DNA of 64,000 nucleotides, taken from the NCBI GenBank assembly GCA_963712115.1, contig CAVQGX010000019.1, positions 1 through 64,000 on the forward strand, given 5' to 3'. Positions within the stretch are counted from its first letter, which is position 1, and each line of letters opens with the position of its first letter. A program made the position numbers and the translations under genes. The notes below the pieces were generated by a model. That model was given only the letters and a program-made list of their open reading frames with translations, did not search any database and was not told where the DNA came from. Below are positions 1 to 64,000 of the stretch, piece after piece. Source of the DNA: an uncultured delta proteobacterium (lineage in GTDB: Bacteria > Desulfobacterota > Syntrophobacteria > BM002).

Positions 1-766
1 TCGAAAGTTGCCCCCCACCAAATGGTGATAATATTTTGGCTTTGACCCATGAGCCCGAAGTATCTTGAGTGTTTCTGTCATTTCCTTGTCGCTGGTCGTC
101 GCCCATGCCGCCATCACCAAAGCCTCCTAGGTTCTTGGAGGGAAAGAATCGAAAAACAGCCGAAATGTCCCATGGAGCCAGCCCCGCATCGCGCACCACT
201 TTTGTTAGAAGGGTACTCGGTTCCAATGGCCTGGGCTCCATCTTTTATCAGCACCAGATTATACTCGCTCGCTATTTCCATAATTCGGTCCATATCCACA
301 CATGGCCGTAAAGATGAACAGGAGATAGTCCTTTTCGTATTCTGGTGCCACTGGTTTTGTGTACAAGTGTACCTGCACTGGAATCAAAGTTACATTCGAC
401 CTCAATGAATGTTTTGATGGCATCAGGATCCATATTGTACGTCAGCGGGTCGATATGTACAAAAAAAGGCCTCGCCCCGACCCGAGCAACAGAACCTGCT
501 GTTGAAAAAAATGTGAAAGGCACAGTGATAACTCCATGCCCAGTTCCAATATTGTTTGCCATCAAGGCGATGAGCAAGCCATCTGTACCAGAAGACACCC
601 CTACCCCATATTGGCAGCCACAATAGGAAGCTACAGCTTCCTCCAGAGCCTCCACTTTAGGGCCGAGAATAAAATGCTGCGATTCGAGGACCTCTTCCAT
701 TGAGTCCTTGATTTCATCTTTGATGCTCTGATACTCAGCTTTCAGATCGAGTAGAGGGTCTTTCAT
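1..766 (-). CDS. DegT/DnrJ/EryC1/StrS PLP-dependent sugar aminotransferase; frameshifted at least twice, runs off window edge
   Basis: ORF 272..766 (FILGPKVEALE, VSSGTDGL, PVHLYG) continues in 114..299 (DMDRI, DGAQAIG, GCFS), then in another frame as FFPSKNLGGFGDGG...YYHHLVGGNFR. Confidence 0.85.
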
Positions 767-780
767 AGCCCTTTGCTTCC

Positions 781-978
781 CTACATTTCTCCTCTTTTCA
801 ACTTATCCCGTATTCTCTTGGCCTCATTAGGCATGGCTTTATAAAAAAATTCCATTTGGGCCTGAAGCCACTGAAGTTTTAGTTCCACAGATTTTCCCCT
901 ATAAATCTCAATATCCTCCCTGGTTTTATGGTACAGCAGGGGTCGCCCGTCGGCAGAATCTGGCTGGCTATCCTTCAT
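781..978 (-). CDS. Small hypothetical protein (65 aa) overlapping the nucleotidyltransferase gene
   Basis: ORF overlaps the end of the upstream gene and ends just before the aminotransferase start. Confidence 0.6.
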   Translation of the reverse strand: MKDSQPDSADGRPLLYHKTREDIEIYRGKSVELKLQWLQAQMEFFYKAMPNEAKRIRDKLKRGEM

Positions 979-1470
979 GCTGCCAATCCTCTAAGATCTT
1001 TTTCAAGTAGAATACGTCGGCCTTGTCTTGAGGTCTATCAGACTTCTCTTTCATCGCGATGAGGGCCTTTATTGGTACAAGCGGAATGATTGTGTTTTCA
1101 AACTCTATTTTTTTTCTTTCCTCGTATACTTCATCAAAATTAAAGGGTTCCTCAACAAAAATATCGAGGAGAAAAAAGGGATTTTTGGCATCATAAAGAC
1201 TGTAGACCACCATATCCTTATCTACAGTCCAGCTTTTTCTCTTTCTCCATCCATGAGATCATCGAGAGCCAGAGGAAGTCTTGGTTTCAAACCAAGCTTC
1301 TTGGCAACTGTGATAAATTTCGAAAGGTTTTTTTCGTCAACCTTTAAGACAATATCTATATCTGCTGTTGCCCTCTCAATTCCATAAAGATTCACGGCTA
1401 CACCACCGCCCACCAGGTACTTCACAGATTCCTCATTTAAAGCTGAAAATAGATTCTTGAACAGCTGCAT
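968..1470 (-). CDS. Minimal nucleotidyltransferase-family protein (DUF6036-like), single frameshift near 1235
   Basis: YLVGGGVAVNLYG..R.T.DIDI in 1222..1470; LIAMKEKSDRPQDKAD in 968..1213; adding one A restores EKRKSWTVDKDM. Confidence 0.75.
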
Positions 1471-1541
1471 CTATTTCATGTTTCATCGAGTTAGAGGGTT
1501 ATCGCATGGGCCAAACAGCAAGCAGTGATAGACGAGTGGAG

Positions 1542-2152
1542 CTAGCCGCTTACTGCTAACTTAGTATGGTCGCGGAGGTGCAAGATATATTCCGGTTTTA
1601 CACCAAGGTCAACAAGGCGATCAAAATGGCTTTGGATATCCTCGGTCTGGGTGAGCAAAACGTATTCGTAACCATCGTTGGCCAGCTGTTCATAGCTTCT
1701 TACCCTGTGCCCGAAGAAGTCCCGCCCGTCAGATTTTTCATCAAATACTCCGGCCAGTTTGATTGAGGTGTTCTGCAGGAACAGGTGGGCCAATTCTGCA
1801 ACTTCCCCGCACCCATACAGGGCTATTCTGCCCACACCCTCCTTTTCCAGTCTGCTGAATAAGGCAATCAGCATCTCCCTGATTTCCCGGTAGAAACCAA
1901 CGGAGTAGCGGATGTATTCATAAGTGAGACGGGACTTTTCCAGAGCGCCTTTGGGGGTGAGGAGATATTTCGCTCTCTTTTTTCGGAATAGTGGTAATTT
2001 TGAAGTAGCCTTTCTTCGCAAGCCTTTTGATAAAAGCATTTACCAGGCCTAGAGATATATTGAGATCGCGGGCCAATTCTCGCTGAGTCGGGGGGTTCAC
2101 TCGAATCGATAGCCTCTAGCAATTTAAGTGTTCTTAACTTGTCTTGATCCAT
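1542..2152 (-). CDS. EPS-associated MarR-like winged-helix regulator with C-terminal Rossmann-like domain; two frameshifts
   Basis: Three ORF pieces join: MDQDKLRTLKLLEAI / TQRELARDLNISLGLVNAFIKRLAKKG / YLLTPKGALEKSRLTYEY...IALYGCGEVAE; breaks fall at C6 and A6 runs. Confidence 0.8.
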
Positions 2153-2160
2153 TGCGTCAA

Positions 2161-2188
2161 CATAGCGCATAGCGCATAGCGCATAGCG
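2161..2188. repeat. Tandem heptamer (CATAGCG)x4
   Basis: Direct reading. Confidence 0.95.
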
Positions 2189-2378
2189 TTAAAGCAGGAG
2201 ATTTAAGATTTGATAGATGAGATAAAAGGAGAATTAGTTTGGCGTGTAAGTGCGTCCGAAATCTTAGTTACAGCAGATAGTCATTATGTCATCAGTTGCA
2301 GCTTTATAAAGCAAGATCCACTCTGCTGGCCGCCGGCTGTTCGCTGTTAGCCGAAGACTCCAGTCTCGCCCGTCTCGC

Positions 2379-2668
2379 TCCCGAGCAAAGCTCGGGCATA
2401 GCTTCGCCAACTCGGTTACAGCGAAAAAACCGACTGGTGAATTTGCTCGGTTTCTTGAGCCCACCAGTTTCTTTTAGTCGAAGAAAGCAGGGTGCACCCA
2501 GCAATATCGAATCAGTGCTCATCCGAAAACCGCCGTTTTCAGATGAGCGCGATCAGTCCCGCCGCGGCGGGACGCTCAGCCATCAGCAAAATACATGTAA
2601 TTACAATATAATAAACTGACTGCTGATTGCTGACAGCTCCATCCGGAAATCTCGGATTTCCGGATGGA
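2379..2668. repeat. Cluster of REP-like palindromes in the operon leader
   Basis: cccgagc-aaa-gctcggg (~2380); gctcatccgaaaac-cgcc-gttttcagatgagc (2517-2548); gtcccgccgcggcgggac (2556-2573); perfect 14-bp stem tccatccggaaatc-tcg-gatttccggatgga (2638-2668). Confidence 0.75.
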
Positions 2669-2737
2669 CACTAATTATTGGGGGATAATAAATTCGAAAA
2701 CTCCATGAGCCTTATCAACCTCGCGCCCAATAGCTAA

Positions 2738-2799
2738 TGCAAATCTCGGGCCTTTTGTTCAAATTTTGAACATTATAGAGGGCCATTTCCCCTTGTCAA
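2738..2799 (-). promoter_or_regulatory. Sigma-70 promoter, palindromic operator and sigma-54-like -24/-12 site
   Basis: Minus strand TTGACA (2799-2794)-N16-TATAAT (2777-2772); palindrome TGTTCAAA-T-TTTGAACA (2756-2772); AGGCCCGAGATTTGCA with GG-N10-GC (2753-2738). Confidence 0.75.
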
Positions 2800-3068
2800 G
2801 CAGTTTTTACAAAGATTTCAATAAACAACGTGGAGTTGTGGCGGGCAGGCAGATCCTGTTGAACAATCCAGAGCACTTGAAGGGTAAGGAACTTTAGCGG
2901 TAGAAAATCCGAAATAGTTTGATGAGTTGAACTAGTTAACACCTTTGGCCACGGGTGCAACAAACAAATCCTCTTTGAAGGGCAGGATAAATTTTATTGT
3001 CCGGATCTTATTTCTAAAATTAAGAAAGGGGGAGGCGAGGGAATTAAGGTTATATTAACTCCTCAGTC

Positions 3069-3357
3069 TTATTCACAGACAATGACCTCTTTGTTGGCTT
3101 CAAATGTTTTCAATCCGATGCCCCTTACTTTCATGATATCGGTCCGGTTTTTCGAAGGGGCCATTTTGTTCCCTGTAGTCAACAATGCGCTGGGCATAGG
3201 ATGGTCCTATACGTTTCAGGATGCAAAGCTCATCAACCGTGGCTTTGTTAATATTGATTTTCACCTGTTCTTGAGCCATTACAGCTCCGATTCCCGTCCC
3301 CAGCAAAAAAGCAACCAACACAAAGCCAGTCAGAATCCTTTTTGATCGCTTTCTCAT
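3069..3357 (-). CDS. comEA: ComEA-family helix-hairpin-helix DNA-binding protein with signal peptide; one frameshift near 3142
   Basis: KININKATVDEL..LKRIGPSYAQRIVDYREQNGPFEKP; removing one base gives DDIMKVRGIGLKTFEANK; RBS AAGGAG. Confidence 0.85.
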
Positions 3358-3942
3358 TTTGCTCTCCTTCTTTCTTTGGTGCCCCTCGCCCCCATTTATC
3401 AGGCTGCAGCTCGCAGTGTGCAGCTGACAGCTAAAACTACGCACTAGCACGTTCTAATTTGACATTTTTCATTTCGCACCTCTCATTGCGACTTGGTTGG
3501 GCAGCATATTCTGGCCAAATGACCAGCAAGGGCAATGCTAATTGAGAAATGACTCGCCCGCTGTCAGCTGTCTGCTGCCAGCTGAGATGAAGGTGTAACC
3601 CGCAGCAGAATTAGTAATGATCAGGTCTTTTTAGATACGGGTCAGGATATTAGATTAACAGTGCCCCCATTATCATGAGGCTGCGCCTAATGGGTAGTTT
3701 GCTCAGCATGGTTTTAGCTGAGCAGAACTCACTTAAGCTAACGAAATCGATCTGCACCTGTCAAGGGAAAAATCCTCTTTCCCGCAAATCAATTCCCAGA
3801 AAAATTCCACCTGAAAATTTTCGGGGAAGAGTCTGTCTCGGGTGGAATGGTGCAAACATGGAGCTTATTGCAGGCATATTTGTTGCTAACTAAAGAAAAA
3901 ACCTGCAATATAAGGAAATGTCTGCCCAAAAGGCTATCTACT

Positions 3943-4686
3943 ATGCAGCAGGAAGACCAAAAACATGAAGCCGAATTCTGGCGGAATGAATATCTAGAGA
4001 CTTGGCCCAAACTCCCTCTTGGGCTACGGCGGCACCTGGCTCGCATCGCCCCGCGACAAGCATTTCAAATTATCTTAGCAGATGGCAGTGACGAGGTCCT
4101 TGAAGCTTTTCTGGAAAACTCCGAGATCACTCAGGCGGAAGTTCTCATTCTGATTGACCGGGCAAGAACGCAATACCTCCTGGAAAATTTGAGCCGCACT
4201 CCCAAATGGTATGCCAACCACACTATCAAGCGGAGGTTACTGACTAACCCTCATACACCCTACAGTGTCGCTTGCAGAATCCTCGATTATCTGCCTTTCG
4301 TTGAACTGAAACGGGTGGTGAACAACATAAACCTTCCTCGGGAAGTCCGAAACAAAGCACGGGAGTCATATCGCAAATCCTTTCAGCGCCTTTCTGACGG
4401 TGAAACAAAAACCATTTTTCTCAGTACTGAAGGCCGGGTGCTCAAAGAACTTACAATTCTCACTGAAAAGGACAAGCGCGTTCTTCTCCAACTTATCCAG
4501 CAGCCCCAAGTGCCTCGCCACCTGATTTTGAACCTAGCCCGCTCGACACTCACCCCGCCTGAGGTTATTCAAATGATTGCCCGCAGACAAGCTTGGATGC
4601 TGGACACAAGCATCCGCAGAGCACTTTTGGCCAACGGCAAGACCCCCCAAAAAGTAAAGATCTTTATCAAAGAGAAATATTCTTAG
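3943..4686 (+). CDS. Hypothetical alpha-helical repeat protein (LRV/HEAT-like NPxTP motifs)
   Basis: Long ORF 3847..4686, start uncertain (ATG 3943 used); LLTNPHTP and LLANGKTP repeats. Confidence 0.6.
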   Translation: MQQEDQKHEAEFWRNEYLETWPKLPLGLRRHLARIAPRQAFQIILADGSDEVLEAFLENSEITQAEVLILIDRARTQYLLENLSRTPKWYANHTIKRRLLTNPHTPYSVACRILDYLPFVELKRVVNNINLPREVRNKARESYRKSFQRLSDGETKTIFLSTEGRVLKELTILTEKDKRVLLQLIQQPQVPRHLILNLARSTLTPPEVIQMIARRQAWMLDTSIRRALLANGKTPQKVKIFIKEKYS

Positions 4687-4880
4687 GTTACGGGCTAAAC
4701 CTGATAACAGACCCGCCTTTTGACTTGGTGGAAGGTATTGCTCATGGTATTATTTAAAAAACCCTAATGCTGCAGACCCATTCCAAGGAAAAACGCACAA
4801 GAGTTCGTCATTAGAGTTTCTATCCGGTATCTAACTCACAAATACAAATATCGATTGTCTCGTGAACAAAAGGGGGATCT

Positions 4881-5678
4881 ATGACTAAGCAGGAAAATGG
4901 TGAGGCCCATGAGTTTCTGGAATTTGCTGAAAATCTGGCAAAGCAGACTGGAAAACTCGCCCTCAAGTATTATGGCCGCGGTGATCCGCAGCTAAAGTTC
5001 GACGAATCACTTGTTACTGAAGCTGAATTGGCCATCCGGGAGTTCATTCGTACTAGCGTTACTGAGCGCTATCCGGAACATCACCTCATGGGTGAGGGCG
5101 ACGATCAGACCGCTTACCGCCATGGCGAGCGCGGTTTCCAATGGATAGCTGATCCGATGGATGGCTCGGCAAATTTCCAGGCGGGCATCCCCATCTGGGG
5201 GGTTTCCCTCGCTCTGTTCAAAAACTTCTGGCCCATTCTCGGGGTGTTTTACATGCCGGTCACTGGTGACCTTTATAAAGCTCTAGCCGGGCGAAAACTC
5301 ATGGCAAATGAGAAAACTATCACCCTCGAACCCGAAGTAGTAGCCAATAACGAGTCAGTGCTGCTGACCTACTCCCGCTTTCACAGTGAGTTTCGCTCCA
5401 CCTTTCCGGGAAAGATCAGGAATCTGGGGTGCACCGCAGCTCACCTTGGCTATGTTGCCTCAAGCCGAGCCGAAGCGGCCTTGTTGAAATACGTCCATAT
5501 CTGGGACATAGCTGCCGGGTTGATTTTGTTGGAAGCTGCCGGCGGCGAAATACGTTATTTGGACGGCGGCAAATTCCATTTGAACGACTACTTGGACAGT
5601 CAGAAAATAGACCAGCCCCTCCTTGCTGCCCCGGCAGGCGAACATTCTATGATCAGCCAGTACTTGCAGCCATTGTAA
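4881..5678 (+). CDS. Inositol monophosphatase family protein (SuhB-like)
   Basis: WIADPMDGSANF and WDIAAG motifs; RBS GGGGG. Confidence 0.9.
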   Translation: MTKQENGEAHEFLEFAENLAKQTGKLALKYYGRGDPQLKFDESLVTEAELAIREFIRTSVTERYPEHHLMGEGDDQTAYRHGERGFQWIADPMDGSANFQAGIPIWGVSLALFKNFWPILGVFYMPVTGDLYKALAGRKLMANEKTITLEPEVVANNESVLLTYSRFHSEFRSTFPGKIRNLGCTAAHLGYVASSRAEAALLKYVHIWDIAAGLILLEAAGGEIRYLDGGKFHLNDYLDSQKIDQPLLAAPAGEHSMISQYLQPL

Positions 5679-5751
5679 GTTAGTAAACAGTGAACGGTAA
5701 ACGGTAAATGGTGAAAAAGGCTTATTAAGCTCTATTAAAGCCGTTTACCAG

Positions 5752-6210
5752 TTACTCGTGATCAGTTGGGACTATACGACTCTTTAACCTCCACCCGTCC
5801 ATGTATTGGACAAAAAACAGAGTCTCTAGATAATGCCCCTCAGTCATCTGCACTGCCACGCAATCATCCAGTAGAAAAACCTTTTCAATGCGCCACTCCC
5901 CCTGGCTGTGCGGTTCAGTGGTAACGAGAGCGGCTGGATCCTTTTTAGCCAAATAAGTGAAGAGGGCTTGGTGGGCAGGTGATAGATGCGCATCGTCTGG
6001 CGGATGGCTGGAGGCCACTAGGGGAAGGACAACCGAAACAGAACTGGGATCCACCACAGTATCTCGAAAACGGATCTCCACGGTCTTTTCCTCGGAGGTC
6101 TGGGTGGTGCAGGAGACTGAAAGACAAATGGTCAGCAGACCGATAAGCCTTTTCACCACTAGACAAAGGCTTTTTGAACTCCTATGACAACATTCAATGT
6201 CTACTTGCAT
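5752..6210 (-). CDS. Hypothetical lipoprotein
   Basis: KRLIGLLTICLSVSC lipobox-like signal; true start may be an internal GTG. Confidence 0.55.
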   Translation of the reverse strand: MQVDIECCHRSSKSLCLVVKRLIGLLTICLSVSCTTQTSEEKTVEIRFRDTVVDPSSVSVVLPLVASSHPPDDAHLSPAHQALFTYLAKKDPAALVTTEPHSQGEWRIEKVFLLDDCVAVQMTEGHYLETLFFVQYMDGWRLKSRIVPTDHE

Positions 6211-6345
6211 GGCCCTTAATCAAGCTTGAAAGTCGAGCTTCCTTTTCTGCCCAATTTCCTTCAGAGATCATGCCTGTATCGAAGCATCTCCAGTTTGACT
6301 TTCATTGCTATAAGTTCTCCAAATAGCTCGTATGAGACATCCGGG

Positions 6346-6546
6346 CTAGGCCGCAACCTTACCGAGCAGCTCCAGCCCGGCCCGCACGTAAGCTTTCGCT
6401 CTGGTAGAACCCTTGATGGTCACTTTTTCACCATCCGACTTCTGCAATATCAACTGATATTCCCCATTAGCTTCTTTACTTTCTCCCACAAATTGCCAAC
6501 CGGCCTGCTTCAGACGTTTTTTTCGGATACGAAAACCGCCCCGCAT
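6346..6546 (-). CDS. Small basic hypothetical protein (66 aa)
   Basis: RBS AGAGGA before ATG, 14 nt after the upstream stop. Confidence 0.6.
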   Translation of the reverse strand: MRGGFRIRKKRLKQAGWQFVGESKEANGEYQLILQKSDGEKVTIKGSTRAKAYVRAGLELLGKVAA

Positions 6547-6560
6547 ATGATCCTCCTTTT

Positions 6561-7689
6561 TTACTCGCCCTTAAGAATACCAAGGGGTACCAGAAGACGC
6601 TTTTCTATCTCTCTTTCAACCCATTCCATCTCATTCTTTGCCTTACCTTTCTGGAAGATATCGCTAAGTGATTCAGCATAGCCTTTGGCAGTCTTGTAAC
6701 CAGTGGCAATGGCCTGCTCTATTACCTGCCAGTTGCGGGTCCTGGTGAAGTCTTTGAAAGCCTCAAAAAGCTCTGGGAAAAGTTCTTTTCTTAGCCCGTC
6801 CAGGAAAGCCACATATAATCCTAGGGATGCTGCCTTCTCTTTGTCTGCTATGTGCCGAAGGGTCCCGTATTCGTTTGTGTCAGCAAGAAGATCTTTTACG
6901 CTGCGGGTGAGAAGTTCTATGGGCGTGTGTGGAAAAGTGGCAATAATTTCCTCTCCAGATGGTAGGCTCGAAAGCAGTGTCCCTGAGCTCACCCAGTTCA
7001 TGGTATAGGTAGATTTCCGTTTCAGCCGCTGAGATTCTTGCCAGGTTACGGTTCACGGTTTCAGAATCTCGCCTTTTCAGCCCGTAGTTCTCCAGGCCGA
7101 ATTGTAGGGCCTCCTGCCCTGACTTTTTGGTGAAGAGAATTAGGTCCCAGAGAAAAAGCATGGCAGACTCTTGGCGCACAACGATACAATTGTCTTGAGA
7201 TAAGGCCGGCATGGTCAAGAGATCGCGAGCCAGTTCGCGACCCAAGGTGTAAACGGTGTACCCGTCGACTTGCCTTTGGTCCTCGAGAACCCCTAGAAAG
7301 AATGAGGGTTTTAAACTATGGACATACCCGGCTCCGTAAAAGAAACCATGGGGGTTCAACACCCCATTTATCCCGTTCCTATCGAAAGGGTCGTACCTGC
7401 TCCCATCAATCATTATTTCATTAAAGTCTAGGTCTAAGAGTTCACCCCATTGCTCTTCTTTGGAGGCAATCCACTCCAGGATCTCGGAGGATTCTCTTTC
7501 AACCCATGGATCCAACCCCTTTTCCCACTTGTACAGATCCCGAAGCCGTAAGGCCAGGCCGCAGACTGAATAAAGGCCAGCATGACGAGAGTCGGAGATG
7601 CTGCAGTTCCGCTGTACTTGACTGACTATGGCATCTAGGTCAAACACCTGATAAAATTTCCCTCCAGTTCGATTCACTTCGTTTGGCAA
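6561..7689 (-). CDS. Sfum_1244-family (DUF6866-like) conserved protein, frameshift near 6950
   Basis: VQRNCSISD...SVCGLALRLRDLYKWE, YLYHELGE; removing one G gives IWREIIATFPH and joins the two ORFs; family name from recall. Confidence 0.7.
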
Positions 7690-7779
7690 GATCTAGTTGA
7701 CAATCAGCATAGTCGTTTAGCGATCTCCGGTCAACGATATGGGATTCGTAAAATGCACGAGTGCACTTTTTTTAGTAAC

Positions 7780-7816
7780 AAAAAAAGGGAATCTACCGAT
7801 CGAGTAGTTCCCTTTT
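7780..7816 (-). terminator. Intrinsic terminator after tRNA
   Basis: Minus strand AAAAGGGAACTAC-TCGATCG-GTAGATTCCCTTTTTTT. Confidence 0.8.
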
Positions 7817-7822
7817 ATAAAT

Positions 7823-7897
7823 TGGAGCCGGCGGTGGGATTCGAACCCGCGACCTGCTGATTACGAATCAGCTGCTCTACCCCTGAGCTACGCCGGC
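7823..7897 (-). tRNA. tRNA-Thr(CGT)
   Basis: GCCGGCG acceptor, anticodon arm GCTGA-TTCGTAA-TCAGC, GGTTCGAATCC T-arm, encoded CCA; 75 nt. Confidence 0.97.
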
Positions 7898-7955
7898 TTA
7901 AATTGCGAATTGCCTTATAGCACGGGCATTTATGCCCGGTCAAGTGCTGGGAAGG

Positions 7956-10232
7956 TCACTTCCTCTTCATGGTGAAGACGCCGTCCCAGCCCTGTCCCGG
8001 TGGTTCCTCTCGCAAATTGGCGATGCGCTGCAAATAGAGTTGGGCTGCCACATCTTCCGGTATCTTGCTCAGAACCTCATTAAATTTCCCTTCTGCCCTA
8101 TCCCACTCTTGTTGACGATAATGTCGCAGAGCTTGGGCGAAAGGCTCAATAATATCAATCTTAGGGTCCTCATCGCTTCGCAAGGCCACGAGTTCAAAAA
8201 TTTTAACCGGTCGCACCTTGCCTTTTACCCGCACAGCGTCTAGTTCCCTGCAAAAGAAGTCATCTTGTACTCTTTCATGGGTGAATTCGCTGATCACCAC
8301 CCGGGTGCCGTACTCCTTGTTAATGCCCTCCAGTCTGGAAGCCAGGTTCACCGAATCCCCCATAACCGTGTAGTCGAAACGCCGCTCTGACCCCATATTA
8401 CCCACCACCATAGGGCCGGTGTTGATCCCGATGCCTATATCAAGTCTGGGTGTGCCCTCAGCTTCCCATTTCTCTTGCATCTTCCTGAGTCGTTCCAGCA
8501 TCTTCAGGGCTGTGCGGCAGGCCTTCATGGGATGGTCGGCCTGCTCCAAGGGTGCACCAAATACAGCCATGACCGCGTCACCTATGTATTTGTCCAGTAA
8601 ACCATCAAATTCAAAGACAACGTTGGTCATGTCCGTTAGATATTCGTTGAGAAGATTCACCAGTGTTTCAGGTTCCATCTCTTCAGCTAGGGTGGTGAAC
8701 CCCCGGATATCGGAAAAAAGCACTGACAGCTCTTTTTTGTCCCCTCCGAGCTTCAGTTTTTCGGGATTCTTCAACATCTCGTTTACCACAGAAGGATTTA
8801 CATAGAAACTGAAGGCCCCGCGGATCTTTCTCTTTTCTCGCTCCTCAATGATGTAACGGTAAAGGGTCACGGCAGTGTAGACGATCACCATTGTGAGTAG
8901 TGGATATACTGCGTTCAACCAGATGCCTTGGCGAACGAAAATAGCCTGGCTCATCACTAGATAACCAATGAAGAGCACTCCAATGAGTAAAACACTGAAG
9001 AAGGCCCGCAATCGAGGCAGCACCAAACCCGTAACCATCCCCATTAAGAGAATGGCGGCCAAATCGAAAAGTGCAGCCCAGCCTGGTCTAAACAGAAAGG
9101 TCTGTCTGAGGATATTGTCTGCCACATTGGCATGCACTTCTAGACCCGGAAAGACAGTGCTGAAAGGCGTCACCCTTAGATCGTAAACTCCAATTGCCGT
9201 ACTGCCTACAAAAACTATTCTATCCCTGAAAGCATCGGCTGGGGTTCGCCCGGCCATGATGTCCGCCACCGAGTAGTGGGGAAAAGTGTGCGGGCCCCCG
9301 CGAAAGTTGATGAACATTCGACCCATCTCATCAGTCGGTATGGCCACCGGGCCGAGCTGGATAGTCTCGATTCCGTGATCCGCCACCCGGACCTGCAACG
9401 GAATGTTGCCTACATAAGAACGGACAGCTTCTAAAGACAAAGACGGATAAAAGCGGTCCTGGTAGCGAATGACCATGGGAATCCAGCGAACCGTGCCGTC
9501 AATATCAGGGAAAATATTATAGTAGCCGGCTATTCGGCTGGCCTTGACCAATTTGTCTATGTTGGATTCAGGCAACAGGGCTTCAAAAACTTTTACCTTC
9601 TGAGCCTCGGGGCTGATAAACTGAACTAGTTTGACAGCGCTTGCCCCTAGATTGCTCCTTTTGCGGGCCAGCTCAGCCTCGCTCAAATGGGCTATTTCCT
9701 TCTGGGAAAAATGGAAGAAATAGCCGAGTACTACCGTCGCCTTCGAACGACTGATGGCAGCGGCCAAGATCTGGTCATTATCAGCTTCTGCCCGCGCTTT
9801 CTCCAGGAACTTTTCCAGTTCTGGCGATTTCAAACCAAGGGTGGTCGTCTCTTTCTGCATTGACTCGACAAACCTGAGGTTATTGTTCTCATCCGGCTCA
9901 GCGAAAACGATATCCATAGCGATTACCCTGGCGCCCTCCTCCGAAAGGCGGTCAACCAGGGCTCCAATCTTGGCCCTTGGCCAGGGCCACTTTCCTATTT
10001 CATCCAAGCTTTTTTCATCAATGGTTGCCAGCACTGCAAAGGGCCCCGGAGGTTCTGGCCCGCGGGTGAGAAAGCGCACATCCAGAGATTTCAACTCTAT
10101 CCGGTCGAGAAAAAGATTACCCGTTAGATAAAAAAGAAGCATTAGCCCAGTCAGAAACAGGATGAGTGCAAGTACATAGTGTCTTTTCATGGTATTACCT
10201 ACAAAGAATCCAGTAGCCAGTAGGAGTGGCAT
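7956..10232 (-). CDS. CHASE2-domain membrane class III adenylate cyclase
   Basis: IDEKSL..GKWPWPR CHASE2, three TM helices, FSDIRGFT, DKYIGD (K) and DYTVMGDSVNLASRLEG (D) indicate ATP specificity. Confidence 0.93.
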   Translation of the reverse strand: MPLLLATGFFVGNTMKRHYVLALILFLTGLMLLFYLTGNLFLDRIELKSLDVRFLTRGPEPPGPFAVLATIDEKSLDEIGKWPWPRAKIGALVDRLSEEGARVIAMDIVFAEPDENNNLRFVESMQKETTTLGLKSPELEKFLEKARAEADNDQILAAAISRSKATVVLGYFFHFSQKEIAHLSEAELARKRSNLGASAVKLVQFISPEAQKVKVFEALLPESNIDKLVKASRIAGYYNIFPDIDGTVRWIPMVIRYQDRFYPSLSLEAVRSYVGNIPLQVRVADHGIETIQLGPVAIPTDEMGRMFINFRGGPHTFPHYSVADIMAGRTPADAFRDRIVFVGSTAIGVYDLRVTPFSTVFPGLEVHANVADNILRQTFLFRPGWAALFDLAAILLMGMVTGLVLPRLRAFFSVLLIGVLFIGYLVMSQAIFVRQGIWLNAVYPLLTMVIVYTAVTLYRYIIEEREKRKIRGAFSFYVNPSVVNEMLKNPEKLKLGGDKKELSVLFSDIRGFTTLAEEMEPETLVNLLNEYLTDMTNVVFEFDGLLDKYIGDAVMAVFGAPLEQADHPMKACRTALKMLERLRKMQEKWEAEGTPRLDIGIGINTGPMVVGNMGSERRFDYTVMGDSVNLASRLEGINKEYGTRVVISEFTHERVQDDFFCRELDAVRVKGKVRPVKIFELVALRSDEDPKIDIIEPFAQALRHYRQQEWDRAEGKFNEVLSKIPEDVAAQLYLQRIANLREEPPGQGWDGVFTMKRK

Positions 10233-10416
10233 AGGGCATAGAGTAATCGAATTTTTTTATATACTCCATGCTCCGTGCTCTATGCTACTCCATTCTGACT
10301 TCTGGCTCCTTACTCTATGCTCTGTGCTCCATGCTCCATGCCTTCCCAAATCTGCAATCCGAAACCGGGAACCCGCCCGAAGGGTGGGAGTCCGAAGGAC
10401 AAATCCGAGATTTGTG

Positions 10417-11631
10417 TCAATGGACTAACTGTGATACTGGTACCAATTCAATACCATTGCTGGACAATTTGGGAATATCCTCTTTGAGAACCTTGAGGGT
10501 AACTTCGTGGGGATGAGCTATGCCAATGGCCTCTCCTTTGAGCTTGGCCAATTGAATTAACCGTTTCAACTGCCGCCGAACCGCCTGTGGACTTTGTATG
10601 TTGTCGAGAAAAACATTCCGCTCTGCGGAAGGAACCTCTTCCTCTTGAGCAACTCTATAGGCTTGCGTTCTGCTGGTGGTGCGACTGTCCACAAAAAATA
10701 GCCCACGATTTTTCAGCTCCCGCATAACAATTCTCAGTTTCTCTTCATTTTCACAAAACTCGGAGCCCATATGGTTGTTGACCCCTTTGACATCAGGGAG
10801 AGAGTCCAAGTTCTCTCTCAGCGCCGCCACAAGCTCCATATCTGTCATCTCAGTCAACAGAGCTCCAATTCCAGGGTCGACCTCGGGGTAACCTTTAGGT
10901 TCCATGGGAAGGTGAAGCAGGAGTTCGCGGCCAGCTTGGTGGACTCTCCGAGCGATACTCTTACTGAAAGTGCCATTGGGAAGGACAGAAAATGACAATG
11001 GTGCGTCAATCTGTAAAAATCGCCGTGCAAGTCTTCCATCGTATCCAAAGTCATCAATGACAATAGCCACCCTGGGGACATCGGCTCTTGCCCCCTTCCT
11101 GGCTGGATGTCTTACTAGGGTCAAGCGGTGGGTCATTACCCCTTCTACCCTAATGAGGAAAACAGGATTAGGGGCAGCTTTCTCGACTCTTTCCAAACTT
11201 ACCTTTCCACCCAGATCTTTCAAGTTTTTGCTCAAAAGTTGTTCGAACCTGGGCAAGCTCTCATCCAGAGTAAGTGTGACCTCCAGTTCAGTAAAATCCC
11301 ACTGTTTGGTTGGCTGGGCCTGATGTATCACTTTACGGAAGCGAATTTGAGAAGCATCCACTCCCAGGTGCCGCAGGCTTTGGTAAATTTTAAGTTCTAC
11401 TTCATTTACCAGTTCCCCAAAGCGGTTGCCTATCTGTTCCTCGTATGGTGGAATTGGGATTTTCTCGTATTTCCGCTCTCTACCGACCCACAGAGCTAGA
11501 ACCAAACACCCTAGGGCAAAAATTACTCCACCTAGGATCCAGCTGTGGTACCGACTCTTCTTGGGTGGACTCTTCCGCCGTCCTTTTTTTGAGCCCTTGC
11601 TGGTACTCTTCTTTTTAGTCTGATTTGCCAC
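10417..11631 (-). CDS. Divergent polysaccharide deacetylase (YibQ-like)
   Basis: AIVIDDFG, LHLPMEP, NNHMGS, FVDSRT, IAHPH; follows ctpA. Confidence 0.92.
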   Translation of the reverse strand: MANQTKKKSTSKGSKKGRRKSPPKKSRYHSWILGGVIFALGCLVLALWVGRERKYEKIPIPPYEEQIGNRFGELVNEVELKIYQSLRHLGVDASQIRFRKVIHQAQPTKQWDFTELEVTLTLDESLPRFEQLLSKNLKDLGGKVSLERVEKAAPNPVFLIRVEGVMTHRLTLVRHPARKGARADVPRVAIVIDDFGYDGRLARRFLQIDAPLSFSVLPNGTFSKSIARRVHQAGRELLLHLPMEPKGYPEVDPGIGALLTEMTDMELVAALRENLDSLPDVKGVNNHMGSEFCENEEKLRIVMRELKNRGLFFVDSRTTSRTQAYRVAQEEEVPSAERNVFLDNIQSPQAVRRQLKRLIQLAKLKGEAIGIAHPHEVTLKVLKEDIPKLSSNGIELVPVSQLVH

Positions 11632-11856
11632 TTAGACAACCGTCGGCCAAAATTGAAGAAACCAAAAACCTGTTTATTAAAGCATAGTTAATAGCGGGAG
11701 AGGGTAGTAAAAAGCAACCGAAAAAACGACAAGCATGAAGCAGCTGCGGCAGATCTCAGCAAAGATCTACCTAAGCCCAGCTTGAGGGAATAAACGGGCA
11801 GGTGAAGTTTTGTCTTCCCTGAGGATTAGTTACTATGTAATTAATATATCTATTAG

Positions 11857-13188
11857 TTACTGGCTACCGTACTTCATCTGTGAAAGGATTTCCCAACTCT
11901 TGAGCACATCCAGTGCCCGGGCAAGTTGATTATCCCTTTCCAATTCTTCTTTTATTGTAGACCGCTGATCAGAATCCGGTTTGGTATCTGATACAGCCTC
12001 ATCACCTCCGTCCATATGATTCTTGAGGTCCTCTTCTCGTATCGCCTTAGACCCATCGCGATCGCCTTCTATCCTTCCAGGTAATACCCTCTCTACCACT
12101 ATGTCGGGCTCGATACCTTTGGCCTGGATTGAGCGACCACTGGGAGTGTAGTATAGAGCGGTGGTGAGCCGCAAAGCCGACCCATTTCTGAGAGGCATGA
12201 CCGTCTGCACTGAACCCTTGCCAAAAGTCTTCACTCCCACCACCACAGCCCTTTTGTGGTCCTGAAGAGCGCCGGCAACGATCTCTGCTGCGCTTGCACT
12301 TCCTTCGTTTACTAAAACGACTATAGGATAGGAGTGAGGCTTGGTATTCATGTGCGCCTCGAATCGCATATCCTGACTCTTAAGCCTGCCCCCAGTATAG
12401 ACAATTAGTCCCTCATTGAGAAATTCGTCGCTCACTTTCACGGCTTGATCCAGAAGGCCGCCTGGGTTATTGCGCAGATCCAGAATCAACCCTTTCAGGG
12501 ACTTATTCTCTTTTTCTAGATTGGCAATCTCCTTGCGAAGATCCCTCGCAGTAGAGCTCTGAAACTGGGAGAGGCGTATGTATCCGTAGCCGGGTTCCAG
12601 AGTCTTGCTTCTCACACTTCTGATGGCAATTGTAGCCCTGGTGACGACAAAATCTTGGGGCTTGGTGAACTCTTCTCTCATTATGGTGAGAACCACGTTA
12701 GTTCCCTTGGGACCACGCATTTTCTTGACCGCCTCCATGAGGGTCATTTCCTTAGTGGGCTCTCCGTCCACCCGAAGTATCTGATCACCAGCTTGTATAC
12801 CCAACTCATAGGCGGGCGTGCCTTCAAGAGGTGATACAACAGTTAAGACACCGTCACGAATGGTGATCTCGATGCCAATTCCACCGAAACTTCCCTTGGT
12901 TTCCACCTGGAGTTCTTTATAGGCGTCGGGATCTAGGTAGGATGAGTGCGGATCGAGGGTCCTAAGCATTCCGGAGATGGCACCTTCCACCAATTCCTCA
13001 CTCTCCACCTCCTGAACATAGCTCTCTTTCACAATGTCCAAGACATCGCTAAATATCTGCAGATTCTCATAAACGGTCTGGTCCTCTGCAGATACCCTCT
13101 GTATGCTTAATCGCTCCCAAGCAAAAATAGCAGACAACCCTACCAAGAGGGCGACAAAGATGGTCAAATTAAGTTTACGTATCGACAT
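11857..13188 (-). CDS. ctpA: Carboxyl-terminal processing protease, S41
   Basis: LDPHSSY, PDZ GGIGI, DLRNNPGGLL, SASAAEI, FGKGSVQ. Confidence 0.95.
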   Translation of the reverse strand: MSIRKLNLTIFVALLVGLSAIFAWERLSIQRVSAEDQTVYENLQIFSDVLDIVKESYVQEVESEELVEGAISGMLRTLDPHSSYLDPDAYKELQVETKGSFGGIGIEITIRDGVLTVVSPLEGTPAYELGIQAGDQILRVDGEPTKEMTLMEAVKKMRGPKGTNVVLTIMREEFTKPQDFVVTRATIAIRSVRSKTLEPGYGYIRLSQFQSSTARDLRKEIANLEKENKSLKGLILDLRNNPGGLLDQAVKVSDEFLNEGLIVYTGGRLKSQDMRFEAHMNTKPHSYPIVVLVNEGSASAAEIVAGALQDHKRAVVVGVKTFGKGSVQTVMPLRNGSALRLTTALYYTPSGRSIQAKGIEPDIVVERVLPGRIEGDRDGSKAIREEDLKNHMDGGDEAVSDTKPDSDQRSTIKEELERDNQLARALDVLKSWEILSQMKYGSQ

Positions 13189-13365
13189 GAATCCTCCCTA
13201 ATACTTCTCTCAGCAGACAAGTTGTAACTTTCCCCTTCAAATCTCCGTACTTGCGCAGGCTCTTATTATGGCTACAAAATATATCAACCTGGAACAATCA
13301 GCAGGAGCCATTTTTTTGCCACTCTACCTTTCCTGGAAAGATCAATTCCTGCAAGTCTCGTGCCT

Positions 13366-14577
13366 CTAATTAACTCGCGAATCTATACTACTTGCCAAGG
13401 CGGGGAGCAGCCATTCCTCTGGGTTCAAGGCCTTGCTGAGGTGACGGACCTCGAAATAGACTCTGCCGCCCTGTCGCTCAAGGGGAGAATAACCTGCATA
13501 GCCTATTGTTGCACCTGATTCAACTATTTCGCCAGCCTCTCTCAGAACCTCCGCCAAATGCGCGGTTAAAGTGTAATATTTCTCACCGTGGTCAATTATC
13601 ATCACTTTACCGTAACCTTTGACCCACTCGGAATAAAGGACTTGCCCAGCATAGACGGCAACCACTGGCGATAGGGGTTCAGTGGCGATTTCGATGCCGT
13701 TGCTGCGAATCTTAGTTCCAAACTTTTTATGTTGTTTCGGCCCGAAGCGAGATATGATTTCACCTGGAACTGGGTAAGGTAAGGCACCCTTTTTGCTGGC
13801 AAAGCTACCTTTAAGCTGCTGGACTCCCATCCCGCTCTTGTCAGTTTTGTTCTGTAACTCTTCTATCTTATCTTTCAGTTCCCGGGAAACAGCTGCAAGC
13901 TCTGTCATATAATTCTCGTACATCTCTTCCTTGTTGTGAATATTCTGCAATAAGGCCACCTGCTCCCCTTTGACTTTCTCCATCTCCTCCTTCTGTCGAT
14001 TAATCCTTGCCACCAGCTTGCTGAGTTGAGCTTCCTCGGAAGCAAGCGCCCCGGCAATCTGCGCCTCTTTTTGTTGCCGTTCTATGAAACTCCCAATTAG
14101 CTCACTGTCTTCCTCAGCAATGGCGCGGAGATAAACCCACTGATGTTGAAGCCCCCTAACATCTTGGGCCGAAATCAACAAATTAACATATGCTTGCCGT
14201 CCGAACTTGTAAAGCGCCTCAAGTCTTTGTGCCAGTAGGGTTCTGAGACCCCCTAATTCATCATCCAAATCTTTGAGTTCCTTGCGTTTTTCAGTGATCT
14301 GCTTCCGCAAATTAGCCCGCTCTTTCCTTCTTTTCTCTTGTTCTTCGTGGAGCTGCTGAAGCTGTAGTTCCATCTGATCCAACCGGTCAAGGAGCAAACG
14401 CTCTTTCTGGCGCATCGCCTCAATCTGCGCTTGGCTCCTCTTAATCTCTTGCTGCACCTCGCCGATTTTCTCTTTGTGGACCTTAATATCGCCCTTTGTC
14501 TGGCCCTCTTCCGCCCACGCCTGAACAATCCACAGGCAGAGTAACAAGCTTAGCATGGTTGAAACAATTCGACTCAT
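13366..14577 (-). CDS. envC: Murein hydrolase activator (coiled coil + M23/LytM)
   Basis: Signal peptide, long coiled coil, GYGKVMIIDHG, YFEVRH...NP; follows ftsX. Confidence 0.88.
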   Translation of the reverse strand: MSRIVSTMLSLLLCLWIVQAWAEEGQTKGDIKVHKEKIGEVQQEIKRSQAQIEAMRQKERLLLDRLDQMELQLQQLHEEQEKRRKERANLRKQITEKRKELKDLDDELGGLRTLLAQRLEALYKFGRQAYVNLLISAQDVRGLQHQWVYLRAIAEEDSELIGSFIERQQKEAQIAGALASEEAQLSKLVARINRQKEEMEKVKGEQVALLQNIHNKEEMYENYMTELAAVSRELKDKIEELQNKTDKSGMGVQQLKGSFASKKGALPYPVPGEIISRFGPKQHKKFGTKIRSNGIEIATEPLSPVVAVYAGQVLYSEWVKGYGKVMIIDHGEKYYTLTAHLAEVLREAGEIVESGATIGYAGYSPLERQGGRVYFEVRHLSKALNPEEWLLPALASSIDSRVN

Positions 14578-15467
14578 GGTCGCAAAAATCTCCGAAGAGA
14601 TACTGTACTTCCTAGGACTCCAAGGGCCAGACCAAGACCGACAAACCCTCCAATTAATTGGACCGGAGGTAGTGGACCCGGTAGCACGGCAAGTCTTAGC
14701 GGTAAATCCAGATTTGATAACAAGAACAGCATGAGCAATGACAAGCCTCCAGCGGCCAGTAGTGCTCCTCCCAAGCCGTGGAGTAACCCTTCTATGAGAA
14801 ATGGGGCCTTAACAAAAAAATCTGTGGCCCCCACCAACCTCATAATTTCCAACTCTTCCTGTCTGGAGTAGACCGTCAGTTTAATGGTGTTGGATACCAC
14901 AAAGGTGGTGGCAAAAAGAAGAAGCCCCCCCACTGTGATCCCCACTAATTTTATCACGTCAACAAAGACCCTCAATTTGGCCACCCATTTTTTTCCGTAC
15001 TGGACTTCGGCCACCCCGGGCAATCTCTCCAAACGGGCTGAAAGCTCTTCAATCTTGCCGGATCGTCCAAACTGCGGCTTTAATTTCACCTCAAAGGAGG
15101 CTGGAAGGGGATTCTCCTTGAGCCCTTCCAGTATGCCGGCATATTCCTTCAATTGAGTGCGAAAATGGGCTAAAGCCTGTTCCTTGCTCATGTAAGTTAT
15201 TTCTTCTATCTCTGTCCAGTCGGCAATCTTACTGCGAAGCGCTTCGGCCTTTTCTGGTGGATAGGCTTCATTTAGATAGGCGGTGATTTGCAAGTCGTCA
15301 CCGAGGTGATTCACAAACTGCTGGACATTCATGTAGATTAGCAAAAAGAGGCCGAGAATCAGCATGGAGATGGCAATGGTGCTGAGTGTCACCAGACTCA
15401 AAAACGGATTTGCCCAAATGTTTCCCAGGGCCTTTCTGAGAAAATAGCCCAGTAGACTCACTCGCAT
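14574..15467 (-). CDS. ftsX: Cell division permease
   Basis: ENPLPASF, SNTIKL..SRQEELEIMRLVGAT. Confidence 0.95.
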   Translation of the reverse strand: MRVSLLGYFLRKALGNIWANPFLSLVTLSTIAISMLILGLFLLIYMNVQQFVNHLGDDLQITAYLNEAYPPEKAEALRSKIADWTEIEEITYMSKEQALAHFRTQLKEYAGILEGLKENPLPASFEVKLKPQFGRSGKIEELSARLERLPGVAEVQYGKKWVAKLRVFVDVIKLVGITVGGLLLFATTFVVSNTIKLTVYSRQEELEIMRLVGATDFFVKAPFLIEGLLHGLGGALLAAGGLSLLMLFLLSNLDLPLRLAVLPGPLPPVQLIGGFVGLGLALGVLGSTVSLRRFLRP

Positions 15468-15472
15468 CTCGT

Positions 15473-16195
15473 TTACAAAACCCCCCGAGAGCTTATCTCC
15501 AAAGCAGAGCGTTGAGCCATGACCTCCCTGGCTGGGCCCGCGGCCACGAGCCGTCCCTCGCGCAAAATACCCACCTTGGCGTCCGGAACCTTACTAATTA
15601 GCTCCCTGTTGTGGGTAGCCAACACCACCGTGGTGCCCCTCCTATTTATTTCTCTGAACAATTCCAAAATATCCAGGGTAATCTCATCGTCAAGATTACC
15701 TGTAGGTTCGTCCGCCAAAACCAAGATAGGATTGGAAGCCACTGCCCGGGCTATGGCAACCCGCTGCTGCTCTCCGCCAGATAATCTGCAGCAAAGGTGG
15801 CTTTCCTTAGCATCCAGTCCTACAAGGCGCAATACCTGGCGAACCTTTTTATCGATGAATGAGCGGGATCGACCTGTCACCTCAAGAGAAAGCCCCACGT
15901 TGGCAAGAACGGTGCGATCTCCCAGTAGCTTGAAATCCTGAAAAACGACGCCAATTTTGCGCCTAAGATACGGGATCCCTGAACGCTTCAAGCGTTGGAG
16001 GTTTATTCCCTCTACCAGAAGCTGTCCCCGGGTTGGCTCTTCGGCACAGAAGATGAGTCTGAGCAGGGTGGTCTTGCCGGCTCCACTGCGACCTGTGATA
16101 AAAAGAAAATCGCCTTTATCGGCGGTCAAAGTGACATCGTACAGGGCGTATTGCTCGCCGCCGTAACTCTTGTACACGTGATAGAGTTGAATCAT
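15473..16195 (-). CDS. ftsE: Cell division ATP-binding protein
   Basis: GRSGAGKT, GVVFQDFKLL, LSGGEQQR, LADEPTGNLD. Confidence 0.96.
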   Translation of the reverse strand: MIQLYHVYKSYGGEQYALYDVTLTADKGDFLFITGRSGAGKTTLLRLIFCAEEPTRGQLLVEGINLQRLKRSGIPYLRRKIGVVFQDFKLLGDRTVLANVGLSLEVTGRSRSFIDKKVRQVLRLVGLDAKESHLCCRLSGGEQQRVAIARAVASNPILVLADEPTGNLDDEITLDILELFREINRRGTTVVLATHNRELISKVPDAKVGILREGRLVAAGPAREVMAQRSALEISSRGVL

Positions 16196-16350
16196 GGGCA
16201 GCCGTTCAGAGTCAAATCACTCAGGCGATTACCTCACCTAGACAAAAGGTGTGGGACACACTATCACAGGCATAAACCCCGTTCAAGTAGGAAAAACGCC
16301 ACAATAAGTGACCTGAAATTGGAGAGAGGCCGCGTATTCGGCGGCGGGAT

Positions 16351-17709
16351 TCAGATAGTATCCTCCTCTAGCCCCATTGCTCTAATCAAGCTATCTTTCG
16401 CCAAGTTAAAAATCACCTGGGCATTAGTGTAATTAGTTTTGGCCTCTGTAAGCCTGGTCTGGGCATCGAGCACTTCAGTGGCGGTGGCTACTTGCTCTTT
16501 GTAGCGCTCCTGGCTGATGCGAAAATTTTCCTCTGCCGACACCACTTGTTTCTGGGCTACTCGAATACCGTCCTCCGAAGCTTTCAGAGTCAGAAAGGCA
16601 GTCTTGACCTCGAGAAGAATGCTGTCTTTGATCTGCTCGAAATCTTGTTTTGCTTGACGCAGACGTGTTCGCTGCTGATTGGTCGCATAGCGGGTCTTGC
16701 CCCACTCGAAAAGAGTCCAGGTGGCTGCAGCAACAACGTCCCAATCTTCTCGATCAGTATAGTCACCGCCGTCTACAGTTGGATCGTCACCCCGTCGGTA
16801 GTAATTGGCCGAGAGAGTTATATCTGGGTAGTAGTCGCTTTTAACCAAGGTTATCTCTTTCTCAGCTATTGCCACATTCTTTTTGGCCTCCAGCAACTCA
16901 GGCCGATGCTCCATTGCGATCTCCTGGCTGGATTCGTAGGATCTCTTGTAGGACTGCGTAGAAAGGATATCTTCCACCGCAAAGGAACTGTCGATTGGTT
17001 CGCGCAGTATTGTATTGAGGCGAGCTCTGGCTACCCGAAGGTCGTTGACGGCCCGAATCAGTTGCAACTCGGCCTGCCCCAACCGAGTTTCAGCATCCAG
17101 TAAATCAATTTTCGGACTCAGACCCACCTTGACGAAGTTCTCAGCCACCCTAACCCCTTCCTGCAGTTGCTTTACCGACTGTTCAGCCACCTCGCGGATC
17201 TTATCGGCCCGGACAATTTCCAGATATGCTTCCTTGACTCGCAAAATAAGGTCCAGTCGGGTTCTTTGCAGCTGGATTTTGGCCACATCCAACCCCATGT
17301 CGGCCAATTGATAGGTGGAGAGGGTTTCAAACCCGGTAAACAAAGGCTGGGCAACTGTGCCGGTGAACCTGTATTGATTTTGGTCTTCGTTCTCAAATTT
17401 AACACCGCCAATGGTTGTTCTTGTTTCGCCGGGGCGACGGTAGCTGTAGTCTGCCATAAACTTAGGTAAAAAACCGGTTCTTGCTTCCTTTCGCCGCTCC
17501 CGGGCGAAGGTGACCTCTTCTTTGGCAACCTGCACCTCGAGGTTACGTTCCAGGGCTAGCTGAATACTCTCCTTGAGAGTCAAAAGCCTTCCCTCTTCCA
17601 GGGCGGGTAAGGTCTGCGGCAATAGAACAAAGACTACACTGGGCAGCAAAATTCCAACCCACCTGAGTGCGAATCGCTTAAAGCCATCAGTCTTACCTTG
17701 GCAAACCAT
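16351..17709 (-). CDS. TolC-family outer membrane efflux protein
   Basis: LTLKESIQLALERN, QPLFTGF, duplicated OEP repeats. Confidence 0.92.
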   Translation of the reverse strand: MVCQGKTDGFKRFALRWVGILLPSVVFVLLPQTLPALEEGRLLTLKESIQLALERNLEVQVAKEEVTFARERRKEARTGFLPKFMADYSYRRPGETRTTIGGVKFENEDQNQYRFTGTVAQPLFTGFETLSTYQLADMGLDVAKIQLQRTRLDLILRVKEAYLEIVRADKIREVAEQSVKQLQEGVRVAENFVKVGLSPKIDLLDAETRLGQAELQLIRAVNDLRVARARLNTILREPIDSSFAVEDILSTQSYKRSYESSQEIAMEHRPELLEAKKNVAIAEKEITLVKSDYYPDITLSANYYRRGDDPTVDGGDYTDREDWDVVAAATWTLFEWGKTRYATNQQRTRLRQAKQDFEQIKDSILLEVKTAFLTLKASEDGIRVAQKQVVSAEENFRISQERYKEQVATATEVLDAQTRLTEAKTNYTNAQVIFNLAKDSLIRAMGLEEDTI

Positions 17710-17909
17710 ATCTCACCTCGTTTTTCATGATTTTACGGTCAGCTGTAGCCAGATTTATACGAATTCCTCTCGTTCATAGGGAATCGCCAACATTTTGTCA
17801 AGGGTGGGCTAATTTCTGGATTGCTCGAGGTTCAATTGGGATTGATGAAAGGATCGATGAGATGAAGTTGATCCATTGCCAGGGGGATTTGCCTTAGACT
17901 TATTGGCCC

Positions 17910-18710
17910 CTAACTCCTCCACTCCTGCCGCACCGCAGCATATGGATTGGTAGGGCCGTGTCCCTTTCCCAATGGAAGTCCATGAAGAATGGCCTCAGTA
18001 ATGAAACGCTTTGCCGCCTCCACCGCCTCCACCACATCGAGTTCCTGAGCCAAATAGGTAGCGATGGCAGAGGCATAGGTGCATCCGGTGCCGTGGACAT
18101 TCTTGGTCTCTACCCTGGGAGAGCGAAACTCGCGAAACTCCTGGCCATCAAAAAGCAGATCTACAGCCTCACCCTGAAGGTGGCCTCCCTTCACCAAAAC
18201 GTACTTTGGCCCCAATGCATGTATTTCTTCTGCCGCCCGGCGCATCTCCTTCTCTTCGGCAACTTGCCATCCTACCAGTGCAGAAGCCTCAGGTAGATTT
18301 GGTGTAACCAGAGTCGCCTCGGGCAGCAAGAATTCAGCTAGTGTTTTGCGGGCGTCAGCAGTCAGAAGAGAGTCGCCGCTCTTGGCAACCATCACAGGAT
18401 CCACTACCACAATTGGCGGCTTATATTCAGACATCTTTGAGGCCACCAGCTTAACCACCTCGGTATTGGAGAGCATTCCCGTTTTTACCGCGTCCACACC
18501 AATGTCACTGAATACTGCATCAATCTGGGCTGCAATAAACTCCAAAGGAACATCATGGATGGAGGTCACCGCCACAGTATTTTGGGCAGTAAGTGCAGTA
18601 AGCACACTCATCCCAAAACCGCCCAGAAGGGCAATAGCCTTCAGATCAGCCTGAATGCCGGCACCACCCCCCGAGTCCGATCCTGCAATGGTCAATATCC
18701 TTTTCATCAT
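17910..18710 (-). CDS. thiD: Hydroxymethylpyrimidine/phosphomethylpyrimidine kinase
   Basis: TIAGSDSGGGAGIQADLK, DPVMVAKSG, HGTGCT. Confidence 0.96.
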   Translation of the reverse strand: MMKRILTIAGSDSGGGAGIQADLKAIALLGGFGMSVLTALTAQNTVAVTSIHDVPLEFIAAQIDAVFSDIGVDAVKTGMLSNTEVVKLVASKMSEYKPPIVVVDPVMVAKSGDSLLTADARKTLAEFLLPEATLVTPNLPEASALVGWQVAEEKEMRRAAEEIHALGPKYVLVKGGHLQGEAVDLLFDGQEFREFRSPRVETKNVHGTGCTYASAIATYLAQELDVVEAVEAAKRFITEAILHGLPLGKGHGPTNPYAAVRQEWRS

Positions 18711-18803
18711 GCAAGACTCCGATTCTTAAAGAGGCAAAAGAAACCGAAACTTGGGGGGACATCCGCACTCTACTGCTCATGCTAGTAGTTCAAGAAAAGG
18801 GAG

Positions 18804-19580
18804 TCAAGGAGATTTCATCTGGTGAAAGTTCACCCACAGCACAGCACCGATTTCCACATCCCTGCCTTCGATCTGATGTTCGTCGGTGCTAAGGGCAGCA
18901 AACCCCCACCACCCAGCCATGGGCACTCCACAGGTGAAAACACCGTTTGTGTCAGCCTTAATGGTCTGGGTTACCATGTAATCAGTGGGGGCTGCATACT
19001 TGGATTCTTCATTGAAGTACTCTACTTCTACCATACAATTCGGCACCGGCTTGCCATTGAGCATAACAACCCCTTGAAAAACATTGCCGGCGTAGAGTCC
19101 AAAAGGTCGGCTCAAGGGCACAATCTCGGTCTTCAAACCAATGGGCTTATCCCAACCCATATCTTCCCCGTAAGCGGCCATCACCGTCTTGGTATAGTGA
19201 ATAATGTAGCTGTTTTCTGCCTTCTCCAAATAAGGCTGTGGCACCATGTAGAAGACGTATAGACCGGGACGTTTGACCCTGTAGCTTGCCTCCCAGGTAG
19301 TATGGCCTTTGATTTTTTTGGCGGTGAGTGTCTCCAACAGATCCCCTCTTATCCCGTTGGCGACAACTCCAAATTCTGCTGGTCTCAAAAGTTCCATTCC
19401 CTGCCCCTCAAAGGGGTGCCAGAACCTGAGTTGTAGGTCTACGATTGGTCTGTCACCTTTCTCCACCATCTCATCTGAGGGAATTATCATGCCGAAGTGT
19501 GCTTCTGCCACCTGCCACACAGCAAAAATCGTAGATAGGAACACTACAGCGACTGCCATCCTTTTCTTCATTTTCTTCAT
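18804..19580 (-). CDS. DUF4198 periplasmic protein (putative Ni/Co uptake-associated)
   Basis: Signal peptide ending AEA-HF, FWHPFEG, EIVPLSRP, FQGVV..NGKPV, GWWGFAAL; RBS GGGAGG before ATG 19580. Confidence 0.85.
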   Translation of the reverse strand: MKKMKKRMAVAVVFLSTIFAVWQVAEAHFGMIIPSDEMVEKGDRPIVDLQLRFWHPFEGQGMELLRPAEFGVVANGIRGDLLETLTAKKIKGHTTWEASYRVKRPGLYVFYMVPQPYLEKAENSYIIHYTKTVMAAYGEDMGWDKPIGLKTEIVPLSRPFGLYAGNVFQGVVMLNGKPVPNCMVEVEYFNEESKYAAPTDYMVTQTIKADTNGVFTCGVPMAGWWGFAALSTDEHQIEGRDVEIGAVLWVNFHQMKSP

Positions 19581-19595
19581 TCTGCGCCCTCCCAT

Positions 19596-19734
19596 AAAAA
19601 AGGCCACAGCGCCTACCCTCACCTTGGGTAAGCCTTCGTGGCCTGATTTCTTTGTTTCTACTCTTGAGCGTTTGCTTTAGGAGGTTCAACTCCTACTGAA
19701 GTCACTTATAGATTATCTCCCCACACTAAGTCAA
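19596..19734 (-). promoter_or_regulatory. Promoter and leader with intrinsic terminator directly before the RBS (attenuator-like)
   Basis: TTGACT-N18-TATAAG; hairpin AGGCCAC..GCTTACCC-loop-GGGTAGGC..GTGGCCT followed by a U-tract. Confidence 0.65.
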
Positions 19735-19756
19735 CCCCAGGTTTTCCTCGCCCCCA

Positions 19757-21136
19757 CTAATCGAGGAAGCTTCTCAACCGCTCACCCCGAGAACTGTGGC
19801 GCAGCTTGCGAATAGCCTTTTTCTCAATCTGTCTTATGCGCTCCTTGGAGACACTGAAACGTTCACCTATAGTCTTCAGGGTCTCAGTAGGGTTGCCGTC
19901 AATGCCAAATCTGGATTTGAGAATAGTTTCTTCCCGGCTGGAAAGCGTTCCCAAGACCTCACCGGTAACCTCCGTCAACTCCTGCTTGCTAACATCCTCC
20001 AAGGGTGAGACCGCCTCTTCATCCGCGATGAAATCACCCAACCGCTGTTCCTCACTCCCAATGGGGGCCTCAAGGGAAATCGGACGACTGGAAAGCTGGA
20101 TAATCATCATCACCTTGTCTAGGCCTAGACCGCTGTGCTCGGCAATCTCCATGGGCGTGGGTTCCCTTCCGAGATCTTTCACCAACTCGTAGAAGATTTT
20201 GAAGAAGTAGCTTTTCATCTCAATGAAATGAACAGGCAACCTTATAGTTCGAGTCTTGTCGTAGATCCCCCTAATTATGGACTGCCGCACCCACCAAGTG
20301 GCGTAGGTACTAAAGCGATTGCCCTTGGTATAGTCATAGCGGGAAACCGCCTTCAGCAGTCCCATATTGCCCTCTTGAATGAGATCGAGAAAGCTCAAGC
20401 CTCGACCCCGGTGCCGCTTGGCAATGCTCAGGACCAAGCGCAGGTTTCCTTCCACCATTTCGTTCTTGGCAAGGTCAATTCTTCTGGCAATCTCAAGAGC
20501 CTCTTCCAGCAATTGCTGGTGACCCTTTGTAGCACCCTCCTTGGAAGCCACCTTCTCCAATGCCGACAAGGCATGCTCCACCATTTTTTCCCGCAGTCCA
20601 GGGTAATTCTCAGACTCACCTTGCCACCTGCGGAGCTGTTTTCTTATACCATCGAAACGGGAGTTCTTGGCACGATCATCCCAAAGTAAGGCCACTAAAC
20701 TCTCTTGTCCCTCTTTGATGATTTTGGCCAGCTCAATCTCCCGTTCCGGCGAGAGTAGAGGGTAGTGAGAAATCTCCTGGAGGTAGCAGCTGATCAGATC
20801 GCCCTGAAACAAATCTTCTTCAGAACCGTCCGCCTCTACAAACCTCCCCGCAGAGTCTTCCGCGGCAGTGTCTCCTCTGGTTTCATCACTTGGTTTGCCC
20901 TGGTTTCGATTCTGGCTCTGCTCGGTTAAATCTTCAGCTGCTTCAGGATCAGCCCTGAGAAACTCCTCTTCAGTGCAAACCAATTCTTCCAGAGAATCTG
21001 TCCCCATGAGCTTGCTGGAAAGCAACTCATCGAGAGCCTCCACCTGGCTTTCGAAAATGTCATCACTCTCGTCTGAGGTCTTTGTCCTCTTTCTAATGCA
21101 TAATGCCATAGTGTAGACCTCCCGCTTGATCGCCAC
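19757..21136 (-). CDS. RpoD/SigA-like sigma-70 factor (probably a non-primary paralog)
   Basis: YLQEI..YPLLS, NLRLVLSIAK, DLIQEGNMGL, FSTYATWW, SKERIRQIE. Confidence 0.93.
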   Translation of the reverse strand: MAIKREVYTMALCIRKRTKTSDESDDIFESQVEALDELLSSKLMGTDSLEELVCTEEEFLRADPEAAEDLTEQSQNRNQGKPSDETRGDTAAEDSAGRFVEADGSEEDLFQGDLISCYLQEISHYPLLSPEREIELAKIIKEGQESLVALLWDDRAKNSRFDGIRKQLRRWQGESENYPGLREKMVEHALSALEKVASKEGATKGHQQLLEEALEIARRIDLAKNEMVEGNLRLVLSIAKRHRGRGLSFLDLIQEGNMGLLKAVSRYDYTKGNRFSTYATWWVRQSIIRGIYDKTRTIRLPVHFIEMKSYFFKIFYELVKDLGREPTPMEIAEHSGLGLDKVMMIIQLSSRPISLEAPIGSEEQRLGDFIADEEAVSPLEDVSKQELTEVTGEVLGTLSSREETILKSRFGIDGNPTETLKTIGERFSVSKERIRQIEKKAIRKLRHSSRGERLRSFLD

Positions 21137-21256
21137 CTGGCGCCCGTTTGGTGTTAATAAAGATCTAGGAATATCATTTAATAAAAAACTAGTTAACCGG
21201 TAGGAAAAATAAGCATTATCTTCTTTTCTGTCAAGAAAAAATCAATCAGAGGCTTT

Positions 21257-21440
21257 TAGCCAGGATGTTTCGTGAATTGGTGTCACGAGACCACGAAGAT
21301 GGGCGTGCCACCGGGCAACCGCAGGGTGTTGGTCCCGAGGCGTACCTGAGTGGTACGTCACAGGGGCCGATGCCCGAGGACGCACGGAAGGACGGCCATA
21401 TCCGTGGTCGTAGTAAGCGATTCATGAAACATCCTGGCTA
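21257..21440 (+). mobile_element. MITE family A copy 1 (184 bp hairpin element)
   Basis: TIR tagccaggatgtttc / gaaacatcctggcta; homologous to 41321 and 42203. Confidence 0.85.
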
Positions 21441-21562
21441 GATGAATGGGGAGGAATTGAGGATTTTAGATTTTAGATTTAAGATTGCAGATTTAAGGAT
21501 ACAGAAGAAGATAATCATACGTTTTCCCAATCTACAATCTTAAATCTTAAATCTAAAATCTC

Positions 21563-22549
21563 TCAGATGTGTAGTTCCACTACATCACCATCCCGAAGGA
21601 TGTAGTCCCGCTGTACCATCTGACCGTCAAACACAACGTCGCCCCAGACCTTGGCTATTTTGAGCTTATCTACGAAATCTTTATGCACCTTACCGGCAAA
21701 ATTCTCCACCGTGCTTCCCCTTTTTAAAACGAAAGGAGCAGTAAGATCAGGTTCCTTGCCGGGTGCTTTGGAATAAACCCGAATGATTTGCAGCTTATCC
21801 ACCAGGGTATTTTTCAGCAGCTCCAGGTTCCGTCCAGTAATGGAGGACACCGAGATCATTGGCCAGTCATTGTCAGTCAGTTCCCGAAAAATCTCGAGGT
21901 TCTCATCAGTGCTCTCATCATCGTTCTTGTTTGCCAATACAAGGAAGGGGATAAACTTCAAGAGCCGCTCCTCCTCGTATTTATCTCGTAGATGGCTGGG
22001 TACTATACGGTTCTCCTCCAGCAAATTAACCGTCTCCTCCAGTTGCTGGACTGGATCTGTTTGCAGGTCCACAACCAACAGAATAAGGTCAGAACGACGG
22101 ATTAGATCCAGTAATTCCGGCTCCACATAGTCACGATTTAGGGGTGGAGTATCCACCAGCTGAACATGGATGTTTTCTACAGGCATCATCCCGGGTGTTG
22201 GCTTCCAAGTAGTGAGGGGAAAATCTGCCACCTCAGGATTGGCATTGGTTAACCTTGCTACTAGAGCAGACTTGCCAACATTGGCCGGGCCGACAACCAC
22301 AACTTGTCCGGCGCCTTCCTTGTCAATCTGAAAAGCAGATTCTCTCTTGCTCGCACCTTTCTTGGCCTGGGAGGCAGCCTTCACTTTGGAAACCCGCCTG
22401 CGAAGATCGGCTCGCAGTTTGTCCGTGCCCTTGTGCTTGGGCAGCAGGGTGAGCATATCCTCCAGGCAGGCAAGCTTCTCCGTGGGGTTCTTGGCCGCCC
22501 GATAGCGCTTTTCGGCTTCTAAGTATTCAGGAGGAAGATTGGCTGGCAT
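21563..22549 (-). CDS. DRG/Rbg-like OBG-family GTPase with TGS domain
   Basis: MPANLPPEY...PKHKGTDKL, GPANVGKS, DTPP, NKND, C-terminal TGS (KVHKDF, LRDGDVVELH). Confidence 0.9.
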   Translation of the reverse strand: MPANLPPEYLEAEKRYRAAKNPTEKLACLEDMLTLLPKHKGTDKLRADLRRRVSKVKAASQAKKGASKRESAFQIDKEGAGQVVVVGPANVGKSALVARLTNANPEVADFPLTTWKPTPGMMPVENIHVQLVDTPPLNRDYVEPELLDLIRRSDLILLVVDLQTDPVQQLEETVNLLEENRIVPSHLRDKYEEERLLKFIPFLVLANKNDDESTDENLEIFRELTDNDWPMISVSSITGRNLELLKNTLVDKLQIIRVYSKAPGKEPDLTAPFVLKRGSTVENFAGKVHKDFVDKLKIAKVWGDVVFDGQMVQRDYILRDGDVVELHI

Positions 22550-22631
22550 TCTTGTTTTAACGAAATTCTTAGGTTATTTGTCCTTCTTTAAAATACGTTA
22601 GAAAACTAGGCAATGCAAGTCAACCAGTGGG

Positions 22632-22859
22632 CCCTGATCCACCATCAAGGCATCATCTGCCGTTCGACAGGCTCACGGCCCTGAGCAAAGTCGAAGGGCG
22701 GCGTTGCCTTCGATCGCTCCTCCTTGCGGCGTATTGCCCCATACGCCTCAGTCGTCGCTCCTCGGTGCCTTGCATCTAATACCTTGCTGGTGATCAGGAA
22801 TACTCCATAAGCCGCTGATTTCAGGCCTGATAACTAAATTAGGCGGTGGATTTGGGTGG
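22632..22859 (-). mobile_element. MITE family B copy 1, with nested REP-like unit
   Basis: Reverse complement of 27106..27353; terminal stem of cctgatcaccagcaagg type. Confidence 0.85.
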
Positions 22860-23086
22860 GAAAGCGGAGGATTCAGAATCTGAGGGGCTATATCTAAAAG
22901 AGCCCGTGCAGATGAAAATGAGCATTGCATCCACAGGGTAACTTATGGCATTTTGTCCTGTGAATATTTATCCTGAGATTTGACCTATGCGCTATGCGGT
23001 CTGGTGCTAGGCGAATCGTTCCATGAGGTTGCTCACCTAAAAAGAAATGATTATAATTAGTTACATTTCTTTTATAGAGGTTAACT

Positions 23087-23302
23087 ATGCCAATTTATGA
23101 GTATCTTTGCTGCTGCTGTAATAGCTGTTTCGAGACCCTGGTATTGCGCTCAGACGAGCCACCTCCTCAATGTCCCCATTGTGGTGACCATAGGGTAGAA
23201 CGTTTACTTTCCTCTTTTGCCTGCACCACCTCTTCTGGGAGCTCGGGCAATGAGACTTCAGTATCTGGATGCGGTAGCACCGGCTTCTCTTGAGCCTCAT
23301 AA
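23087..23302 (+). CDS. FmdB-family zinc-ribbon protein; ends at TGA 23293, or at TAA 23302 if TGA is Sec
   Basis: MPIYEY.C..C..FE...CPHCG..VERLLS; RBS AGAGG. Confidence 0.88.
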
Positions 23303-23381
23303 ATAGGGCGGCGGTGCCGCCCTCTACTTATTTAGCACCCTCCTTGGATCCGTTATCGCATATACAAGGATTTAGATACCT

Positions 23382-24668
23382 GTGCGGTTTCTAGCAGATC
23401 TTCATATTCACTCCCATTACTCGGTGGCCACCAGCAAAGCCATGGAACCTGAGAATCTGCACCGGTGGGCTCAACTCAAAGGTATAACGGTGGTGGGAAC
23501 CGGCGACTGCATCCATCCTGGCTGGCTGGCTGAGCTTCAAGAAAAGCTCCAACCTGCTGAATCTGGACTCTATGAACTCCAATCGGACCTGGCCAAACCT
23601 GTGGATGCAACAGTACCGAATCTTTGCCGGGCCAAGGTGCGTTTTCTTCTCAGTGCTGAGATCAGCAGCATTTATAAAAAAAACGGACGTACCCGCAAGG
23701 TTCACAATCTAATCTTTTTACCGGACGTAGAGACTGCCAGGAGATTGCAAGCAGCATTGGCTCGCATTGGCAACATTCAATCAGACGGTCGCCCCATCCT
23801 GGGCCTGGATGCCAAGGAGTTACTCAAGATAGTAAAGGAGACCTCAGATGCGGCCGTTCTCGTTCCTGCCCACGCCTGGACCCCTCACTTCTCCGTGCTG
23901 GGGGCCAAGTCAGGCTTCGACAGCCTAGAAGAATGCTTCGAGGAACTGACCCCGCTGGTTCCAGCCATTGAGACCGGCCTCTCCTCCGACCCTGCCATGA
24001 ACTGGAGGCTATCATCCTTGGACGGTCTCCGACTTATTTCCAACTCTGACGCCCACTCTCCCGTTAAGCTCATGCGGGAGGCGAATTTATTTGACACTGA
24101 TCTCTCCTATGCCTCTATCATCTCGGCCATTACAGAACCTGACAGCCCCTCCTTCCTGGGCACCTTGGAATTCTTTCCTGAGGAAGGAAAATATCACTAT
24201 GACGGCCATAGGGCTTGCTCCGTCCGCATGGCACCCGAGGACACTAGAAGGAACCGTGGGCGCTGTCCTGAGTGCAATAGCAAAGTCACAGTAGGAGTTA
24301 TGCACCGAGTGGAGGAGCTGGCCGACCATCCCGCTGGAAGGCGTCCGGTCCAGGCCCGTTCTTTCAATTCTATGATCCCTCTGATGGAGATAATCGCCGA
24401 GGTTGAGCGCGTCGGGGCCAACAGCAAAAAGGTCAACACTATCTATTTGGATCTCTTGAGCAGACTGGGAAACGAATATCATGTGCTCATGGAGTCAGAA
24501 ATTAAAAATATCCGCCAGGCAGGGTCAGATCTCCTGGGGGAGGCCATTAACCGCATGCGCACCGGCAAGGTTCGCATTTATCCAGGATACGACGGCGAGT
24601 TCGGCACTATCGAGGTTTTCGCTAGTGAAGAACGTGAACAAATCTCCGGCCAGTTGGGCCTATTTTGA
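23382..24668 (+). CDS. Endonuclease Q family protein (PHP domain + Zn finger)
   Basis: ADLHIHSHYS, GTGD, DGRPILG, PAHAWTP, ETGLSSD, SNSDAHS, GKYHYDGHRAC, CPEC, PGYDGEFG. Confidence 0.92.
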   Translation: MRFLADLHIHSHYSVATSKAMEPENLHRWAQLKGITVVGTGDCIHPGWLAELQEKLQPAESGLYELQSDLAKPVDATVPNLCRAKVRFLLSAEISSIYKKNGRTRKVHNLIFLPDVETARRLQAALARIGNIQSDGRPILGLDAKELLKIVKETSDAAVLVPAHAWTPHFSVLGAKSGFDSLEECFEELTPLVPAIETGLSSDPAMNWRLSSLDGLRLISNSDAHSPVKLMREANLFDTDLSYASIISAITEPDSPSFLGTLEFFPEEGKYHYDGHRACSVRMAPEDTRRNRGRCPECNSKVTVGVMHRVEELADHPAGRRPVQARSFNSMIPLMEIIAEVERVGANSKKVNTIYLDLLSRLGNEYHVLMESEIKNIRQAGSDLLGEAINRMRTGKVRIYPGYDGEFGTIEVFASEEREQISGQLGLF

Positions 24669-24861
24669 TGCGAGCAGTGGATTGTTGATATTCCACCACA
24701 AAGGACACAAAGGGATGCCGGATGTGCGAAGTGAGATGTGTGGGGCCCACACTCTTGTCCTTCTCACATCCCACATCCCATATCCCACATCTCTTGATTT
24801 TTTGTCTCCTTTGTGCTCTTCGTGGTTTTTGGTTTTGTTCTTTTTTGTCAATGGATGAAGT

Positions 24862-26850
24862 ATGTCGGTAGATCTGAATGAATCTCAGCGTTTGGCCGTT
24901 GAACACAGCGAAGGTCCTCTCCTTATCCTTGCTGGTGCAGGCACCGGCAAGACCAGGGTGCTTACTTGTCGTCTCGCTCATCTTATCGAGAAAAAGCTCG
25001 TCAAACCCAACCAGGTCATGGCGGTGACATTTGCCCGCAAAGCCGCTTTGGAAATGGCCGCCCGTCTCAAGAATTTGTTGTCCCAACCCTCCAGGATAGG
25101 AGAAATTCCCATAGGTACCTTTCACTCTCTTTCCGGCTCCCTGCTCCGTGAGAGCACAAACTCAACAGTAAAGCTGGAACTCCTTCCTGAGGCCAAACAG
25201 TTGGATCTCATAAAAGAGGTCCTCCGAGAGCTCTCTTTGTCAGGGCCTGATTGGCAGCCCCTGGATGTAAGCCGCAAAATCTCCTTGGCTAAAGGGAGGC
25301 TCCTTTCCCCCGACGATCTGGCCAGCGATAATGAAAGTCAAATAGCCACAGTGTACCGGATTTATCAGTACACTTTGGAAAAAAATAATTTTCTGGATTT
25401 CGACGATTTAATTAGTAGGCTGGTTCTTCGCTGGGAAGGAGAGCCTATGCTCCTTGCCCGGCACCAAAGACTATTCAGGATGATTTTGGTAGATGAATTT
25501 CAGGACGTAAATAAGGCCCAATACCGCTGGCTCCAACTCCTAGCCGGACCGCACCGTAACCTGTGCGTTGTGGGGGATACAGATCAATCCATTTACGGTT
25601 TTCGTGGCTCCCATGTAACCATTTTCCAGCGGTTTCAGGAAGATTTTTCTGACACACGGGTGATAAAGCTGGAGCAAAACTATCGCTCCAGCCAGCGTAT
25701 TTTGGAAGCTGCAGTTGAGGTTATTTCTCATAATGCCAATCCTCTTACCTGTAAGCTTTGGAGCGAGGGTGTTCCTGGTTCACCTCTCCGACTAGGTCGA
25801 CTTGGTGACGACAAACAAGAGGCTCGCTTTATAGTGAATGAAATTGACAGGCTTGTGGGCGGGAGCAGTCACTATCAGATCTACCAGAGCAAAGACATTA
25901 GGGCCCCAGAGGGAGATCAATACAGCTTCAGTGACTTTGCTATACTTTATCGGACCCATGCCCAAAGCCGCCCACTGGTCGAGGCTTTTTCCAGCGCCGG
26001 CATCCCCTTCCAAGTCGTAGGAGAAAAAGCTCCCTTTGCAACCCAAGCTGCAGACGCGCTACTCGCATACCTTTGCTATGCCGTGGACACCTCCAGCAGC
26101 AAAAATCTTAAAATTATTTTTAACCTCCCTCCCCGAGGTCTTGGCGACAAAGCCTGGCAGTGGCTGGCTGGGGAGATTGACAAGGGGACCAGCTCCTGGG
26201 AGGCTTTGCGTCTGGCCAGTAGAAATCGTGGTTTTCCTGTGCGTTACCAGTCAGCTACTGATCTTCTGAGGCGCGCCATTATTTCACTGCAAAACTTTAT
26301 GGTCGAACTGCCACTGGCGGAAATGTTAGCAAGAGCCTGGGAGGAAACTGGCCTGCGCCAGTATTTTGCTGAAGTAGCTTCAGCACAAGAAAGCTTTAGC
26401 TGGCTTCATCTACTTGCTGGACTCCATGGTGATAAACCGGCAATTGAGACCTTACCCTCTTTCCTTGATGACCTATCCCAGTGGCGGGCTGGTGACTTTT
26501 TCGATCCCCGGGCTGATGCGGTGGCAATGATGACCTTGCATGCAGCGAAAGGTTTAGAGTTCCCCGTGGTCTTCATCTGCGGTCTGGATCAAGATCTCCT
26601 TCCACTGGCTCACAAAAATCAAGACCAGGAAGCTCTACAGGAGGAGCGTCGACTCTTTTACGTGGCTATGACTAGAGCCCGCCATCGTCTAATACTTTCA
26701 ACGGTCGATCGTCGGTCCTTCTATGGGGAATACCGGACTTGCAAGCCTTCGACTTTTATCAAAGAAATCCCGGCCCACTGTGTTGAAGCAGTGTCCCCCC
26801 CCATAAAGAAGAAGAAACCCCCGAAGGAAAAGCAGCTTACTTTGTTTTGA
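24862..26850 (+). CDS. UvrD/PcrA-family SF1 helicase
   Basis: AGAGTGKT, VDEFQD, VGDTDQSIYGFRG, LEQNYRS, MTLHAAKGLEF, EERRLFYVAMTRA. Confidence 0.95.
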   Translation: MSVDLNESQRLAVEHSEGPLLILAGAGTGKTRVLTCRLAHLIEKKLVKPNQVMAVTFARKAALEMAARLKNLLSQPSRIGEIPIGTFHSLSGSLLRESTNSTVKLELLPEAKQLDLIKEVLRELSLSGPDWQPLDVSRKISLAKGRLLSPDDLASDNESQIATVYRIYQYTLEKNNFLDFDDLISRLVLRWEGEPMLLARHQRLFRMILVDEFQDVNKAQYRWLQLLAGPHRNLCVVGDTDQSIYGFRGSHVTIFQRFQEDFSDTRVIKLEQNYRSSQRILEAAVEVISHNANPLTCKLWSEGVPGSPLRLGRLGDDKQEARFIVNEIDRLVGGSSHYQIYQSKDIRAPEGDQYSFSDFAILYRTHAQSRPLVEAFSSAGIPFQVVGEKAPFATQAADALLAYLCYAVDTSSSKNLKIIFNLPPRGLGDKAWQWLAGEIDKGTSSWEALRLASRNRGFPVRYQSATDLLRRAIISLQNFMVELPLAEMLARAWEETGLRQYFAEVASAQESFSWLHLLAGLHGDKPAIETLPSFLDDLSQWRAGDFFDPRADAVAMMTLHAAKGLEFPVVFICGLDQDLLPLAHKNQDQEALQEERRLFYVAMTRARHRLILSTVDRRSFYGEYRTCKPSTFIKEIPAHCVEAVSPPIKKKKPPKEKQLTLF

Positions 26851-26863
26851 CGCATGGCGCATG

Positions 26864-27064
26864 GAGCAGGTTCAATATCAAATTCGAAATCCTAAGCACG
26901 AAGCACTAAACAAATCCGAATTACCAAAATCCAAATGACCCAAACGGGATAAATCAAATCGATATTAATAGTTCTCGTTTTGAACATTGGAGAATTGGAA
27001 ATTTGAATTTGTTTCGATTTGATATTCGGATTTCGGATTTATCTGCTAGCCCCATGCCCTGTGC
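26864..27064 (+). repeat. AT-rich hairpin repeat family C copy 1
   Basis: aaattcgaaatcc...ggatttcggattt; near-identical to 41104..41317. Confidence 0.85.
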
Positions 27065-27105
27065 TCCATGCCCGCCAAAGCCTGGGCGAAGGCGGGTGGT
27101 TGCTG

Positions 27106-27353
27106 CCGCCCAAATCCACCGTCTAATTTAATTATCAGGACTGAAGTCAAGGGCTTATGGAGTATTCCTGATCACCAGCAAGGTATTAGATGCAAGGCGC
27201 CGAGGAGCGACGCCTGAGGCGTATGGAGCAATACGCCGCAAGCATGCCCCCGCGAAGGCGGGGGAGGAGCGATCGAAGGCAACGCCGCCCTTCGACTTTG
27301 CTCAGGGCCGTGAGCCTGTCGAACGGCAGATGATGCCTTGCTGGTGATCAGGG
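27106..27353 (+). mobile_element. MITE family B copy 2, with an extra 21-bp palindromic insert
   Basis: Perfect 17-bp TIR cctgatcaccagcaagg (27167) / ccttgctggtgatcagg (27352). Confidence 0.85.
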
Positions 27354-27422
27354 TGCCAGCTGGTGAGTTGCTCTTTACCCTCCTTTGTGGTAACTCCAAA
27401 AATTGATTGGAGAAATGTGATA

Positions 27423-29540
27423 ATGGCCGGTCAAAGCTTAAATAGCCCCGCTGTTAACTCATTGCCTCTGCAGCCTGTAGAGGCAATCAAAGGTGTAGGG
27501 CCTCGATTGGCTCGTCACCTCAAAGCCAAAGGCTTGATCACCGTAGAAGATCTTCTTTTCAATCTGCCTCTGGGCTATCTGGATCAGCGGGGCGGCCTAC
27601 AGATCAGCAGGCTGCGCCCAGGCGATTACGTCAGTTTTGTGGCCACAGTTTTAGGCGCCCGCGAGGTCCAATATCGCCGCCGCAAAATCTACCAAGTAAC
27701 CCTCAGCGATGGCACCGGTATGGTAACAGCCAAATGGTTCCACTACGGCCGTTGGCTGATTCAGCGCTTTCAGCGGATAAAAGGGAGCCTTAGGGTGAGC
27801 GGTACTTTGCGTGTCTTCGCCGGACATCTGGAGATTCATCACCCGGAGATTGAGGAAGAAGAGGTAGCGACTGAAGAAGATGGTGGCGGGATAGTGCCCC
27901 GTTACAGCCCCATACCCGGAGTAGCCCCGCGAGCCTATCGCCGCATTATGAAGGAGGTGGTAGACAGCTTCGTTCCCCAGTTGGTGGAGACTTTTCCTGA
28001 TGCTGTGCGTCAATACTTCAAACTTCTTGACTTGCAGAGTGCATTGCGCCAGGTTCACTTCCCAAAGGAATTGTCGGAAGCCGAGAAAACTCGAAAGCTC
28101 TCACCTGGATTACGCCGGCTTATTTTCGAAGAACTCTTCTTCCTGGAACTCCTGATCATTCGAAGTCGGGAGGAGTTGTCCAGTGAAACCGGTCATCCCA
28201 TGATCCTTAATCGAGATTTCCTGGGCCGAGTGGGCAAATTGCTCCCTTTCAGCCTCACTAAAGCTCAAAAGAGGGTTATGCGAGAGATCGCTGCCGACCT
28301 CGGTCAAAAGCGTCCCATGAACCGACTGATCCAGGGAGATGTAGGTTGCGGCAAGACTATAGTCGCCCTACTCACGGCACTCATAGTGATTTCCAATGGA
28401 TTTCAGGCTGCAGTGATGGCGCCCACCGAGATTCTGGCCCACCAACACTTTGTCAATTTGAAGCCCTTTGCCGAACCTCTTGGGGTGGACCTGGTCCTAT
28501 TAACCTCCAAGCTAAAGTCGAAGGAGAAGCAGTCAAGCACAGAGGCTATTGCCAGCGGTGAGGCTCGTCTGGTAATCGGCACCCATGCGTTGGTCCAAAA
28601 GCACGTCACTTTTAAGCGACTTGGCCTGGTGATCATAGATGAGCAACATCGTTTCGGCGTACTCCAACGGTTGGCCCTCAGGCACAAGGGTGGGAGTCCT
28701 CACGTCCTGGTAATGACTGCAACCCCCATACCGCGGACTTTAGCAATGACCGTATATGGCGATTTAGATGTTTCTGTTATTGATGAACTCCCGCCCGGTA
28801 GAACTCCAGTGGAAACCCAATTAATACATGCCAAGCAAAGGAAGAAGGCTTACGAGCTTCTGCGGCAAGAGTTTACTCGAGGCCGGCAAGCCTACATCAT
28901 CTATCCTTTGGTAGAGGAATCTGAAAAGTCAGATTTGAAAGATGTCACCACCATGACTGAGCATCTGCAAAAAGAGATCTTCCCTGACATCCCTATGGCT
29001 ATGCTACACGGCCGCATGGCTGGGGAAGAAAAACAGAAGATCATGACTGCTTTTGCCAGTAAACAATTACAGCTTCTAGTTGCCACCACAGTAATCGAGG
29101 TGGGAATTGATGTACCAGACGCCACTGTAATGGTTGTTGAACATCCGGAGAGATTCGGGCTCTCTCAGCTTCACCAACTACGAGGCCGGGTGGGGCGCAG
29201 CAGCCACCGTTCCTATTGCCTTTTAATCTACGAAGGTGGTGGTCTGGAAACGAGACAACGGCTGGCCATTATGGAACAAAGCAACGATGGCTTTCGGATC
29301 GCCGAAGAAGATTTGCGTATACGAGGTCCGGGTGACCTGATTGGGGTTCATCAAGCTGGCTTCATTGACCTAAAGCTGGCAAATTTAGTCCGGGATGCAG
29401 ACACACTGGCGGCAGCGAGGCAAGCCGCTTTGACTCTAATGAAAAAGGACCCCAAATTGACAAAATCAGCCCATGCAGCCATTAAAGACAAAATCCAGCG
29501 ACAGAGCTTGCAGGCTGCCGAGCTGCTGAAGACTTCCTAG
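27423..29540 (+). CDS. recG: ATP-dependent DNA helicase RecG
   Basis: IKGVGP, QGDVGCGKT, DEQHRFG, MTATPIPRT, QLHQLRGRVGR, EDLRIRGPG. Confidence 0.97.
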   Translation: MAGQSLNSPAVNSLPLQPVEAIKGVGPRLARHLKAKGLITVEDLLFNLPLGYLDQRGGLQISRLRPGDYVSFVATVLGAREVQYRRRKIYQVTLSDGTGMVTAKWFHYGRWLIQRFQRIKGSLRVSGTLRVFAGHLEIHHPEIEEEEVATEEDGGGIVPRYSPIPGVAPRAYRRIMKEVVDSFVPQLVETFPDAVRQYFKLLDLQSALRQVHFPKELSEAEKTRKLSPGLRRLIFEELFFLELLIIRSREELSSETGHPMILNRDFLGRVGKLLPFSLTKAQKRVMREIAADLGQKRPMNRLIQGDVGCGKTIVALLTALIVISNGFQAAVMAPTEILAHQHFVNLKPFAEPLGVDLVLLTSKLKSKEKQSSTEAIASGEARLVIGTHALVQKHVTFKRLGLVIIDEQHRFGVLQRLALRHKGGSPHVLVMTATPIPRTLAMTVYGDLDVSVIDELPPGRTPVETQLIHAKQRKKAYELLRQEFTRGRQAYIIYPLVEESEKSDLKDVTTMTEHLQKEIFPDIPMAMLHGRMAGEEKQKIMTAFASKQLQLLVATTVIEVGIDVPDATVMVVEHPERFGLSQLHQLRGRVGRSSHRSYCLLIYEGGGLETRQRLAIMEQSNDGFRIAEEDLRIRGPGDLIGVHQAGFIDLKLANLVRDADTLAAARQAALTLMKKDPKLTKSAHAAIKDKIQRQSLQAAELLKTS

Positions 29541-29692
29541 TTTCCAGGGTTTTAGGTGTCAGGTTTCAGAGGGAGAATGGAACCACAGAGAGCACAGAGG
29601 TGATTGCAGATTTGGAAACTTTCTAGTTCCTACTTTTGCCAATCTACAATCTGAAATCTAAAATCACCTGTGGCAGCATCAGGATTAGAGCT

Positions 29693-30913
29693 ATGCAAAG
29701 GTTAATTTCCTTACTAGGCATTCCAGGGCTTTTACTCATTGCCTTTATTTTCTCCAAGGACCGACGGAAGCTCCCATACAAAATAATTCTGGGGGGCATT
29801 GGTCTTCAGTTTATCTTTGCCCTTGTGGTTTTGCGCACCCGGATCGGCCATAAGATTTTCTATTGGGTGGGCCGGGGTGCCGAGAAGTTGATTGGTTTTA
29901 CCCAATCGGGCTCCACCTTCGTCTTTGGTGATCTCATGAATGTTGAAAAATTCGGCTTTATCATCGCCTTTCAAGTTTTGCCGGTGATCATCTTTTTTTC
30001 TTCCCTGTCGGCTATCCTTTACCATTTCGGCATTTTGCAGTGGTTGGTGCGACAAATGGCACGTATCTTTACTCGCACATTGGGTGTTTCTGGGGCAGAG
30101 GCCCTCAGTGTTGCAGCCAATGTGTTCGTCGGCATGGTGGAAGCACCCATTCTAGTTAGACCCTATGTAGAAAAAATGACCGAATCGGAACTCTTCTGTC
30201 TAATGAGCGCCGGCATGGCAACCATCGCCGGCAGTGTCATGGCAGCTTACATCGGCATCCTTCAGCCTCACTTTCCGCAAGTGGCAGGTCATATCCTCTC
30301 GGCCAGCCTTATGAGTGCACCTGCAGCCGTGGTAATTGCCAAAATCATGATCCCTGAAAGCGAAACTCCCCTCACAGCCGGCAAAGTCCAGATTACCTAC
30401 GAAAAACAGGACGTAAATTTCATTGACGCCGCCGCCCGTGGTGCCATCGACGGAGTACATTTGGCCATCTTTGTTGCTGCCATGCTCATTGCCTTCATCG
30501 CTCTGGTAGCCATGGTCAATGCTTTTTTTGGCTTGTTCGGCACTAGCTTTGAGACCATTTTGGGTTGGCTCTTCGCCCCCATTGCCTTTCTCATGGGGAT
30601 TCCTTGGAAAGAAGCGGTTCAGGTGGGATCATTGCTGGGGCAAAAGACAGTACTGAACGAGTTTGTCGCTTACCTGAACCTGGCCAAGGGACTGGCCAGT
30701 GGTGAGATTAGCCTGAGTGGACGTTCCCTCACCATAGCAACCTATGCCCTCTGCGGCTTTGCCAATTTCGGCTCCCTCGGCATCATGATAGCCGGCATAG
30801 GGGGTATGGCCCCAAGCAAACGCCATGTTCTGGCAAGACTGGGAATCCTCTCTATTATTTCAGGTTCTTTGGCTGCTTTTCTCACCGCTACCATCGCGGG
30901 AGTCTTGGTGTAA
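29693..30913 (+). CDS. Concentrative nucleoside transporter (NupC/CNT family)
   Basis: AFQVLPVIIFFS, GMATIAGS, LNEFVAY, YALCGFANFGS. Confidence 0.93.
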   Translation: MQRLISLLGIPGLLLIAFIFSKDRRKLPYKIILGGIGLQFIFALVVLRTRIGHKIFYWVGRGAEKLIGFTQSGSTFVFGDLMNVEKFGFIIAFQVLPVIIFFSSLSAILYHFGILQWLVRQMARIFTRTLGVSGAEALSVAANVFVGMVEAPILVRPYVEKMTESELFCLMSAGMATIAGSVMAAYIGILQPHFPQVAGHILSASLMSAPAAVVIAKIMIPESETPLTAGKVQITYEKQDVNFIDAAARGAIDGVHLAIFVAAMLIAFIALVAMVNAFFGLFGTSFETILGWLFAPIAFLMGIPWKEAVQVGSLLGQKTVLNEFVAYLNLAKGLASGEISLSGRSLTIATYALCGFANFGSLGIMIAGIGGMAPSKRHVLARLGILSIISGSLAAFLTATIAGVLV

Positions 30914-31109
30914 AAATAATAACGCAAAGCGCAGAGCGCCAAGCGCGAAGCGTTTGCTATTTACCGTTTACTATCATTTTCGCTATGCGCTATGCTCTTT
31001 GCGTCAACCTTGACCTTTGCTCCCCCATTAAGTATGGGTTAAATTTTCTAGGTCAAATATTCTCTTTACTTGAAATAGCGAAAAAATCGTCCATTGAAAA
31101 AAACGGATA

Positions 31110-32048
31110 ATGAAACATAACTCAAGCCATTCCATTCAATCTCACCCCGCAAGTCTTCAGGATCTTTTTCAGTCTGGCAACCGCAAGGACTTTGTCGCCC
31201 AAGTGCGAAATGCACTAAACCAGCTACTAGTAAAACTCCATGTGGAAGGTCATTATGATCAGGTCATAACTTTGGTAAAGCGAGAACCCTGCTATCGCGA
31301 ATTGAACAACACCTGGGAGGAGATAAAACCCTCGGCTCGCAGCCAAAAGTGGTATGAACTCATGGAACTTCTCATCCAGATAGCTTACTCTACCCGGCCA
31401 TATTGTCTGCGTTGTGGGGAATGCTGCCGGTTAGGAAGTCCTTCCCTGCACCTTGAAGATGTAGATCTTCTGGCCAGGGGGTTGATATCATTCAGGCAGA
31501 TATACACCCTCAGGCGAGGCGAACCGGTAAGATTAAATATCGAAGCGAAGCTGAGTACCCTCCCGAGTGAGCTAATCAAGTTCAAAGAAGATCAGGAGAA
31601 GGGGTATTGCAGGTTCTATTCAGAGAACCAGAATAGCTGTGGTATTTATGAGAACCGGCCACTCCAATGCCGTTTCCAGCAGTGTTGGAACCCAGAAGCT
31701 CTAGAGAAACTTTGGCAAGAACAAAAGCTTACCAGGCGTGACATTTTAGAAAACGATCAAGACCTAATGGAACTGCTGGAACTCCACGATGAACGTTGTG
31801 ATCCCGAAAGACTAAATCATCTTTTCATCCAGTTGCACAATACCCGGGACATGACAGTGCTAGATCAGGTGTTGGAGATGCTCAGACAGGACGTGGCCAT
31901 CAGAAGTCTTGCCACGACAAAACTGAATCGTGATGAGGAAGAGCTGGATTTCCTCTTAGGTAGACCTTTGGCTGAAATTCTGCGCCCTTACGGTTTCAGG
32001 GTGGAAATGGATCAAGATGGAGTCTACCACCTGGTTGAGGTTCGATAA
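31110..32048 (+). CDS. YkgJ/FliB-family Cys-cluster (Zn or Fe-S) protein with N-terminal extension
   Basis: CLRCGECC, C.F, CGIYENRPLQCR. Confidence 0.85.
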   Translation: MKHNSSHSIQSHPASLQDLFQSGNRKDFVAQVRNALNQLLVKLHVEGHYDQVITLVKREPCYRELNNTWEEIKPSARSQKWYELMELLIQIAYSTRPYCLRCGECCRLGSPSLHLEDVDLLARGLISFRQIYTLRRGEPVRLNIEAKLSTLPSELIKFKEDQEKGYCRFYSENQNSCGIYENRPLQCRFQQCWNPEALEKLWQEQKLTRRDILENDQDLMELLELHDERCDPERLNHLFIQLHNTRDMTVLDQVLEMLRQDVAIRSLATTKLNRDEEELDFLLGRPLAEILRPYGFRVEMDQDGVYHLVEVR

Positions 32049-32125
32049 AGTCGGGCCTCCCCCAATCAAACCTCTGACAATTTGCCCCGACTCAATACCC
32101 GTCCCCTATTTTTTCAAGCCCCTAT

Positions 32126-32141
32126 TGGCATATGGCTTGCA
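32126..32141 (+). promoter_or_regulatory. Sigma-54 -24/-12 promoter
   Basis: TGGCATATGGCTTGCA with GG-N10-GC, 78 nt before ATG 32220. Confidence 0.7.
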
Positions 32142-32219
32142 TCTTGGCAAATATGGCTTGAAAGGTTATTTCCACTGCAGCAAAAGCTACTGTTTCAATA
32201 ACAGGCTCGAGGGACTAGT

Positions 32220-35200
32220 ATGGCATATCAAGATCTACTCTATTTTCTCCAAAATGTGGGCAAGGATCCCTCGCGCCTGATCTTCGAAGACGAGCTCACT
32301 GGTATATATAACCGCCGTTTTCTCCTCAACTATTTCGAATACAAAATCCCCTGGGATTCCTTGGAGAACCACCCGGTGTCGTTGATCATGCTGGACATAG
32401 ACTATTTCAAACAAATCAACGACACCCACGGTCATGAGGCCGGAGATCAGGCTCTCATCTGGGTGGCCACCTTGTTGCGGGAGGTAGCTGGTGAAGCGGG
32501 ATTGCCCGTCCGTTATGCTGGAGACGAGTTCATCATACTCCTGCCCAAAGCTAAGAAACAGGCTGCTCTGCAAATTGGTGAACGCTTAGTCGAGCTGGTC
32601 CATGAAAAACCAGTTCACCTAGAGGGGACGGAAGATGAATTTTCTCTAACCCTGAGTATTGGCGTAGCCTCAGCACCAGAAGACGCCCAGACTGGCAAGG
32701 ATCTCATCCAGAAAGCAGATACAGCCCTCTATTTTTCCAAAAAAACAGGCCGTGATCGACTCGCCAACGCCAGTTTGGTAACCCCTCATGAGGTCTCAGA
32801 CAGAACAGCCCTTTACCACCTTGATAAAGCGACGATTGCCGGCCGACAGGCTCAACTCGCCACCGTGGCTGAGGCCCTAAAGAGATTCAGCGAAGGCAAA
32901 AGTCAGTTTCTCATTGTCGAGGGGGCAGCCGGCCTAGGGAAGAGCGAGTTTTTAGACACAATTCAAAAAAATATCTCGGAAAGCAAAGATTTGCAGATTA
33001 AGGTCAGTGGTGTAGCCCAAGAGCTCTTTCGACCTTACTATTTAACCACCAACATCCTAATTGAAACATTCAACCGGCTACCCGACAAGGGCATCAAAAT
33101 CCTTGAGAGTCTGAATCCTAAAGAAATCTATTACCTTTCCCACATCCTTCCTCAGTTGGGAGAATCCGAAGGCTACAGCAAGGACGGCGAAAAAGCTCAG
33201 CGAGAGGGTCTCTTTACCACCCTCGTACGTTTCATCCCAAAGGTTCTCAATTCCCGTCCTTCCATATTGCTCGTTGACGATCTGCACTTTGCTGACGAGG
33301 CCACCTTGCTCCTTCTGCGCCGGCTGATCCTGGATGGAGGTTTTCCTGTATTTATATGTGCCACTGCAGCAGACACCCGCCATGACAAGTCGGAGGGAGA
33401 TCCACCCCCCTTGGAACGCTTTTATGCTTCCTATTGCAAAGATTTGGACATACACAAGGTCAGCCTAACACCGCTTACCGCTGCACACATCGCCGAACAT
33501 CTACGAGGAGTTTTCCCTCAGTTAGATTTGCCCAAAAATTTTGAGAACAACATAGCCAAGATCACTCAGGGAAATCCGTTGTTTCTAAACGAAATCGTGC
33601 GCAAGCTGGTAATGGACAGGAAAATTAACCTAGTGGGCAACCAGTGGGTGGTTGAACCTTTGGGAGAAGGTTACCTTCCCGAATCTCTCGAGCAGATCGT
33701 GAGCGAGAAGATCGCCGCTTTAGATGAGGAAAGCAGATCGCTGTTAGATCAAGTTTCCACCTTTGGCGAAAATGTTTCATTGAGTATGCTCTCAGGAAGC
33801 TCTGAAGAAATGGAAGCAAAAGTCCTGGAATTCCTCGACCAGGCAGTGGCCCAAGGCTTAGTGAGCTCTGAATTTCAGATTAATGATGAGACAATTCGCT
33901 TCCTGAGTAAGAGAGTTTTGGACATCGCCTACGGTGCCATAGAGGAGGAACGCAAACAAGAGTTGCACGAACGTGTGGGTACCTACCAGGAAGTCCTTTT
34001 CGAGCAACATCTCATCCCTTCAGCTGCCACTTTGGCCTATCACTTCAAGCGTTCCACCAATCAGGAAAAGGCCGGGAACTACGAAAAACTGCAGGCAAGT
34101 TCGAACAATAGATTATTCGACGCAGCAGAGGCAGTCTACTACACTGCTGAGAGGTCACCTGAAGCTGCTCCCGATACCAGTCCGCTGGATAAGAACAGCT
34201 TGCCGCTAATTCCCGCCGTGATCCGCTCAATGCTCTTGGTGGTGCGCAACTTGAAGCTCTATCCTCCCGGAAGTAAGGCTATCGTAGCAGCCAATCGGCA
34301 GATGAAGGAGGTAATCGACCAGTTTCTGAAAAAAAATGAGCTTCTCTCGCTCTTTGGTATCAAGAGTGCCTTAATCGTCAATGGCCAGAAAATTGATGTG
34401 ACCGAATACAAGTACTTCGCCGAGTCCTTTTTGAAGCTCCTGAGCCGCTTTGAACTCAAAGGCATAACCTTTAGAAAGGGCCTTACAGAGAAGGAATTAC
34501 AAATATTGCTTGAGGCCTTCGGTCGGGTTAAGCACGACATGATTGACCAGCATTTCTGGCAACGCTTTTTAGGGGAGCAGCGGATTGTCAATATTGAGAT
34601 GACTCAGGTTCGCTATACGGTGATCACTGATTCGACCAGCCAAGCACACACCGCTCAACTTGTTGCCGGTGAGGATGGTTTATCTGCGGTAGAGATCGCT
34701 GCCCAACTGGAAGATGCCGAACAGGGCATGGATGAGCACGACATCAGGGAACTACCCGAGATCATACGCACCCTGCTTAATGCGGCGAGAAGTATAAAAC
34801 TCTACCCACTGAAAAGCAAAGCTATCGCAGCTGCCTTAGAGCTGCTGCAGCAATCCCTCAAGAGTATCTTGGACAGAAAACCAGCTCTTACCCTGGCGCG
34901 GGTTGGGGACTCTCTTCTGGTCAACGGGGAAAAGATCGACATTTCAGAGTTTGAAACACTGGCTCAGGCCTTTCTCAAATTCCTTGACTCCCTTTCCCTA
35001 ACTAGTCTCACCTTTCTGGCCACCGTCTCTTCCGATGAACTGCAAGCATTTGTTGGCTCCCTCGGGCAGCTTCCTACCTCTGAGTTGGATGGCAACTATT
35101 GGGCAAATTTAGCAAAAGAGAAGGGACTGAGGGGTATTCTCTTCGACCTGCGTCTCTATGAAGCACGAGTCTCAGCTGCTAGGATGACTCCCGTTGAGAC

Positions 35201-36500
35201 CCGCCAAGTCAAGGTCAAAGCCCAACCAGTAAAGACGGTGCAAAAGGAAGCTCCAGAACCAGCAGAAACTCTTGATGATCTCGCAGCAAAAATGGTGGTG
35301 CGGGTAAGCGATCTTTTGCTGAAGGGGGACGAAGCAAAACTCAAAGAGATTATAAAACGTCTTCTCCAGGAATACTTGCAAGGTCCATTACAGACCCGCC
35401 AAAAGATAGTAAAGCGTCTAAAGGGTATGCTGGAAGGTCTTAACTTGGGCCTGCAGAATCAGCTGGCAAAAATAATGGCAGGTCTGCTCCTCCTAGTTTT
35501 CTCCAGAGAAGATGATCCCATACTTCTCAGAGAGCTAGCAAACCTTCTTCACCAACTCAACACAACCCTGCTTCAATTTGGAGAGTACCCTGCTGCCAGC
35601 CAGATTCTCCTGCATCTCCATCGCCGGCACCAGGAGCTTGTCGAGGCGCGAAGTGAGCAGGCTCAATTACTGGGGAAAATACTCCTCAGGCCCCTGGAAC
35701 CAAAAGCACAACAGCTAATCCTCGAGGACTTTCGCTCCGGCGACCCAGCGCGGCGGCAGAATGCGGCACAACTGCTGGGGAGCACGCGCCAAGCCGCCTT
35801 CCCCTTGCTCATAAAGCTCATCAAGAGCGAAGAGGAATTCAGAGTTCGGCAAATGGCCGCCTCTCTCCTCGCAGAGTACGGACCTCAAGCGGCAAAATTG
35901 CTGAAACGTGAATTGGCACTCCGGACCAACCCAGACGAAAAGGTTCGTATCCTCGAAATCCTCGACAGTGTCACCCGCGACCTTAGAACGGAGCTTGCTT
36001 ATGCCCTTACTGATGACAGTGACCAGGTACGCCAGGCGGCTCTTCAGCTTGCCGAAAGATTGAACGACGATCAGGCGGGCAAGCTCCTTTTAGAACAAAC
36101 TGAGAATGGAAACGTAAATGTGGCAATTGCTGCAATTACATTTTTGGGGAAACTCAAACCGCCTACTGCCCATGAAAAGCTTGTTTCCATATTGCAAACA
36201 GCCAAGAATGAAAAACTGGTTGTGGCCTGCTGTCAATCTTTGGGACTGATCGGGGATTCAGCCAGCATTGACCCCCTGGCAAAACTCCTGGCCTCAAAAG
36301 GCTTGTTTCGCCGTAACCGACAAAGTGCTGAAGTCCGCGCCACTGCTGCCTTGGCCTTATCACAAATCGATCATCCCAGGGTTGTTCAGATCCTCAGCAG
36401 CTACACTGACGATAACGACCCCCGGGTAAGGCAAATAGCCAGCTCTCTCAAACTACCTCCAAGTACTCATCCTAATAGCAAACTTGCTGCCGCCAAGTGA
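32220..36500 (+). CDS. GGDEF + STAND (AAA_16-like) NTPase + 2x KLYP domain + HEAT-repeat protein, paralog 1
   Basis: DELTGIYNRR, DIDYFKQINDTHGH..GD, RYAGDEF; GAAGLGKS; LLVDDLH; TQGNPLF; LAYHF; HEAT units ending DNDPRVR. Confidence 0.88.
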   Translation: MAYQDLLYFLQNVGKDPSRLIFEDELTGIYNRRFLLNYFEYKIPWDSLENHPVSLIMLDIDYFKQINDTHGHEAGDQALIWVATLLREVAGEAGLPVRYAGDEFIILLPKAKKQAALQIGERLVELVHEKPVHLEGTEDEFSLTLSIGVASAPEDAQTGKDLIQKADTALYFSKKTGRDRLANASLVTPHEVSDRTALYHLDKATIAGRQAQLATVAEALKRFSEGKSQFLIVEGAAGLGKSEFLDTIQKNISESKDLQIKVSGVAQELFRPYYLTTNILIETFNRLPDKGIKILESLNPKEIYYLSHILPQLGESEGYSKDGEKAQREGLFTTLVRFIPKVLNSRPSILLVDDLHFADEATLLLLRRLILDGGFPVFICATAADTRHDKSEGDPPPLERFYASYCKDLDIHKVSLTPLTAAHIAEHLRGVFPQLDLPKNFENNIAKITQGNPLFLNEIVRKLVMDRKINLVGNQWVVEPLGEGYLPESLEQIVSEKIAALDEESRSLLDQVSTFGENVSLSMLSGSSEEMEAKVLEFLDQAVAQGLVSSEFQINDETIRFLSKRVLDIAYGAIEEERKQELHERVGTYQEVLFEQHLIPSAATLAYHFKRSTNQEKAGNYEKLQASSNNRLFDAAEAVYYTAERSPEAAPDTSPLDKNSLPLIPAVIRSMLLVVRNLKLYPPGSKAIVAANRQMKEVIDQFLKKNELLSLFGIKSALIVNGQKIDVTEYKYFAESFLKLLSRFELKGITFRKGLTEKELQILLEAFGRVKHDMIDQHFWQRFLGEQRIVNIEMTQVRYTVITDSTSQAHTAQLVAGEDGLSAVEIAAQLEDAEQGMDEHDIRELPEIIRTLLNAARSIKLYPLKSKAIAAALELLQQSLKSILDRKPALTLARVGDSLLVNGEKIDISEFETLAQAFLKFLDSLSLTSLTFLATVSSDELQAFVGSLGQLPTSELDGNYWANLAKEKGLRGILFDLRLYEARVSAARMTPVETRQVKVKAQPVKTVQKEAPEPAETLDDLAAKMVVRVSDLLLKGDEAKLKEIIKRLLQEYLQGPLQTRQKIVKRLKGMLEGLNLGLQNQLAKIMAGLLLLVFSREDDPILLRELANLLHQLNTTLLQFGEYPAASQILLHLHRRHQELVEARSEQAQLLGKILLRPLEPKAQQLILEDFRSGDPARRQNAAQLLGSTRQAAFPLLIKLIKSEEEFRVRQMAASLLAEYGPQAAKLLKRELALRTNPDEKVRILEILDSVTRDLRTELAYALTDDSDQVRQAALQLAERLNDDQAGKLLLEQTENGNVNVAIAAITFLGKLKPPTAHEKLVSILQTAKNEKLVVACCQSLGLIGDSASIDPLAKLLASKGLFRRNRQSAEVRATAALALSQIDHPRVVQILSSYTDDNDPRVRQIASSLKLPPSTHPNSKLAAAK

Positions 36501-36763
36501 GGAATTCAGGTGCGGAGACTTTGGATTTAAGGTTCCAGGGGGGCTTCAAAGGTCTTTCCTTCTCACGGGCATCCGCGGATGTGGATTAGTGGAGAATCTT
36601 GATGGTGACTGTTAGGTATTGAAAACCGAGCGATCTCACTGTATCATAGTCAAAGAAAAACCTTGTTTAGGAGAGCTTCACCCTCTGAAGTCCCTCGACC
36701 CGCCACTGCTTTTTCACCTTGCTCTCCTAGCCTACACATAGCGGGTCTTGATCCGACCTTAGT

Positions 36764-39700
36764 ATGGAATACAAAGATCTTCTTCATTTTCTTCAGCATG
36801 TCGGCACAGATCCTTCGCGTTTGATCTTCGAAGACGAACTCACCGGTATCTATAACCGCCGTTTCCTCCTTAATTACTTCCGCTACAAGGTACCCTGGGA
36901 TTCCTTGGAAAACCGGCCCCTGTCTTTGCTCATGATGGACCTGGACCGTTTCAAGGAGATTAACGACAACTATGGTCATGAAGCTGGAGACCAAGTTCTG
37001 ATCTGGGTGGCCAGTCTTATCAAAGAGGTATCAGGTGATCAGGGGTTAGCCATCCGCTACGCGGGCGATGAGTTCATTATTCTCATGCCCAATGGTGCCA
37101 AAGAGGCGGCCCTGAAAGTTGCCGAACAGCTCCTCCAAAGGCTTCACCAAGAGGTCGTCCGCTTGCCGGAAGTGGATGAGGAGCTACGTATTACACTCAG
37201 TATAGGTGTTGCTTCAGCCCCAGATGATGCCTACACAGGCAAGGCTCTCATTCAGAAAGCAGATACTGCTCTTTACTATGCAAAAAAGACAGGGCGTGAT
37301 CGGTTCGCCAACGCCAAGGAAATAGCCCCTGAGGAAGTTTTTACTAAGACTGCTCTATATCAATTAGATAAAGCAAGAATCGCCGGCCGCAAGAACCAAC
37401 TGACTAAAGTGGCCGAAGCCTTGAGAAAATTCAGCAAACGGGAAAGCCAGTTCCTCATCGTTGAGGGGGCAAGCGGCATGGGTAAAAGTGAATTTATCCA
37501 AACAATCCGCAGGAACCTGGCCCAAACCAAGATCTGGCAAATCGCTGTTAACGGAGTTCCCCAGGAAGGTTTTCGCCCCTATTATCTGACAACCAACATT
37601 CTGGTCGAGATAATGAATCATAGACCAGATAAGGGTGCCGGCATCTTGGATCACCTAAGCCCGCAGGAAGTAAACTACCTTTCTCACATATTACCCCAAT
37701 TGGGAGAGCCTGAAGAGGAGGCGGACCAAAAAGATGAAAAAACTCAGCGCGAAATCATCTTTACCACCCTTGTCCATTTTATCCCCAAGCTGATCAACTC
37801 ACGACCTTTAATCTTCTTTATTGATGATTTGCACCTGAGCGACGAGGCTACTCTCCTGCTACTAAGAAAGTTGCTTTTGCGTAATGATGTTCCCCTTTTC
37901 ATCTTGGGAACTGCCATGGATATTCTCCCGGGTAAGGGGGAAGGACAACAGACGCCACTGCAACGTTTCCTTACCGCACATCAGCAGGAACTTATTATTG
38001 ACACCGTGCCCCTTACCCCGCTGACAGCCTCTGACATTGGCGCCCACTTTCGGGGGATTTTTCCACAAGTGAGCTTGCCTGAAGATTTTGAAGGGAGCCT
38101 AGTGCAGATCACCCAAGGCAACCCTCTTTTTCTCAGCGAGATCCAGCGTAAGCTTGTCCTAGAGGGGAAACTTACCCTCACTGGGCAACAATGGATGGTA
38201 GAGCCCCTAGAGGAGGGTTATCTACCTAAGTCTTTGGAAGAGATCGTCAGCCAGAAGATCGTGGCCTTGGACAAGGAGAGCAAGGAGCTACTCGATCAGG
38301 CCTCCACCTTTGGCGAGAATGTTTCCCTAAGCGTGCTTACTGGCAGTTCTGAGAATAGGGAGACGCAGGTGCTTGAATTCGTCGATCAAGCGGTAGCTCA
38401 GGGTCTTATCAGCACCGATTACCAGATGAACGACGATACCATCCGGTTCCTCGGTAAGCGTGTTTTAGAGATCACTTACGGTGCCATTGATGAAGATCGG
38501 AAACGGGAATTACATGAGCGGATAGGTGACTACCAGGAGACCCTTTATGAACAAAAACTTTTGCCCTCAGCTGCGACCCTTGCCTACCATTTCCAGCTCT
38601 CGGCGAACCATGAGAAGGCCCGTCTCTATCTAGAGTCTCAACAAACCCACAACAATAAAATCTTCAACCCAGAAGAGGCGGTCAACTATACAGGAGAAAA
38701 GTTAGAGGATACCGTTCCGGAGGACACTCCCCTAGATTCCACCAGCCTTTCGGAGATCCCTGGGGTCATTCGTGTGCTCCTCACCACCATACGCAACATC
38801 AAGCTCTACCCTCCTGGAAGCAAGGCCATCGTCACTTCAACCCAGCAGTTGCAAGAAGCGATCGACAAGATCTTGAATGACAACCAGCGGCTAAACATCA
38901 CGGTCGTAGAAAATGATCTGGTAGTAAACGGCGAAACTCTGGATATTGGAGAGTTCAAATCAATAGCCCAAGCGTTTATGAAATTCCTCAATCAGGTGGA
39001 ACTGAGAGGCATAGCCTTATCTCAAGGCCTAGCTGGGCATGAATTAAGGGCAATGGTAGAAGGACTTGGCAGAATTAGTAAAAAGATGATTGATCGACGC
39101 TTCTGGAAACGATTTGCGGCGGAGCAGCGTCTATATCACATAGACATGAAGCAGGTGCGCTACACTACCATGGCGGGACCGGATGGAGCCTTAGAAGATC
39201 CTGGAGAGCCCAACCCGAGAGCAGAGGTGCTCCCAGGTATGATGCCTCCCAAATTCTCGGTGTTGACCAGCCATTAGATGATCGAGATTTGAATCAGATT
39301 CCAGATGTACTTAGGTGTCTCCTCACTGCCACCAGTAACATTAAACTCTACCCCCCGGAAAGCACTGCCATCAGGTATTCAATCGAGCAGCTCTATCAAG
39401 CCTTAAAAGCCTTTCTTGCCAACCGTCCTGCCCTTACCCTGGCGCGGGTAGGTGAGTCCTTGCTGGTAAACGGCCAAAGAATAGACACCGCTGACTTCAA
39501 AACCATGGCCGATGGTTTTTTGAGATTCCTGGAGTCTGTAAACCTCAGGAGCTTGAGCTTTCTGAGAGATACTTCTGTTCGTGAGTTGGTAGCTTTCATT
39601 AGTGCTGCCGTTCAAAGCACTGCTGACGGTTTTGACACTTTTTTCTGGCGGCGACTTGCCAGAGAACAACAGTTATTCGGCATCCTTTTTGACCAGCGTT

Positions 39701-41073
39701 TGTACGGAATTTTAGGGGAACGGGTTGGCATTGGTGTGGATCAGCTGGAAAAGGCGGAGGAACTCCCTGAAGGGGATGGTCTGGGACCCGAGCAGGTTGT
39801 TCCAACCGTTTCAGGGATACCACCAACGGTTGAGCCCGTGCAAGAGTCAGTTGCTTCAGAGCCCAGTGAGGTTCAACTCACCGACCGTTCTATCGATGCA
39901 ATGGCAGAAAAGCTGGGCGATTTTCTCCTAAAGGGTGATGAGAGGCAAGCCCTCCAGATAATTAATCAGCTTTTCCATGACTTCGTCGGCCAGGGGGATT
40001 TGATTCGCACCAAGGTGGTCAATTTTTGCGAAAACTTCCTCGAAGATCCAGTATACGGTTCTCAACCGATTTTGGTGGAGTTTTTGATTGATCCCCTTCT
40101 TCGCGTTTTCCCTCAGGAAGAAGATCTTGGAATTTTGAGACAAATGGCCACACTGCTCTCTCAAACTGCCGCTAATCTAATTCAGTTTGGAGATTACCAG
40201 ATGGCCAGCCGGATTCTGACGCATCTGCGCAATCGTCAGAATCAGTTGCAGGCAGGTAGGGACACAAAAGCCCTAGCGGATGAGACAATTCTGCTCAGAG
40301 AACTTGATCCAAAAACCCAGATGATTCTTTTGGAAGATTTGCGATCAAAAGACCCCGCCAGGCTCCAGAGGGTTACCCAACTTCTGAGCAGCTTGGGAGC
40401 AGTAGCCATGCCCCTGCTCGTAGAGGTGGTAAAAGGTGAAGAAAGCCTCAGGCTGAGACAGATTGCCTCATATCTGCTGAAATCATTGGGGCCTGAAGGG
40501 GCCAGACTCCTTAAACGAGAACTGGTACTTGAGGGCTTTCCCAAGGAAAGGGTGCGAATTTTGGAGGTGATCGACGGCGTAACCCAAGACTTGAAAACCG
40601 AACTCGCTTACACTTTGGGTGATGACAATCCGAAGGTGAGGCGAGCGGCATTTCGCCTCACGGAGCGTTTGAATGATGCGCAAGTAACTTCTTTGCTATT
40701 TGATTATGCCAACCACGAAGATCCAAAGATGGCCGTAATTGCCATCAAGTCCTTAGGAAAAGTCAAACCTGCAGGAGCAGTGGACGTTCTGCTTTCGTTA
40801 CTTGAGTCCTCCAAAGAAGTTGAACGTTTGATCGCTTGCTGTCGGGCCCTCGGACAAATTGCCGATCCAGCAGCTATCGAACCGCTGGCCAAAATGTTGT
40901 CTCCAGGAAGTATTTTGTTTCTCCGAAAAAGAAGGAGTTCTGCAATCCGCGCCGCCGCTGCTTTCGCTCTGGCGCAGATACCTCATGCTAGGGTCTCCGA
41001 AGTACTAGCCCCTTACGCAGATGATCGGGATCTGAGGGTTCGACAAATTGCCAGATCACGGATTGCTGAGTAG
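36764..41073 (+). CDS. GGDEF + STAND + 2x KLYP + HEAT protein, paralog 2; frameshift near 39200-39240
   Basis: ORFs 36764..39277 and 39289..41073 align consecutively to paralog 1; the second frame is already homologous at 39241 (DASQILGVDQPLDDRDL). Confidence 0.85.
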
Positions 41074-41103
41074 AAAGTTAGGAGTCGGTAGGCAAAGAGC
41101 AGA

Positions 41104-41317
41104 GAGCAGGTTGAATATCAAATTCGAAATCCTAAGCACGAAATTCGAAACAAATCCGAATTACCAAAATCTAAATGACCCAAACGAGAAAGATCAAATC
41201 TATACTAATAGTTCTTGTTTTGAACATTGGAGAATTCGAAATTTGAATTTGTTTAGTCCGCCTCCGGCGGATCGATATTCGGATTTCGGATTTATCTGCT
41301 AGCTCCATGCCCTATGC
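41104..41317 (+). repeat. Repeat family C copy 2, with nested tccgcc-tcc-ggcgga palindrome
   Basis: Aligns to 26864..27064. Confidence 0.85.
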
Positions 41318-41320
41318 CAC

Positions 41321-41512
41321 TAGCCCGGATGTTTCATGAATTGCTGTCGCGAGACCGTGAAGATGGGCGTGCCACCGGGCAATCCCGCGGTACCGCGGTA
41401 TTGGACCCGAGGCGTACCTGAACGGTACGTCGCAGGGTACAACACTCGAGGACGCCCGGAAGGACGGCCATATCCGCGGTCGCAGCAGGTGATTCATGGA
41501 ACATCCGGGCTA
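41321..41512 (+). mobile_element. MITE family A copy 2
   Basis: tagcccggatgtttcatgaat...attcatggaacatccgggcta; abuts the stop codon at 41513. Confidence 0.88.
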
Positions 41513-42157
41513 TTATTCCCTTAGTTTATTAAGGACATGGAATAAGCGCCAGAGTGCTGTTAGGTTGGTTCCTACGGCGAGAAAAATTACGGTTACGATC
41601 AGTGCTGCATCCTGCCCGAATAAGGCCGCTTCGTTGGCCCGGGCAGTGAAGTTTATCAAGGAATTAACCATACCGGCAACGCCAATGGCAATGATTCTCT
41701 CCCCCCGCTGAAAAAGCCCAACAAAACAAGAGACCATTAGTCCTTCAGCTCGTGCCTTAGTGTAACTCACCATAACCGAGCCAAAAAGGACGAGGAAAAC
41801 GGTAATTGTTATAAGGGGCGTGGCATGACCTTTACGCAGGAAGTATGCCCAAATACCAAGGAGGATAAAAAACTCGCCATAGCGATCAAGGACTGAATCT
41901 AGAAAGGCACCCCGCTTTTTAACCTGGTTTAGCTCTCGGGCTAGGGCTCCATCTAGAGTATCCAGTAAGCCACTAATCAAAGTTAGCAACCCGCCCCAGA
42001 AGGGACTAAAGACAAAAGAAATGCCTGCACCCAAGCCGCAAAGCAGGCTAAAAATACTGACATGGTTGGCCTTCAGTCGGAGAAACACACAACAAGGAAC
42101 CAGGTATCTGCCCAAAAAACGGTAGAAGGCAGCTTCAAGCACGCTTCCCTTGAGCAT
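41513..42157 (-). CDS. CDP-alcohol phosphatidyltransferase
   Basis: DTLDGALAR...GAFLDSVLDR signature; SYTKARAEG. Confidence 0.92.
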   Translation of the reverse strand: MLKGSVLEAAFYRFLGRYLVPCCVFLRLKANHVSIFSLLCGLGAGISFVFSPFWGGLLTLISGLLDTLDGALARELNQVKKRGAFLDSVLDRYGEFFILLGIWAYFLRKGHATPLITITVFLVLFGSVMVSYTKARAEGLMVSCFVGLFQRGERIIAIGVAGMVNSLINFTARANEAALFGQDAALIVTVIFLAVGTNLTALWRLFHVLNKLRE

Positions 42158-42202
42158 TGCAAGTCACCTCCCTAAGAAAAATCTAATCTCTCCACTGTTT
42201 TC

Positions 42203-42394
42203 TAGCCCGGATATTTCATGAATTGGCGTCGGGAGACCGTGAAGATGGACGTGCCACCGGGCAATCCCGCGGTACCGCGGGATTGGATCCGAGGCGTACC
42301 TGAGTGGTACGTCGCAGGGTCCGACACCCGAGGACGCCCGGAAGGACAGCCATATCCGCGGTCGCAGCAGGCGATTCATGAAATATCCGGGCTA
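42203..42394 (+). mobile_element. MITE family A copy 3
   Basis: Perfect 21-bp TIR tagcccggatatttcatgaat; CTAG at both junctions. Confidence 0.9.
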
Positions 42395-42655
42395 GGCGGA
42401 TAGCAGATGAGCGCCAGCATGATTTGGCTGATGAGCAGAACAGTCGGTGACTTCTACTGGAAAAGTTTCCAATCGAACGAATCGCACTAGCGTATATCTT
42501 CCATAAGAATAGCAAAACTTGCTCCATTGTCGAGCGGATTCTTTTGACAAAGGGTTGCTCTTTAGTTATGCTAATTTTGTCCTAACGTACCAGTATTCTT
42601 CTGCGAAGTTCCTTTTATGGGTTGCCCAATGTTTTTTTAGCATCCCCTGGAGAAA

Positions 42656-43456
42656 ATGTTGTCAGTAGATCCGAGTAACCTCGCAAAAGACGTAGAGGTT
42701 TTGCGCATTACCAAGGACCGTTGCCGTCACACCCGGGTTTCTGTGGTGCGTGAAATCCCCCTTACCATATTTCTCAACGACCGGGAAATTATCACCCTTC
42801 TTTGCACAGGATCTCATATTGAAAGCTTAGCTGTTGGCTTTCTCAAGTCAGAGGGTCTGTTGCAACATCGAAGCAATCTCCAAAACGTGGAGACGGACCC
42901 GAATGGCCAAACAGTTCGAGTCTTCACAAAAGAGCCTACAGCAATGGCTGAGCAGCTTTTCGGCAAGCGAACTCTTACCTCTGGTTGCGGAAAAGGTACC
43001 ATCTTTTACAACGTGCTAGACTCCTTGCAAAGCCAGCCACTTGAAAATCAGGTCACTATTAAGGTTGACCAGATCCGCAAACTCATGACTGAGCTCCACA
43101 AACGGTCAGAACTTTATCGCCTCTCTCGAGGAGTTCATAACTGCGGCCTTGCAACTACAAAAAAAATTGTGATCTTTCGCGCTGACATCGGTCGTCACAA
43201 TGCCGTAGATATGATACTAGGAGAGTGTTTTCTTAAAGAAGTTGACACCAGTGATAAGATTCTCATAACCACGGGCCGTATTACCTCCGAAATCCTAATA
43301 AAAGCTGCTAAGATGAAAATCCCCATGCTGATTTCCCGCTCGGCGGCCACTAGTCTGTCCCTTGACCTCGCTCATAACCTAAACATGACCGTCATCGGCT
43401 ATGTGCGTGGGGGCAGCATTCTTGCCTATGCTGGAGGAGAAAACCTTATCTGCTGA
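42656..43456 (+). CDS. fdhD: Formate dehydrogenase accessory sulfurtransferase
   Basis: EIPLTI, LAVGFLKSEG, TSGCG, DIGRHNAVD, TGRITSE. Confidence 0.94.
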   Translation: MLSVDPSNLAKDVEVLRITKDRCRHTRVSVVREIPLTIFLNDREIITLLCTGSHIESLAVGFLKSEGLLQHRSNLQNVETDPNGQTVRVFTKEPTAMAEQLFGKRTLTSGCGKGTIFYNVLDSLQSQPLENQVTIKVDQIRKLMTELHKRSELYRLSRGVHNCGLATTKKIVIFRADIGRHNAVDMILGECFLKEVDTSDKILITTGRITSEILIKAAKMKIPMLISRSAATSLSLDLAHNLNMTVIGYVRGGSILAYAGGENLIC

Positions 43457-43459
43457 CCT

Positions 43460-44608
43460 ATGATCTATCTGGACAACGCAGCCACATCCTTTCCCAAGCC
43501 AAAGCGTGTAATAGATGCAGTTACGCGGTATTTGAACGAAATCGGGGGTAACCCCGGACGGGCCGCCCACGCTCTAGCTCGAGAGGCCAGTGGTTTAATT
43601 GATCGCACTCGACGATTGCTCGCCAGTCTGCTTGGCAATGTGGACCCTAGCCGCATCATATTTACCCCAAGTACAACTGTCGCTCTGAACTTGGCTATCA
43701 AAGGGTTGCTCAAATCGGGTGATCACGTGCTTACCACCAGCATGGAGCACAACTCGGTATTGAGGCCTCTAAATGGATTGGCAAAGCTAGATGTGACCCA
43801 CAGCCTGATTCCCTGCAGCAACAGCGGGGAACTGGACCCGGCAGACATCCTACCTCTCATCCAACCCCATACTCGACTGATTGCCTTAGTTCATGCCTCA
43901 AATGTTACCGGTAGTTTGATGCCTGTTGCCGAGGTAGGGAAAATAGCTCGAGAGCGAGGTATCATGCTGCTGGTTGATGCGGCTCAAACCATGGGCAAGA
44001 TAGCAATTGATCCGGAAAAACTACTTGTCGACTTGCTTGCTGGCCCCGGTCACAAGGGTTTGCTGGGGCCCATGGGTACGGGCTTCCTCTACGTAAAACC
44101 AGGTCTTGAGTTGGAACCATTGTGGGAAGGCGGCACTGGCACTCACTCTGAATCACTCAAACAGCCGAAAACTTGGCCAGATCGGTTTGAGAGCGGCACC
44201 TGCAATGCACCTGGTCTCGCTGGTCTAGCCGAGGGCATAGCCGAGGTTCAACAGTTGGGTTTTGAAGCCATCGCTGCCCATGAGCGGCGGCTGGCTGAGA
44301 TTCTTCTGGACGGCTTGAGTCAGTTTCCTGGGATAACCCTTTACGGACCCAAGGATCGGCGCTTTTGCACTGGCACCCTTGCCTTCAATGTCCAAGAATT
44401 GGATTGCGCAGAAGTTGCCCACATTTTGGACACAGCTTATTCAATTGCGGTACGTTCCGGACTCCACTGTGCTCCAGCGGCACATCGAACCATAGGCACT
44501 TTCCCTCAGGGCGCCGTTCGCGTCAGTGTAAGCCCTTACAATAGGGAAGAGGAAATTCATACCTTTCTTGAGGCTGTCTCTGAAATAGTAGGTTTCCGCC
44601 GCAGATGA
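43460..44608 (+). CDS. Cysteine desulfurase-family protein (aminotransferase class V)
   Basis: IYLDNAATS, MEHNS, DAAQ, GHKGLLGP, RSGLHCAP. Confidence 0.93.
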   Translation: MIYLDNAATSFPKPKRVIDAVTRYLNEIGGNPGRAAHALAREASGLIDRTRRLLASLLGNVDPSRIIFTPSTTVALNLAIKGLLKSGDHVLTTSMEHNSVLRPLNGLAKLDVTHSLIPCSNSGELDPADILPLIQPHTRLIALVHASNVTGSLMPVAEVGKIARERGIMLLVDAAQTMGKIAIDPEKLLVDLLAGPGHKGLLGPMGTGFLYVKPGLELEPLWEGGTGTHSESLKQPKTWPDRFESGTCNAPGLAGLAEGIAEVQQLGFEAIAAHERRLAEILLDGLSQFPGITLYGPKDRRFCTGTLAFNVQELDCAEVAHILDTAYSIAVRSGLHCAPAAHRTIGTFPQGAVRVSVSPYNREEEIHTFLEAVSEIVGFRRR

Positions 44609-44683
44609 GATTGTCAGTAGGCAGTGGAAATGGAGTTTTGTAGTAGCGGCTTTTGCCGTAATACTAAACGGAGGGAAAAGCAT

Positions 44684-45343
44684 ATGCCTGCAGTGCTGTC
44701 CATTGTCGGAAAGTCGAAGGTGGGAAAAACCACCTTTCTGGAAAAATTGATACCTGAGATAAAAGGCCGAGGTTACCGCATTGGTACTTTAAAGCATGAT
44801 GCCCATGATCATTTTGAAATTGACCATCAAGGTAAGGACACCTGGAGACACCGTGAAGCTGGGGCTCAGACGGTTGCCATTAGCTCTCCTTCACGTTTTG
44901 CCCTGACCAAGGCCATGCAAAGGGAGCTGGACATAGATACAATCATCGCTGCTTATTTCTCGGACGAAGACTTGGTATTAACCGAGGGCTATAAAAGCGG
45001 CAACCAAGCCAAGATCGAGATCTGCCGAAAGGAGTTGCAAGCAGAGCCTCTCTGCAGCAAAGAAGATCGTCTACTTGCAGTGGTAAGTGATTTTTCAGTG
45101 TCGGTGGATGTCCCCCACTTTGAATTGGAAGATATATCGGGGGTAGCTGGCTTCATTGAAGACCGTTTTTTGAAAAAGAAAACAGAACCCAGAGTGGTGT
45201 TGAGGCTGAATGGCAAAAAAATGCCCATGAAGTCTTTCGTACAAGAATTTGTCATGGGCGGTATTATGGGCATGATTTCAACACTTAGGGGTTTCGAAAA
45301 TCCCAGCCGAGTTGATATATCCATCCGGCTGAAAAAAAGCTAA
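44684..45343 (+). CDS. mobB: Molybdopterin-guanine dinucleotide biosynthesis protein B
   Basis: GKSKVGKTT, KHDAH, GKDTWRH..AGA, EGYK; RBS GGAGG. Confidence 0.93.
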   Translation: MPAVLSIVGKSKVGKTTFLEKLIPEIKGRGYRIGTLKHDAHDHFEIDHQGKDTWRHREAGAQTVAISSPSRFALTKAMQRELDIDTIIAAYFSDEDLVLTEGYKSGNQAKIEICRKELQAEPLCSKEDRLLAVVSDFSVSVDVPHFELEDISGVAGFIEDRFLKKKTEPRVVLRLNGKKMPMKSFVQEFVMGGIMGMISTLRGFENPSRVDISIRLKKS

Positions 45344-45466
45344 CGGCCTGATGCTGAAAATTGATTCTGATTGTCTTTCCACGCCTTTGGTTTTTTCGCT
45401 CTGCGCTATGCGCCATGCGCTCAGCGTTATTGTTTTGGCAACAACCCGTTGACAATTGAGGATGGG

Positions 45467-46087
45467 GTGGCTGAAATAGTTGGCGTAGTCTTGGTAGGAG
45501 GCAAAAGTCGCCGTTATGGCCGGAATAAAGCACTGGAGGTTTTCCAGGGTGAGCGGCTGATTGACCGGCAGCTAAGGAAAGTACAGGCTCTGTTCCAGGA
45601 GGTATTAGTTATTACCAACGAACCTGGTGATTATCTTCATCTAGAGGTAACCATACTCCGAGATGTAATTCCTGGACTGGGGCCCCTGGGAGGTATTTAC
45701 ACAGGGCTTCTTTTCGCCCAGGGCAAAAGTGTGTTCATCACCGCCTGCGACATGCCCTTTTTGCAGCCGGCTGTCGTCAAACACATGATGCAATTGTCCA
45801 GGAACAACGATGTGGTCGTTCCCGAGAAGAAGGAAGGATTGGAGCCGCTCCACGCCATCTATTCAGCCCGCTGTCTGCCGCACATCAAGAAAATGCTGGA
45901 TCGAGGGAAGTTTCAGGTTGTTAGCTTTTTCCCGGCAGTCAAGGTATGTCGGTTGAGCCAGGAAGAGCTTGAAAAGCTTGATCCTTATGGACTGTCCTTC
46001 TTTAACATTAACACCCCCGACGATATGAATAGAGCCAGGGAGCTGCTGGAAGAATTAGGGGAGAGCCCTGAGTTAGACACGGGGTGA
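45467..46087 (+). CDS. mobA: Molybdenum cofactor guanylyltransferase
   Basis: LVGGKSRRYG..KA, GPLGG, ACDMP, EPLHA, NINTP; GTG start inferred. Confidence 0.93.
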   Translation: MAEIVGVVLVGGKSRRYGRNKALEVFQGERLIDRQLRKVQALFQEVLVITNEPGDYLHLEVTILRDVIPGLGPLGGIYTGLLFAQGKSVFITACDMPFLQPAVVKHMMQLSRNNDVVVPEKKEGLEPLHAIYSARCLPHIKKMLDRGKFQVVSFFPAVKVCRLSQEELEKLDPYGLSFFNINTPDDMNRARELLEELGESPELDTG

Positions 46088-47352
46088 TGATGGCACTAGA
46101 TGTTAACAAACTGGTATCGCTGGAAGAGGCTCAACAAATTGTTCTTGGCCAGGCACAACCTCTGCCAACCGAGTTGGTACCCCTAGAAGACGGAGGCGGC
46201 AGGGTGCTGGCCCAAGGGATCAGAGCCACAATGGATGAGCCCTCCACCACCCAAGCAGCCATGGATGGCTATGCAGTTCGGAGTGCGGATGTGCACTCTG
46301 CCTCTCCAGAGGGAGATCTGTTCCTAAAAGTGGTGGGCTTGCTTGGCCCCGGCCAACGGAGCGAGCATCGGTTGAAAGGGGGAGAAACACTGCGGGTCAT
46401 GACTGGAGCCACTTTACCTGAAGGAGCAGACGCAGTAGTGCCTGAGGAGATGACAGAAAGTGTCTCCGGAAGAGTGCGGGTGATGGCTCCGGTGGCGCCC
46501 GGAGATTATCTCTTCCCTGTTGGGGCCGAAATTCGTCGGGGACAGCAACTCATCTCAAAAGGTAAAGTCCTCCGAGCCAGAGAACTGACCGCATTGGCAA
46601 CCCAGGGATACGACAGATTAGAGGTAATTAGACAGCCTGTGGTTTCTGTGCTAGCCACCGGCGGCGAATTGAAAAAAGTCGGCGAGAGACTCGATATTGG
46701 AGAGGTATTCGCCAGCAACCTGCACACTGTGTCACAATTGGTGAAACGCTGCGGTGGAGTGCTTAGATCCGTGGAAATTGCACGAGATGATTTGCAGAGC
46801 TTAAAAGAATCCATCCGCAGGGGAAGTCAGGCAGATGTGGTGGTAACCACCGGAGGCACAGGCAGAGGAGAGAAAGACTTGGTGTCTGCTGCAATCGCCG
46901 CCCTGGAAGGAGAATCGTTTTTTCATGGGGTTAACATGTCACCGGGGAAGCAAACTATATTCGCCCAATTAGATAAAACTCTGGTATTTGGCCTCCCGGG
47001 AAGGCCGGTTGCAACCTATGTTGCCTTTGAGCAACTAGTGCGTCCCATGTTACTCCAAATGACCGGCCTGTCAGAAGTTTTCTTGCCCGAGATTACAGCT
47101 ACATTAAAGCATTCAATTCGGCTAAAGGGAAGGACACTCTCCTTTCTCTTCTCCCGTCTCACTTTCGGACCAAGCGGCCCGGAGGTGGAAGCCCTGCGTT
47201 CAGCAAGACAAGGGATAATGGCAGAGATGCTGGCGTCTAATGGTCTAATTAAAGTAGAGCCAGGGAGAGATCGGTTGAAAGCGGGGGAAGGGCTAAGGGT
47301 ACAACTGCTAGACTTAGGCCTGGATGGGCTCTCGTATTTCGCCGACTCCTAA
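46084..47352 (+). CDS. moeA: Molybdopterin molybdotransferase
   Basis: AMDGYAV, MTGA.LPEGADAVV, TGGEL, TTGG, GLPG. Confidence 0.93.
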   Translation: MMMALDVNKLVSLEEAQQIVLGQAQPLPTELVPLEDGGGRVLAQGIRATMDEPSTTQAAMDGYAVRSADVHSASPEGDLFLKVVGLLGPGQRSEHRLKGGETLRVMTGATLPEGADAVVPEEMTESVSGRVRVMAPVAPGDYLFPVGAEIRRGQQLISKGKVLRARELTALATQGYDRLEVIRQPVVSVLATGGELKKVGERLDIGEVFASNLHTVSQLVKRCGGVLRSVEIARDDLQSLKESIRRGSQADVVVTTGGTGRGEKDLVSAAIAALEGESFFHGVNMSPGKQTIFAQLDKTLVFGLPGRPVATYVAFEQLVRPMLLQMTGLSEVFLPEITATLKHSIRLKGRTLSFLFSRLTFGPSGPEVEALRSARQGIMAEMLASNGLIKVEPGRDRLKAGEGLRVQLLDLGLDGLSYFADS

Positions 47353-47646
47353 AGTACATCAGAGCCGGTTAAACCACGGAGATCAAGGTAGGAATGGAGT
47401 ACTGGAGTGCTGGAGTAATGGAGTATTGACTGCCTGCTGCCCGCTTTCAGCTGCTAGCTGTATCTCCCCATGCTCTATGCCCTGTGCTTTCGTAACAACG
47501 GACCACGGACAACTGACTAGTGAAACCTGCCAGTAATGTTGACCGAGTTCATACTCTTGTGATACTGCTACTGGGGCGAAAAGCAGTTTAGAACTGTTAA
47601 AAACCTTTGGTCATTCGACGGCTGACTGTAAACAAAACCCAACAGT

Positions 47647-48438
47647 ATGTTGCCATATCCCAACATAAACCCCAACATCATCGAGATCGGCCCGGTAAAA
47701 CTTCGTTGGTATGGGCTAATGTACGTTTTGGGGTTTGTCTCTTGTTACTTCCTCATAGGCAGACAACAAAAAGCCCGCGACCTTGGCTTGATAGGAGCAA
47801 AACTCCAAGACCTGATTTTTTCTCTGGCCATCGGCCTTATTGTCGGAGCACGTCTGGGCTACGTCCTTTTCTACCAATTCTCCAACTACGCCTACTACCT
47901 GAAGCATCCTCTAGAGATAATCGCAATCTGGCATGGTGGCATGTCTTTTCATGGTGGGCTTATTGGCGCTGTAATCTTGGGCATCTTGTTCTGCCGGCGG
48001 CACAAGCTTCCCCTTTGGGAAGCCGCGGACGTGGTAATTGTCACTGTCCCAATTGCCCTCGCTCTGGGGCGCTTGGGTAACTTTATCAATGGCGAACTAT
48101 TTGGTCGCCCCAGCAACTTACCCTGGGCCATGGTTTTTCCCACAGGTGGTCCAGAACCTAGGCATCCCTCACAGCTCTATGAGGCTGCTTTAGAGGGAGT
48201 AGTTTTATTTATTATTCTTTGGCTGTTAAAAGACCGCTCTTTTAAGGCCGGCACTATGGTCTGTTTTTTTCTTGGCGGTTATGGGATATTGCGCTTCCTG
48301 GTGGAATTCTTCCGCCAGCCCGATCCACAAATCGGTCTACTTTGGGGTCTTTTTTCCATGGGCCAGATCCTCTGTCTAGCCATGATCCTTGCTGCTGCTG
48401 TCCTTTGGAAGTTGTTACCCCCAAAAACCGCCGGCTGA
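47647..48438 (+). CDS. lgt: Prolipoprotein diacylglyceryl transferase
   Basis: RWYGLMY, GGMSFHGG, GRLGNFINGEL, RHPSQLYE. Confidence 0.97.
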   Translation: MLPYPNINPNIIEIGPVKLRWYGLMYVLGFVSCYFLIGRQQKARDLGLIGAKLQDLIFSLAIGLIVGARLGYVLFYQFSNYAYYLKHPLEIIAIWHGGMSFHGGLIGAVILGILFCRRHKLPLWEAADVVIVTVPIALALGRLGNFINGELFGRPSNLPWAMVFPTGGPEPRHPSQLYEAALEGVVLFIILWLLKDRSFKAGTMVCFFLGGYGILRFLVEFFRQPDPQIGLLWGLFSMGQILCLAMILAAAVLWKLLPPKTAG

Positions 48439-48499
48439 CTGATCCCAGGCAAGTCACAAATTCCAAATATTTAATAAGCACAGACCAGTGCAACTTCCA

Positions 48500-48660
48500 T
48501 CAAATTCGAAATCCTAAATCCGAAGCACGAAACAAATCCTAATTTTAAATTCTCCAATGTTCAAAACGAAATCGAATAAATTTATGATCTGGAAGTTTTG
48601 GTCATTTGGATTTTGAAAATTTGAATTTGTTTAGTATTTCGATATTCGAATTTCGGATTT
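48500..48660 (-). repeat. Repeat family C copy 3 (inverted, more diverged)
   Basis: attctccaatgttcaaaac is the reverse complement of gttttgaacattggagaat in copy 1. Confidence 0.75.
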
Positions 48661-48774
48661 ATTCTCTACTATGCTCTCGGTGTTTCAATTGCGGCGCCAC
48701 AAACCCATGTTCTTGACAGGGGGGTTGACTGGTCATAAGATTATTGTGTTAAAAAAAGCGCGGATATTTATAAA

Positions 48775-50742
48775 ATGGAATCTCATTCTAACACTTCGAG
48801 TCAGATGAAAGAATCTGCGGCTCATCCTGAAGCAGGTAAGCCTAAGTCCTCGGAGTGGCGTGCCGATTATGACAAAAAAGTCCAAAGTGCTGAAAGGGCA
48901 ATGCGGCTTATTCGGAGGGGTCACCGAGTCTTCATTGGCTCCGGTTGTGGAGAACCCCAACACCTTGTCCAGGCCTTGGAACGGGTGGCCATTGAATTAG
49001 CTGATTTGGAAGTGCTCCATTTGCTCTCCTTGGGCAGGACTTCCTATACGGATGAGACTTTCCAGGACAAAGTTCGCCTCAAGTCGCTATTTGTTGCTTC
49101 GGGATCCCGCCAGGCAATAGCCGAAGGAAGAGCTGACTACACTCCCATCTATCTATTTGATGTGCCAGAGCTATTCCACAGCGGCCATACTACTATTGAT
49201 GTAGCTCTCATCCAGGTTTCTCCCCCGGGGGAACATGGCTTTTGCTCCTTGGGTATAGCTGTGGACATCGTCAAGGCGGCAGCTGCCAATGCAAATTTGG
49301 TAATCGCCCAGGTCAACCCTCGCATGCCTCGAGTTTTAGGGGACAGCTATGTCCATGTACGTGACATTGACGTCATCGTGGAACACGAGGAAGAACTTCT
49401 GGAGATGCCGCCGCCGCTCATGAATGAGACAGCCCACCAGATCGGCAAACATGTGGCAAAACTCATTGAGGATGGGTCCACCATTCGGGCGGGAGTCGGT
49501 AGTGTCTCAAATGCCGCCCTCTATTCTTTAGAAGGGAAAAAGGACTTGGGGGTTCACACGGACATGCTCACCGACGCATACCTGCACTTGGTGGAGGGAG
49601 GCGTAATCACCAACACCAGAAAGACTCTCCATCCAAAGAAAATAATTGCCAGTTTCTGTATGGGATCGAGAAAACTCTATGATTTTGTCCACAACAATCC
49701 AATGGTGGAATTTCATCCCATCGAATACACCAATGATTTTTCGGTCATAAGTAAAAACGAAAAGATGGTTTCCATTAACTCGGCCCTGCAGGTGGATCTC
49801 AGCGGCCAGGTCTGCGCCGACTCGATGGGCTATATAATTTACAGCGGGGTGGGAGGATCAGTTGACTTCATCCGTGGCTCCACCCTTTCCAAAGGTGGCA
49901 AGTCAATCATCGTACTTCCGTCAACTACCCTAGATGGCAATGAGTCTCGGATAGTACCGCACCTTAGCGAGGGAGCAGGGGTGGTCAACACCCGTGGCGG
50001 CGTGCATTACGTTGTCACCGAGTTCGGCGCCGTCAATCTCCACGGGAAAACAGTGCGCGAGCGTGCCCTGTCTCTAATCAACCTCGCCCATCCTAAATTC
50101 CGAGGTGAACTTCTAGCGGCCGCCAAGAGGCTGCGCTATGCTTACGAAGATCAACTGCTGCCACTGGGTGATACCCCTCAGTATCCAGATGAATGGGAGA
50201 CAACCCAGCCGTGTGGTGATGATGGCAGAGTACTTTTTAGACCTGTAAAGCCCACAGATGAGAGAAGCCTAAAGGAATTCTTCCACGCCCTTCCCCAGCA
50301 GACCCACTATGTCCGGTTTATCTCCGCCATGCGGGTGTTTCCTCAAAGGAACCTCCGGGACCTTCTCAACATTGATTATGAAAAGGAAATGTCAGTGGTG
50401 GGCGTTATTGGCGCTGTTGGTTCAGAGAGGGTGATTGCCCTAGGTAGCTACTTGCTGGATGAAGAGACCAACATTGCGGAAGTTGACTTTGCTGTGCGGC
50501 AAGAATGGCAAGGCAAAGGGGTTGCCACTTATTTGCTCAACCACCTGGTGAAGATCGCTAGGGCAAAACAAATTGCTGGCTTTGTGGCTTACGTGGATCC
50601 CACGAATCAGGCCGCCGCCGCTGTATTCCACAACACCGGCTACGTGGTGCATCGTTCACTGCGCAAGGGGATCCACCGAATCACTATTTTATTCGACCAA
50701 CCGGCCCAGCAATGCTTTACAGATCCAGAGGGTGAGATGTAG
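48775..50742 (+). CDS. Acetyl-CoA hydrolase/CoA-transferase fused to C-terminal GNAT
   Basis: CGEPQ, SINSALQVDLSGQ, GVGG..DF.RG, VVTEFG; GNAT FAVRQEWQGKGVAT. Confidence 0.9.
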   Translation: MESHSNTSSQMKESAAHPEAGKPKSSEWRADYDKKVQSAERAMRLIRRGHRVFIGSGCGEPQHLVQALERVAIELADLEVLHLLSLGRTSYTDETFQDKVRLKSLFVASGSRQAIAEGRADYTPIYLFDVPELFHSGHTTIDVALIQVSPPGEHGFCSLGIAVDIVKAAAANANLVIAQVNPRMPRVLGDSYVHVRDIDVIVEHEEELLEMPPPLMNETAHQIGKHVAKLIEDGSTIRAGVGSVSNAALYSLEGKKDLGVHTDMLTDAYLHLVEGGVITNTRKTLHPKKIIASFCMGSRKLYDFVHNNPMVEFHPIEYTNDFSVISKNEKMVSINSALQVDLSGQVCADSMGYIIYSGVGGSVDFIRGSTLSKGGKSIIVLPSTTLDGNESRIVPHLSEGAGVVNTRGGVHYVVTEFGAVNLHGKTVRERALSLINLAHPKFRGELLAAAKRLRYAYEDQLLPLGDTPQYPDEWETTQPCGDDGRVLFRPVKPTDERSLKEFFHALPQQTHYVRFISAMRVFPQRNLRDLLNIDYEKEMSVVGVIGAVGSERVIALGSYLLDEETNIAEVDFAVRQEWQGKGVATYLLNHLVKIARAKQIAGFVAYVDPTNQAAAAVFHNTGYVVHRSLRKGIHRITILFDQPAQQCFTDPEGEM

Positions 50743-50841
50743 GTTGCTCTTGATCTCCCCCATTGGTGTTCCTCGCTCGTCTTATTGAATCCCACTCTGC
50801 CTGTGATTAAAACTTATAGTGGAAATGTTAAGGAGAAGCCA

Positions 50842-51744
50842 ATGACAGACAATGTCTACGATGTAATCATCTTGGGGAGCGGACCGGCAGGGCTACAGGC
50901 TGCTATTCATGCAGCTCGCGCCAAAGTTTCCGTATTAGTCATGGGCAAGCCATCCAAGAGCAGTCTCCACAAGGCCCACATCGAAAACTACTGCTGCATG
51001 GAGAGAACTGCCGGGGAGGATTTGCTCCAGCAGGGAATCATACAGGCGGAGACAGCCGGCACCAATTTTATGTATGAAGACGTGTTAAAAGTTTCCCAGG
51101 AGGATCAATGGTTTATTGTCCGAAACGAAAGTGGGGAAGACCTTAAGTGCAAAGCCCTTATCATGGCCATGGGTATTTCACGCAACAAACTCAGAGTGCC
51201 TGGAGAAAAAGAATTACTGGGGCGCGGAGTGAGCTATTGTGTGGACTGCGACGGTGGTTTTTTCCGCGGTGAGCCAGTGGCAGTGGTGGGTAATGAAAGT
51301 GCTGCAGCCAGCGGTGCTCTTACCATGACATTCTATGCGAGCTATGTCCATCTTGTCTCTGACCAACTGGAGATCTCGGAAGTACTGGCCCATCAACTTG
51401 GGGAAAGCAAGGTCACCATACATGAAGGTCGTAAAGTCGCAGAAATCATTGGGCAAGATCAGGTGGAAGGCCTACTACTAGACGATGGAACACGTCTTGA
51501 GGTGAAAGGGGTTTTCATTGAACTGGGGGCTAAGGGTGCCATCGAACTTGCCAGCACACTGGGTGTGGCCATGGATGCCGAGTCACCCCAATTTATCGCC
51601 GCCGATAAAAGACAAAGAACCAACATTGAAGGCTTGTTTGCCGCCGGTGACATTTGTGGTCTGCCCTGGCAGCTCGCTAAGGCGGTGGGAGAGGGCTGTG
51701 TGGCTGGCCTGGAGGCAGCAACTTACGCCAAGAAGTTAAGGTAG
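50842..51744 (+). CDS. Thioredoxin reductase-like flavoprotein (non-canonical NADPH site)
   Basis: GSGPAG, GVSYCVDCDG, FAAGD; RBS AAGGAG. Confidence 0.88.
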   Translation: MTDNVYDVIILGSGPAGLQAAIHAARAKVSVLVMGKPSKSSLHKAHIENYCCMERTAGEDLLQQGIIQAETAGTNFMYEDVLKVSQEDQWFIVRNESGEDLKCKALIMAMGISRNKLRVPGEKELLGRGVSYCVDCDGGFFRGEPVAVVGNESAAASGALTMTFYASYVHLVSDQLEISEVLAHQLGESKVTIHEGRKVAEIIGQDQVEGLLLDDGTRLEVKGVFIELGAKGAIELASTLGVAMDAESPQFIAADKRQRTNIEGLFAAGDICGLPWQLAKAVGEGCVAGLEAATYAKKLR

Positions 51745-51924
51745 TTAGTCCGTAGTCAAAGACACTTAGCGCATAGCGCAGAGCGGATGACTAGATGCGA
51801 CAACAACTATGCGCTCTGCGCTTGGCTCTATGCAGCGCACGAGAGAAAAACTTTTTGAGCCTCATCAAAGGTTTCCTCCCATCCCTCCCATCAGCCCTTT
51901 ACCAAGAGTGTGCCCAGAAATATT

Positions 51925-51953
51925 TTTGTGACATAGGCCACGGGAAAGCTACT
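51925..51953 (+). promoter_or_regulatory. CRP/FNR-like box, copy 1 of a 29-bp repeat
   Basis: TTTGTGACATAGGCCACGGGAAAGCTACT; 28/29 identical to 63770..63798. Confidence 0.55.
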
Positions 51954-52177
51954 CCACAACGATCATATTCGCGCCATTTATTGGCAGAGTTCCTGTTGAG
52001 AAAACACCACATCTTCATGCAGGCCCTCTCAAAGCTGAGATTCGTCAAGATAGGTTGCTCAGATGCTCGTTGTTTCGCAGCTTCCCCTTTTGGCCTTTGA
52101 CTTAGGAAATAGTTCGGGTAGAATGTACCACTTTGTAATGTCAATTTGAGTAGTTGTGCAGAAACTTCTGCCCATGG

Positions 52178-53251
52178 ATGAATTTAGTGGAAACTAAACG
52201 GTTTGTCACAGAACTCAAGGAGAACGAGAGTCTCTTTAGCAGCTTTCTGGTTAAGGCCAAGACCCTGGGAAATACTCGCAGTGGCAATCCCTTTCTTAGG
52301 ATTCGTCTGGCCGATCGTTCTGGTGAAACTGAGGGCCGTATTTGGGAACGGGCCCTGGAGTTGGATGGCGACTTCGAGGTCAACGATGTGGTGCGCGTTC
52401 GCGCCAAAGTCGAACGCTATCAAGGCGAACTCCAGCTGAACATAAGCGACCTCGAGCGGATAGATCCCAGTAAGGTTAACCCCACGCTCTACCTGCCCAC
52501 AGGTCCGAAGGATCCAGATGACCTATGGCGCCAACTCACGGATCTCGCAGCTCAGGTCAAGAATACTCATTTAAAACGTCTTTTGCAGAGCTTCCTCACT
52601 GACGCTGACTTTATCAAACGGATGAAACAGTCTCCAGCTGCCAAGGCCATGCATCATGCCTATTTGGGTGGTCTCCTCGAACATACTGTTTCGGTCACCA
52701 AACTCCTGGGTCGAATCTGTGACCACTACCCCCGGTTGGATCGAGACCTGCTTGTCACTGGGGCCATTCTCCACGACATAGGCAAAGTTGAAGAATTTTC
52801 CTACCAGCTGCAGCTCGATTATACCGACGCTGGAAGGCTTTTGGGGCACGTGGTTATCGGAGTTCAGCGGGTACAGGAAAAGATAAGTAAGATTAAGGGA
52901 TTTCCAGCAGATCTCTCGCTCGCTCTCCAGCATCTCATGGTAAGCCATCACGGTGAATACGAGTTTGGCTCACCTAAACGCCCAAAAATCTTGGAGGCCT
53001 TCGCTCTTCACTATGCAGACGACCTAGATGCCAAAATGAACCATGTCTCAGGGCTGCTGGATGCTGGAGACCAAAGTGCTTCCCGCTGGACACCATATCA
53101 GCGCGTCTATGGCCGCTATTTTTTCAAAGGAAGCACTGAGGAGAGAAAGGACGGGGAGATTCAAGCCGTCGGGGCAGAGGAAGAGGCTGAGCCACAAAAC
53201 TACAGTTTCTTGGATCTGCTAACCCCGGCAGGAAAACGGGAGGAGCGTTAG
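52178..53251 (+). CDS. yhaM: YhaM/Cbf-like 3'-5' exoribonuclease (OB + HD)
   Basis: OB fold, PAAKAMHHAYLGGLLEH, LHDIGK, SHHGEYEFGSP, ADDLDA. Confidence 0.9.
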   Translation: MNLVETKRFVTELKENESLFSSFLVKAKTLGNTRSGNPFLRIRLADRSGETEGRIWERALELDGDFEVNDVVRVRAKVERYQGELQLNISDLERIDPSKVNPTLYLPTGPKDPDDLWRQLTDLAAQVKNTHLKRLLQSFLTDADFIKRMKQSPAAKAMHHAYLGGLLEHTVSVTKLLGRICDHYPRLDRDLLVTGAILHDIGKVEEFSYQLQLDYTDAGRLLGHVVIGVQRVQEKISKIKGFPADLSLALQHLMVSHHGEYEFGSPKRPKILEAFALHYADDLDAKMNHVSGLLDAGDQSASRWTPYQRVYGRYFFKGSTEERKDGEIQAVGAEEEAEPQNYSFLDLLTPAGKREER

Positions 53252-53256
53252 TAACC

Positions 53257-53898
53257 GTGTTCATCAGTTTCGAAGGTATCGAAGGATGTGGTAAAACGAC
53301 CCAAGTAGAGCTGCTGGCGAAATTCTTGTCGCACCGTAGCATTCACTACGTGGTAACCCGTGAGCCTGGTGGCACCCACTTGGGCAAACTTATACGGCAA
53401 ATGTTGCTCGATCCGGCCCATACCGAGATGGAACCTCTTACCGAACTGTTTCTTTATGCAGCCGACCGGGCCCAACATATTGCTCAGGTAATCCGCCCAG
53501 CATTGGAATCCCACCAGTGGCTCATTTGTGATCGGTTCGCCGATGCCACCACCGTGTACCAGGGTTACGGCCGAGATCAGGATCTCTCTTTTATCCAGCA
53601 GCTAAATGAGATGGCCACCCAGGGGATTTGGCCGCGCTTGTCTATACTACTTGATTGTCCGGTGGAAATCGGATTGGATCGAGCTCGACAGAGAATTATG
53701 CAAACATCTCTTGAAGGGCTGGAAGATCGCTTTGAGCAGCAAGACTTGGGCTTCCATCAAAAGGTGAGAGAAGGTTACCTGAAGATTGCCGCCCAAAATC
53801 CCTATCGTTTCAGAGTACTTGATGCCACCCTGGAACAGGAGAAGTTACACCAAGAGATCGTAGCCTTACTGGAGCCCTATTTATACGATACGGACTAA
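53257..53898 (+). CDS. tmk: Thymidylate kinase
   Basis: FEGIEGCGKTTQ, REPGG, DRF..T..YQG. Confidence 0.97.
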   Translation: MFISFEGIEGCGKTTQVELLAKFLSHRSIHYVVTREPGGTHLGKLIRQMLLDPAHTEMEPLTELFLYAADRAQHIAQVIRPALESHQWLICDRFADATTVYQGYGRDQDLSFIQQLNEMATQGIWPRLSILLDCPVEIGLDRARQRIMQTSLEGLEDRFEQQDLGFHQKVREGYLKIAAQNPYRFRVLDATLEQEKLHQEIVALLEPYLYDTD

Positions 53899-53906
53899 AC
53901 CTGTAA

Positions 53907-54995
53907 ATGAGTTTTTCTGAGATCATAGGCCAAACCAGGATAATTCGCCTGTTGCGGCGAGCCCTGGCCCAGGACCTCTTGCCTCACGCCTTTCTCTTCA
54001 CCGGCGTAGAGGGGGTTGGCAAAAAGTCTACAGCTCTCACTCTAGCCAAAGTGGTGAACTGTCAAGACGGTGCCAGCGGAGATTGTTGCGACCAATGCAT
54101 TTCCTGCCGAAAAGCAGCCAGTGGGAACCATCCCGATATCAACCTCATAGAAAGAGAGGGCCCTTTTATCAAGATAGAACAGATACGTGCTCTTAAGCAC
54201 CGTTTGCGTTTTAAACCCTTAGAGGGCCGCTACCGGGTAACTGTGATAAGCAACAGTCAACACCTAAAAGTAGAAGCGGCAAATGCTCTTCTCAAGGTCC
54301 TTGAGGAACCACCTGCGCATAATTTAATCATTTTAACCGCCATAGAAACCACAGCCCTTCTGCCCACCATTGTCTCTCGCTGTCTCCATCTACCTTTTCA
54401 ACCTTTGGCAACGGTGGAAATATCGGCCCATCTGTGTAAGACTCACTCCATATCGCCAGAGAACGCTTCTGTGATAGCCAGATTGGCAGGTGGTAGTCTA
54501 TCTCGAGCAATGGCCTTGCTGGACGAAAAAAAGCTTGACCGCCGGAATTGGATTCTCGAGACAGTGGCCGAAATCCACAAATCTCGAATTTCTGACCTCT
54601 TGGCTGCAATCAACAGGTGGAAAGGCGACAACTTAGATCTGCAGCAAGATTTAGACTGGTTAAAAACATGGATTCGGGATCTCCTGGTGCAAAAGTTCGA
54701 GGCGTCCGATAGTGTCGGCCTGCTGAATTCAGATCTTGCCGATAAGATAAAGACCATGGCGTCGCAAATGAGTTCCGACAACCTATTGCAGTTCTTTGAC
54801 CTTGTCTGCACAATACAGGGAGCTATCGGTTATAATGTCAACAGAAGATTGAGCCTCGAAACGCTCCTGCTTTTATTTTACGCACGAGCAACGGGCCAGA
54901 CCACAGAGACAGGAGCAGATCTTTCAGTTGTGGCCAGGGAACGATTTGCTTGGCCAGTTAGGCTTGGTGTTGACCACAAAAACTGGAACAATTAA
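53907..54995 (+). CDS. holB: DNA polymerase III delta-prime
   Basis: HAFLF.G..GVGK, Zn Cys cluster, NHPD, ANALLKVLEEP, TIVSRC. Confidence 0.95.
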   Translation: MSFSEIIGQTRIIRLLRRALAQDLLPHAFLFTGVEGVGKKSTALTLAKVVNCQDGASGDCCDQCISCRKAASGNHPDINLIEREGPFIKIEQIRALKHRLRFKPLEGRYRVTVISNSQHLKVEAANALLKVLEEPPAHNLIILTAIETTALLPTIVSRCLHLPFQPLATVEISAHLCKTHSISPENASVIARLAGGSLSRAMALLDEKKLDRRNWILETVAEIHKSRISDLLAAINRWKGDNLDLQQDLDWLKTWIRDLLVQKFEASDSVGLLNSDLADKIKTMASQMSSDNLLQFFDLVCTIQGAIGYNVNRRLSLETLLLLFYARATGQTTETGADLSVVARERFAWPVRLGVDHKNWNN

Positions 54996-55022
54996 GGACA
55001 CAGGTTTGGATTAGGAAGTTTT

Positions 55023-55883
55023 ATGGATAATATCGTTGGCATCCGCTTCCGAGAAGGCGGCAAAATATACAACTTTGCTCCAGGTCATTTTGTTCTCAAG
55101 GAGGGAGACGAGGTAATCGTCAAGACCGAGAAAGGCTTAAGTTTTGGTATAGTGGCAACTCCGGTGAGAAAGCGAGACCCTAACTTCCCCAAGGACCAAT
55201 TGAAAGAGGTATTCAGGCTGGCAAACGATAACGATCGCCAGCAATACCAGGACTGCCTCACCCGAGAGAAAGAAGCTCACGGGTTCTGCCAGGAACGCAT
55301 AGAAGAGCGCACTTTACCCATGACCTTAGTAGACGTGGAGAGTTTCTTTGACGGGTCTAAAATCATCTTTTACTTTTTTGCCGACGGCCGAGTGGATTTC
55401 CGCGAGCTGGTCAAAGATCTGGTGAAAGAACTGCACACCCGAGTCGAACTTCGACAAATCGGCGTGCGAAACAAGGCCAAAATGATTGGGGGTGTTGGTC
55501 CTTGCGGACGGGAACTCTGCTGTGCCACATTCCTTAAAGAATTCCATTCCGTCTCGGTAAAGATGGCTAAAGAGCAGAACCTCTCCCTCAACCCAACAAA
55601 GATATCTGGGGTTTGCGGTCGACTCATGTGTTGCCTTAAATATGAATATGCCGATTATATTGAGATGAAAAAGGGTATGCCCAAAGTGGGTAAACGGATC
55701 ATAACACCTGAAGGGGAAGGGAAGGTGGTCCGCCAGAACGTTATGGAAAAAAAGGTGGTGGTCGCCTTAAGCGATGGCAGAGAGGTTGAATTTGGGCTTT
55801 TCGACCTCGAAGCGAACGCGGCAGCGTGCCATCAGTGTGGTGATAAAGAGGCTAAAGCGGAACAGGATTTGGACGGAGGCTAA
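55023..55883 (+). CDS. ricT: PSP1-domain protein (RicT/YaaT)
   Basis: RVDFRELVKDL, GPCGRELCC, SGVCGRLMCCL. Confidence 0.92.
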   Translation: MDNIVGIRFREGGKIYNFAPGHFVLKEGDEVIVKTEKGLSFGIVATPVRKRDPNFPKDQLKEVFRLANDNDRQQYQDCLTREKEAHGFCQERIEERTLPMTLVDVESFFDGSKIIFYFFADGRVDFRELVKDLVKELHTRVELRQIGVRNKAKMIGGVGPCGRELCCATFLKEFHSVSVKMAKEQNLSLNPTKISGVCGRLMCCLKYEYADYIEMKKGMPKVGKRIITPEGEGKVVRQNVMEKKVVVALSDGREVEFGLFDLEANAAACHQCGDKEAKAEQDLDGG

Positions 55884-55897
55884 TTCAGGGAGGATCT

Positions 55898-57793
55898 ATG
55901 GCAGCTAGGTATTACATCACCACACCCATATACTACGTGAATGCTCCACCCCATCTCGGCCATGCCTACACGACCATTGTCGCTGATGTTCTGAACCGTT
56001 TTCATATGCTCACAGGGAAAGAAACCTATTTTCTCACCGGCACAGATGAGCATGGGGACAAAGTCGTAGAAGCCGCCGCTGCCGCAGGTAAAGATCCTCA
56101 AGCTTACGCTGACCAGATCAGCGAGTTGTTTCGCAAAACCTGGCCAAGTCTTAATATTACCAACAACTACTTTATCCGCACCACTGATGAGCTTCACAAA
56201 CGAGCAGTGCGCTATATCCTCCAGAAGGTTTACGACGAGGGAGATATCTACTTTAGCTCCTACAGCGGCCAATATTGTGTTGGTTGTGAACGGTTCTATA
56301 CCGCAAAGGAACTGATTGACGGTAAGTGCCCTCAGCATGATCGCCCCCCCGTAGACCGTGAGGAAGAAAACTATTTTTTCAGGATGAGCAAATACCAGGA
56401 CTGGCTCATCGACCACATCCAGAAGAATCCCAGTTTCATTAGGCCTGAACGATATCGCAATGAGGTACTCAGTTTTCTCAGCGAACCCTTAGAGGATCTT
56501 TGTATATCGAGGCCAAAATCAAGATTGAACTGGGGAATCACCTTACCATTTGATGACCGTTATGTGACCTATGTCTGGTTTGACGCTCTGATCAACTACG
56601 TCTCCGCCCTATCCTATCCCGACGGCCCCCTCTTTTCTAGCTATTGGCCTGTGGCTCAGCATCTCATCGCCAAAGACATTCTCAAGCCCCACGGTATCTA
56701 TTGGCCAACCATGCTGAAGGCTGCTGGCATTCCCCTATACCTCCATCTCAATGTCCACGGCTACTGGAATGTTGAAGAGAAAAAGATGTCCAAGAGTAGA
56801 GGCACGGTAGTCAAACCCTTGGATCTCCGCAAAGTTTACGGCCTTGATGGTTTTCGCTATTTCCTCATGAGGGAAATGGTCTTCGGCCTCGACGCCAGCT
56901 TCAGTGAAGAGGCCCTTATCTCCAGAATCAATGCTGATTTGGCCAATGACCTCGGCAATCTCACCAGTCGCCTTTTGACCATGATTAACAAATACTGCCA
57001 AGGTCAGATTCCCCAGTCGGAGGCTGAGGAAAAAGAGGATAGTGAGTTGAAAGAGGCGGTAGAAAAGCTACCCACTACCTACTCTCACCATATGGAACAT
57101 TTGCAGTTCCACAAAGCGCTCATGGCGATCTGGGAAGTCATCAACCACGTGAACCGCTACGTTGACCAAAGTGCCCCCTGGGTTTTGGCTCGCGATCCTC
57201 AGAAACAGAACCGTTTACGGACTGTCCTTTACTATTCGCTGGAGAGTTTGAAAGTGATAGGGGTACTTCTAGCCCCAATCATGCCTGATACCAGTGAGGA
57301 ATTGCTTGATAGACTGGGAGTTAAAATTGATCCGTTGAAGTTGAGACTGGACCAAGACGCAGCCTGGGGAACCTTGCCGCCGGAGGCAACAACCCGTCGC
57401 GGCAAACCCTTGTTCCCCAGAATCGAGAAAGCGGCCAAAGATGAAACAGCCGCGGCTGCGGCCACAGGTAAACCATTGGTTAGGCTGGATGAGTTTACTC
57501 GATTGGATTTGCGGGTGGCAGAGATCGTTCGAGCGGAGGCGATCCCCGGCTCAGAGAACCTCCTTAAACTGGAAATGGATTCAGGGGAGAAACGGATTGT
57601 TGTGGCCGGTATTGCTCGGCGCTACCGCCCGGAGGATTTGCTTGGCAAACAGGTGGTGATAGTGGCAAATCTGAAGCCGGCCAAGCTGATGGGGATCACT
57701 TCCGAGGGCATGGTTCTGGTTGCAGGTGATGATGAGGAGATGACCCTTATTGCCCCGGAGAAAAAGGTGAAACCCGGAAGTCCGATCCACTGA
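55898..57793 (+). CDS. metG: Methionyl-tRNA synthetase
   Basis: YYVNAPPHLGH, GTDEHG, KMSKS, C-terminal tRNA-binding domain. Confidence 0.98.
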   Translation: MAARYYITTPIYYVNAPPHLGHAYTTIVADVLNRFHMLTGKETYFLTGTDEHGDKVVEAAAAAGKDPQAYADQISELFRKTWPSLNITNNYFIRTTDELHKRAVRYILQKVYDEGDIYFSSYSGQYCVGCERFYTAKELIDGKCPQHDRPPVDREEENYFFRMSKYQDWLIDHIQKNPSFIRPERYRNEVLSFLSEPLEDLCISRPKSRLNWGITLPFDDRYVTYVWFDALINYVSALSYPDGPLFSSYWPVAQHLIAKDILKPHGIYWPTMLKAAGIPLYLHLNVHGYWNVEEKKMSKSRGTVVKPLDLRKVYGLDGFRYFLMREMVFGLDASFSEEALISRINADLANDLGNLTSRLLTMINKYCQGQIPQSEAEEKEDSELKEAVEKLPTTYSHHMEHLQFHKALMAIWEVINHVNRYVDQSAPWVLARDPQKQNRLRTVLYYSLESLKVIGVLLAPIMPDTSEELLDRLGVKIDPLKLRLDQDAAWGTLPPEATTRRGKPLFPRIEKAAKDETAAAAATGKPLVRLDEFTRLDLRVAEIVRAEAIPGSENLLKLEMDSGEKRIVVAGIARRYRPEDLLGKQVVIVANLKPAKLMGITSEGMVLVAGDDEEMTLIAPEKKVKPGSPIH

Positions 57794-57899
57794 AAAAATT
57801 TGGCTTAAGGTAAACGGTGAGCAGTAAGCGGTAAGCGGTAAGCGGTCATTCAATAATCTTTATCCCACACTGCTAACTGTTTACTGCTCACTGCTCACT

Positions 57900-58565
57900 C
57901 TATGAAAGTGCCTCTCTAATCTTCTCCCGGAACAACCTCAGGGTCTCGCCATAGTCGGAAGTGGAAAAAACTGCCGAGCCGGCAACAAAAACATCAGCCC
58001 CGGCTCGAGCCACTTCACCTATGGTCTCCCCATTGATGCCTCCATCCACTTCCAGTTCTACCAGCAGCTTGCGCTCATCAATAATCTTCCGGAGAGCTCG
58101 GATTTTAGGGATAACTGCCTCAATGAATGACTGTCCACCAAAGCCAGGATTAACAGTCATTAGAAGCACTTGATCCACCAGGCCCAAGACATGTTCCACC
58201 ATCACCAAAGGTGTGGAAGGATTGAGGGTTACTGAAGCCTTTGCACCCAATTCCTTGATACGCTCTAGTGTGCGGTGTAGATGAGGCAGAATTTCCACGT
58301 GTACTCCAACAATATCCGCTCCAGCCTTAATGAAATCCTCCAGGTACAGATCTGGCTCGTTGATCATCAGATGTACGTCCAATGGCAGGTGGGTGCTCCG
58401 ACGTACAGCCTCCACCACCAGCGGCCCTATGGTTATATTGGGAACAAAATGGCCATCCATCACATCCACATGGATGTAGTCAGCACCGGCAGCAGTCACT
58501 GCGACAACTTCTTCTCCCAGTCTACTAAAATCGGCAGACAGAATTGAGGGCGCCAGTTTCTTCAT
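57900..58565 (-). CDS. rpe: Ribulose-phosphate 3-epimerase
   Basis: [35 protein letters not shown]. Confidence 0.98.
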
Positions 58566-59608
58566 ATTGCTCTCCGTAACTTGTCAAATGCAACAGGGAC
58601 AAGCTCTTCGCCAATTGAAAGGTAACTTAGCCTAGCCAAATCCTCCCAGTTAAAACCAATTGTTTCTTGCCTTTGGAGCAAACCGTCGACTAAAACACTT
58701 ACCTCGTCTGGAGAACGAACCCATATGAGCCAATCCAGCTGGTCACCAGGACGGTGAATCCTGCGGTATAGGTCCATATCCTCGCCGTCTTGATTTTGGC
58801 TTAGAGTAATCTCTTTTTTGAAATAGCCAGGCGCCAACTGATATGTGATCCACCATAGCTTGGCCTCCTGCCCTTTGGGCTGTGGAAGCCTATTAATGGT
58901 CAAGACAATGGAACTATCGCCATCTACACGATACCCTGCCAAAGGTCGCTGACCAACAACAGTATTTAAAGGTTGTTCAGACTGGTGAACTTCCTTGACT
59001 TCAGAGGGTAGCAAACCCAGTCCGTCGAGTATTTTCAAGGCCTGTCCCACTGATCGCTGTCGCAGTTCAGGCATAGCCACTGCATCAGATTTGCTGCCGT
59101 TGCTAATTAAAAAATCAACTGACTGCCCCCGCTCTATCTCCTGCAAAAACTCTGGTTTTTGAGCAATTATGGTACCCCGCGGATATTGTGATGCCGGGAT
59201 CCTACATATGCCACCGAGTTGCAGGCCATTTTGGGCAAGAATCAGCTTTGCCTCTCGCAGTTTCGTTCCCACCAGCTTCGGAACACGTACCCTTTTTGAG
59301 CCCCGAGAAATAATTACTTTCACATCTCGATCCTGCTTTAGCCAGGTTCCGGAATCAGGTTTTTGAGAGGCAATGAAATTTTTGGGCACGCTTTCACTCC
59401 ACATGAATCCCCCTACCTTGATATTCAATCCTAGAGAGGTGAGGAGATCTAAAGCATAAACCGTATCGTGCCCAACCAAGTCGGGGACAAGAACTTCTTC
59501 CTCACTTTGAACGATCCACTTGCTAGTGAGGTAGAGACTACATACTAGTGCCACCAAAAATATAACAGCGTAGATCCCATATCTAAGCAATTTATTTAAG
59601 ATGGCCAT
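58562..59608 (-). CDS. Membrane-anchored PASTA-repeat protein without kinase domain
   Basis: TM helix then three units (VPDLVG, VPKLVG, MPELRQ), each with a Q.P motif. Confidence 0.85.
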
Positions 59609-59767
59609 CGGTCATGCACCATACCGAAATCTGGACAATAAAGCAACGCCGTGGTTCTTTTTCAGCGAGCAGCATGCAGCCCGCAGCGGGCAGTTTTTTC
59701 TATGAATTCCTTTTTAGCTGCAAGCTGTCTGCTGCCTGCTGAAAGCCCTGAGCCTGTCGAGGGGCTG

Positions 59768-61120
59768 TCAGCTGATGTGCCGGAGTCGCGCAGCAAAAAA
59801 ACCGTCCACTCCATGCTTGTGGGGCCAAGTCTGCACAGCACCAGTTCGGTTCACCAAGCCAGCACCTCCTGGTGGAAGATAGGAACGAGCCGACTCTAGC
59901 TGATAGTCTGGGTGTTCAGCCAGAAAACCTTGCACCGTCTCCTCATTCTCCTCGTTACTCACGGTGCAGGTAGCATATAATAGAACACCACCAGGCTTGA
60001 GCAAAGGAGCCAATCTTTCTAACATTTGTTGCTGCACCAGGTGTAATCTACGAAAATCCTTTGGCTTTACCTTCCATTTTATGTCGGGGTTTCGTCTTAA
60101 CACTCCCAAACCAGTGCAGGGTGCGTCCAAGAGAATCCGATCAAAGGAAAACTCCTCTCCAGAGGGAACAATTTCAAGTACATCCATTTCCACCGGCTCA
60201 ATACATGAGACTCCAAGTCGTTGAGCATTCTCCATAAGACGAGTCAACTTCCAGCCTTGATTGTCCAAGGCAATTATTTCTCCTTGGTTTTCAATGAGTT
60301 GGGCGAGATGGGTACTTTTTGCCCCCAAACCTGCACAAGCATCCAGTATTCGCTCTCCTGGCTGCGGTTGAAGCAAGTGAGCAATCAACTGGGATGCCTC
60401 ATCCTGTACCTGAAACTCTCCCCGCTCATACTGGTCAAGAGACGAAAGATCAGTCCGAATAGATCTCAGGTGGAGTGCTTCAGGGACAAATTTTCCAGGT
60501 TCTACAAAAAAGCCGAGATCTTTGAAAGAGGCGGCCATACCTGCCACCGTTGTCTTGAGCGTATTAACCCTGACTGTGGTTGGAGGAATCTGGTTCCCAG
60601 CCTGGCAAAAGGACTCGGTTTCCTCATTTCCCAACTGTGTTAGCCAACGTTGAATCAGCCAGACTGGATATGAATAGAGCATTGCCAGGCGATGCTCAGC
60701 ACTTCCCTCCGGTTCGGCTTCTTTTAGAGCTCTGCTCTTGCGGGAAATTGTCCGCAGGACCCCATTTACAAAACGGACAACATGTTTCGGCTGGCTCGCT
60801 TTTGCAAGCTCCACCGCTTCGTGCACCGCAGCTGCTGCAGGAACCCGATCTAGAAAGAGAAGCTGATACACGGCTAAGCGGAGGATCAAGCGGACAGTAA
60901 GCTCTACTTTGTCTGGCTTTATCTTGATCTGCTGGTCAATTATCCAATCCAACCGTCCTTGCCACCGCAGCACTCCGTAGACCAATTCAGTGACAAGTGC
61001 ACGGTCCCGAGGGTCCAGTTTAGGATGTTCTTTAAAGTAAATGTCTAGCAGGACGTCTGGAAAGGAGCCGCGTCGGGCCACCTGCATCAGCGTGTGCATG
61101 GCAATGGCCCTGGCATTCAT
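59768..61120 (-). CDS. rsmB: 16S rRNA m5C967 methyltransferase
   Basis: NusB-like N-terminus, QDEASQ, DAPCTG.G..RRNPD, YATCT, DGFF. Confidence 0.96.
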   Translation of the reverse strand: MNARAIAMHTLMQVARRGSFPDVLLDIYFKEHPKLDPRDRALVTELVYGVLRWQGRLDWIIDQQIKIKPDKVELTVRLILRLAVYQLLFLDRVPAAAAVHEAVELAKASQPKHVVRFVNGVLRTISRKSRALKEAEPEGSAEHRLAMLYSYPVWLIQRWLTQLGNEETESFCQAGNQIPPTTVRVNTLKTTVAGMAASFKDLGFFVEPGKFVPEALHLRSIRTDLSSLDQYERGEFQVQDEASQLIAHLLQPQPGERILDACAGLGAKSTHLAQLIENQGEIIALDNQGWKLTRLMENAQRLGVSCIEPVEMDVLEIVPSGEEFSFDRILLDAPCTGLGVLRRNPDIKWKVKPKDFRRLHLVQQQMLERLAPLLKPGGVLLYATCTVSNEENEETVQGFLAEHPDYQLESARSYLPPGGAGLVNRTGAVQTWPHKHGVDGFFAARLRHIS

Positions 61121-61953
61121 GATGCTGAAGTGTCCAGAAAGTGGCGGATAGCCATTTCCACCTCCTCAAGCGGCAACCCGGTATTGAAACAGGGACCGAA
61201 GGGGCGGCGGTTGAAAATGCCGTAAACCGGCAAAGGATAAGTATCCTGTATTCCACTGGTAAGATCACGTTCGCAGGCTACGGCTATAATGAGCTTTGGT
61301 CTCTTCTGAACCACAATGCGCCGAGCAATAGTACCACCGGTGGCTACTGCCAGCTCTACGTCGTATTTATGCGCGATTACCAGAAGCTCCTTTATAGGGC
61401 ATTTGCCGCAACCCTCGCAATTCTCCACATTCCCGGTAATTTTCACTCGGCAGTCGTGGTTCTGCAGGCAGTGGGGCATTAGTAAGAGTAGGCGGGATGG
61501 CCCCATCTTCACATCTTGAGCCAGAATCAGTTGATTGTTTATGGCAACAAAGGAATGACTGATTTTTTCTCTGGAGAGGCCAAAAAGTTTACCCATTACA
61601 ACAAGCAGCGGAAATAAAATTTTGACTACCGCTCCCCGGAGTTTCCGCGAAAGGATAAAATCGCGCCCTGCCAAAATAGTCAAAGTCAAAAGTACTGAGC
61701 CGGCAGCTACCGCGAGCACAACCAGACCCAGTATTACCGCCAAGATGAGCGGCAAATATGGATGGATATTCCGCAGTCCCACAAAGGGAACCCACCACAG
61801 CACGTAGGCCAAGCCAGCGAGAATAAAACAGGTCACCGCCAACAGTCCGATAAAAATCCGCTTTTGCGGCTTTTCCGGAATCTGGCTAGCCTCACTGAGT
61901 GCTTCTTTGGTGATAGTTGAGAGTTTTTCTTTTGACTCTAATACTTCACTCAC
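61117..61953 (-). CDS. DUF116 membrane protein
   Basis: LMPHCL, CEGCGKC, ATGGTIAR, AVACERDL. Confidence 0.88.
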   Translation of the reverse strand: MSEVLESKEKLSTITKEALSEASQIPEKPQKRIFIGLLAVTCFILAGLAYVLWWVPFVGLRNIHPYLPLILAVILGLVVLAVAAGSVLLTLTILAGRDFILSRKLRGAVVKILFPLLVVMGKLFGLSREKISHSFVAINNQLILAQDVKMGPSRLLLLMPHCLQNHDCRVKITGNVENCEGCGKCPIKELLVIAHKYDVELAVATGGTIARRIVVQKRPKLIIAVACERDLTSGIQDTYPLPVYGIFNRRPFGPCFNTGLPLEEVEMAIRHFLDTSAS

Positions 61954-62890
61954 CGAATCTGGTCTCCACTTGAAGGGAATATCCTCTGAGAAAATCTGCC
62001 ACCGGAAGAGAACGGCGGCCCTCGAGCTGCAAGGTCTTGATGAGTGCCACCCCTTTTCCGCTAGCTACCTGCAAGCCCCCTTCATCCGCTGCAATCACCG
62101 TGCCCGGCTTGGCCTGCGTTGACACCGCCAAAGACTGACAGCCAAAGAGCTTCAATCGCTTTCCCTGCCACAAGGTAAACCCACCAGGCCAGGGATCCAA
62201 TCCGCGAATGCGACAACAGATTTTCTTTGCCTCTTCGTTCCAGTCAATCTCACCATCTTCTTTGACAAGCATGGGCGCGTAAGTAGCCTGAGAATCGTCC
62301 TGTGCTCTTGGTTTCAGCTTACCCTTTTTCAACAAATGAAGGGTCTCCACCAGCAATTTGGCCCCTGCCTCGGCCAAACGATCATGCAGGGTACCAGCCG
62401 TATCTTTTGGCTCGATTGGCACCTCACTCTGCAAAAGAATATCGCCGGTGTCCATACCTATGTCCATGAGCATTGTGGTAATCCCGGTTTTCTCTTCGCC
62501 CCGAATCAAGGCCCAATTAATAGGTGCTGGTCCCCGGTATTTTGGCAAAATTGATGCATGAACATTTACGGCTCCCAAATGGGGCAATGCCAAAATTTCG
62601 GCTGATAGCAACTGACCGTACGCCACCACCACTATGCAAGCCGGAGCCAAATTAGCAATTCGTTCAATGGCCTCAACACTCTTCACTTTTTGCGGCTGAT
62701 AAACCGGAATCCCTTCTGCCTCGGCCAGCAGTTTCACCGGTGGGGCTACCATTTTCCTGCCCCGGCCCCTGGGCCTGTCTGGCTGAGTTACCACAAGTGA
62801 GATAGGGGCTCCTGCAGCGATCAGTTCCTTCAGGCTTGGTAGGGCAAACTCTGGAGTACCCATAAAAACCAGGGTTGGTAAATCGTACAC
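61946..62890 (-). CDS. fmt: Methionyl-tRNA formyltransferase
   Basis: FMGTPEF, TQPDRP.GRG, NVHASILPKYRG, MDTGD; GTG 62890 with GGAG RBS. Confidence 0.97.
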   Translation of the reverse strand: MYDLPTLVFMGTPEFALPSLKELIAAGAPISLVVTQPDRPRGRGRKMVAPPVKLLAEAEGIPVYQPQKVKSVEAIERIANLAPACIVVVAYGQLLSAEILALPHLGAVNVHASILPKYRGPAPINWALIRGEEKTGITTMLMDIGMDTGDILLQSEVPIEPKDTAGTLHDRLAEAGAKLLVETLHLLKKGKLKPRAQDDSQATYAPMLVKEDGEIDWNEEAKKICCRIRGLDPWPGGFTLWQGKRLKLFGCQSLAVSTQAKPGTVIAADEGGLQVASGKGVALIKTLQLEGRRSLPVADFLRGYSLQVETRFGE

Positions 62891-62941
62891 CCTATAAGCT
62901 CCATGCATAGCAGGACTAATATTCGACCAACTTGTTGATGA

Positions 62942-63143
62942 TAAACCTAATGTTGTATACCTAGACCGGCAAAAACCGCTGCGCTCGCGCGATAGTCCCG
63001 CCCATGGCGGGACGGCTGTGCTCGACTCGGACAGGGCTTCACGTACGGTCAAGTACGCCTCGACCTGTCCAAGCCTGTGCGCAGCCACATCTGTTGCACT
63101 CTTGCGCGTTTTTCCTCGACATAGGTATACAACATTAGGTTTA
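62942..63143 (-). mobile_element. MITE family D between def and fmt
   Basis: Perfect 22-bp TIR taaacctaatgttgtataccta (62942-62963) / taggtatacaacattaggttta (63122-63143), which includes the def stop codon. Confidence 0.8.
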
Positions 63144-63653
63144 AGACTGCTCCTTGGCGAGTTGTTTCCTCACCTTCCTTTTATAAAGATCGCGTTTCAA
63201 CTTACTCAAGCGATCAATAAAGAGCATACCGTTAAGGTGGTCAATTTCGTGCTGAAGTACAACGGCCAAAAGACCCTCGGCCTCTATCTCCACCTCTTCT
63301 CCTTTGAGATTGAGCCCCCGCACCGTAATTTTTTCATGTCGTTTTACTTCGGCCTGGTAATCCGGCACGCTCAAACATCCTTCCTCAAAGATCACCTCCC
63401 CTTCGGCGGCGACTATTTCGGGGTTGATGAGGACAATAAGTTCTGATTCGGGCCTACGAGGAGCCATGTCGGCCACGAGCACCTGCTTGGCCACTCCTAC
63501 CTGAGTGGCCGCCAAGCCGATACCCGGTGCACTGTACATGGTTTCGGCCATATGGTCGACTAACTTAACCACCTCCTCATCGATCTCGGTGATGGGTTCG
63601 GCTCGCTGGCGCAATATTTCCTCGGGGTAGGTGCAAATGTGAAGAATAGCCAT
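63141..63653 (-). CDS. def: Peptide deformylase
   Basis: GIGLAATQVG, EGCLS, HEIDH. Confidence 0.98.
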   Translation of the reverse strand: MAILHICTYPEEILRQRAEPITEIDEEVVKLVDHMAETMYSAPGIGLAATQVGVAKQVLVADMAPRRPESELIVLINPEIVAAEGEVIFEEGCLSVPDYQAEVKRHEKITVRGLNLKGEEVEIEAEGLLAVVLQHEIDHLNGMLFIDRLSKLKRDLYKRKVRKQLAKEQS

Positions 63654-63769
63654 GGTCACACTCCGCTTAATAAACAAAGTCTATCTGCCGGTACAATAAC
63701 TTTTTAATATATAGCAAAAACTGAAAAGCATCAATGGACAGGAGCCACAGGAGTTCCCCCAAAAATCTA

Positions 63770-63798
63770 TTTGTGACATAGGCCACGGGAAAACTACT
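63770..63798 (+). promoter_or_regulatory. CRP/FNR-like box, copy 2
   Basis: TTTGTGACATAGGCCACGGGAAAACTACT. Confidence 0.55.
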
Positions 63799-64000
63799 GA
63801 GAGAAGAAGCAGTCTTTTTTGCCTTCTTGGGGTAGGTTGATTGGGGACCGAAAGGTCTAAAACCTATCACAGCGGATGTGTGACAATTCAGCCTCAAATT
63901 CATCGTCCATAGCTTCAACGAATTTTTCCAGAGGATATCTCTCGCCGCAAGACCTGCAGCGCAAGTCAACCCTCCGTCAGGACCTGTGTACATGGAGAGG

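Follow-up and report, generated by a model that had tools for sequence, protein, structure and literature searches.

Tandem genes for predicted STAND-coupled diguanylate cyclases in an uncultured delta proteobacterium

What controls a diguanylate cyclase that is fused to an NLR-like NTPase, and does such a protein serve ordinary cell signaling or phage defense? The question is raised by two neighboring genes, A and B, on the + strand of the window (the whole 64,000-nucleotide stretch of DNA analyzed here), each of which encodes a protein of ~1,430 residues, in the case of B once a frame break is mended, with the domain order (A)GDEF cyclase, STAND NTPase, two KLYP domains and HEAT repeats. The best reading of our results is that A and B are ATP-dependent, signal-gated diguanylate cyclases and not a defense system. 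We hold with high confidence the narrower claim that the family consists of STAND-coupled, probably active diguanylate cyclases, and, leaning on analogy with known STAND proteins, we favor with moderate confidence the fuller view that A and B are old paralogues from a conserved family of large diguanylate cyclases, cytoplasmic and chromosomally encoded, placed under a STAND (MalT/Apaf-1-type) switch and activated by assembly.

A first-pass annotation of this DNA had proposed a c-di-GMP switch responding to a protein or phage cue. Every motif that it quoted (GGDEF, Walker A, Walker B, TQGNPLF, LAYHF and the two KLYP domains) was found in both genes, and its effector-NTPase-sensor layout, its conserved motifs and the old duplication were upheld, while the phage or defense cue was not. 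Its description of two ~1430-aa paralogs holds for A, which has 1426 aa in one frame, and fails for B, which is split near position 39206 (Table 1).

The cyclase domain and the STAND switch

The N-terminal GGDEF assignment is secure in both proteins by Pfam and TIGR00254: PF00990, with a cut-off of 23.8 bits, scores 147.9 in A and 142.9 in B, and TIGR00254, with a cut-off of 37.4 bits, scores 153.4 in A and 157.1 in B. Both carry the DxDxFKxINDxxGHxxGD block (DIDYFKQINDTHGHEAGD in A, DLDRFKEINDNYGHEAGD in B), whose DxD...N..D residues we take, from PleD, to be the metal-binding Asp and the guanine-recognizing Asn/Asp, and in both the active-site signature reads AGDEF (RYAGDEF).

Table 1. Coordinates of genes A and B and of the features within them
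Feature	Position	Strand	Basis or remark
Gene A	32220..36500	+	intact, one open frame, 1426 aa; 100% match in own genome; Pfam
A GGDEF domain, residues 24-180	32289..32759	+	Pfam PF00990 E 2.9e-43; TIGR00254 E 4.5e-45
A metal/base-binding block DIDYFKQINDTHGHEAGD	32394-32447	+	motif position
A RYAGDEF active-site motif	32511-32531	+	motif position
A STAND NTPase module, residues about 190-650	32787..34169	+	AAA_16, TIGR03903, AF2 model, Foldseek, motifs
A Walker A GAAGLGKS	32922-32945	+	motif position
A Walker B LLVDDLH	33267-33287	+	motif position
A GxP motif TQGNPLF	33564-33584	+	motif position
A LAYHF	34032-34046	+	motif position
A KLYP domain 1, about 143 aa	34197..34625	+	internal repeat, alignment, AF2 model; no Pfam model
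A KLYP domain 2	34743..35171	+	internal repeat, alignment, AF2 model
A C-terminal helical/HEAT-repeat region, residues about 1031-1426	35310..36497	+	HEAT_2, HEAT, HEAT_PBS
A-B spacer, 263 bp	36501..36763	+	one promoter-like site TTGAAA-17-TATCAT at 36619-36647, weak
Gene B, before frame break	36764..39206	+	GGDEF 36833-37303; STAND module 37331-38713; KLYP-1 38744-39172
Frame break in B	39206..39207	+	one base fewer than near-identical contigs of four other runs
Gene B, after frame break	39208..41073	+	KLYP-2 39289-39717; helical/HEAT region about 39919-41070

The middle of each protein is a P-loop NTPase by its Walker motifs (GAAGLGKS and LLVDDLH in A, GASGMGKS and FFIDDLH in B), and TQGNPLF (GxP) and LAYHF follow in both. 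Among 76 full-length family genes, 69 keep Walker A, 75 the hhhDD motif and 75 GNP[LF], and G238, G240 and K241 of A (G58, G60 and K61 of the modeled piece) are invariant in 79 aligned sequences. Pfam places AAA_16 at residues 207-370 of A (E 2e-13). The AF2 model of residues 181-660 (pLDDT 87.8, pTM 0.86) matched CED-4, Apaf-1, MalT (8bob), the STAND-TPR protein 6mfv, NRC1 and Avs3 in Foldseek, all with probability 1.00, and 410-485 columns were aligned to the first five, as expected of a NOD fold, in which the NBD leads into a helical domain bearing the GxP motif and then a winged-helix domain; ORC/Cdc6 AAA+ proteins reached similar scores, and the fold search by itself therefore cannot tell STAND proteins from their AAA+ neighbors. 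A phmmer search with the module found 0 matches at E<=1 among PDB sequences. AAA_16, the motifs and the predicted fold together bear out the STAND-type assignment, and the C terminus supplies the repeat-type sensor typical of STAND NTPases, with HEAT_2 in four stretches preceded by the two KLYP domains.

These features suggest how the protein may work. At rest, the KLYP/HEAT region would keep the NTPase closed. Binding of a ligand or partner protein within the cell to this region would then permit nucleotide exchange and self-assembly, and assembly would bring the N-terminal cyclase domains together and turn on c-di-GMP synthesis. We infer this sequence of events because of the analogy to MalT and Apaf-1 and because two GGDEF domains must meet for c-di-GMP to be made.

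The architecture is not peculiar to this locus. Of the best 120 homologues listed, 119 have 1370-1474 aa and the same Pfam set, and the family was found in 80 of the 80 loci kept, all of them from MAGs, at near-constant length and in at least five phyla; its hosts are uncultured sediment and soil bacteria of several phyla. In the window's own family, 19 of 21 genomes carry the GGDEF-STAND gene family, and across the phylum its occurrence is patchy, with at least 11 of 201 sampled genomes positive at E<=1e-50, a lower bound because two candidates were scored per genome.

The KLYP and HEAT region

The KLYP domain spans ~140 aa and is present in two copies in each of A and B. The internal duplication annotated at first is real: in A, residues about 664-797 share 33% identity with residues about 845-978 (E 7e-28). 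So are the C-terminal HEAT repeats, with HEAT_2 found in four stretches of A by Pfam (E 4.7e-27 in the whole protein, E 2e-31 in the C-terminal piece alone). Searched with Pfam at E<=10, the KLYP region returned only noise (DUF3630, E 0.038), and the ESM Atlas held no usable match for the KLYP pair. The AF2 model of the tandem (pLDDT 81.2) had no Foldseek match in the PDB at E<=0.001, the best being phytochrome PAS-GAF-PHY modules (E 9e-3, TM 0.09). With VIA-align, the highest Z among 48,161 chains was 5.8, for a match of 64 residues confined to the helical hairpin. The likeness to phytochromes was not confirmed when the Foldseek top 1000 were rechecked (best Z 3.9). We claim no new fold for KLYP on these predictions, as the structure query was the tandem model.

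KLYP reaches beyond this family, and its profile collects 813 clusters at 50% identity (E <= 0.001); among the best 150 of the 813, those checked nearly all have the GGDEF-STAND-KLYP-HEAT architecture. Its homologues include the N-terminal domain of an HD-GYP family from Gemmatimonadota (hhalign probability 94.7%, E 6e-8, 125 columns), whose genes lie behind a HEAT-repeat gene in the two loci examined, and KLYP also occurs in KLYP-(HEAT)-cNMP_binding-PilZ proteins. From its sequence relatives, KLYP is a candidate new sensor or interaction domain linking c-di-GMP makers, breakers and readers. The GGDEF-STAND family itself is large and widespread in uncultured bacteria, and KLYP has so far been undescribed and has no Pfam model.

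A bolder extension would make KLYP and the HEAT array together a dedicated input module of c-di-GMP makers (GGDEF-STAND), breakers (HD-GYP) and readers (cNMP-binding/PilZ), and the A and B of this lineage an NLR-like paired receptor in which ligand-driven co-assembly forms a multi-subunit c-di-GMP "synthasome". We think this unlikely; if it were true, it would be the first STAND signalosome with a cyclic dinucleotide as its induced-proximity output. A complex prediction of the A HEAT region (1022-1426) with the A KLYP pair (655-990), alignments given, scored 0.00 twice against a mark of 0.32 and gives no verdict either way.

Duplication, the frame break and alternative readings

The duplication that produced A and B is old, and the tandem has been kept in this lineage. 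In the tree, A (13 rows) and B (12 rows) form separate clades, each with support of 100; the two clades branch in parallel, and single-copy rows are sister to each of them. The first 60 codons agree in 80% of protein residues with dN 0.11 and dS 1.29, so that the 5' ends do differ largely at synonymous sites, and the first-pass suggestion of an old, selected duplication is further borne out by dN/dS of about 0.1, which reflects purifying selection (0.10 in A, 0.07-0.10 in B before the break). Identity between A and B drops along the protein, from 68% in GGDEF and 62% in the NTPase to 48-50% in KLYP and 46% in HEAT. Since this divergence is greatest in the sensor half, A and B most likely respond to different inputs.

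The first open reading frame of B runs from 36764 to its stop at 39277 (837 aa), a second frame is open from 39094 to 41073, and homology to intact orthologues of 1442-1454 aa passes from the first frame to the second near 39206, within the linker that joins the two KLYP domains. This break had been overlooked before. Four further metagenome runs from four studies, 4 of 4, have contigs, 95-99% alike, in which an extra base follows 39206 (C in three, T in one), and with this base B would have about 1436 aa. After the break dN/dS in B is 0.15-0.25, compared with 0.16-0.24 in the same part among intact B orthologues. Because the base is present in all four runs, B is intact in relatives and selection is not relaxed, the break is a recent mutation in the strain or an assembly error and not the mark of an old pseudogene; we do not choose between the two, since the source sample is not among the four runs (best share of words 0.69). 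If the break is real, B would be inactive in this strain. A programmed frameshift was rejected, as there is no slippery run at the site, the orthologues are single-frame and the base is found in 4 of 4 related populations.

A and B could instead be an obligate hetero-oligomer or a sensor/helper pair which, if B is truly broken here, would be disabled or rewired. The tandem order (on one contig in 9 related genomes, and in 10 of 80 loci), the codivergence of the two clades and the break in this assembly are all consistent with such a pair, which we nevertheless regard as quite unlikely. In 70 of 80 loci there is a single copy, indicating that a lone copy suffices, and between the genes lies a 263-bp spacer that holds a promoter-like site. 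That site deserves caution, as promoter and terminator scans of the region were no better than shuffles (4 promoter-like sites, compared with a mean of 8.4). Both A and B keep every catalytic and NTPase motif and so lack the one-sided degeneration seen in the sensor NLRs of plant sensor/helper pairs. As for a truly broken B, the base present in the four related populations and the unrelaxed selection speak against it, as do split copies in 6 of 80 loci from other MAGs, which indicate sporadic assembly or strain-level breaks.

The reading as active cyclases also has to be weighed against a scaffold or nucleotide receptor, in which a degenerate AGDEF domain would only bind GTP or c-di-GMP and the HEAT arm would act. 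Alanine takes the place of the first signature glycine in 52 of the 76 full-length genes from genome loci (52 AGDEF, 23 GGDEF, 1 SGDEF), and some AGDEF domains have been termed degenerate, as is that of NbdA in a 2026 preprint. Yet the other catalytic, metal- and base-binding residues, embodied in the DxDxFKxxNDxxGHxxGD block, are kept in 74 of 76 genes, and 23 of 76 have the full GGDEF. The RxxD I-site that would bind c-di-GMP is absent from A, where the position reads GEAG in the translation, and from all of the genome-locus genes (0 of 76). Moreover, the AGDEF enzyme VCA0965 of Vibrio cholerae made c-di-GMP in vitro, and A, G, M and H at its first signature position were all active (PMC3974145). 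A noncatalytic role is therefore very doubtful.

The proposed cyclase switch sits in unremarkable surroundings. Over about 35 kb, the genes on both sides are housekeeping genes (UvrD, RecG, nucleoside transporter, FdhD, MobA/B, MoeA, Lgt, sigma-70), with no mobile or defense genes among them. Synteny around the family is kept among close kin, and outside close kin no neighbor gene is conserved in the 80 loci, nor does any defense gene cluster recur there. Neither a c-di-GMP receptor nor a target gene is associated with A and B here. A search with Rfam turned up a single tRNA, at 7826-7897, and neither a c-di-GMP riboswitch nor any other RNA close to the genes. In PADLOC, HEAT-ARM_XIII alone matched below E 0.001, over the HEAT region (E 1.3e-6); weaker ones were SngB (E 0.007) and mad8 (E 0.0035, in the B orthologue P0039 only), and none was to a STAND defense protein.

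An NLR/Avs-like anti-phage sensor, in which KLYP/HEAT would see a phage protein and the oligomer would make c-di-GMP as an alarm or abortive-infection signal, could draw on the effector-NOD-repeat layout of Avs proteins, the match of the NTPase model to Avs3 (8dgc, E 1.3e-6) and the weak HEAT-ARM match, but it is highly improbable given the housekeeping flanks, the lack of a STAND defense match in PADLOC (best SngB), gene clusters that accompany the family in at most 10 of 80 loci, all close kin, a tree that groups largely by phylum with paralogue clades mirroring each other, strong purifying selection over the whole length, unlike that of fast-evolving immune sensors, and the absence of a linked downstream killing effector activated by c-di-GMP. 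The family instead looks like a component of ordinary cell signaling.

Comparison with known systems

The architecture already carries the annotation "diguanylate cyclase" in public databases, and literature searches, with subscription-only papers and supplementary files outside their scope, found no published study or characterization of a GGDEF-STAND protein, in agreement with the first-pass annotation, to which no characterized protein of GGDEF-STAND-KLYP-HEAT architecture was known.

Among STAND proteins, A and B share AAA_16, Walker A, hhhDD, GxP and helical repeats C-terminal to the switch with the MalT/AAA_16 clade, and the NTPase model of A matches E. coli MalT (8bob_C, TMq 0.48, E 5.6e-8) and the archaeal STAND-TPR protein 6mfv_A (TMq 0.44). 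MalT acts through a C-terminal LuxR-type DNA-binding domain and senses maltotriose through a SUPR/TPR-like array, whereas A and B have a GGDEF enzyme at the N terminus as output and two KLYP domains plus HEAT as sensor. A nucleotide-cyclase-type enzyme likewise precedes an NTPase module of this kind in the M. tuberculosis Rv0386 group of class III adenylyl/guanylyl cyclase-AAA_16-TPR(-LuxR) proteins and in the TOMM kinase/cyclase fusion TIGR03903. Residues 190-642 of A align to positions 464-914 of TIGR03903 (E 4.7e-24), but only this module aligns and the score of 84.3 bits is far below the cut-off of 705.75, so that A does not belong to TIGR03903. In place of a class III cyclase, A and B carry a GGDEF domain, whose product is a cyclic dinucleotide and which works only when two such domains meet, and their sensor is KLYP/HEAT, not TPR.

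The NTPase module finds its best fold matches in Apaf-1 and CED-4 (4m9s_A, E 5.6e-9; 3sfz, TMq 0.44), the textbook example of how assembly activates an N-terminal effector through proximity; these two belong to eukaryotic cell-death machinery, have other effector and sensor domains and show no sequence-level relationship to A and B. Avs and other antiviral STAND NTPases resemble A and B in their effector-NTPase-repeat layout and in fold (8dgc_B), but A and B have no defense-island context and no PADLOC STAND match, their inheritance looks vertical and their output is a housekeeping second messenger.

Compared with canonical cyclases, A and B have GGDEF domains far above threshold and share the AGDEF signature with VCA0965. 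PleD- and WspR-type enzymes carry their receiver, PAS/GAF or membrane switch domains ahead of the cyclase, and many of them possess an RxxD I-site, whereas in A and B the cyclase stands at the extreme N terminus, has no I-site and precedes a STAND/sensor region of 1,240 residues. Most of what is known about the switching of diguanylate cyclases concerns receiver, PAS/GAF and membrane-sensor inputs, and a cyclase in the place of the proximity-activated effector of a STAND protein would mean a different control logic, with ATP-dependent assembly as the on-switch. With two sensors on one chassis, the conserved A/B pair lends itself to a natural comparison.

Cyclase and NTPase modules

In both genes, Pfam places a GGDEF domain at residues 24-180 (E about 1e-42), AAA_16 at about 207-375, and HEAT repeats at the C terminus, and gives no match for residues about 650-1030. 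The first-pass annotation had read the genes as NLR-like diguanylate cyclases, and all the motifs that it cited were located in gene A and gene B. The internal duplication that it saw in the unclassified region is likewise present, as a unit of ~140 amino acids that occurs twice, with K-L-Y-P in each copy (33% identity, E 7e-28), here called the KLYP domain. It is very likely that A and B encode STAND-coupled, probably active diguanylate cyclases.

The RYAGDEF signature and the DxDxFKxxNDxxGHxxGD block are kept in both genes, and we take the Asp after the conserved Gly of GHxxGD to be a mark of GTP-specific, not "Hypr," GGDEF enzymes. Of 76 full-length family genes taken from the genome loci, 52 carry AGDEF as the active-site signature, 23 GGDEF, and 1 SGDEF; the metal/base block is retained in 74 of these genes, and none of the 76 has an RxxD I-site where one would be expected. 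According to PMC3974145, the AGDEF enzyme VCA0965 synthesizes c-di-GMP both in vivo and in vitro and tolerates A, G, M, or H at the first signature position. Judged by its motifs, the cyclase domain of the family looks competent.

NCBIfam aligns residues 190-642 with positions 464-914, the post-cyclase part, of the TOMM kinase/cyclase fusion family, with a score far under the family cutoff despite an E value of 4.7e-24. A 79-row alignment served to build an AlphaFold2 model for residues 181-660 (pLDDT 87.8, pTM 0.86), which Foldseek matched to CED-4, Apaf-1, MalT (8bob, TMq 0.48), the archaeal STAND-TPR protein 6mfv, the NB-ARC domain of plant NRC1, and Avs3, as well as to ORC/Cdc6 proteins, which are expected for this AAA+-like NTPase branch. 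The glycines of Walker A and its lysine, K241 in protein A, are identical in all 79 rows, and we take the NTPase to be a STAND module.

The analysis shows which parts the proteins have, that their motifs are kept, which fold class the NTPase belongs to, and how the family is selected and distributed. From MalT/Apaf-1-type switches, and from the need for a pair of GTP-loaded GGDEF domains to come together, we propose that the KLYP/HEAT region keeps the NTPase closed at rest. Binding of a cytoplasmic ligand or partner to this region would allow nucleotide exchange, exchange would permit assembly of the protein, and assembly would pair the N-terminal cyclase domains. By analogy with these switches, we rate this mechanism as somewhat better than an even bet.

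The KLYP domain and its partners

Searching 1.84 billion cluster representatives with a profile made from 12 KLYP domains gave 813 proteins at E≤1e-3 and 276 at 1e-10, mostly with two copies per protein of ~1400 amino acids. The best 150 of the 813 include a 2,140-amino-acid protein (P0236) with a Ser/Thr kinase N-terminal to the whole GGDEF-AAA_16-KLYPx2-HEAT architecture, and proteins of about 720 to 740 amino acids with KLYP and HEAT alone, of which some shorter ones are possibly fragments. They also include a KLYP-cNMP_binding-PilZ form. The small family to which it belongs, with ~830 to 1,100 amino acids (P0263 and P0271-P0275), carries an N-terminal KLYP domain followed by HEAT_2, cNMP_binding, and PilZ, and is a possible c-di-GMP/cNMP reader on a KLYP input module.

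In a Gemmatimonadales genome, two weak extra profile matches (E 2.5e-6 and 7.5e-5) lie at the N termini of HD_5 proteins, one of which has 496 amino acids with ELYP, HD, and GYP motifs. A HEAT-repeat gene lies directly 5' of each of these two, with stop and start overlapping. Two loci of a Gemmatimonadales MAG, L114 and L115, are paralogous two-gene units in which a HEAT-repeat gene of ~450 amino acids overlaps the start of an HD-GYP gene. When hhalign compared the KLYP profile with 30 aligned proteins of this HD-GYP family, it gave a match with a probability of 94.7% (E 6e-8, 125 of 144 columns), which suggests that the N-terminal domain of these phosphodiesterases is a distant KLYP relative. 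Together with the architectures found, this match indicates that KLYP is common to c-di-GMP makers, breakers, and readers. HEAT repeats usually accompany it, either within one protein or, at the two HD-GYP loci, in the adjacent gene; on the c-di-GMP-degrading side, the KLYP and HEAT pairing is thus divided between two genes. The AlphaFold2 model of the domain (pLDDT 81) consists of a pair of long helices, joined by a turn that holds LYP, and a small alpha/beta unit after them, and the two-domain model gave no convincing fold match in the PDB.

The tandem pair and the frame break in gene B

Features of the window and of two Gemmatimonadales loci
Feature	Coordinates	Strand	Description
Gene A	32220..36500	+	One ORF, 1426 aa
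Gene B, first frame	start 36764, stop 39277	+	837 aa
Gene B, continuation	open 39094-41073	+	Other frame; ORF reading
Promoter-like site	36619-36647	+	TTGAAA-17-TATCAT, 10/12, in the 263-bp A-B spacer
ORF without Pfam match	23382-24668	+	428 aa
ORF without Pfam match	42216-42527	-	103 aa
tRNA gene	7826-7897	-	Rfam match
Upstream of A/B			UvrD, RecG, nucleoside transporter, CxxCxxCC protein
Further up			Sigma-70, GTPase, ThiD
Downstream of A/B			CDP-alcohol phosphatidyltransferase, FdhD, cysteine desulfurase-like enzyme, MobB, MobA, MoeA, Lgt
L114	457..3296	-	HEAT gene + HD-GYP gene
L115	979..3277	-	HEAT gene + HD-GYP gene

By ORF reading, both genes lie on the same strand. The expectation of two paralogues of ~1430 amino acids holds for gene A as a single ORF; gene B is split over two frames in the window. 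Its intact orthologues have 1,442 to 1,454 amino acids, and relative to them the window shifts frame near position 39206, within the weakly conserved linker that joins the KLYP domains. Metagenome contigs were compared over 38700-39700 from four public runs of four studies (estuary, marine sediment, sediment, and one unlabeled), none of which is the source sample of the window (best word share 0.69). An extra base after 39206 is present in the contigs of all four runs covering the site (95 to 99% identity). Against four orthologues, window B has a dN/dS of 0.07 to 0.10 upstream of the break and 0.15 to 0.25 downstream, and the same C-terminal part gives 0.16 to 0.24 among intact B orthologues; since the downstream values match that range, this part of B bears no sign of decay. 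At 6 of the 80 MAG loci (L028, L044, L076, L091, L093, and L099), the family gene is broken into two or three ORFs; frame breaks are common in such long genes in metagenome assemblies, a point that matters for interpreting gene B. The break in B arose through a very recent mutation or is an error of the assembly. An old pseudogene was rejected on the dN/dS without decay past the break, and a programmed frameshift was also rejected.

The spacer site may provide B with its own promoter, but shuffled sequence yields more sites of this kind than the region does.

In a FastTree tree of 78 sequences, A with its orthologues forms a clade of 13 rows and B with its orthologues one of 12, each with a support of 100; branching inside the two clades is parallel, and the nearest outside rows of each are single-copy genes of other Desulfobacterota-type MAGs. 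Conservation of the pair, a question raised by the first-pass annotation, is borne out in this lineage: 9 related genomes have A then B on a single contig. Among the 80 loci, 10 show this order and the other 70 have one copy. Synonymous divergence between A and B has reached saturation, with a dS of 1.3 to 1.5 in the GGDEF part and undefined values further on. In the intact pair at locus L021, identity between A and B is 68% in GGDEF, 62% in the NTPase, 48 to 50% in KLYP, and 46% in HEAT, a pattern in which the chassis is kept and the sensor halves have diverged. A sensor/helper pair had been proposed; because no motif is lost from either copy, two receptors for different inputs appear to fit better.

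Distribution, neighborhood, and relation to known systems

A word-seeded search gave 1,858 matches at E≤1e-3 among 7,999 candidates scored, and among the 120 matches listed, 119 have 1,370 to 1,474 amino acids with GGDEF, AAA_16, and HEAT_2. Scanning a single genome for each species, we confirmed 94 loci and kept 80, all from MAG records. They are labeled as Deltaproteobacteria/Desulfobacterota lineages, Nitrospirota, Acidobacteriota, Gemmatimonadota, Rokubacteria, Myxococcota, and Aminicenantes, and the length of the gene is near constant across them, at about 1,390 to 1,500 amino acids. Matches at E≤1e-50 occur in 19 of 21 genomes of the window's own taxonomic family and in none of 19 genomes from five other families of the same class; an even phylum sample has a match in at least 11 of 201 genomes, a lower bound since two candidates were scored per genome. 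The family is thus widely but patchily distributed.

The idea that the pair responds to a phage cue and lies near defense islands found no support in the neighborhood data. No mobile or defense genes were found around the pair, which has housekeeping flanks, and no defense gene cluster recurs at the 80 loci. Clustering of ORFs over these loci gave no neighbor family in more than 10, those 10 being close kin with shared synteny, and PADLOC on the family returned just one match to a HEAT-ARM model plus two others at E 0.003 to 0.007. Given this housekeeping context, the lack of a conserved neighbor, and the weak PADLOC result, the family gene works by itself or with partners encoded elsewhere; the defense reading is unsupported. 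Across the window, Rfam found no c-di-GMP riboswitch, its sole match being the tRNA gene. Two ORFs without a Pfam match lie amid well-annotated housekeeping genes.

Family members are already annotated in databases, under the name "diguanylate cyclase" where the source gives one, and we found no published study of the GGDEF-STAND-KLYP-HEAT family in the literature. The nearest described systems are the MalT-clade STAND regulators, the class III cyclase-AAA_16-TPR proteins, and ordinary GGDEF cyclases; compared with these, the family recombines their elements and adds the unmodeled KLYP domain.
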